NCBI GenBank assembly: GCA_963677765.1
Contig: OY782392.1
Coordinates: forward strand, 930,001-962,000
Reading direction: 5' to 3'
DNA from: Candidatus Saccharimonadota bacterium
Lineage (GTDB): Bacteria; Patescibacteriota; Gracilibacteria; BD1-5; UBA6164
Length of the DNA stretch: 32,000 nucleotides
Shown: piece by piece, positions 1 through 32,000 of the stretch
Position numbering within the stretch: position 1 is the stretch's first letter
How the letters are laid out: each line of letters opens with the position of its first letter
The notes under the pieces: generated by a model
Told to the model about the DNA's origin: nothing
What the model saw: the letters and a program-made list of their open reading frames with translations, nothing else
The model's database searches: none
Program-made: the position numbers and the translations under genes

Positions 1-393
1 AATTTTATAATTTGATGAGTTAAGGATTCAGTTAATGATTCTGTTTCAAAGATTATATATATTTGAAACTCAACAAATAAATGATGAGAAACAACATGAC
101 TTACACAACTTGATTTTTTAAACAAAATAGAGCTGTTTTTATGAAAAAAAGTTGATTATTTTGTTTTAAATAATTCAAAACCTAGTCTTAGTGATGATGA
201 AAAAGAAGTTTTTAAAAATGATATATCTGTAAAATGATGAGATTATTTATTTTTATCAGATATAGAAAGAGAAGAATTATCTAGAAGATGAGTTAATGTA
301 TTAGAAACTGATTTATTGTGAGATAATAAGACTTATAAATATGATAAGAAAAAAATAGTAGAATCATTATCTAAAATAATTTTTAATAAATAA
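1..393 (+). CDS. YvcK/CofD-like (UPF0052 family) protein, C-terminal 130 aa; 5' end lies outside the window
   Basis: Frame 1 is open from base 1 to TAA 391-393 when the many in-frame TGA are read as Gly. The translation ..KIIYIGNSTNKGGETTGLTQLDFLNKI..VDYFVLNN..GVNVLETDLLGDNKTYKYDKKKIVESL resembles, from memory, the C-terminal half of Bacillus YvcK (VYICNVMTQPGETDGY..DYVIVN..HD..KLA). Confidence 0.55.
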
Positions 394-395
394 AT

Positions 396-740
396 ATGTA
401 TATATTTTTGCACAATTCTAGATGTAGTAAATCTAGAGAAGCTCTAAAAATAATGGAAAAATCAAAAAAGAAATATACTCTTAGAGAATATTTAAAAAAT
501 CCATTAGATCTTGATGAATTAATTTCTTTGCAAGAAAAACTTTGATTGAGAGCTATTGAGTTTACAAGAATACAAGAAACAGAATTTAAACAATCAAATT
601 TAACAAAAGAATCTAGTGATATAGAAATACTAAAAGCTATGAGTAAATATCCAAAACTAATGGAAAGAGCTATTGTTTATAACGATAATTCTGCTATAGT
701 ATGTAGACCTGTTGAAAAACTTAATGATTATTTAAAATAA
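396..740 (+). CDS. ArsC-family (glutaredoxin-coupled arsenate-reductase-like) thiol oxidoreductase, 114 aa
   Basis: ATG 396, TAA 738-740, one in-frame TGA at 543-545. The N-terminus MYIFLHNSRCSKSREALKIM matches the ArsC motif HNPxCxxSR. The C-terminal ..PKLMERAIVYNDNSAIVCRPVEKL matches the ArsC-family P.LI.RPIv..g..gRP pattern. A glutaredoxin gene lies 0.5 kb downstream. Confidence 0.75.
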
Positions 741-812
741 TTATAAAAAAATAACTTTGCATTTGCTAGTTATTTTTTTATTATATAGTTAATAAAATTA
801 ATACTTATAAAT

Positions 813-1211
813 ATGAATATATTTTCATGAAATATTACTCTAGATGGTAATAAAAAAATAGACTTAGATTTTGATTATATAGAAAGTATTTCAAAATCTG
901 GGAATAAAATATTATTTGTTTTTTGAGAAACTGAATTAAAAACAAAAAATGAATTAATATCTAGCTTAGAAAAATCTGTTTGAAAGATAATTAACTATGA
1001 TATATCTATTAGTAGTGAATCAAAAATAGATATTTTGAATTCTGCATATGAAGAATGAATTTATGAAATAGCTAGTTTTGAGTGAGAAGAAGTTACTTTT
1101 GATGAAATAGTAGATAGATTTAAAAACTTTGAAGAAGTTATATCTGTAAGAGAATCAGAAATTTCTCAAAAGTTTTGAAATAAAACAATAAAAGTAGATT
1201 TTGTATATTAA
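813..1211 (+). CDS. hypothetical protein, 132 aa
   Basis: ATG 813, TAA 1209-1211, open only if 7 in-frame TGA are read as sense. No motif recognised. Confidence 0.55.
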
Positions 1212-1230
1212 TAATTAAGATAAATAAAAA

Positions 1231-1488
1231 ATGATAAATATAGTATATTCTGATATGTGTCCTTATTGTGATATGGCTAAATCTTTACTTGATTCTCTAT
1301 GAATAGAGTATAATGGTATTGATTATACATGACAATTTGATAAAGTAGTCGAATTAGCATGAGTTACTTGAATGAGAACTATACCTCAAATCTTTAATTG
1401 AGATGTTTCAAGAGAAAATCTTATTTGAGGATATACTGAGTTAAAACAGTTAGTTGATGAATGAAAATTAGAAGATTTATTAAAATAA
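1231..1488 (+). CDS. glutaredoxin, 85 aa (CPYC active site)
   Basis: MINIVYSDMCPYCDMAKSLL..TIPQIFNGDVSRENLIGGYTELKQLVDEGKLEDLLK carries the classic glutaredoxin signatures CPYC, T[VI]PQIF and GG. 7 of its 9 Gly codons are TGA (manual count). Confidence 0.88.
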
Positions 1489-1489
1489 T

Positions 1490-2560
1490 ATGGAGATATA
1501 TATACATATTTGAACAAATTTAGAATATTTCGACCTTTTAAATGAAGGTAATTTACTTTCAAAATGAAAGCAAGACAGAGAGCTTGCTTCTTTTTTCATG
1601 AAAAATTTTCCTTGAGAATTAGCGACAACAATTTCTCCTCAATATGAAGTTAATTCTGTTTGAATAAGAGAAATAAAAAAGAAGTTTTGAGTAGATGCAT
1701 TTAACAAAATAGGAGGGATTTATTATTGAAGTGATAATTGTGAATATTTAACTCCTACAAAAAAAGAAATAGAAGATGCTATAGAAAAATTTCAACTATT
1801 TAATAAAAATTTTCCACCTCATAGAGTCAGAACTTTTACATTGGTTACTCCTTATGTATGAGATAAAATGCTTGACAGATTAGAAGAGTGATTAGAGTAT
1901 TTAAATAATTTAAATATAAAAAATCCTATAGAAATTGTAGTTAATGATTATTGAGTTCTAAATCTTATAAACAAAAAATATACTAATTTGAAACCAATTT
2001 TTTGAAGAATTATTCATAAGATTTTAAAAACTCCATTAATTGATACTTTTTGATATGAAGCTCATCCCGCCTGAGAGCTAATCAAAAATAAACCAGAACA
2101 AGAAAAACTTAGACTTAGAGCTGAAATTGTAAAATGGCAAATGAAATTTTATAATTCTAGTGAAGTTAGTCTTGATTTATATAGAAATTTTTTAAATAAT
2201 TATTCTATATCTAGAGTAGCTCTTGATTATATGCAAAATAGAGAGAATCTTTTTGATAATTCAAGATTTTGAGATATATGAATAGATTTATATTATCCAT
2301 GGGCTATTATTTTTACTGGTAGATTATGTGATACTAGTGCTATAGAAAACCCTAGTAGGTGAATGTATGCTACAGATGATATTTGTCCAAGAACATGTAA
2401 TAGATACGATATTTATTACAAAATAAAAACTAGTTGATATAATATGTTACAAAGATGAAATGCATGATATAGAAGTGAAGTAAATCTTGATTTTTTGAGT
2501 GATGACTTTGTAAAAAACTCCAATAATAGATTAGTTTTTGCTCCCTTTATAACAGTTTAA
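1490..2560 (+). CDS. peptidase U32-like protein, 356 aa (function tentative)
   Basis: ATG 1490 starts 1 nt after the glutaredoxin stop; TAA 2558-2560. VVNDYGVLNLINKKY and IIFTGRLCDTS..DDICPRTCNRYD loosely resemble the U32 patterns (IVqDlG.l.l; HGALC..SGrC...C..C). From-memory similarity only. Confidence 0.45.
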
Positions 2561-2570
2561 TAATAAAAAT

Positions 2571-3854
2571 ATGAGAAAAGATTTGTTACATTTGTGATCA
2601 AATGAATTATCTTATGAAATAAGAGAAATAGTTGAAGTTGCAAAAAAAATAGAAAAAACATGATTAAATATAACTTGGGAAAATATATGAGACCCAGTTT
2701 TAAAATGAGAAGAAATACCAGATTGGTTAAAAAATATAGTTAAAAGTGCTTGTGATTTAGACGAAGTATATTGATATAGTCCAACTAGGTGATTAGATAA
2801 AACTTTGGATTTTCTATGTAGTAGAAATCCAAAACTAAAAAAAGAAAATATTATTTTCTTTAACTGATTATGAGATGCTATAAACAAAGTTTATAGAAAC
2901 TTAGCCTTTGATGCTAGAGTTATTGGTCCAAATCCTGCTTACTCTACTCATAGTTCTGCTGAAGCAAGTCATGCTTGAACAGAACACATAACATATAGAC
3001 TTGATCCAGATAATTGATGGAATCCTGATTTAGATGAATTAGAAAACAAAGTAAAATATAATCCAAATATAGTTGGTATACTTGTTGTTAATCCAGATAA
3101 TCCTACATGAGCTGTATTCAAAAAAGAAATATTAGAGTCTATAGTTGATATAGCTAGAAGATATAATCTTTTTGTTATTTTTGATGAAATATATGAAAAA
3201 CTTATATATGATTCATCTGATAGAGTTTTATTGTCTGATATTATTTGAGAAGTTCCATGAATATCAATGAAATGAATCTCAAAAGAACTTCCTTGGCCAT
3301 GAGCTAGATGTTGATGGATAGAAGTTTATAATAAAACAAAAGATGAAAACTTTTCAAAATATATAGATACTATATTAGCTTCAAAAATGCTAGAAGTATG
3401 TTCAACTACTTTACCTCAATATGTTATACCAGAAGTTTATACTAGCAAAGATTTTGAAAACCATACAAAAGCTAGGTTAGAAAAATACAAGCTAAGATCA
3501 CAAATAGCAAATGATATATTTTCACCACTTAAACAAGTTAAGTTTATAGAACCAAAATGAGCATTTTATTTATCTATAGTATTAAATCTCGATGAATTTG
3601 ATTTGGATTATAAAGCTCAAGTTGATAATCCAGAAATACAATCTTTAATAGATAATGTTATATCAAAATCAAATAGATTTGATAAAAAGTTTTGTTATTC
3701 TATACTTGCAACAAAATGAGTATGTATAGTTCCACTTAGCTGATTTAATTCTAGTTATGATGGTTTTAGAATGACAGTTTTAGAAAATGATATTGAAAAA
3801 TATACTAAAACTCTTGAAACAATAAGAGATTTTATTATAGAAATTTCAAACTAA
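2571..3854 (+). CDS. class I/II PLP-dependent aminotransferase (alanine/aspartate aminotransferase-like), 427 aa
   Basis: ATG 2571, TAA 3852-3854. Motifs VVNPDNPTGAVF, LFVIFDEIYEKLIY and the PLP-lysine block SMKGISKELPWPGARCGW (SK.....G.R.GW). Confidence 0.85.
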
Positions 3855-3887
3855 AAAAAGAAGAAGTTTAATAACTTCTTCTTTTTT
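3853..3887. terminator. bidirectional intrinsic terminator between convergent genes
   Basis: aaaagaagaagtt-taat-aacttcttctttt forms a perfect 13-bp stem flanked by an A-run and a T-run. It sits between the aminotransferase stop (3854) and the minus-strand stop (3886). Confidence 0.7.
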
Positions 3888-4725
3888 ATTGTTGAGATTT
3901 GTATTCAGCTTCATCATATAGTAAATCAAACTCTTTTAATAACTCTGCTCATGTATCTGGTATAACAACATAAGAGTTGTTTATAATAGCATTTTTGTTA
4001 TTTATTAATACATCAAGTAATCTTTTGTTATATTCATTTAAAACATTGTATTCATTTAAGAATTGATTTATAAATATAACATATGTTCTGGCATAATAAT
4101 AATTATTTTGAGTTTCTAAATAATCAGAAATATTATCTATACTTTCATCTGGATTATTTTGTCTAAAATCTGTATCTATTTTTGTTTTTATTTCAGATTT
4201 TCTAGAGTTAGCTTGACTCATAGCTGATTCTAAAACAGTTTTTTGTTCATTTAATTTATTTATTTGTTTTGTTGATATTTCATATCTGTATTCTAGTTGT
4301 TCTATAATTGCTTCGAGCATAGCGGGTTTATCCAAAGCATCTTTTAGTATTTGTTTGAAATCACTTTTTAATATTTCTTTATACTCAGATGTTATAGCCA
4401 TATTTTCAGCTATTATAACATTATTAGCATCGTATTTTGATAATTTTAATTCATCTAGAGAAAATACATCTTTATAAATAGTTGCTGGAATTTCACCTCT
4501 TTGTTTGTATCTTATTCATAGATTTGTTGTTATCGCAACTCATGTTTTTCATATTTCTGATTTTTTTGTACTTGTGAAACTTGATTCTTGTTCTTCTTGG
4601 TTTTGAGTTACTTTATTATCATCATTTTGAGCATTTATAAACAATCATCCAATATTAAAAACACCTACTATTATAGAGGTTAAAGCCAATGTTTTTAATA
4701 GAAATGATTTGTATTGTTTTGTCAT
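3886..4725 (-). CDS. hypothetical N-terminally membrane-anchored protein, 279 aa
   Basis: ATG (minus) 4723-4725, TAA complement at 3886-3888. This extends the 150-aa track ORF in both directions through TGA codons. The N-terminus MTKQYKSFLLKTLALTSIIVGVFNIGGLFI is a signal-anchor-like hydrophobic segment. The rest is helical and polar with no recognised domain. Confidence 0.65.
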
Positions 4726-4856
4726 AACTTTTTAATATTAGTTCTATTTATTTATATTTTAACATAAAAAATTAAAATATTAAAATTTTTTGTTTAGATA
4801 ATTTGATTTTTTTCTATATTTCTTATTATATATTAGATATTATTAATACTTTTATT

Positions 4857-5741
4857 ATGAATAATAAGGCATTCACTCTTGTTGAATTGATAGTTGTTGT
4901 CACTATTTTGGCTATTTTAGGTACTATTTGATTTATATCTTTTACTTGATATACAAGCGAAGCTAGAGATTCTTCTAGAGTATCGGATATGGCTACAATC
5001 AAAAAAGCTATAGAAATATATGAAATAAATAAAAATAAATTACCAGAAATAAGTGATCCAACACCTGTTTACTATAATTGAGAAGTTGTTTTTTATCAAT
5101 GAACTTTTTGATCTAAAACTATAGCTAGTTTAGAGTGACAAATAGGTAATTTCCCAGTAGATCCTCTTACATGAGAACATTATTCTTTTTCTAAAACAAA
5201 TAATTCTAGAGAATATGAATTAGGATGATTTTTTGAAAATGAGAACTATATTTCATTTGTTGAAACAGCAAATGCAGCTTATAAGACAAAAGCAATATTA
5301 AAATGAACATACAATGGTAGGGCTTTATCTATTATAAATTGAACTAACTTACAACTAATAGCTAGTCCTTCTATAACAGTAAATGATTTATCAAGTGATA
5401 ATTTTTCTGATATAGTAGCTTGAAATAAATTTGTTTATGATAAAAAATATAACTTGCCATCTAATTTTTCATCTACAAGTTATGATTTAGCATGATCATG
5501 AGATAAAGTATTTGTTAATCAATCTAGTATAGAATTATACAATTGAGAATTTGATGATTTAAAAAATGATGCTAATAAAATTATATTTTTGGAAAATATG
5601 ATTCAAGCATATGATTCTACAGATTTACAAGATAGTCTTGTTATCTCGTCTTTATTAAGACAAGATACTACTAATACAAGCGAATCATTAAAATATATAA
5701 ATACTTTTTTAGGTCAAAATATATCTGATAAATTAAACTAG
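4857..5741 (+). CDS. type IV pilin / PulG-like pseudopilin with prepilin N-terminal cleavage-methylation motif, 294 aa
   Basis: The N-terminus MNNKAFTLVELIVVVTILAILGTIGFISFTGYTSEARDSSRVSDMATIKKAIEIY is the canonical class III signal (FTLxE plus a hydrophobic helix) with a PulG-like ArD..R..D.....ai..Y continuation. ATG 4857, TAG 5739-5741. Confidence 0.8.
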
Positions 5742-5763
5742 AGTTTTGCTCTAGTTTTTTTGT
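5736..5763 (+). terminator. intrinsic terminator after the pilin gene
   Basis: aactagag-ttttg-ctctagtt stem-loop followed by a T-run (5755-5762). It overlaps the TAG stop. Confidence 0.7.
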
Positions 5764-5824
5764 TTTTTCAAAAAAAATAGTTATACTCCATACTATTGTT
5801 TAAGGTATTAACTAAAATAGATAA

Positions 5825-7942
5825 ATGAGTGAAAAATTATTTGATTTGAAATCAAAATATAAGCCAAGTCCAGATCAGCAAAATGCTATAGATAAACTTA
5901 CTAGCTATATAAATAAATGACACAATTTTCAAACTCTTTGGTGAGTTACTTGAAGTGGTAAAACTTTTACTATGGCAAATATTATAAAAGAGATAAATAA
6001 ACCTACTCTTATAATCGCTCATAATAAAACTTTGGCAGCTCAGTTAGCTCAAGAATTCAAAGAATTTTTCCCAAATAATGCAGTTCATTATTTTGTATCA
6101 TATTATGATTATTATCAGCCAGAAGCTTATGTAGCAAAAACAGATACATATATAGAAAAAGAAGCCACTATAAACGAAGAAATTGATAGATTAAGACATG
6201 CTGCTACTCAAGATTTACTTACTCGTAAAGATGTTGTTATTGTTGCTTCTGTATCTTGTATTTATGGTATAGGGGATATAAGTCTTTATACTGAACAAGT
6301 TTTTGATATAGAAGTTTGAAAAGAATATGTAATGGAAGATTTATTAAAAAGACTTGTAAATTTACAATACAGAAGATCAGCATCAGATTTTAAACCAGGT
6401 CAATTTATGGTTATGGGTGATGTTTTAGAAATATTTCCAGCTAGTCAAGAAACTGTTTTTACAATTGAGTTTTGGTGAGATGAAGTCAGTCAAATAACTA
6501 GTAGAAACTACCTTACATGAGAAATATATGAATACCATAGGGAAGTAACTATATTCCCTGCAAAACATACAGTAACTACAAAAGATAGAATAGAAGAAAT
6601 TGTTCCAGAAATCAAAAAAGAACTAGATGAAAGATTAGAGTTTTTTCAATCAACTTGAGAAGTAGTAAAATTCGAAAGATTAAAAGCAAAAGTAGAGTAT
6701 GATATAGAAATGATGATGGAAGTAGGATATGTAAATGGTATAGAAAACTATTCTAGATACTTAGATGGTAGAAAACCATGAGATTCTCCAGCTACTCTTA
6801 TGGATTATTTTTGAGATGATTACTTGATGCTAGTAGATGAATCACATATGACTTTTAGTCAAATAGGGTGAATGTATGCTTGAGATAGAGCCAGAAAAAC
6901 CAATCTAGTTGAAAACTGATTTAGACTACCTAGTGCTATGGATAATAGACCTTTGAAGTTTGATGAGTTTGAAAACAAAATAAAAAATGTAGTAGCTGTT
7001 TCTGCTACTCCAGGTAAATACGATATACAAAGATCATGTAATAATCCAGATGTTTTTTATGAGTTTGACCCTATAAAAGACTGAGTGTGGAAAGATAGTG
7101 AAGATATAAGAATTGTTCCTCAAATGATGAGACCTACATGACTTTTGGATCCTGAAATTGTTCTGAAACCAATGGAATATATGGTTGATGATATAATGAA
7201 AAATATAAGTGATGTAGTAGAAAAAAATGAAAGAATACTTATTACTACTATTACAAAAAGATCTAGTGAAGAACTAACAGATTATCTATTATCAAATGGT
7301 GTAAAAGTAAAATATTTACATAGTGAAATAGATACTCTAGAAAGACTAGAAACTCTAAAAGAATTAAGAGAATGAAAAATAGATGTTATAGTATGAGTTA
7401 ACTTGCTTAGAGAATGACTTGATTTACCAGAAGTAAGTAAAATATGTATACTTGATGCTGATAAACAAGGTTTCCTTAGAAGTGAATCTTCTCTTATACA
7501 GATTATTTGAAGAGCTGCTAGAAATCAAAATGGTAGAGTATATATGTACTCAGAACAATTAAAAAAGTTTGATCCAGCAAAATATGAACAAGAAGAAGAT
7601 TGATTGTATAGAATAGATAAAGCAAAGCTTTGTAATGATGACTGATTGGTGGTAAGTGAAGCTATGAGAAAAGCTATAAACCTAACTTACTATAGAAGAA
7701 ACCTACAAAAAGAATATAATGAAAAAAATTGAATAACTCCAAAAACAGTATATAGTCAAATAAAAGATATGTGACTAAATACAAATAAAAAAGATTATTC
7801 AAAAGTAGATAAAAAATCAATAACAAAAGAAATCTCTAGACTAGAACTAGAAATGGATATTGCTGCTGCAAATATGGAATACGAAAAAGCTGCCGAAATA
7901 AGAGATCAAATACTAGAATTAAAAAAAGCAAAGAAAAAATAA
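5825..7942 (+). CDS. uvrB: excinuclease ABC subunit B, 705 aa
   Basis: Walker [16 protein letters not shown] (both Gly of GxxGxGKT encoded by TGA at 5942 and 5951), [37 protein letters not shown] and a C-terminal UVR motif [25 protein letters not shown] 5825, TAA 7940-7942. Confidence 0.96.
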
Positions 7943-7959
7943 TTTCTTTGCTTTTTTTG
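7924..7959. terminator. bidirectional intrinsic terminator (uvrB / convergent membrane-protein gene)
   Basis: agcaaagaaa-aaataa-tttctttgct forms a 10-bp stem with an upstream A-run and a downstream T-run. Confidence 0.75.
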
Positions 7960-8415
7960 TTATATAGATAATTGTTGGAACATATATACTAGTCCTCATA
8001 TAATAGGCATTGTTGCAATAGCAAGTCAAAGTACTGTAAAAGTTAGATATTTAGATATTACTTTAGGATCAGTTTTTACTTCTTCTATTTTCTCAATTAT
8101 TTTTTTAAATGCTATATAAGAAACTAATAATAATAAAAATATAGACAAATATTGAGAACTACTAAAAATTAATATAGCTTGTTTTGATATTTCTATATCA
8201 TCTAATGCTTCGATTTGTCCATTTATAATTGCTCAATATATAGAAGGCTCTATTGTAAATACAAACAATAAAATCACTATTACAAATATTTTCATTTTTA
8301 TGATTTTATTTAAATCATTTGTTTCATTTAATTTTTTATGGAAATTGATATAGTTTATTAAAAATAAAACTATAGTAAATATCAAAGGGTAAATTACTAT
8401 TTCGTTTGTATACAT
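7960..8415 (-). CDS. hypothetical multi-pass membrane protein, 151 aa
   Basis: ATG (minus) 8413-8415, TAA complement 7960-7962. Extends the 60-aa track ORF through TGA. Four hydrophobic segments are visible (e.g. IVIYPLIFTIVLFLINYI, IFVIVILLFVFTI, YLSIFLLLLVSYIAF, FTVLGLAIATMPIIGGLV). Confidence 0.6.
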
Positions 8416-8450
8416 ATTTTTTTGTTAAGTTATATTGCTTTAAAATATAC

Positions 8451-8477
8451 TTGTAAATAAACAAAAATCAATATAAT
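8451..8477 (+). promoter_or_regulatory. putative tmRNA promoter
   Basis: A perfect -10 TATAAT lies at 8472-8477, 9 nt upstream of G8487. A TTGTAA -35-like hexamer lies at 8451-8456, giving a 15-nt spacer that is shorter than optimal. Confidence 0.4.
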
Positions 8478-8486
8478 AAAACCACT

Positions 8487-8940
8487 GGGGCTATTTATGG
8501 TTTCTATCGGGAGAATCGTCACGGTTATATGCTATCAGGGAGATGTTTGTGACTTCCTTTAATCAATCATAAACAACAATAAATGCAAAAAATAGAATTG
8601 CAGGTGGTTTAGCTGCATTTAAAAATGCTTTAAACCCATCTTTCGTTGCTGCATAATTAGACAGTACACGAAGTAGCCTTCGCTAAGTCGATGAGTGCCG
8701 ATTGGCCTGCTACACAGTTTATAAAAATCCCCGCTTTTGGAGTTTTATAAACTTATAAATAAAAGCTTTTCATAAAACGGTTTTGATCTAGTCTTGTTTT
8801 TTGAAAATACCAATAGATTGGATTATATTATGAGTTTTTTGTTTGTTTTATTATTCATAATATTACTAAAATAAACTATGATAGTAGATGTGTTTCTCTG
8901 GCCTCCCGAGACATGGGTTCAAATCCCATTAGCTCCACCA
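8487..8940 (+). ncRNA. ssrA: tmRNA (transfer-messenger RNA), about 454 nt
   Basis: The 5' GGGGCTA pairs with the 3' TAGCTCC-ACCA, giving an acceptor stem with a G3:U pair (the alanine identity element). The T-arm is ATGGG-TTCAAAT-CCCAT at 8913-8929 and the sequence ends in CCA. An internal tag ORF ends ..VAA-TAA. Confidence 0.9.
8585..8656 (+). other. tmRNA tag reading frame (AKNRIAGGLAAFKNALNPSFVAA-stop if resumption is at GCA 8585)
   Basis: The frame gca aaa aat aga att gca ggt ggt tta gct gca ttt aaa aat gct tta aac cca tct ttc gtt gct gca taa has a hydrophobic ..FVAA end typical of degradation tags. The resume codon is not certain; GCA 8600 would give an 18-aa tag. Confidence 0.55.
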
Positions 8941-8951
8941 AATGAGATAAA

Positions 8952-8991
8952 AAATGGCACTAATTGAGGTTTTCTCTTATTAGTGCCATTT
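8952..8991 (+). terminator. stem-loop terminator after the tmRNA
   Basis: aaatggcactaat (8952-8964) and attagtgccattt (8979-8991) form a perfect 13-bp stem with a 14-nt loop. The T-tract is weak. Confidence 0.55.
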
Positions 8992-9150
8992 AACTAATAT
9001 AAAATATTTCGACCGAAATCGCATGTTTTAAGGAAAAATAAGATATTTGTATAAAAAATACTGATTCTAAAAATAAAAATGGCTTAAAATATGGAGTTAG
9101 ACCGAGTTCAAATCCTGAAAGGTGTAAAACTATTTTTTAATCACAAAAAT

Positions 9151-10743
9151 ATGTCAGAAGAACAAAAAAGACAACTTGAAAAAAAGCTATGGGATATAGC
9201 TAATGAATTGAGAGGTAAAATGACTGCCGACCAATTCAAAGATTATATTTTATGATTTATTTTTTATAAATATTTATCTGAAAAAATACAACTAAAAGCA
9301 GATAGATTATTAAAAGATTGATGAGTAAATAAAAAATACAATGAACTAAATGAAAAAACTGAATCTGATATAATAGAAGCTATAAAAGATGAAGCTATTG
9401 AAGATTTAGGTTATTTTTTATTGCCTTCTGAACTATTTTGTGAAATGGCTAAAAAATGAAATTCATCTAAAGAAAACTCATGAGATGAAGAAAATATTGT
9501 AAGTAATTTTATTTTAGATGATTTACAAAAAATATTAAGAAATATTGAAGCTTCAACGATGTGAACAGAATCAGAAGATGATTTTGATAATTTATTTGAA
9601 GATTTAGATTTAACTTCTTCAAAACTATGAAATACATCAGAACAAAAAAATAAACTTGTTTCAAAGATATTATGACATCTTCAAGGTATTGATTTTTGAT
9701 TAGAAACAAATGAATCAGATATTTTATGAGATGCTTATGAATATTTAATAGGTCAATTTGCAAGTGGTGCATGAGCGAAAGCATGAGAGTTTTACACACC
9801 TCAACAAGTATCAACTATATTAGCAAAACTTGTAACAAGTTGAAAAAATCAATTAAAATCAGTTTATGACCCTACTTGTGGTTCATGAAGTTTACTTTTA
9901 AGAGTTGCTAAACAAGTAAAACAAGTTTGAGAATTTTTCTGACAAGAATTAAATAGAACAACTTACAATCTTGCAAGAATGAATATGATAATGCATGATG
10001 TAAATTATAGAAAATTTGATATTAAACAAGAAGATACTCTTGAACATCCTCAACATAAAGAAAAAAGGTTTGAAGCTATAGTTGCAAATCCTCCATTTTC
10101 TGCTAAATGGTCAGCAAATCAAACTTTTTTAACTGATGATAGATTTAGTCAATATGGTAAATTAGCACCTAGTTCTAAAGCAGATTTTGCTTTTATTCAA
10201 CATATGATTCATCATTTAGATGATAATGGTATAATGGCTGTTGTTGTTCCTCATGGTGTTTTATTTAGATGAGCTTCTGAATGACACATAAGAAGATATT
10301 TAATAGAAGATAGAAACTATTTAGATGCTGTTATATGATTACCAGCTAATATTTTTTATGGTACTTCAATACCTACTTGTATTTTAGTATTTAAAAAATG
10401 TAGAAAAGCAGATGAAGATATTTTATTTATAGATGCTAGTAATGATTTTGAAAAATGAAGAAATCAAAATAAATTAAGAAAAGAAGATATAGATTTAATA
10501 ATTAATACTTTTAGAGATAGAAAAATTTTAGAAAAATATTCTTATACTGCTAATTTAGATGAAATAAAAGAAAATGACTATAATCTAAATATATCTAGAT
10601 ATGTTGATACTTTTGAAGATGAAGAAGAAATTGATTTAGAACTAGTTACAGAAAAACTTCAAGAAATAGAAAAAAAAAGCAAAGAATTTGATGATAAAAT
10701 TAAAAAATATTGTGATGAGTTAGGAATTAAAAGTCCATTTTAA
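9151..10743 (+). CDS. hsdM: type I restriction-modification system, N6-adenine DNA methyltransferase subunit, 530 aa
   Basis: HsdM-type N-terminus MSEEQKRQLEKKLWDIANELRGKMTADQFKDYILGFIFYKYLSE, the GEFYTPQQV block, motif I YDPTCGSGSLLL and motif IV NPPF at 10087-10098. ATG 9151, TAA 10741-10743. Confidence 0.95.
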
Positions 10744-10759
10744 TTAAATATCAAAAAAT

Positions 10760-11974
10760 ATGACTACAAGTTTAAAAATACCAAAATTAAGATTTAAAGA
10801 GTTTTCATGAGAATGGAAAAATAAAAATATATGAGAAATATTTGATAGAATAATAGAAAAAAACAAAGAGAATAATTTAAACTCTTTAACTATCTCAGCT
10901 CAAATGTGATTAGTTAATCAAGAAAATTATTTTAATAAATTAGTTTCATCAAATGATTTAACATGATACTATTTGTTAAAAAAATGAGATTTTGCTTATA
11001 ATAAAAGTTATTCAAAATGATATCCACTATGAGCAATTAAAAGATTAAATATTTATGATAAATGAGTTGTATCTACTCTTTATATATGTTTTAGAATTAA
11101 AAAATGATATTCTAATAATTTTTTTGAACAATATTTTAATAGTCAAAAACAAAATCATTCTATACATAAAATTGCTCAAGAATGAGCTAGAAATCATGGT
11201 TTATTAAATATAGCTGTCTGAGATTTTTTTAATATAAAAATTTATTTTCCAGAAATTTTAGAACAAGAAAAAATATCAGATTTTTTATATCTAGTTGATA
11301 AAAAAATTAATTATATAAATGATAAAAAAGAAAATTTAGAAAATTATAAAAAATGAATTATTCAAAGAATATTTAAACAAGAAATAAAATTTAAAGATGA
11401 AAATTGAAATAATTTTTGAGAATGGAAAGAGACAACTTTAAATAAAGTTTTTAAAGAAAGAAAAGTGTATTCCTCAAAATGATTAGATTTACCTCATATT
11501 TCTTTAACTACTCAGTGAGTAGTTCCAAAAAGTGAGAGATACGAAAGAGATTATTTAGTTATGTGAGATGATAAACAATATAAAGTAACTAGATTATGAG
11601 ATATTTGTTATAATCCTGCTAATTTAAAATTTTGAGTTATTACAAGAAACAAGCTTTGAGATTGAATCTTTTCTCCTATATATGTAACTTTTGAAGTTAT
11701 CTGAGAAAATGATGTAAATTTTATAGAATACTTTGTTACAAGAAAGGATTTTATAAATAGAGCTAGAAAATATGAAGAGTGAACAGTTTATGAAAGAATG
11801 GCTGTTAAACCTAGTGATTTTCTTAAATTAGAAGTTGAATTACCAACTCAACCAGAACAAAAGAAAATAGCAAAATTTTTATGAAATATTGATAAAAAAA
11901 TTGAGAAAACAAAAGAAGAATTAGTTGAGTTAGAAAACTTTAAAAAGTGATTATTACAAAATATGTTTATTTAA
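10760..11974 (+). CDS. hsdS: type I restriction-modification system, specificity subunit, 404 aa
   Basis: N-terminus ..PKLRFKEFSGEWK. Two variable target-recognition halves are each followed by the conserved helical repeat (LEQEKISDFLYLVDKKI..LENYKKGIIQRIF and PEQKKIAKFLGNIDKKI..LENFKKGLLQNMF). Starts 16 nt after hsdM. Confidence 0.9.
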
Positions 11975-11990
11975 TAGTAATTAATTCATT

Positions 11991-12929
11991 ATGTTGATAA
12001 AAACTAGAAAAATTATTGATTTGAATGTTTCGAAACATGATGGTTTTGAAGGTTATTATTTATTGATTGAAAAAGTTCAAAAAAATGTAAACATTAATCC
12101 TGATATTTCAATTGAAGCTTGTAAATCTTTAATTGAATGAATCTCTAAATTTATACTTACTAAAGTTGATAATACTTATAAACCTGAAAAAATAGAAGAT
12201 TTATGAAAATTAGTTAAAAGAATGTTTTTAAATCTTTGAACTTATTCATGAGTAGAAATTGAAGATATTTTAGTTAGTAGATTAGTTTCAGTAATTATAA
12301 GAGTTTGAGAAATTAGAAATTCTAGATGAGATGTATCACATGGAAAAATTTATCCAAAAGATGAAGTAAGTGATATAAATTTATCAAATTTTATAGCTTC
12401 CATAACAGATGAATTATTATTTTATGTATTAAATATATTTTTCAATCTCGACTTTAGTTCTGATGAATGAATTAAATATGAAGATAATGAGGATTTTAAC
12501 GATTATTTAGATGAAGAAAATGATTTTATTTTTATATGAAAAAAGAAATATAGTGAAGCTCTATTTGAATTAGAACCAGAAACTTATGTTACAGAATTAA
12601 CAGATTTTAAATTATGAGATGAAGAAAATATTGAAGAAATTGAAGAAGTAATTGAAGCAAAAGAAACTAAACAAGAAGAATGTAAAATAGAACCTAAAAA
12701 AGATAAAGTTAAAAAAATAAACAAGAAAAAATTTAATAAATTCTGTTTAGATAAAAATATTGATTCTTGAAAATTAGAAGAGTTATTAAATTGATATATT
12801 TTTACATGAATAGATCCTACAAATGATGATATAGCATTAGTTTTAAACTATAAACCTGAATTTTCAAAAAGAAGAGAAATTTTAAAGGAAATAAAAGAAA
12901 ATTTAGATAATTTAATAATTGAGGAATAA
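11991..12929 (+). CDS. R-M-embedded protein X, 312 aa: Abi_C-like (abortive-infection C-terminal domain-like) N-terminal region, acidic linker and an HsdR-C-terminus-like tail
   Basis: ATG 11991, TAA 12927-12929, starting 16 nt after hsdS. RVGEIRNSRGDVSHGK resembles the RN...HG core of Pfam Abi_C as I remember it. The last ~65 aa align without gaps to the last ~70 aa of HsdR in this operon (27/64 identical, manual count). Confidence 0.5.
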
Positions 12930-12951
12930 TTTATTTATTAATATTTAAAGT

Positions 12952-14127
12952 ATGAAAAATAAGACACATATCTACAGAGATAGTTTAAATAATGACTATA
13001 AATTAAATTATTCTGAAATAATAAAAGAACTTATAAAAAAATGAATTTTAGATAAATCATTATTAAATAATAATTGAATTCCAGATTTTAAAGAGATTTT
13101 TATTTTTTTAGATTCAAATCGTGATAAATTTGTTGATAAAAGTATTAATCTAAATATAGAATTAGATGAAAAAAGATTACAAGATAATTATATATCATCT
13201 AGATTTCAAGAAAGATTTAATATAAGGCAATTACATTTAGATTCTGTTAATACAGATGAAATATTTGAAATATTAAAAAAAATATATCTATTAAATTATA
13301 ATATTGAACAAGCTTTATTTAGAGCTTTTTCAGATAGAAGAATGATATGATTTTGAAAAGAGTTTTTTGAGATAGTTTTTGATGATAATGAATTAATGGA
13401 TTTTTATTTATTAATTAAAAAAAATATTTTATCTAGACAATTTGATGAAAAAATTATATATAAAATAATTAATAGATATGATTTTAAAAGAGTTTTACAA
13501 AAATTAGAATCAATATTTACAAGTAAAAAAATCCAGATTCATATTGATACTAAATATTTTGTTTCAAAATTTTTAGAAAAAATAGATGTTTTTTCAGAAT
13601 ATACTTCAAAAGAAGACGATGAAAATATTGCGTTTATTGATAAGTTTAAATTAACTAGAGATAAAAAAATTGAATTAGCAGAAAAATATTATAATTTATG
13701 ATTAAAGTTATTGTCTTGAGTTATCATAATTAATTTATTATTATATTTTTTAAATATATGAAATAAAGAGTCATTTGAAGATTTTATACTATGATTCTTA
13801 TGAAATTGAATATTTTTATTTATTGTAGAATTAATTCTTTTTACAATTGGAATATATTGTTTTAAGTTATATAATTTTTACTCAAAATTAGTTGAATTAT
13901 ATGATTCTCATATTTGATTAATTGAATCAGATTTACACTATAAAAATGATGAACAACTAATAAATTGAGGTATTGATTCAGTATTTACATTAAGAAAAGA
14001 AAATACACAAAAAATACATAATTTACCAGATAAGGCATTAAATTTATTAAATTTAAAAACAGATATTAATACTCATTCAGACTTTAGTATTAAAATAATA
14101 GAAAAATTAATAGATAAAATTAATTAA
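12952..14127 (+). CDS. R-M-embedded protein Y, 391 aa: soluble N-terminal domain, two transmembrane helices, C-terminal tail; no recognisable domain
   Basis: ATG 12952, TAA 14125-14127, ending 5 nt before the hsdR ATG. Hydrophobic segments LGLKLLSGVIIINLLLYFLNIG and FILGFLGNGIFLFIVELILFTIGIYCF are encoded at about 13696-13866. The track shows only an internal 101-aa piece. Confidence 0.65.
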
Positions 14128-14132
14128 ATTAT

Positions 14133-16949
14133 ATGAATACAATCCAATCAGAAGCACAATTAGAAAATAATCTTATAAAACAATTACAAGGTCTAGAATA
14201 TATTCCTGTAACTATTAAAGATGAAAAAGAGCTTTTAAATAATCTTAAGAATCAACTTGAAATACATAATTTCAAAACTCTAAATTGAAAAACTTTATCA
14301 GATAAAGAATTTGATAGAGTTTTAAATCATCTAAATAAATGAAATGTATTTGAAAGAGCTAAAATTTTAAGAGATAAGATGAGCTTAGAACTTGATAATT
14401 GAGATAAAGTTTGGATTGAGTTTATTAATATGGATAATTGGTGTCAAAATGAGTTTCAAGTAACAAATCAAATAACTATAGAATGAACTTATAAAAATCG
14501 TTATGATGTAACTTTACTAATAAATTGACTTCCATTAGTTCAGATAGAATTAAAAAGAAGATGATTAGAGTTAAAAGAAGCTTTTAATCAAACTAATAGG
14601 TATCAAAGACATAGTTTTTGAAGTGGTGCTTGATTATTTCAATATATTCAATTATTTATTATAAGTAATTGAGTAAATACAAAATATTATGCTAACAATA
14701 GAAAACAAAGTTTTAAACAAACTTTTTATTGGTCTGATGTAAAAAATAAAAATATCACAAAATTAGAAGAGTTTACAAAGGTATTTTTAGAGCCTTGTAA
14801 TATATCTAAAATGATAACTAGATATATTGTTTTAAATGAAACTGATAAAATATTAATGGTTTTAAGACCATATCAATATTTTGCTGTTGAAGCTATTATT
14901 GATAGAGTAAAGAACTCAACTAAAAATGGTTATATTTGGCATACTACTTGAAGCTGAAAAACTCTTACATCTTTTAAAACTTCTCAAATATTAACAAGAA
15001 TCCCAGAAGTTAAAAAAGTAGTTTTTGTAGTAGATAGAAAAGATTTAGATTATCAAACTACTAAAGAGTTTAATAGTTTTTCAAAATGAAGTATTGATTG
15101 AACTGATAATACAACTCAATTAGTAAAACAATTTGAAGATAGTAACACAAAATTAATAGTAACTACTATTCAAAAACTAAATACTGCTATTTCAAAAGAG
15201 AGATATTTAAAGAAAATGGAAGCTTTAGCAAATGAAAAAGTTGTGTTTATTTTTGATGAATGTCATAGAAGTCAATTTTGAGATACTCATGATAGAATTA
15301 AAAAGTTTTTTGTTAATAATCAAATGTTTGGTTTTACATGAACTCCAATTTTTGCAGAAAATCATAATAATAAAAGAACTACCAAAGATTTGTTTGAAGA
15401 ACAATTACATAGTTATGTTATAACTGATGCTATTAAAGATGAAAATGTTTTAAGGTTTTCAGTTGAATATATAGGTAAATATAAAGAAAAATCAAACACT
15501 AATTTAGATATACAAGTTGAAGAAATCGATACTAAAGAGCTTTTAGAATCTCCAGACAGATTAGATAAAATAACTGATTATATTATTGCTAATCATGATA
15601 CTAAAACTCATCATAAATCATTTACATGAATGTTTTGTGTAAGTTCTGTTGAAACTTTAATAAAGTATTATGAATTATTTAAAAAGAAAAATCATAATTT
15701 AAAAATTGCTACTATATTTTCATATTGAACTAATGAAGATGATAAAGATGCTGACTGAATAATTAATGATATACAAATTGAAGTAAAAGATAATGAAGTT
15801 AATAAACATACTAGAGAAAAATTAGATGAATTTATAGATGACTATAATGGTATATTTTGAACTAAATTTTCTACTAAAGACACTCAAAGTTTTTATAATT
15901 ATTACAACGATATAGCAAAAAAAGTAAAAGAAAGACAAATAGATATTTTGCTTGTTGTAAATATGTTTTTGACTTGATTTGATTCTAAAACTTTAAATAC
16001 TTTATATGTAGATAAGAATTTAAAATATCACTGATTAATCCAAGCTTTTTCAAGAACAAACAGAATATTAAACGAACAAAAATCACAATGAAATATTGTT
16101 TGTTTTAGAAATCTTAAAAATGATGTTGATAAAGCTATTGCCTTATTTTCAAATCCAGAAGCTAAAGAAGTAATTTTAATGGAAAGTTTTGAAACTTATA
16201 TTAAATATTTTAATGAAGCTTTAGAAAAACTTATTTTAATAGCTCCTAGTGTTGAATCTGTTGATTGACTTATAAGTGAAGAGGAACAATTTGAATTTGT
16301 AAAAGCATTTAGAGATTTAATAAGAATTAAAAATATACTTGAAACTTTTGTTGATTTTGATTTTAATAAACTTGATATAGATGCTCAAACTTTTGAAGAT
16401 TATAAATCAAAGTATCTTGATATTTATGATGAAGTTAGAAAAAGAAGTGAAAAAGAGAAAGTTTCTATTTTAGATGATGTAGATTTCGAACTAGAGCTTA
16501 TAAAGAGAGATGAGATAAATATAGATTATATATTAGCTTTACTTGCTAATTTACATGATTCAGATTCTGAACATAAAGAAAAGATGAAAAAATCTATTTT
16601 AGATTTAGTAGCATGAGAAGTAACACTTAGAAGTAAAAGAGAATTAATAGAAAAGTTTATAGAAGAAAATTTATGAAATATCAAAGATACTTCAAATATT
16701 TGAAGTGAATTTGATAAATTCATGATATTACATAAATCAAAAGAATTTGAAAAATTATGTCTTGACGAAAATATAGATTCATCAAAGTTTACTAAACTTA
16801 TAAATAATTATTTATATACTGAAAAAATGCCTTTAAAAGAGGAAATAGCAAATACATTAAATTATAAACCAAAATTACTTGAAAGAAAAAGTGTAATTGA
16901 TAGAATCAAAGATAAAATGCAAGAATTCATAAGTGTATTTGAGAGTTAA
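14133..16949 (+). CDS. hsdR: type I restriction-modification system, restriction/translocase subunit, 938 aa
   Basis: PD-(D/E)xK nuclease block [21 protein letters not shown]. Helicase motif I WHTTGSGKTLT (both Gly are TGA, at 14949 and 14955), motif [12 protein letters not shown], motif [30 protein letters not shown] and motif [14 protein letters not shown] 14133, TAA 16947-16949. Confidence 0.95.
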
Positions 16950-16978
16950 AAATTAGTTCGACCAAACCATAAAAAACT

Positions 16979-17011
16979 AAAGTAGTGAGAAATTTTTCTC
17001 ACTACTTTTTT
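16979..17011 (+). terminator. intrinsic terminator of the R-M operon
   Basis: agtagtgaga-aatttt-tctcactact stem-loop followed by TTTTTT, 30 nt after the hsdR stop. Confidence 0.8.
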
Positions 17012-17135
17012 ACACAATTAATTTTCTCAAATTTCTATAATTTTTCTTGAACTGATCAGGATCTTCGAGGATCGCTAAATGTAATGTTTTTCGACCCTCG
17101 CCTCACTTTTCCCACCAAAACAAAATTAATTTAAC

Positions 17136-17173
17136 AAAAAAAGTATGTAATTTTAATTATTACATACTTTTTT
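17136..17173. terminator. bidirectional intrinsic terminator (copy A of a repeated terminator module)
   Basis: A-run, then aagtatgtaat-tttaatt-attacatactt (11-bp stem), then T6. It lies just 3' of the minus-strand GNAT operon. Confidence 0.7.
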
Positions 17174-17194
17174 AGTTTAAATCAAATTATTTCA
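17141..17194 (+). repeat. 54-nt repeat copy A (terminator hairpin plus flank); partner at 23538-23592
   Basis: aagtatgtaattttaattattacatacttttttagtttaaatcaaattatttca versus aagtatgtaatttaaattattacatacttttttattttaaacccacattatttca. About 5 differences by manual alignment. Confidence 0.75.
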
Positions 17195-17696
17195 GGTTAA
17201 TCCAAAATCTATTCATTTTTCAATTATTACTTAATCTTTCAAAAACTCATCAATTTTTTAGAATAACTTTTTTAGAAGCAATATTATCTATATCACAAGT
17301 TATTAAAACCTTATCTAATCAAAGTTTTTTAGCTTCAATTAATCATAATTCTAGCATTTTTGTAGCATATCATTTTCTTCTATATTGTGGTGCTATTCAA
17401 TATCAGATATTTCATCATATTTCAATTAATATATCTGAATTTAACTCATGTCTTATATCTATACCTCAAATTATTTCGTTGTTTTCCATCAGAAATAATA
17501 AACTTGATTTACTAAATCATTTAGGTGGATTATTTACCATATTTTGAATTTTATTTAAAAACTCTTCATAATTATTTCAATAAAATAAAGCTCATGGTGA
17601 TATTTCTTCTAAATTTTCAATCTTTCACCAATTCTTTATTAATTCTTCATATTTTTCTTTATGATTTATATTTGGGAATTCTAATTTTAGGTTCAT
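17187..17696 (-). CDS. GNAT-family N-acetyltransferase, 169 aa
   Basis: ..EIIGGIDIRHELNSDILIEIGGNIGYGIAPQYRRKGYATKMLELGLIEAKKLGLDKVLITCDIDNIASKKVILKNGGVFE shows the GNAT motif A (R-x-x-G-x-A) and the TCd.dN.aS..vi..NGG pattern of COG3981-type acetyltransferases. Confidence 0.8.
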
Positions 17697-17698
17697 AA

Positions 17699-18367
17699 TT
17701 ATATATGTTTAATTTCTAAACAACTTCAATAATCATTTTCTGATAAAACTTTAAGTTTTAATCATTGTTCATTTAGTAGCTTTTCAAGATAATTTAAATT
17801 TATTCTAATCCATTTAAAAGGTTTAGATATTTTTCAATCATACTCACACTTAAATTCTCATATGAAATAATCACTATCTTCTTCTTTTTTAAAAATTGAT
17901 AATATTTTTCAATTTGTATCTAATAAGTCTTTTAATTTTCAAATTAATTTTTTAGTTCATTCTATATCTCATCAAATTGATAAATTATTTCACATCAAAG
18001 TAATAATATCATATTTTTTATTTATTTTTTCATTCATTATATCTAAAACTTTTGTATTTTTGTGTCATTTTTTCCAAGCTGTCTTTATTGCTATTGATGA
18101 AATATCTATTCATTCTATATTTTTAACTTTTTTCTCTAAAATAGGGAAATAGTAAGCAGTTGCACATCATATATCAAGTAAATTTGTTCAACTAACATTA
18201 TCGAATAAAGTTTTTTCTATTTCATTAAATCATTCTTCATCTCTAAAATACCACCATAAATCTTGTTCCCATCTTTCTCAGTCTTTATTAATTAAATAAA
18301 AAGGTGTTTTTTGATTTCAATTATGATAATCATATAATGCTTCTCAAAATAAATCCATTGATTGCAT
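17699..18367 (-). CDS. class I SAM-dependent methyltransferase, 222 aa
   Basis: Motif I ..NLLDIGCATAYYF (vLDiGCGtG-like), post-I ..IEGIDIS and ..YDIITLMGNNL. The stop is 2 nt upstream of the next gene's ATG, suggesting translational coupling. Confidence 0.7.
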
Positions 18368-18382
18368 AATTTTTAAATTATA

Positions 18383-18856
18383 TTATAAATTTTTTTCCAT
18401 ATGAACTGCAATAGTATTTCAAATTATTCTTTCTTTACCAGATATTTTCTTAAATCAAAATTTAGAATAATAATCTATATTATTTATTTCTGATGATAAA
18501 TATATTAGTTTTATTCATTCTTGTTTTATTTTTTCAATTGAACAATTTATCAATTTACTTCAATATCATTTTTTTCTAAACTCTTCTGATATTCATATTC
18601 TCCATAAAAAATAACAATCTTTTTTGGGAGTTATTCAGTCTTTTGTTTTTTGTCATTTATTAATCTTTGCTAACTGAATTATTCATACTAATTTTCAATT
18701 TTTCTTGATATAATAAATATTAGAATTTAAAAAACTTTTGTATTGCTCTTCTAATCTTGTTTCAAAATCAATTTTAAATTCATTTTTCCATATATTTTTT
18801 ATAAATTCAAAACATTCTTTGTATTCAGTTTCTGATTTAGCTATTTTTATTTCCAT
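18383..18856 (-). CDS. GNAT-family N-acetyltransferase, 157 aa
   Basis: ..YFLWRIGISEEFRKKGYGSKLINCSIEKIKQEGIKLIYLSS.. contains the acetyl-CoA binding motif R-x-x-G-x-G. It is the first gene of a three-gene minus-strand operon. Confidence 0.75.
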
Positions 18857-18862
18857 AATGAT

Positions 18863-18930
18863 TTTTGATTATTAGATTTTTATTATTATACTAAAATTTA
18901 ATAATAAATCTATAATAATTAATTATGAAT
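18863..18930 (+). repeat. promoter/5'-leader repeat copy A; partner at 22590-22655
   Basis: ttttgattattagatttttattattatactaaaatttaataataaatctataataattaattatgaat versus ttttgattattaaattttattattatataaaatttaataataattctataataattaattatgaat. 2 substitutions and 2 single-nt indels. Both copies run into an ATGAAT start. Confidence 0.8.
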
Positions 18931-19416
18931 TGATTTAAATTTGAAAAATCTCTAAGACTATTAGTTGAGTATTATCCAAAAGAAGACCAAAAGAAACCTT
19001 CTTTATTTCATAGTGTAAGAGTTTGAACTTACTTATGGAATAATTGATATATTGAAGAATTACAAATTGCTTGATTATTACATGATGCATTAGAAGATAC
19101 TGATATAACAGAAAAGATAATAAGTGATAATTTTTGAGAAAATGTTTTAGAAATAGTTAAAGCTAATTCAAAAAATATGATTTTAGAAAAAACTGAAATT
19201 TTAGAAGATATAGTTAGAAGATGTTCTATTGTATGAGAGGATGCTATGATAGTAAAAATATCTGATGTGTATGATAACTTTTTATTTTATGTAAAAGAAA
19301 ATAATTTATCTGAAATAGAGAGATGTAAAACATTAGCTAATTTAGTTAAAAAGTATAAAAAAGAAGAATGGAATGATAAAATATTTAATAGAATTGATGA
19401 AATAATTAATTACTAA
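18925..19416 (+). CDS. RelA/SpoT-type HD-domain hydrolase (small alarmone hydrolase-like), 163 aa
   Basis: PSLFHSVRVGTYLWNNGYIEELQIAGLLHDALEDTDITEKIISDNFGENVLEIVKANSK follows the SpoT/Mesh1 hydrolase pattern H...V......AaLLHDvvEDT..t.e.i...FG..V..lV..vtk. Confidence 0.65.
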
Positions 19417-19426
19417 TATTTTAATT

Positions 19427-19837
19427 ATGCAAAATATAGAAAACTGATGGTATAGAGTAAGTGTAAAAGCTCTTATTTATAATAATAAATGAGAATTTTT
19501 ATTATGCAAAGAAAGTAATTGAACATGGGATTTACCATGAGGGTGATTAGACCATTGAGAAAATCCTATATCTTGTTTAAAAAGGGAATTATATGAGGAG
19601 ATGTGATTAGTTGCAAAAAATATAGATAAAATACCTTTATATTTTATAACTACTAACAAACCTACAAGCAAAACAAGACCTTGGATTGCAAATATTTGTT
19701 ATAAAACAGAAGTAGAAAATCTGGATTTTACTAAATCTGATGAATGTGTTGAAATTTGATTTTTTGATATTGAAAGTGCTAAAAAATTAGATTTACTTGT
19801 TAATGTAGTTGAGTTGATAAAAGAGATGGAAAAATAA
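19427..19837 (+). CDS. Nudix hydrolase, 136 aa
   Basis: Complete Nudix box GGGLDHGENPISCLKRELYEEMGL (G-x5-E-x7-REUxEExGU). Four of its Gly codons are TGA. Confidence 0.88.
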
Positions 19838-19844
19838 TTTTTTT

Positions 19845-19880
19845 AGAAGAGCTTATTTAAAATATAAGCTCTTTTTCTTT
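19845..19880 (+). terminator. intrinsic terminator after the HD-Nudix pair
   Basis: agagcttat-ttaaaat-ataagctct stem followed by a T-rich tail. Confidence 0.7.
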
Positions 19881-19882
19881 AT
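19864..19882. repeat. left arm of a 19-bp perfect long-range inverted repeat; partner at 20732-20750
   Basis: ataagctctttttctttat is the exact reverse complement of ataaagaaaaagagcttat at 20732-20750. Confidence 0.85.
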
Positions 19883-20036
19883 TCTAAGGTTATTTGGCAA
19901 GTTTGCATTAAAATAATTACTATACATATCATATCAATAAAGTCTATACAAAAAATTTATAATATAAATAATTATATTCTTTTTTATTGTTAAATAATAT
20001 TTATTATTTTTTCAATTGTAATTATATTTTTTAATC

Positions 20037-20060
20037 ATAATATAATATATATTATATTAT
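20037..20060. repeat. 24-bp perfect palindrome 15 nt upstream of the 20075 start codon
   Basis: ataatataatatatattatattat equals its own reverse complement. Confidence 0.8.
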
Positions 20061-20074
20061 TAATTATAATTAAT

Positions 20075-20722
20075 ATGAAAATAATAATAACATTAATACT
20101 AGTTTTTTTTATATTTTCAAATACAACAAATGCTTGTATGCCTTTTACTCCTGAATTAATTATAGTTTGAAAATATAATTGATTAATAGAGTGAAAATTA
20201 CCATATGAAATGTCTTCAAAGTGAGAATTTCAATTTATTGATATAGAGAATATTGAGAAGCCATTTTCTACATCATATTTTAAAACTTGAAAACATTATT
20301 TTATAGATACTTGAAGGGTAGATTTTGAAGGTTTTAATATATGAGATACTATAATTACTATAAGCGATTATAATAATTGAGATTATGAAGATTATTTTCA
20401 AGTATTAGAAATATGAAGAATATCATGTAAAAATAATGATGAGTTTTATATTGAAAATAAACAATGATATTTCAAATCATTTTGAAAAGTATTGTGGCAA
20501 TGTTGAAATTATAGACCTGATGATGTTATGTCAGAAGAACAATTAGTAGAGAAAATTAAAGAGAAATATAAAACTTGCGATGAAGTAGTAAATAATATTG
20601 ATAATATAGAAATTGAAACTGAAAATATTAATATTGTTGAGGAAAATTTAGTTGAAAATAATAAATCATGGTTTGATAAACTACTTGATTTTATAAAATC
20701 AGTTTTTAGTAGAATATTTTAG
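20075..20722 (+). CDS. hypothetical secreted protein or lipoprotein, 215 aa
   Basis: The N-terminus MKIIITLILVFFIFSNTTNAC is a signal peptide with a possible lipobox-like ..NAC. The C-terminal third is acidic. ATG 20075, TAG 20720-20722. Confidence 0.6.
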
Positions 20723-20731
20723 TATTTTTAT

Positions 20732-20750
20732 ATAAAGAAAAAGAGCTTAT
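20732..20750. repeat. right arm of the 19-bp inverted repeat
   Basis: See 19864-19882. Confidence 0.85.
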
Positions 20751-20852
20751 TATTAATTAATTATTTGATAAAAATTTCTATATAGTATTTTGTTATTTTT
20801 TATAAATTATGTTATTTTAATATAGATTATTATATTATTTATATTATTTATT

Positions 20853-22556
20853 TTGAAAAATTGAAGAAAAATCCTAGATATAGCGAAAGAAACTGCATTG
20901 CAGGATTATGATGAATCTCAACTTATAATTCATGATCAAAATTTATGAATTAAAGAAAAAGTTAATTGACTTTTATGACTTAAGTGAAATATTATTTCAA
21001 AATTAAAATTTCAAGGAGATTTTTGATTTCTATCAGAAAGTTTTCATGTTGATGGAGGTATTAAATTAAGTAATGAGGAATTACACACATTTCCGGTTGA
21101 ACTTTTAGAATCATTAAACTCTTTTACTTATGAAAAATGAAATGAAAGAGTTTTTAGAAATCAGGATTATTATTTTTTATTTGATTCATTACAAGTACAA
21201 GGTATAGATAAATTCTGATCCATTAATGATTTTCATATAGAAGACATAGATGTTAATAAGTTTTTTATAGATTTTAATAATTATTATGAGTCAATAAATA
21301 GGGCTTTATTATTGGCTTTAGAATTTGCTTTAAGTGATAAGAATAATGAAAGCTACCATAAGGTAATTTTATGACTTCAAGATGCTAGAATTAATGTAAT
21401 TGCATTCTTGCAAAATATTATTGAAATTATTACTGATGATAATTTTTTAAATTCAGAATATAATTGAAAACTAGTATTTAATCAAAAGCAAGTGATAGAA
21501 ATAGAGTCTTTTTATGCTCAAGCTCATCAAGATTTAATATATATAAATGATTTTGATTCATTTAAATCGAGTCAAAAAAAAATAATGAACCTTGCAGCAG
21601 CTGATAGTTTAGCTAATAGTTTATCAAGAGAATGAGACAATTATACAAAGCTATTATTATGAAATACAAATGTTTTATCAGTTATGCATAAAGAGCTAGT
21701 TAACTGAACTAATTATAATTCTATGTTAGTAATAAATGTTATTAATACTATAAAAGTATGTTTTGATGTTATAAAAAATTTTGATGAAATCTCTTGAATT
21801 GAACCTGAAAGAGAAAAATCAAATTATTATAAATTATTAGCAAATAAGGTAATTAGATTGTACAGAGAAGAAAATGATCCATTAGTGATGATTAAAACAG
21901 CATTAAATTCATATGTTTGACTTATTAAAAAATGATTTAACCCTGAAGTTGATAATTTAGATATTTTTAGTGTTAATTATGGTTGAGCAACTATATGAGC
22001 ATATGTAAAGCCTGTTTTAGACCTTTTGTTTGAGAATTATGGTGTAGGTATTAATAATTGAAATGTTGTGTATTCAAAATATGATTTACAAAATCAAAAT
22101 AAAGGTTTAAATTTTTATGATTACCCTTATTCAGCAGAGGTAAAAAAATATGGTTCTATATTTTCATCGCAAATTTTAGCTATATTAGACAATGATTATG
22201 AAAAATTATTTTGAATAAAGAAAATTCAAAGTAATTTAAATAGAAATACAGTCGAAGGAAAGAATTATGTTGTAATCTATGATGATAATGCTCAAAGTTG
22301 AACTACTCTAAAAGATCTCAAGAAAATACTTGAAAAAGAATGAGTATATGAGACTGTTTTAACGTATGCATGTAGAGTTAACCCTCAAGTCTGAAGAATT
22401 TCTCAATCATATTCTCAAGAAGAAAAGCTTGAACTTTTTAATTGAGCATGAGTAATTTCAAAAAGATCACCTTTAAGATTTTTAAAATGAACAAGATATA
22501 ATGAGTCATTATCTAGAGTGACATGAAGAAGAATTTTTAAAGAAAATAATAAATAG
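20853..22556 (+). CDS. large hypothetical protein (~567 aa) with a C-terminal type I phosphoribosyltransferase (PRTase) PRPP-binding motif; start codon uncertain
   Basis: The frame is open from 20826 to TAG 22554-22556. There is no in-frame ATG before 21588, so TTG 20853 is proposed as the start. GKNYVVIYDDNAQSGTTLKDLKKILEKEGV (22260-22350) fits the PRTase signature of four hydrophobic residues, DD, xxx, [ST]G, x, T. The N-terminal ~430 aa is unrecognised. Confidence 0.55.
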
Positions 22557-22589
22557 ATATATTTATTATTTTTTCTTTATTTATATCTA

Positions 22590-22655
22590 TTTTGATTATT
22601 AAATTTTATTATTATATAAAATTTAATAATAATTCTATAATAATTAATTATGAAT
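22590..22655 (+). repeat. promoter/5'-leader repeat copy B
   Basis: See 18863-18930. Confidence 0.8.
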
Positions 22656-23036
22656 AAAATAGCTCTTAAAAATATGTTTTTAAATTTTATAAAAACATAT
22701 TTAATTGTAACTTTCTTTTCATCTTTATCAATGGTAATTTTAACATTAGATTTTGAAACTATTGGTGTAGGTTTACTGGCTCCGATTTTTATTATTCCTT
22801 CAATTTTTTTATATATTTTATTTAATTATTTAAAACCTAATAAAAATATTAAGGATATATTATTTTTTATTCCTGTTATTATTTTAATAATATATCTTAT
22901 TACTTTATATTTATTAGATTTGTTAGATATTGTTTCTAGTGATGTATGATGAAAAATTTTTTTAGGTCTAGCATTAATTTTTACTATTTCAAGTTGAAGT
23001 GGATATTATTATCTTAAAAGATTAACTAAAAATTAA
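22650..23036 (+). CDS. small multi-pass membrane protein, 128 aa
   Basis: ATG 22650, TAA 23034-23036, extending the track ORF through two TGA. Four hydrophobic stretches. Confidence 0.6.
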
Positions 23037-23089
23037 TTTTAAATTATTTTTCTTTTTTGTGTTTTATTATTTTATATTAAATACTTTAT

Positions 23090-23479
23090 ATGAACTTTAA
23101 AATTTTCCTTAAAAATATATATTACAAATCATTGATATTTCCTACAATAGTATTAATTATTTTGTTATCTTCTTATTGATCTAATACTTCTTGACAAGAA
23201 TTTATAGTATTACCGCTTATTATTATTCCTATGTTTATTTATGATATCATATTTAATATTAGTATTCAAGCTAGCTTTACTACCCGGGCCTGATGGTTAT
23301 TTAAACCTACATTTTGATTTTTATTGTTTACTTTTCTATTTTATTATTTAATTACTTATTTTTATTATTACCTTAAGTGAAAAAAATATAAAAAAATTTT
23401 ATGGATTATAGTTATTTTATTAATTGCTATTTCTTTGTTTTTTTTAATTTTTATATTATCTGCTTTGTCATGATGATAA
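23090..23479 (+). CDS. small multi-pass membrane protein, 129 aa
   Basis: ATG 23090, TAA 23477-23479. Hydrophobic stretches include LIFPTIVLIILLSSY, FIVLPLIIIPMFIYDIIF, FGFLLFTFLFYYLITYFYYY and ILWIIVILLIAISLFFLIFILSAL. Confidence 0.6.
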
Positions 23480-23537
23480 TAGTTTAGTATTATATATCTA
23501 AGAATGACTCCATCAAAATAAAAATAATTGAACCTTA

Positions 23538-23570
23538 TAAGTATGTAATTTAAATTATTACATACTTTTT
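23538..23570 (+). terminator. intrinsic terminator (copy B of the repeated terminator module)
   Basis: aagtatgtaat-ttaaatt-attacatactt followed by T6. Confidence 0.7.
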
Positions 23571-23592
23571 TATTTTAAACCACATTATTTCA
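23538..23592 (+). repeat. 55-nt repeat copy B; partner at 17141-17194
   Basis: See 17141-17194. Confidence 0.75.
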
Positions 23593-23619
23593 TATTTAGA
23601 ATTTTTTTTCTCTATTATA

Positions 23620-24045
23620 TTAACAATACTTACTTATATCTTTTCAAAAAAATATGTTATTATATCTACTTTTTTTTCATACAAGTACATTTAACATTGA
23701 TTTTTTAAGTTCATCATAATATAGTTCATAGTATAATCAATCCCATGGATCAAATATTTTATATTTATTATTTTTGAATCAAATTATATTTACATAGTGG
23801 CCATAATCTTCATTATTATCATAAAAAATATCTGATGAAACTAAAATTACAGATATTTTAAAATCAATATTGTTATATTTCGTCAAAAAATCTTCAATAT
23901 TTTTTGGAATAGTTCACCATAAAGTTGTTGTTGATAAATATTTTTCTAATTCAAAATAATCAATATCAATATTAGATTGTTTTAATAAATTATATACAGC
24001 AGCAACTCAGCAATCATATTTATATTTTTGAGTTATTAGTTTCAT
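23620..24045 (-). CDS. stand-alone papain-like cysteine peptidase, C39-like, 141 aa (tentative)
   Basis: The N-terminus MKLITQKYKYDCGVAAVYNLLKQ fits the C39 pattern Q.....DCG.a.....l, with the Cys codon at 24010-24012. A candidate catalytic His lies in ..DYGHYVNIIGF.. No ABC-transporter domain is attached. Confidence 0.45.
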
Positions 24046-24155
24046 TTTTTATTTTAATATTTATTATATTTTATAATATTCAATTGATTTTTTAAGTAAA
24101 GTAATATTATTAATAATTTAACTTATTAATATTTTATTTTTAAAAAAATAACTTT

Positions 24156-24183
24156 TTGACATTTGTTTTTATGTAAGTATAAG
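24156..24183 (+). promoter_or_regulatory. sigma70-type promoter
   Basis: TTGACA (24156-24161), 16 nt, TATAAG (24178-24183), 34 nt upstream of ATG 24217. Shares the pattern TTGACA-N13-AGTATAA with two other sites in the window. Confidence 0.55.
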
Positions 24184-24216
24184 TTATTTAAGATTAATAT
24201 TTTAAATAACAATATA

Positions 24217-24699
24217 ATGACTTTAAATTCAAATAATTCTATTGATAATTCAATAGATTTTGATGTTGATATAAATACTTCAAATCTTTATAAGTTCGAA
24301 ATTAGAGAGTATTTTTTCAAAAAAGAATGAAATCTTATTTGATATATAAAAGTTCATTTTTTAGAGCCTGAAAAATCAGATAATATTGCAAGAGTTATAG
24401 ATACTACAAGTTCATCTGGTTATGAATATATGACTTCTAGTATGAAAGATATTTATAATTCTAATTGATATAATCCTAGTTTTGTTATCAAATGAGTTGC
24501 TAATCAATTTTTGGAGTATGTTTTGAGGGATATAAAAGATATTTATTGATGAGAGGATTGTATGGTTTTATTATCTTCTTATGATAGTTGAGAAAAATAT
24601 TTATCAAATACTATAGACAATGTAAAAAAGCAAACTAATGATCTTATAAAAGCTCAGTTTTGATGATCAGATTTTTGTTCATTTACATTAAAAATATAA
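24217..24699 (+). CDS. hypothetical protein, 160 aa
   Basis: ATG 24217, TAA 24697-24699, open through 9 TGA. No signal peptide or motif recognised. Confidence 0.6.
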
Positions 24700-24712
24700 A
24701 TTAAAATACTTA

Positions 24713-24740
24713 TTGACATTTTTATTTATATAAGTATAAA
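24713..24740 (+). promoter_or_regulatory. sigma70-type promoter
   Basis: TTGACA (24713-24718), 16 nt, TATAAA (24735-24740), 41 nt upstream of ATG 24781. Confidence 0.55.
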
Positions 24741-24780
24741 CTATAAAATAAAATATTAAATTGTAAATATATATATATTT

Positions 24781-25623
24781 ATGAAAAAAACTCTACAGGC
24801 TTGAATTTTGGCAAGTGCTCTTAGTGTTTCAAGTCCTAGTTATGCTAGTATAGAAAATACTTCTGAAGTTATAGATGATACAAAAATATGAGTATCATCT
24901 CTTTTATCTAGTGATAAATTTTTTAATCAATCAGTTTATAATGATTTACTTATATCTAATTTTGAATCTCAAAATAGCTTGGTTGATGCTTTGAATTCTC
25001 AAAATCTTTTTCCTAAACAAGTAAATACTATTTGATTAGATAGAATGTCTAATGCAATGCTTTGAAATATAAAAAAATGATGACTTGATGTTATTCATCC
25101 TCCTTTTGTTGATTATGCTTGGTTTGAAAGAGTTTATTGTGCAGGTACTATAAAATGATTTTTATCATCTTTGAAAAATCCTAGTGATAGAACAGGTTTA
25201 GAAAACTCTTATATAAATAGGGAATGAATAGATGCTTGGATGCTACCAGATGAGCTTAGAAGAGCAGGTTTATATTATCAGTTTTATGATATGATGAATC
25301 ATTTTGATTTTGAAAAAGTAGGTCAAAATGATATAGTAAAAGACAAAGATAGTTATTATCAGTCACTACTTCAAACTTGAAACCATTTAAAAAATCATTG
25401 AGTGCCATGAAGTATTTTGTTTATATATTTCAATCTTAGTAATTACAAATGGAGAGTAAAAGAGTATAATCAAGAAAAATTACTTAGAAATCCTAATGCT
25501 CATATGAGTATAAATACTCACCAAGCTATTTATTTATGAAATTGAGATATGGAGTTCCAGGCTTCAGATATTTTTGATATAAATAGCGAATCAAAAGAAT
25601 CAATTAATTATAACTTGATGTAG
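24781..25623 (+). CDS. secreted protein with NlpC/P60-like (papain-fold) motifs, 280 aa; possibly the N-terminal part of a frameshifted larger gene
   Basis: Signal peptide MKKTLQAGILASALSVSSPSYAS. Candidate catalytic Cys in RVYCAGTIKGF (25138-25140). VPGSILFIYF and THQAIYLGNGDMEFQASD (25519-25560) resemble the NlpC/P60 blocks pGDlvff and HVgIYlGnG.miha. Ends at TAG 25621-25623. Confidence 0.55.
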
Positions 25624-25709
25624 TAACTTATATAGCAAAATTTGTTCAACAAAGATGAGCTTATAGGTCTGCATTAAATAATGCTACAAAAAATACTATT
25701 ATAGAAAAT

Positions 25710-28022
25710 ATGCATTATTTTCATTCTATGATAGATTTAGAGGTAAATTGAGAAAAAATAGACTTATATCAAGAATTAAATAAAAAACCATCAGATAGAC
25801 TAAAAATATCTCCTCAAGATGATATAAAAATATCAGGTCCTATATTGATGGATTGATTTCATGATACTACTTCTACAAACAAATATATATCAAAAAACAA
25901 TCATGCTAGAACTCTTTTTTATTTTGAGTTTGTAACTATATGAACATATACTCCTAGTGAGCTACTTATACCAAATGATAACCTAAAAAATAGTCATTGA
26001 ATAGAATCAAAATATGATTATATAACTGATCAAATAGAAATAACTAATACTTACTATCTTAGAAAAGATGAGAATCTTAGTTTGAAATTAAAAGAATCTA
26101 TATTAAGATATGAATTTTGAAAATATAAAGAATTAAGATTAGATGATTATGAAGTAGAAATGATGAATAGAATTCAATCTTTGAGAGATTGAAGCAGGGA
26201 AAGAACTAGTTTAAATTTTGATCTTATTTCTTATAGAGAACAAAAAATTCAATCATTAATTAATAGTCTTACTCAAAATCAAATTAATCAATTCTATTCT
26301 AATTATAAGGCTCAAATTCAATGATTACAACTTATGTGATACATGCAAAATGAAGCTGATTTGAATCCATGAGCAGTAAATATAAATGCTCCTATTCCTT
26401 ATTTTGAAACAGGTAATATTCCAGCTCTTCATTTTGAATATGTAGAATTAAGAAAAAAAGAAATAATATCTTCATATATAGAAAATGCAGATATAGCATC
26501 AAATGATGTTGATATATTTTTCTTTCCTGCTGATAATTTTGCAACAATATATACTCAACTAGAATCAAAACTAAAACTTTATTCTGATAGATATGAAAGC
26601 TTTGATAAAATATCAAGTTTAGATTTATTAAAAAAACACAAATTAATAGATATTATTATTGATAAATACTCTCAAAATCCTTCTATAGACTTAACTAGAT
26701 GAATAGTTCCTAGTATGCAATCTATATCTATTCCACTTGATTTTATAGATGCAGTTTTAAAAAACTTATTACAAGAATCTTTTGTAGAAGATGTAAAATT
26801 ATCTGATCTTGATTCTATGATTATAGAAACAATAGCTAAAAATAGGGAAGATTACGATATTCTTGCTCATATATTAGTTCAAGAAAGTTATGAAAAAGGA
26901 ATTCCTCTTAGAAAAATTATGAAAGAGGTTTGAAGAATGCTATGAAAAATTAGTTCTTATTGAGATTTTCAACTTAGACTTAATAATTTAAAAAATGCTG
27001 ATAATTCTCTAGTTAAATTACCAAATGTAGAACAACTACAAAGAGCTATAGAATTTCTGAATGATCCAGAAATTAAAAGAGTAGTTGAAAGAAGAAAATT
27101 AAGATATGAAGAAAATATTGAAGATGATTTAGAATTAGTAAAACAAATATCAGATAAAATTAAATATGTTGAATTTTTAACTTCAGAGCAAAGACTAGAA
27201 GTTTGAAATCAAGTATATGATTTATTGAAAGAATTATTTAGGTTTAATGATTCAAGACAAATAAATATTGTATGAAAAGTAGTTCAAACAAGTCTTATAT
27301 TGGATAAAATGCACGAGCACTATTATAATCTTAATTGATGGTTATTAGCTTCAGGAGTTCATACTGATGAAATACTTTATAATAATGATTTACAATCAAG
27401 ATATAAAAAATTATTATTAGTTATAAATAATAGATCAGAAAAAACTACATTAGTATGAACTTGAGAAAACTATATATTAAGAGTATTAGAAGCTTTGTGA
27501 GATGATATACATGATGAATCATATCCAAAATTAAAAAGAGATTACAAATGAAAGATAGAATATAATAAAGATGTTTTATCTCAAAGATTGGATTTTTACA
27601 AATCAAGATTACAATTATTAAATAAAGATTATTTATTAGTTGTTAATGATTTGATATTGTTAATAGATGATATAAAGGACTCTAATTATTCAGCTTTGAA
27701 ATATTATGAGCTTTTTAAAAATCAAAATATAAAAGATTTTTTATCTGATAATTGATTTGATACTTATCTATTACCTACTATGGATGAATTTGAGAATACT
27801 GCTTTTAGAGAGTTATTTTATGATTATGCAAAAAATCCAGTATGAATGGAAGCTCCAAAAAATTGGGACAAGGCAAAATCAACTGTAGCTTATTCATGAG
27901 TATTATGACTTATTACATCAATTTGATTATGAACATATTTAATGCTTAGAAGAAAATTAAAAAAACAAAATAAAAGCTTTAAAGATTTTATTGAAGAAAT
28001 AAAAAATAAGATTAGTAAATAA
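25710..28022 (+). CDS. large helical protein with a C-terminal transmembrane anchor, 770 aa from the first ATG (frame open from 25614)
   Basis: The reading frame opens at 25614, overlapping the upstream gene's end by 10 nt in the -1 frame. First ATG is 25710; TAA 28020-28022. The C-terminus STVAYSGVLGLITSIGLGTYLMLRRKLKKQNK is a hydrophobic helix followed by a basic tail. No N-terminal signal of its own. Confidence 0.6.
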
Positions 28023-28040
28023 TACTAATCTTATTTTTTT
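28001..28040. terminator. bidirectional intrinsic terminator between convergent genes
   Basis: A-run, then aataagattagta-aataa-tactaatcttatt (13-bp stem), then a T-run. Confidence 0.75.
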
Positions 28041-29076
28041 ATGGTAATTTTATTTTATCTCATACCCATAATAAATTTCATTTTGTTCTAACTAATCTTT
28101 GTTTTGTTCTTCAATCTTCTTGAGCTTGAATAACTTCTTTTATTTTATTTGCAATATCAGTATTTTTTGATAATCAATAATGTTCTTTAACTATATTCCA
28201 TAAATTATCTCATTTTTTGATTATTACTTCATTTGATTTTTGTTCTTCTAAATGGTCTTCTTCTATAACTTCATTTATAGGAGCTTCTTTAGCTTCAGCT
28301 GTAGCTATTTCTTCTTCTACACTAGTTTCTACTTCTTTAGCTTCTTCTTGTTTTGTCTCAACTATAACTTCTTCTTTTTGAAGTTCATGAGTATTATTTT
28401 GTATTTTTTGAATATCTTCTTCTACTCTTGAAATAACTCATTCTATTTCTGATATATTTTTTTCTATATCTTGATCTTCTGTTAATTCTATTTCAATAGA
28501 GTAACCACTTGCTTTATCTCATAATAATGATTTAGCTTCATCTATTCTTTCTCTTAATATAGATATTAATTCATTATATCTATTTTCTAAAGTAGTTTTT
28601 CTTAATTCTTCTGCGCTTATTTGTTGATTAGTTTCTTCTCCAGTATTTTCTTCTTGAGATACTGCTGAGTTTGTTGTTTGTTCTTCTGTAGTTTGAGATG
28701 ATTGTTCTTCTTCTTTAAAACTTGCTTGTAAGCTTTCTGTAAATGAAAAATCTTTTATATTTATATCATTTATATAGTTTTGTAAATTTATTCTCGATAT
28801 ATTTGTAATCATTTCTTGATCATGTTGGTTTTCTTCTAATTTTTTTATAGATTCTTGTAAAAATTTATCTATTAATCAGTTTCATTCTTCTGTAATTTTT
28901 GAAGGATCTTCTCATAACCATAATTTTATAAAGTTATTTCTGTTTTCTTCTGTTATGTCTCAAGATTCTACTAGTTTATTTAAGGCATCTTGTAATTCAT
29001 TTAATTTTCAAGATAAGGCTTCATTAATTGAATTATCTTCTATGTTATTATTTCTTTGTTCTGGATTTGCATTCAT
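28039..29076 (-). CDS. acidic protein with a C-terminal LysM domain, 345 aa
   Basis: ATG (minus) 29074-29076, TAA complement 28039-28041; frame checked codon by codon. The C-terminus VIIKKGDNLWNIVKEHYGLSKNTDIANKIKEVIQAQEDGRTKQRLVRTKGNLLWVGDKIKLP follows the LysM pattern (V.kGDtLw.Ia..y......i...N........l..Gq.l.iP). The middle is E/Q/T-rich and no signal peptide is apparent. Confidence 0.7.
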
Positions 29077-29139
29077 AATAATAAAAAAATAGTATAATAT
29101 TAGATTAATAATATCATACTATAATTTTCTTTGCAAATA

Positions 29140-31314
29140 TTACTTTTTCAAAAGTAAATCTCTAAGTAATCTAGCTGCTTTTTCTTCGTATTCTCTTCTT
29201 AATTGTATTTCTCTTTCAGCAAATTCAGCTTTTACTCTTACTAATTCTCTTTGTGCTTCTTCTTTTTCTCTATTTGCCTGCTCTAATTGTTCTGCTTGTT
29301 GTTGTACTTGTTCGTTTAATCAGTGATTTAATTCATATGCATCTCTTAATTTTTGAGTTACAGTTTCATTTGAAATATTTATATTTCATTCTAGTAAATC
29401 ATCATAAGATTTTTGTAGTTTATCTATTTGTGCTAATAAACTTTGATTATTTCTTTGTTGATTAGCTATACTTTCTCTTAATCAATTATTATTTCTTTCT
29501 AATATTTCTATTTCATTTGTTAATTTTTTTCTTTCTTCTGTTAAATCCTCTATATTATTTTTTGCTTCATTATAATTTGGTAGTATTTCATTATATTTTT
29601 CTAGGTATTCTCTAAATCATTCTAACTCTTCATTTAATCTAGTTAATTCATTGTTTTTTTCTTCTAATTCTTGGTTTTTTTCTTTTAATTCTTCTATTTC
29701 TCAATTCATTCTTGATATTTTTTCTAGTGCTCAAGTAAGAGTTTGTGCTTTTTCTTCTAATTCTAATAATTGAGCTTTTTCTTGTTCTAGAGTGTTAATT
29801 TGAGATTTTAATTCTACTATTTGAGAATCAAGTTGTGATATTCTATTGTTTAATCTATTATTTAATGCTTGAGTTCTATTTAAATTATCTTGAGTTTGAG
29901 CTAATAATATATCTCTAGCATCTCATACTTTATCTATTTGTTGAACTAATTGATTTTTTTCAGTTATCATTATATCTATTTCTGACTGTCTTCTTTCAAG
30001 TTCTTCATTTAATGATTGTTCTTTTCTTTCTAGTATCTCTATTGTTTGGTTAAGGCTTGTTATTTGGTTGTGAAGAGTACTATTTCTTTGATTTAATTCA
30101 TTATTTGATTGAGTTAACTCATCAATTTGATTTTTCAGAGTTATTATTTGAGCATTATTTATTTTTTTTATATTTTCTATTTCGTTTTTTAATACTTGAA
30201 TTTCTGAATTATAATCATTTCTTTCTTTTTCAAATGCTTCTTGAAGTCTAACTATTCTTAGATTTGATTCATCCTCTATTCTTTTTACTTCAGCACTATG
30301 AGTTGCTCTTAATCTTTCTAATTGTGAGTTATGCTCTTGATTTAGTTTTTGAATTTCTTCTTCTTTTTTTTCTATACTTTGTTCTAGGATTTGTATCTCA
30401 CTTCTATGCTTTGTCTCCAGTTCTTGTATTCTTGAATTGAAGTTATTTTTTGATTCTTCTATTTTGTTTTCTTTATCTTGAATTATATCTTTTATTTGTT
30501 GATTGTGATTGTTTATTAATACAACTTTTTCTTCTTCTATTTTTTGTAAATTGTATTCTAATATACCTATTTTTTGTCTTGCTTCTCTAAGTAGTTTTTG
30601 TATTTTTAAGTATTGGTCGTTTATTTCAATTATCTTGTTCATTGATTGATCAATACTATCTGGTATATCTGATACAAAAACATTTAATAATTGTTTATTA
30701 TCTATTTCTATTTGTGTTTCATTTTTACTAGATCAAAATAATGTCCATCATTTCTCTTCTATAACTATTTCTTTTCATTTTAATTCTCATTCAATTGTTA
30801 TATTATTTGAAAATTCAGAATTTTCAGGCATAGATTCTCAAATACTTACAGTTATTTTTCATTCACTTAAATCATCTATTTTTTCTAGTAATTTATCTAG
30901 TTCTTGATATCAACTTACCGTATATCATACTTTTAGTATTTTTATATATGATTCTAATAATATAGATCTAAGATATATTTTTGTATTTGGTCATATATTT
31001 AAGCTATTGTATTCATCATATAGTGAGTCCAATTGATTTTTATTTAATTCTACTTCATGCATAGAATAAAAATTTGATAATAAATCAATTAGTTCTTTAG
31101 AATTATTTATTTGAACTCCTGCTATCTCATTACTTACAATATTTCAATTGTTATTTTCAGTATTTGCTTTTGTATTAGTTCAAACTATTGCAGCAACTGA
31201 CAAACCTATTGCAAATATATATGTATTTATCTTGTTTTTAAACCATTTATTTTCAACTGAATTTTTAGGAGATTCTATATTAGTTTCAGAACTATTATGT
31301 TTTAATATTGACAT
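29140..31314 (-). CDS. membrane-anchored giant coiled-coil protein, 724 aa
   Basis: ATG (minus) 31312-31314, TAA complement 29140-29142. Every codon was checked for TAA/TAG; 24 TGA are read as Gly. The N-terminal region has one hydrophobic helix (YIFAIGLSVAAIVG, 31180-31221), followed by a ~190-aa globular part and ~480 aa of uninterrupted heptad-like E/K/Q/N/L sequence. Confidence 0.75.
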
Positions 31315-31352
31315 AAATTAATTGTATTTATTAATATAAAAATATTACAGTA

Positions 31353-31380
31353 TTTATACTACTTTTTTATATAATGTCAA
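31353..31380 (-). promoter_or_regulatory. sigma70-type promoter for the coiled-coil/LysM operon
   Basis: On the minus strand: TTGACA (complement of 31375-31380), 16 nt, TATAAA (complement of 31353-31358), 39 nt upstream of the ATG at 31314. Confidence 0.55.
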
Positions 31381-31381
31381 T

Positions 31382-31412
31382 AAAAAAATACTAATTTTTA
31401 TTAGTATTTTTT
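31382..31412 (-). terminator. intrinsic terminator after the HD-domain gene
   Basis: aaaatactaat-tttt-attagtatttt forms an 11-bp stem with flanking A and T runs. It overlaps the stop codon of the minus-strand gene. Confidence 0.7.
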
Positions 31413-31884
31413 ATTTTCACATATCATCATATTTTAAGAATAGAGCAAGTTCTTTTTTGAAGCTATCATCCAAATTATCCCATACATATTTTTGTCTTGT
31501 GTATTCATTTTTCCAGTGTTGTCTATATTTTTCAGATTTTGTTTCATCTTTACTTTTTTCTAGTGCTTTTTTTGTTCATCTTATAAGATAGTGCCATCTT
31601 ACAAGTTTTTTTGTATAGTTTGAAATTAATGGCCAGTTTTTTATTATTTGATAGGATTTTTCTTCATGTCAGTGAAAAGAAAAATCTAGTTTTTTATTTT
31701 TATTTCTGGTTGCCATTAATGGTTTTCATATATCATGAAGCAATCATGCACTTATCATTCTATATTTTTTATTTTTTATAATATAGTATGTTACTTTTAG
31801 TGTATGAATTAATACTCAATGTCTATGCCGTTTATTTTGCTTCCAAAATATGGTAATTAATTTTTCCCAAATAGTAGTTTTCAT
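31411..31884 (-). CDS. HD-domain phosphohydrolase, 157 aa
   Basis: ..HRHGVLIHTLKVTYYI..MISAGLLHDIGKPLMA..FHGHEEKSYQII.. shows the H..HD..H/D metal-binding pattern with the common LLHDIGKP block. Confidence 0.72.
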
Positions 31885-32000
31885 ATAAAAGAATATATTT
31901 ATCATTATAGGAATATATTTTAACTCAAAAATCTTATTTTTCAACTTATAGTTTTTTATTTGAAAAAAATAAATATTGTATAGAATTAAATTTATTATTT

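Follow-up and report, generated by a model that had tools for sequence, protein, structure and literature searches.

A type IC restriction-modification operon with two inserted genes, one encoding a predicted HEPN-like protein with an HsdR-like C-terminal tail

In Escherichia coli, the prrC gene is flanked by hsdS and hsdR. PrrC, which is encoded within a type IC restriction-modification (R-M) locus (EcoprrI), is held latent through the R-M complex and is released when a phage blocks restriction (PMC3710099; PMC12707154). AbiJ-family HEPN solos found “in operon with R-M system” were described by Anantharaman et al. (2013; PMC3710099), who proposed a PrrC-like second line of defence. The way in which such “guardian” abortive-infection effectors sense the enzyme that they guard has been outlined for PrrC only, and a structural explanation is lacking there. 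Here we describe an operon within a window of 32,000 nucleotides (the whole stretch of DNA that was analysed) in which two genes, X and Y, are inserted between hsdS and hsdR. The operon is best explained as one type IC enzyme accompanied by two independent cargo genes, of which X encodes a protein ending in a segment homologous to the C-terminus of HsdR.

Operon layout and type IC core

The features of the locus are as follows.

8487–8940, + strand: tmRNA gene (ssrA), directly 5′ of the operon (ARAGORN; Rfam RF00023, 87.9 bits, E = 4.8e-33)
9151–10743, + strand: hsdM, methyltransferase subunit of the type I enzyme (Pfam N6_Mtase, E = 1.3e-111, and HsdM_N)
10760–11974, + strand: hsdS, specificity subunit (Pfam Methylase_S, two stretches)
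11991–12929, + strand: X, Abi_C/HEPN-like accessory protein, long form, 312 aa (homologues with PF14355)
12303–12347, + strand: conserved X motif VGEIRNSRGDVSHGK, residues 105–119 (X-family alignment)
12726–12926, + strand: C-terminal tail of X, aa 246–312, homologous to the extreme C-terminus of HsdR (BLASTP, hhalign)
12952–14127, + strand: Y, orphan membrane protein, 391 aa (ORF; without family or fold match)
13693–13872, + strand: transmembrane hairpin of Y, aa ~248–271 and ~277–307 (hydropathy, charge counts)
14133–16949, + strand: hsdR, type IC restriction/motor subunit, 938 aa (Pfam HSDR_N, SWI2_SNF2, T1R_D3-like, EcoR124_C)
16740–16931, + strand: C-terminal tail of HsdR, aa 870–933, donor-like counterpart of the X tail (approximately the last 65 positions of Pfam EcoR124_C)
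16979–17014, + strand: intrinsic terminator with a 13-bp stem, a 4-nt loop and a T-run (hairpin folding)

A preliminary description of this DNA had proposed a five-gene co-directional operon closed by a single terminator and translated with table 25 (UGA = Gly), and these three points were borne out. With TGA read through, the ORF coordinates placed hsdM, hsdS, X, Y and hsdR on the same (+) strand with intergenic gaps of 16, 16, 22 and 5 nt, as described. An alternative open ATG is present upstream of hsdM at 9091, but the alignments with homologues begin at residue 1 of the product that starts at 9151. The terminator consists of a strong hairpin (16979–17008; −16.7 kcal/mol, z = −5.2, with 0 of 200 shuffles folding equally well) and a T-run, and no further + strand terminator-like sites were found within the operon. 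tmRNA genes such as the one that precedes hsdM are classic insertion sites of islands. The hsdR gene has 26 in-frame TGA codons, at which 12 standard-code homologues carried Gly at 71.5%, and Trp was absent from their six commonest residues at these positions, whereas the four TGG codons corresponded to Trp at 73% in the same homologues. In public protein collections, genes of UGA = Gly lineages are stored mistranslated, Trp standing in place of Gly.

All three subunits of the R-M core were matched by Pfam: HsdM by N6_Mtase and HsdM_N, HsdS by Methylase_S (two TRDs), and HsdR by its nuclease and SF2 motor domains. HsdM and HsdR share 55–68% identity with counterparts in many bacteria. The EcoR124_C profile (PF12008) was matched by HsdR with an E-value of 4.7e-64 and 258 of 260 profile positions covered, and HsdR also matched PDB chains of EcoR124I HsdR. 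Because of the combination of HSDR_N, SWI2_SNF2, T1R_D3-like and EcoR124_C in HsdR with the domains of HsdM and HsdS, the core is assigned, on domain content, to type I, family IC.

X, a divergent Abi_C-family protein with an HsdR-like tail

The earlier view of X as Abi_C-like was supported by its family rather than by its own score. A precomputed PF14355 (Abi_C) annotation was present on nearly all of 62 homologues, the database copy of X included, and 24 of 49 aligned family members matched Abi_C at E ≤ 1e-3 (best 1.1e-8). X alone reached 14.2 bits (E = 0.05) against a gathering cut-off of 24 bits, and its Abi_C membership therefore rests on transitive homology, on which X is assigned as belonging to a divergent Abi_C (HEPN-like) family. 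We take Pfam Abi_C to be the AbiJ HEPN family. Conservation within the X family is highest in the R..H motif region of this domain and not in the tail: R109, H117 and G118 are invariant in the alignment, R112 is conserved in at least 90% of the family, and R112-G-D-V-S-H117 (R112-x4-H117) fits the HEPN Rx4-6H pattern as defined in PMC3710099. A second conserved block reads FNxWLDE...YSKALF. The AF2 model of X is all-alpha, with low confidence in the catalytic loop (pLDDT 58, residues 111–120). Its top Foldseek match was a sacsin HEPN domain (prob 0.87, TMt 0.61), and HepT/MNT-HEPN toxins were matched too, with a best E-value of 0.7 and none reaching 1e-3. No PADLOC-DB model matched X, and no ATPase domain was found in it with Pfam, NCBIfam or PADLOC. 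X is a probable metal-independent RNase, marked by the R109/R112...H117-G118 motif. The role of sensor first given to X fits less well: with a conserved catalytic-type R..H motif of its own, X is rather a predicted effector.

The tail of X is homologous to that of HsdR. BLASTP aligned residues 246–309 of X with residues 870–933 of HsdR at 42% identity (E = 1e-13), and hhalign matched a profile built from X tails only to one built from HsdR C-termini only (99.5%, E = 7.6e-23, 76 columns). The HsdR-like tail, of about 70 residues, was found in 15 of 15 long forms examined, and two long forms matched Pfam EcoR124_C independently. Most long forms have just the terminal part of EcoR124_C, and one (L024) aligns over HsdR 698–932. 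In the AF2 model, the X tail is a confident independent fold (pLDDT about 95), and in long forms it is joined to the HEPN-like domain by a flexible or disordered acidic linker. X and the HsdR of its own operon share operon-specific tail matches, namely NYKP/NYKP in the window and SYKP/SYKP in L008, and PKLK(E/D)R is common to both tails in L022 and L028. A search with a tail-only profile matched no PDB chain; the solved HsdR structures and alignments that were compared end where the conserved tail core starts. Approximately half of the X family consists of short forms (~210 aa) that are tail-less and occupy the same operon position, and the tail therefore cannot be the sole link of X to the R-M system. 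The tail homology suggests a mode of attachment to the enzyme that X may guard. The preliminary description had overlooked the tail.

The loci examined for X comprised the window, 37 genome loci, three metagenome contexts and two plasmids (A. baumannii and S. meliloti). In all of them the X-family gene was co-directional with hsdR and just upstream of it (36 of the 37 genome loci; in the remaining one, L047, the contig ends inside X), and hsdM-hsdS lay upstream wherever the contig extended that far. All relatives of X that were found belong to hsd operons, where they immediately precede hsdR, and none came from phages. The 37 genome loci span at least seven phyla and the association covers two divergent type I families; the family occurs in Bacteroidota, Acidobacteriota, Proteobacteria and Patescibacteria and on A. 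baumannii plasmids. Its members include standard-code ones, and the family can therefore be tested directly in E. coli or Acinetobacter without recoding. From this genomic context, the X family is best explained as an accessory specific to type I R-M operons. The analogy drawn earlier with the prr locus was a fair one for X, given its PrrC-like placement in a type IC hsd operon, and the association is stronger than had been foreseen.

Y and the hsdS-hsdR cargo slot

Hydropathy and profile searches agreed with the initial account of Y as a 391-aa protein with two transmembrane (TM) segments and without recognisable domain. An alpha/beta N-domain is followed in Y by the TM hairpin and by a helical C-terminal region that is highly conserved. 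The hydrophobic segments gave Kyte-Doolittle peaks of 2.14 and 2.39 (19-residue window), and the model contains long helices at 200–268 and 275–332. Ahead of the hairpin lies a K/R-rich stretch, and an acidic loop connects its two segments; on this basis the soluble parts of Y are both predicted to be cytoplasmic. Y had no match in Pfam, PADLOC, NCBIfam or PHROGs, nor in Foldseek searches of PDB and BFVD at E ≤ 1e-3. Across 20 Y-family members, no Pfam family (SLATT included; E ≤ 0.1) recurred in more than two. The family is nearly confined to UGA-recoded lineages.

X and Y had been proposed to act together, X as a soluble, R-M-bound sensor and Y as the membrane effector of a joint two-gene abortive-infection module. 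The genes are adjacent and almost certainly co-transcribed, a TM hairpin is typical of membrane-acting effectors, and unrelated small membrane proteins adjoin X in four other loci (L012, L023, L029 and L030). However, Y accompanies X in the window only, relatives of Y being found in 0 of the 37 genome loci and in none of the three metagenome contexts; in a related recoded organism, whose X is 49% identical, hsdR follows directly with no Y between. Conversely, Y relatives occur without X, in the arrangements hsdS-Y-Schlafen/AlbA_2 (L005) and DUF2130-Y-RhuM (L051). Two of them have non-defence surroundings, one being flanked by pyrG and NUDIX/queA genes (L056) and the other having no hsd genes nearby (L048). 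The other membrane proteins that accompany X are not homologous to Y, membrane proteins make up about 5 of 15 cargo genes, which is no clear enrichment, and the catalytic-type motif of X also argues against a mere sensor. The X-Y pairing is not supported, and Y is not an obligate partner of X; we consider the sensor-effector module very improbable, as it is largely refuted by the missing co-occurrence, a refuting condition that the preliminary description had itself named.

A wider survey of cargo shows the hsdS-hsdR junction to be a general cargo slot. It also holds Bro-N and a pentapeptide-repeat membrane protein (both confirmed by Pfam) and, judged from translations only, RhuM/Fic, DUF262 GmrSD-like, HigB/ImmA-like and KilA/Bro-like proteins and a second hsdS. 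The occupation of this slot by many unrelated genes, together with the ability of TgvAB, inside a Vibrio type I operon, to protect without the R-M genes (PMC11411939), favours a reading in which both X and Y are hitch-hiking cargo, i.e., uncoupled selfish or stand-alone defence or addiction genes in a permissive, well-expressed insertion slot. For X this is opposed by the association with hsdR in all loci examined, across phyla and both type I families, and an acquired HsdR tail would be hard to explain without functional coupling; for the two genes together we regard it as distinctly unlikely. For Y it is the preferred reading: Y is best read as an independent, lineage-restricted cargo in a cargo-rich operon slot, where it may serve as a stand-alone membrane-acting defence effector. 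The slot matters to defence-system annotation tools, which now report just “RM type I” here.

Proposed mechanism and comparison with known systems

The C-terminal region of HsdR as a whole has been implicated in binding the HsdM2-HsdS methyltransferase core (PMC5248579; PMC2878639), and the title of Grinkevich (2018) likewise implicates it in assembly with the methyltransferase. We infer from the tail homology that X would sit on this core through its borrowed tail, at or near an HsdR docking site. There it would be kept latent until the complex is disturbed, as phage anti-restriction proteins might do, and would then be freed or activated; like PrrC, it would abort the infection through RNA cleavage. 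On this reading Y is a separate, lineage-restricted two-TM protein inserted in the same cargo-prone slot. The full explanation, of a type IC operon with X as tail-docked latent RNase guard and Y as independent cargo, appears to us on balance probable. It would make the X family a simple, testable answer to the sensing question, in which the effector borrows the C-terminal tail of the restriction subunit from a region implicated in methyltransferase assembly.

Two other roles for the tail were considered. It is possible, though rather doubtful, that long-form X acts as an alternative, HsdR-mimicking subunit of the type IC enzyme, with the copied tail plugging into the HsdR docking site on HsdM, so that the core could bear the DNA-cutting motor or, in its stead, a latent HEPN RNase switched on by displacement or conformational change, e.g., by DNA-mimic anti-restriction proteins. 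If true, it would provide the first structural wiring rule for the physical coupling of an R-M “guard” to the guarded enzyme; the operon-specific X/HsdR tail matches would then stem from co-adaptation of both tails to one HsdM surface, and Y might act downstream or in parallel as a membrane effector specific to its lineage. Alternatively, X could be a regulator of restriction, a decoy of the HsdR tail that would bind the methyltransferase core in competition with HsdR and so tune the balance of restriction to modification, for instance to alleviate restriction following horizontal transfer or DNA damage. Homology of the tail to an HsdR segment implicated in complex assembly, and the position of X immediately before hsdR in every locus, agree with such a role, but tail-less short forms occupy that same position and conservation is highest in the R..H region of the Abi_C/HEPN domain, which a decoy would not require, and we find this role unlikely.

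X and Y can be compared with several described systems. Y resembles SLATT proteins and lactococcal AbiC/AbiP in combining a cytoplasmic domain with a TM hairpin and, for some members, in its defence-type context; the likeness is architectural only, with no similarity of sequence or fold. TgvAB of Vibrio VPI-2, the Campylobacter rlo genes (of which rloF is cited in PMC11411939) and RhuM/Fic-DOC share with X the type I operon slot and the idea of layered defence (PMC11411939), but they belong to unrelated families, and no module in common with HsdR is reported for any of them. The preliminary claim that this is not a described system was partly correct. Abi_C/AbiJ HEPN solos are probably of the same superfamily as X and occur in the same general R-M context, HEPN genes in R-M operons having been described in 2013 (PMC3710099); the type of placement seen for X was predicted there in general terms, and the annotation already exists, as PGAP labels the plasmid homologues of X “abortive infection (family) protein”. 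On the other hand, no description of the strict hsdS-X-hsdR placement, of the block FNxWLDE...YSKALF or of the HsdR-tail fusion was found in the searchable literature. The module with which the tail is shared, the EcoR124_C domain (EcoR124I residues ~887–1038, PDB 5J3N), is homologous to it over its last ~65–76 residues; in X, unlike in HsdR, this module is detached from motor and nuclease and linked to an Abi_C domain by the disordered acidic linker.

A close parallel is PrrC, which like X is a predicted RNase of the HEPN type with its gene lying within a type IC hsd operon. In PrrC and RloC, an N-terminal ABC-ATPase regulatory domain is fused to a C-terminal HEPN domain, whereas X, with 312 aa, has no ATPase domain; X may therefore work like PrrC but is not a member of the PrrC family. 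We know of no report of an HsdR-derived tail in PrrC, and it is such a tail that the long forms of X carry in place of the ATPase domain of PrrC.

The recoded hsd operon and its surroundings

Translation with table 11 broke every gene of the window, whose GC content is approximately 22%, into fragments. Reading through TGA yielded five co-directional ORFs, separated by gaps of 16, 16, 22, and 5 nt in the order hsdM-hsdS-X-Y-hsdR and closed by a terminator; the tmRNA gene lies on their 5′ side:

8487–8940, + strand: tmRNA gene ssrA, tag peptide AFKNALNPSFVAA
9151–10743, + strand: hsdM, 530 aa
10760–11974, + strand: hsdS, 404 aa
11991–12929, + strand: X, 312 aa
12952–14127, + strand: Y, 391 aa
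14133–16949, + strand: hsdR, 938 aa
16979–17014, + strand: terminator hairpin, 13-bp stem followed by a T-run (z = −5.2)

HsdM and HsdS were identified by Pfam, and the system was assigned to type IC since HsdR carries HSDR_N, SWI2_SNF2, T1R_D3-like, and EcoR124_C domains. The operon layout given in the preliminary description was accurate in every detail.

At the positions of the 26 TGA codons of hsdR, glycine accounted for 71.5% of residues in twelve standard-code homologues and tryptophan was outside the six commonest residues, whereas at the four TGG codons tryptophan accounted for 73%. Judged from these alignments, UGA is read as glycine in the window. Public collections store UGA=Trp translations (P0001, P0002, P0003, and P0063–P0081; e.g., SLIEWISK and RVWEIRNSRWDVSHG). 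Because the homologue alignments indicate glycine, proteins of code-25 organisms are systematically mistranslated there, which lowers search sensitivity.

The distance from ssrA to hsdM is approximately 150–210 nt, depending on the start codon chosen. A small membrane-protein gene and the housekeeping gene uvrB also lie 5′ of the operon, uvrB farther out than ssrA, and on the 3′ side GNAT, methyltransferase, HD, and NUDIX genes form a convergent cluster. Since ssrA is a classic integration site of genomic islands and uvrB is found further upstream, an island comprising the hsd operon may have integrated at ssrA. No convincing att-like direct repeats turned up when the surroundings of the operon beside ssrA were searched. 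The heptamer TTCGACC occurs on the + strand at 1529, 9008, 16957, and 17090, i.e., four copies vs. 0.07 expected, a number reached in 0 of 100 shuffles. Three of the copies bracket the operon (in the ssrA-hsdM interval, 8 nt past the hsdR stop, and beyond the terminator), and the motif could be left over from an att site, or could serve in regulation or uptake.

X as a HEPN-like protein with an HsdR-like tail

X alone gave a grazing match to Pfam Abi_C (E = 0.05) and no match in PADLOC or NCBIfam. A database search returned 62 relatives, nearly all carrying PF14355, and in our own scan 24 of the 49 aligned family members matched Abi_C at E ≤ 1e-3. In the alignment, the N-terminal helix reads NPDISIExCKSLIEG. 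It is followed by the motif GEIRNxRGDISHG, in which R109, H117, and G118 are invariant and conservation of R112 reaches 90% or more, and then by the second conserved block, FNxWLDE...YSKALF. R112-x4-H117 fits the Rx4-6H signature described for HEPN proteins (PMC3710099). Approximately half of the family (short forms, ~210 aa) end after the second block, and the long forms (310–408 aa) add an acidic linker and a C-terminal tail.

In the AlphaFold model of X (mean pLDDT 85.6), an all-alpha N-domain is followed by a disordered linker (220–237) and a very confident tail (pLDDT ~95). The models of X and Y were built on database copies (P0001 and P0063–65) with tryptophan at UGA and therefore represent slightly mistranslated proteins, with 12 G-to-W changes each. 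Foldseek with X gave no significant match; HEPN domains nevertheless made up the top match (sacsin HEPN, prob 0.87, TMt 0.61; non-significant) and several of the others, HepT toxins among them. Any match of the tail to HsdR was probably masked by the use of the full-length model.

The relationship of this tail to HsdR had been missed in the preliminary description. Residues 246–309 of X align to residues 870–933 of HsdR from the same operon (42% identity, E = 1e-13), and the module was common to all 15 long-form proteins examined, with the core (D/N)YLFTEKxPLRD...(K/R)PxLKER exactly as in the partner HsdRs. A profile of X tails only, compared with one of HsdR C-termini only, matched with a probability of 99.5% (E = 7.6e-23) over 76 columns, corresponding to the last 76 HsdR positions. 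Two long-form proteins, one of them P0033 of metagenome locus L001, matched Pfam EcoR124_C independently, and X of locus L024 (10451–11098) aligned to HsdR 698–932 (25% identity, E = 8e-10), essentially the whole EcoR124_C domain. By these alignments, some long forms (L024, P0033) carry more than the terminal tail. In EcoR124I numbering the X tail corresponds to approximately residues 963–1026 or beyond, within the C-terminal domain. The tail-only profile found no HsdR match among PDB sequences. Solved HsdR constructs and alignments stop about where the conserved YLFTEK...KPxLKER core begins. The C-terminal region of HsdR has been implicated in binding of the HsdM2-HsdS core (PMC5248579; PMC2878639).

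Several variants of the tail are operon-specific: NYKP occurs in both the X tail (12726–12926) and the cognate HsdR tail (16740–16931) of the window, SYKP is shared by X and its own HsdR in L008, as is PKLK(E/D)R in L022 and L028. These matches hint at co-adaptation or gene conversion. Mean tail identity was slightly higher for cognate pairs (~31%) than overall (28.5%), with a clear gap only in the window and L008, which is suggestive, though no proof, of co-evolution of the X and HsdR tails. Neighbour-joining bootstraps did not separate a single origin of the X tail (41%) from a capture made independently out of the hsdR of the window lineage (32%).

Genomic placement of X and other cargo of the operon

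Every context obtained for X has the same arrangement. The order hsdS-X-hsdR was found in metagenome loci L001 (long form), L002–4 (short form), and L008–10, the last carrying the relative with 49% identity from a different recoded organism. Scanning 185,579 species genomes yielded 37 X loci, in Bacteroidota, Acidobacteriota, Patescibacteria, Gammaproteobacteria, Bdellovibrionota, Ignavibacteria, Altimarinota, and Campylobacterota. A co-directional hsdR follows X in 36 of the 36 loci with a continuing contig (that of L047 stops inside X), and hsdM-hsdS precedes X wherever the contig extends that far. In A. baumannii and S. meliloti, annotated plasmids likewise carry hsdM-hsdS-"abortive infection (family) protein"-hsdR. 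No X relatives were found in phage records. This uniform placement indicates that X is a dedicated accessory of type I R-M systems. In L035 and L038–L046 (Bacteroidales, Dysgonomonas, Parabacteroides, Mucilaginibacter), a short-form subfamily lies upstream of an HsdR only ~24% identical to that of the window, representing a second, divergent type I family; owing to this divergence, the association reaches beyond EcoR124-type (IC) systems. Two irregular loci, in which the X frame of L015 is interrupted (~9983–10597; a 36-aa ORF despite a continuous tblastn match) and hsdR of L028 is split into two overlapping frames (11124–13947), are possibly pseudogenes or MAG assembly errors.

Other genes also occupy the hsdM-hsdR interval of X-containing operons (L001, L012, L023, L037, L041, L042). 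Pfam confirmed a Bro-N protein in L001 and, in L030, a pentapeptide-repeat protein whose C-terminal part has hydrophobic segments. Read from translations only, further cargo comprised RhuM, RhuM with Fic, a DUF262/DUF1524 GmrSD-like protein, a HigB-like gene with an HTH/ImmA-like gene, a KilA/Bro-like gene, a second hsdS, a small HEPN-like protein, and several small membrane proteins. The interval is a general cargo hotspot. In L008, a 247-aa ORF without Pfam match (4408–5151), absent from the window, directly follows hsdR after a 4-nt gap and may be further cargo at the operon 3′ end.

The preliminary description had paired X with Y as sensor and membrane effector. Its interpretation was supported in part: X is a predicted Abi/HEPN gene embedded in an R-M operon. 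The pairing was unsupported, since no other X locus (37 genome loci) has Y and the Y relatives occur in mixed contexts:

Window: X-Y-hsdR
L005 (54% identical): hsdS-Y-Schlafen/AlbA_2, without X
L051: DUF2130-Y-RhuM
L048: Y adjoins a gene reading as a putative TypA-like GTPase, without hsd genes
L056: Y with pyrG on one side and NUDIX/queA genes on the other

Only three close relatives of Y were found, and a profile search that exhaustively covered 1.84 billion representatives gave 25 family proteins; the metagenome scan gave only three loci, of which L050 was discarded (52-residue match). Almost all relatives are stored with tryptophan at glycine-like positions and therefore come from UGA-recoded lineages. 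The model of Y (pLDDT 78.6) has an alpha/beta N-domain (1–199) and two very long helices with a TM hairpin (about 248–271 and 277–307), with a predicted N-in/C-in topology, and the C-terminal region is strongly conserved (ELYDSHIxLIESDxxY...RKENxQKIHxLPxK). Y belongs to no Pfam, PADLOC, NCBIfam, or PHROGs family, and Foldseek against PDB and BFVD gave no significant match. Assignment to SLATT-type or AbiC/AbiP-type proteins was rejected, as there was neither a sequence nor a fold signal.

Other small membrane proteins beside X are a 143-aa protein, a 185-aa protein with two TM segments, a 234-aa protein with approximately four, and the 403-aa pentapeptide-repeat protein with C-terminal TM segments (L012, L023, L029, L030); none is homologous to Y. 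Unrelated TM proteins beside X may be a recurring theme, which we keep as an observation because membrane proteins (5 loci) made up approximately 5 in 15 cargo genes, a share that does not clearly exceed the background fraction of membrane proteins. Y is best seen as independent, orphan cargo rather than as the partner of X. The closer relatives of Y occur preferentially near R-M/defence genes, so Y may act in defence on its own.

A possible guard function and comparison with known systems

The X family, predicted to be of HEPN type, is tied genetically to type I operons, and sequence comparison shows that in many lineages the C-terminal module of HsdR has been copied into it. We infer that this tail would anchor X on the methyltransferase core, close to or at an HsdR site, where X would remain latent. 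Disturbance of the complex, e.g., by anti-restriction proteins, could then release its RNase activity and abort infection, in analogy to PrrC guarding EcoprrI (PMC3710099, PMC12707154). Since tail-less short forms occupy the same slot, X must also have a further contact, perhaps through the second conserved block, or else a coupling that is not physical. The main use of this scheme is as a specific and testable hypothesis of how an R-M guardian is wired. No experimental study of any X-family member was found in the searchable literature. Standard-code homologues exist for experiments, e.g., in the operons of A. baumannii pDETAB4, Maribacter ulvicola (L021), and Flavobacterium (L033).

X itself differs from PrrC, which has an ABC-ATPase domain for which X gave no match in Pfam or PADLOC, and membership of the PrrC family was thereby ruled out. 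Its cargo slot matches the published embedding of other systems in type I operons, i.e., TgvAB and the rlo genes (PMC11411939). Many HEPN clades have been tied to R-M systems and taken to act as a second defence line in the manner of PrrC (Anantharaman et al., 2013; PMC3710099), and the association of X is of the same kind. X is an HsdR-tailed version of a known kind of gene, the HEPN/Abi genes embedded in type I R-M operons.

Follow-up and report, generated by a model that had tools for sequence, protein, structure and literature searches.

The type I restriction-modification (R-M) operon described here raises the question of why a protein other than the restriction subunit, HsdR, should end in a copy of the HsdR C-terminus, and what such a copy might do. 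PrrC exemplifies the HEPN toxins encoded in R-M loci, whose presumed role is to watch over the R-M system and to fire once phages have disabled it, and we found, in the literature searched, no explanation for how such toxins are physically coupled to the R-M enzyme. The protein in question, here called X, is encoded in a 32,000-nt stretch of DNA (hereafter, the window), which was analyzed together with related loci from other genomes and metagenomes.

Reading the operon depends on the genetic code. The G+C content of the window is approximately 22%, and under the standard bacterial code (table 11), which we rejected, every gene is broken into fragments, while long open reading frames (ORFs) are restored once TGA is taken as a sense codon. 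Table 4, in which TGA encodes Trp, was also rejected, because Trp would then occupy conserved Gly positions. Specifically, TGA is codon 113 of X (12327-12329), which corresponds to a Gly that is at least 90% conserved in an RGD[IV]SH motif, and it also encodes Gly residues in the GGG box of a Nudix sequence at 19427-19837. Because TGA falls at the expected Gly in both the X motif and the Nudix box, we adopted genetic code 25 (the SR1/Gracilibacteria type, TGA=Gly), which the sequence supports. The public-database copy of X (P0001) carries Trp at the TGA sites and is identical to X once these are read as Gly. Under this code, five closely spaced + strand genes, hsdM, hsdS, X, Y, and hsdR, follow one another in that order as a unit, separated by 16, 16 (hsdS to X), 22, and 5 nt. 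The features of the unit are as follows.

9091..10743, + strand: hsdM, type I methyltransferase subunit, 550 aa (Pfam N6_Mtase, 1.4e-111, and HsdM_N, 1.9e-15; code 25)
10760..11974, + strand: hsdS, specificity subunit, 404 aa (Pfam Methylase_S, two target-recognition stretches, 3e-10)
11991..12929, + strand: X, 312 aa, predicted HEPN domain followed by a linker and an HsdR-like tail
12952..14127, + strand: Y, orphan, 391 aa
14133..16949, + strand: hsdR, EcoR124-type (type IC-like) restriction/motor subunit, 938 aa (by its Pfam domains)
16173..16934, + strand: EcoR124_C domain, HsdR residues 681-934 (PF12008, 4.7e-64, profile positions 1-258 of 260)
16740..16949, + strand: HsdR partner tail, residues 870-938 plus stop (BLASTP, tail HMM)
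16979..17008, no strand assigned: strong hairpin with a 13-bp stem followed by a T run, terminator-like, after hsdR and closing the five-gene unit

No comparable + strand terminator-like site was found within the five-gene operon. The R-M system reads as EcoR124-like, and thereby as type IC-like, on the domain set of HsdR (HSDR_N PF04313, 4.6e-40; SWI2_SNF2 PF18766, 6e-63; T1R_D3-like PF22679, 1.2e-58; and EcoR124_C) and the presence of HsdM and HsdS in the same unit, the type IC family itself being classically defined by a genetic test, namely, subunit complementation with known type IC enzymes. Directly upstream of the operon lies a tmRNA gene (8487-8940, + strand; tag peptide AFKNALNPSFVAA). 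Genes for tmRNA are common sites of island insertion; insertion of an island at this one was considered and rejected, as no att-like repeat of the tmRNA 3' end was found downstream. Elsewhere in the window, an ORF at 4803-5741 (+ strand) has a prepilin-like N-terminus, FTLVELIVVVTILAILG, which suggests a type IV pilin or pseudopilin.

A preliminary description of the window had proposed that X ends in a copy of the HsdR C-terminal tail, that the two segments align without gaps at 27 of 64 identical positions, and that both are the extreme C-termini of their proteins (312 aa for X and 938 aa for HsdR). These claims held throughout. BLASTP of full-length X against full-length HsdR returned a single significant pair, X 246-309 against HsdR 870-933, which is gapless, with 27/64 identities and 42/64 positives, the same count and coordinates as proposed (X codon 246 starts at 12726 and HsdR codon 870 at 16740). 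The search was run with compositional matrix adjustment, a correction that the description had named as the proper check on its claim, and gave E=1e-13. Further, the relationship was recovered by reciprocal profiles. A hidden Markov model (HMM) built from X-type tails only was run on the first 40 loci, the window among them; its matches, at E values between roughly 1e-8 and 1e-23, were to EcoR124-type HsdR tails, with no other ORF matched. The converse HMM, built from HsdR C-terminal domains only and run on a subset of the loci, matched all long-form X proteins (E 1e-8 to 4e-17) and, hsdR relics excepted, no other non-HsdR ORF in the loci scanned; the window X was matched at E=7.6e-10 over positions 182-261 of 270, which is a partial match. 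The full-length Pfam model PF12008 returned no match for X at E<=0.1 and only a weak match for one homologue (P0033). Because BLASTP and the two independent profile tests agree, a generic or low-complexity helix was ruled out for the tail.

At the DNA level, the two tails are 61% identical, with an identity of 0.45 at third codon positions against 0.42 expected by chance. Recent gene conversion of the tail was rejected on this ground, and, since third codon positions match at near the chance level while protein similarity persists, the duplication is old, with the similarity kept at the protein level. Separately, an AT-rich stretch of 30-35 nt that closes the X tail (12881-12915; it encodes ...EIKENLDNL) resembles stretches in hsdM (10554-10588) and hsdS (11316-11345) at 80-87% identity, a likeness that is probably due to chance in a genome of 22% G+C.

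The remainder of X turned out to be recognizable as well, and its parts can be delimited as follows.

11991..12605, + strand: X residues 1-205, AbiJ/Abi_C-family HEPN domain by prediction, all-helical (PF14355 in homologues; AlphaFold (AF2) pLDDT mostly 80-92)
12324..12341, + strand: RGDVSH, the HEPN Rx4H putative RNase active-site motif, X residues 112-117, with Gly113 encoded by TGA
12606..12725, + strand: linker, X residues 206-245, acidic and lysine-rich, flexible (AF2 pLDDT <50 for 216-236)
12726..12929, + strand: tail, X residues 246-312 plus stop, a compact helical mini-domain (BLASTP, HsdR-only HMM, AF2 pLDDT ~96)

Among 62 homologues of X retrieved with phmmer, 58, P0001 included, carry the precomputed Pfam assignment Abi_C (PF14355), the score of X alone against that model being sub-threshold (14.2 bits, with a cut-off of 24; E=0.05). 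The RGD[IV]SH form of the Rx4H motif occurs in about 60 of the 62, and, over 33 aligned sequences, R109, D114, and H117 are invariant, and R112 and G113 are conserved at 90% or more. On this family assignment and motif conservation, we classify X as an AbiJ/Abi_C-type HEPN protein and a putative RNase, which replaces the earlier view of X as an unclassified protein foreign to R-M systems, given that this family is known inside R-M operons. Neither PADLOC nor NCBIfam gave a match for X or Y. The AF2 model of X, made from the database copy and a 33-sequence alignment, comprises a confident helical domain from residue 1 to approximately 205, a disordered acidic linker (216-236, pLDDT <50), and an autonomous tail domain (241-312, pLDDT about 96). 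A search of the full model against the PDB with Foldseek found nothing significant, the weak resemblances, all at E>1, being to HepT (6M6W), the sacsin HEPN domain (3O10), and AbiV (9BJ7). With its HEPN domain folded, its linker disordered, and its tail a self-contained unit in the model, X has the architecture of a tethered adaptor.

Within HsdR, it is the EcoR124_C domain (PF12008, HsdR 681-934) to which the tail belongs, corresponding to its last ~65-80 residues. By sequence, the C-terminal 230 residues of HsdR match PDB entry 3EVY and residues 829-991 of the EcoR124I HsdR. A model of the HsdR C-terminal fragment that contains the tail has its secondary-structure elements arranged in the order seen in the X tail, and its three best PDB neighbours are the EcoR124I HsdR chains 7BST_B, 5J3N_A (the isolated C-terminal domain), and 6H2J_B, with probabilities of 0.95-1.0; this is a fragment-level structural superposition rather than a residue-level mapping, as the tail profile gave only chance matches against PDB sequences and did not reach the EcoR124I HsdR. 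The HsdR C-terminal domain is reported to be required for assembly of the holoenzyme (R2M2S1). In terms of the tail profile, X tails keep the positions that determine the fold (the hydrophobic core, Y24, P31, D34, P44, and L46), and they do not keep E10, E48, E54, R55, and K59, which are invariant in HsdR tails; in the window X, four of the HsdR-invariant charged positions are charge-reversed. Charge complementarity between the X tail and the HsdR tail was considered and rejected, since the charge changes are inconsistent within the window clade. Hence, the X tail has the fold of its HsdR counterpart, but the contact surface may differ, and, because the HsdR-invariant charged residues are lost, the interface is perhaps not identical.

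Database look-ups combined with genome and metagenome scans yielded 108 distinct loci that encode X or a relative; in the metagenome scan, X alone as a query returned no matches, and a family-alignment query succeeded. In these loci, the HEPN gene adjoins genes of a type I R-M system and is typically flanked by hsdS and hsdR, with hsdR downstream on the same strand in 99, hsdM or hsdS upstream in 91, and a median gap between the X gene and hsdR of 1 nt. The tail is present in 31 of the 108 and absent from the remaining 77, which occupy the same operon position; therefore, embedding does not need it and, presumably, neither does basic function. It is an extra on X rather than what ties these proteins to R-M operons. 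Short forms are ~210 aa in length and end in a conserved YSKALF...Y motif, while long forms, at 300-408 aa, continue into a variable linker and then the tail, which could be aligned in all 23 long forms examined. Wherever a tail-bearing X was found with a complete HsdR, the operon was of the EcoR124_C type, that is, type IC (26/26), and the six operons with another type of HsdR (a YPPE-type C-terminus) all have a tail-less X. Similarity between X and the HsdR of the same locus was significant in 11 of the 12 tail-bearing cases tested. The shared module usually spans 60-75 aa but in some lineages extends to ~135-190 aa; such a long HsdR-derived part, covering most of the C-terminal domain, occurs in L056 (X 192-337 against HsdR 754-943), L017, L022, and L078. 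One short-form member, annotated as an “abortive infection protein,” lies in an hsdM-hsdS-abi-hsdR operon on the Acinetobacter baumannii plasmid pDETAB4 (L050; NZ_CP072527.1, 93809-100232), and the family member occurs on clinical and environmental plasmids of that species. This plasmid operon offers a tractable system for the family, and tractable long-form homologues occur in Flavobacterium cerinum (CP101751, L001) and Tenacibaculum (L022).

The history of the tail seems to involve more than one event. In trees built from the HEPN domain only, the tail-bearing proteins were monophyletic in 0 of 200 bootstraps, and the window clade (the window, P0002, and L040) grouped with tail-less forms in 77.5% of replicates; Fitch parsimony over 153 sequences called for no fewer than 4 trait changes, the median over bootstraps being 6. 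The window X tail has 41% identity with the tail of its own HsdR, at most 33% with other HsdR tails, and 16-28% with X tails from beyond its clade, and derived residues seen nowhere else (e.g., an L[NS]YKP motif) are common to the X and HsdR tails of the window and L040. Across 21 non-redundant pairs, the similarity of cognate X and HsdR tails exceeds that of non-cognate ones (permutation p=3e-5), and it does so without the window clade as well (p=0.006), the strong outliers being the window, L040, and L078. This cognate excess is not predicted by a single ancient fusion followed by drift and points to repeated capture, conversion by the resident hsdR, or co-evolution against a shared partner. 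From these comparisons, the tail has probably been captured, or has co-evolved, more than once. Among close relatives, conservation is 0.79/0.58 for the HEPN domain, 0.67/0.46 for the tail, and 0.45/0.38 for the linker, with synonymous sites saturated, which shows purifying selection on the tail. A search of a 5.8-billion-protein set with the tail profile returned only fragments of 51-121 aa and was uninformative on other fusion partners. Three loci hold the tail in isolation.

L047, 7001-7267: tail-only short ORF, beside another R-M operon
L048, 7001-7243: tail-only short ORF, between an hsdR of the T1RH-like_C type and a PrrC/RloC-like AAA_13 gene
L049, 2980-3222: tail-only short ORF, beside another R-M operon

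These ORFs, of 80-88 aa, consist of a type IC HsdR tail alone, with boundaries that resemble those of the X tail, and the exact sequence of the one in L048 (P0072) occurs on 19 contigs. Since the homology extends upstream of the start codon, they appear to be remnants of hsdR genes that were replaced; stand-alone tail genes, for which P0072 and P0096 had been candidates, were rejected, as their genomic context is that of relic hsdR 3' ends. Such relics are a plausible source of the X tail module.

What, then, might the tail do for X? Our preferred reading, to which we give a probability of about one-half, is that X is a latent, PrrC-like HEPN RNase effector that is tethered to the R-M complex through mimicry of the HsdR docking domain. 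In this protein, a flexible linker would join the putative toxin domain to a small domain that appears to be copied from the assembly domain of the HsdR of its own operon. The tail would occupy, or compete for, the HsdR docking site on the HsdM2-HsdS core or, alternatively, would bind the R1M2S1 complex, a form that type IC enzymes populate. This would keep X in physical contact with the R-M complex, which would silence it; upon disturbance of that complex by a phage (e.g., through anti-restriction proteins or altered assembly), X would be released or rearranged, whereupon the HEPN domain would cleave RNA and abort the infection. The binding to M2S, the latency, the trigger, and the RNA target are all steps that we infer, and the most likely contact of X is the HsdR docking site of the M2S core. 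The recurrence of the tail, the selection on it, and its confinement to type IC operons fit a role in docking or competition. The preliminary description had likewise suggested that X docks on the methyltransferase core in place of, or alongside, HsdR, or competes with it; the tail homology, the placement in EcoR124_C, the structural match, and the type IC confinement speak for that interpretation, and the loss of the charged HsdR-invariant residues speaks against carrying it over unchanged. A more far-reaching proposal, which we regard as tentative and rather doubtful, is that mimicry of the HsdR assembly domain is a convergently evolved adaptor that plugs abortive-infection toxins into the type IC HsdR docking site, possibly the weakly occupied second one, such that the toxin reads the assembly state of the enzyme.

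Other readings share part of this evidence. X could mainly be a regulator of restriction, acting in restriction alleviation or in establishment control, that, by imitating the docking domain of HsdR, competes with it for the methyltransferase core and so lowers restriction, with the HEPN domain secondary or non-catalytic. It would draw on the same tail homology and type IC confinement as the tethered effector, and the assembly equilibria through which type IC restriction alleviation works do depend on the HsdR C-terminal region. However, the near-invariance of the HEPN Rx4H motif speaks for catalysis, the tail is missing from most of the family, and X does not keep the HsdR-invariant surface residues, as one would expect of a competitor, so that we consider this reading unlikely. 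The tail might instead be a DNA-binding or DNA-proximity module that puts the HEPN domain on DNA or on stalled R-M complexes independently of HsdM and HsdS, in line with the published description of the HsdR C-terminal domain as DNA-binding. Nevertheless, occurrence in type IC operons only and co-variation with the cognate HsdR are easier to explain through a lineage-specific protein partner, and the window tail is not notably basic; we hold this version to be quite unlikely.

The same co-variation is equally compatible with a tail that binds HsdR itself or another partner, through contact with the HsdR C-terminal domain or X-X oligomerization, rather than the M2S site. Such a contact would accommodate the systematic differences between X tails and HsdR at the HsdR-invariant polar positions, including the four charge reversals in the window X, although the inconsistency of the charge changes even within the window clade counts against it, as does the fact that no self-association of the HsdR C-terminal domain was found in the literature searched, and we judge it improbable. 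Finally, the relics in L047 and L048, which lie beside R-M operons and have about the same boundaries, demonstrate that raw material exists for an accidental fusion, in which the leftover 3' end of a replaced hsdR was joined in frame to the HEPN gene and has no function. That the tail is conserved above the level of the linker despite saturated synonymous sites, remains alignable across 23 long forms, is modeled with a pLDDT of ~96, and recurs in at least three lineages makes a non-functional relic very improbable indeed.

The gene between X and hsdR seems to follow its own path. Y has two predicted transmembrane helices (~249-270 and ~277-307, by hydropathy), belongs to no family in Pfam, PADLOC, or NCBIfam, and has only two homologues, both distant. 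X and Y had been described as a module, a view that we abandoned together with that of an obligate pair: in L043, a relative of Y directly follows hsdS without X and is itself followed by a Schlafen/AlbA_2 and HATPase_c_4 gene. Because its relative follows hsdS without X, we take Y to be an independent cargo gene, and it may be an uncharacterized, R-M-embedded defence cargo.

Returning to the tethered effector, the window X suggests a way in which back-up defence proteins could be held physically to the R-M enzyme that they guard. The X family turns the coupling of toxins to R-M systems into a concrete, directly testable docking hypothesis, and the HsdR-like tail provides a sequence signature with which R-M-coupled effectors may be found. 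If true, the proposal of a convergent adaptor would supply the first structural logic for wiring R-M guardians to the R-M system.

A close parallel is PrrC, an HEPN anticodon nuclease whose gene lies within the type IC hsd locus of EcoprrI; it is held latent by the R-M enzyme and is activated when the phage T4 protein Stp inhibits EcoprrI. X is likewise a protein with an HEPN motif that is encoded between hsdS and hsdR of a type IC locus. However, PrrC has an N-terminal ABC-ATPase (AAA_13) regulatory domain and an HEPN domain of a different family, and X has neither (no ATPase domain was found in it with Pfam or in the AF2 model), X instead carrying the C-terminal copy of the HsdR tail. By this comparison, X is not a member of the PrrC/RloC family and would only work like one. 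We found no account, in the literature searched, of how PrrC contacts EcoprrI.

With respect to family, X is closer to the solo AbiJ proteins. Anantharaman et al. 2013 (PMC3710099) recognized AbiJ as an HEPN family and reported that AbiJ proteins without N-terminal domains are commoner in R-M operons, which is the same family and the same genomic association as found here, and the 77 tail-less forms match these proteins; HsdR is mentioned 0 times in that paper. According to a 2026 review, no mechanistic information exists for AbiJ. Thus, HEPN genes in R-M operons have been known since 2013, and the fusion to an HsdR tail appears to be new, as we found no description, in the literature searched, of an HsdR-derived C-terminal module, its type IC confinement, or its repeated acquisition.

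Embedded cargo in type I R-M loci has been described in TgvAB of Vibrio cholerae VPI-2, the Rlo genes of Campylobacter jejuni, and the embedded candidates of Payne, all of which, like X, are inserted among the hsd genes of a type I locus; Y and the Schlafen/AlbA_2 gene of L043 are further cargo of this kind, as TgvAB is. TgvAB also protects without the R-M genes, though less so against several phages, and, unlike X, has no domain in common with a subunit of its host R-M system in the published account. [quoted passage not shown] Whereas in the EcoR124I HsdR this module belongs to the same chain as the nuclease and motor domains, in X it is detached from them and linked, through a disordered linker, to an HEPN domain.
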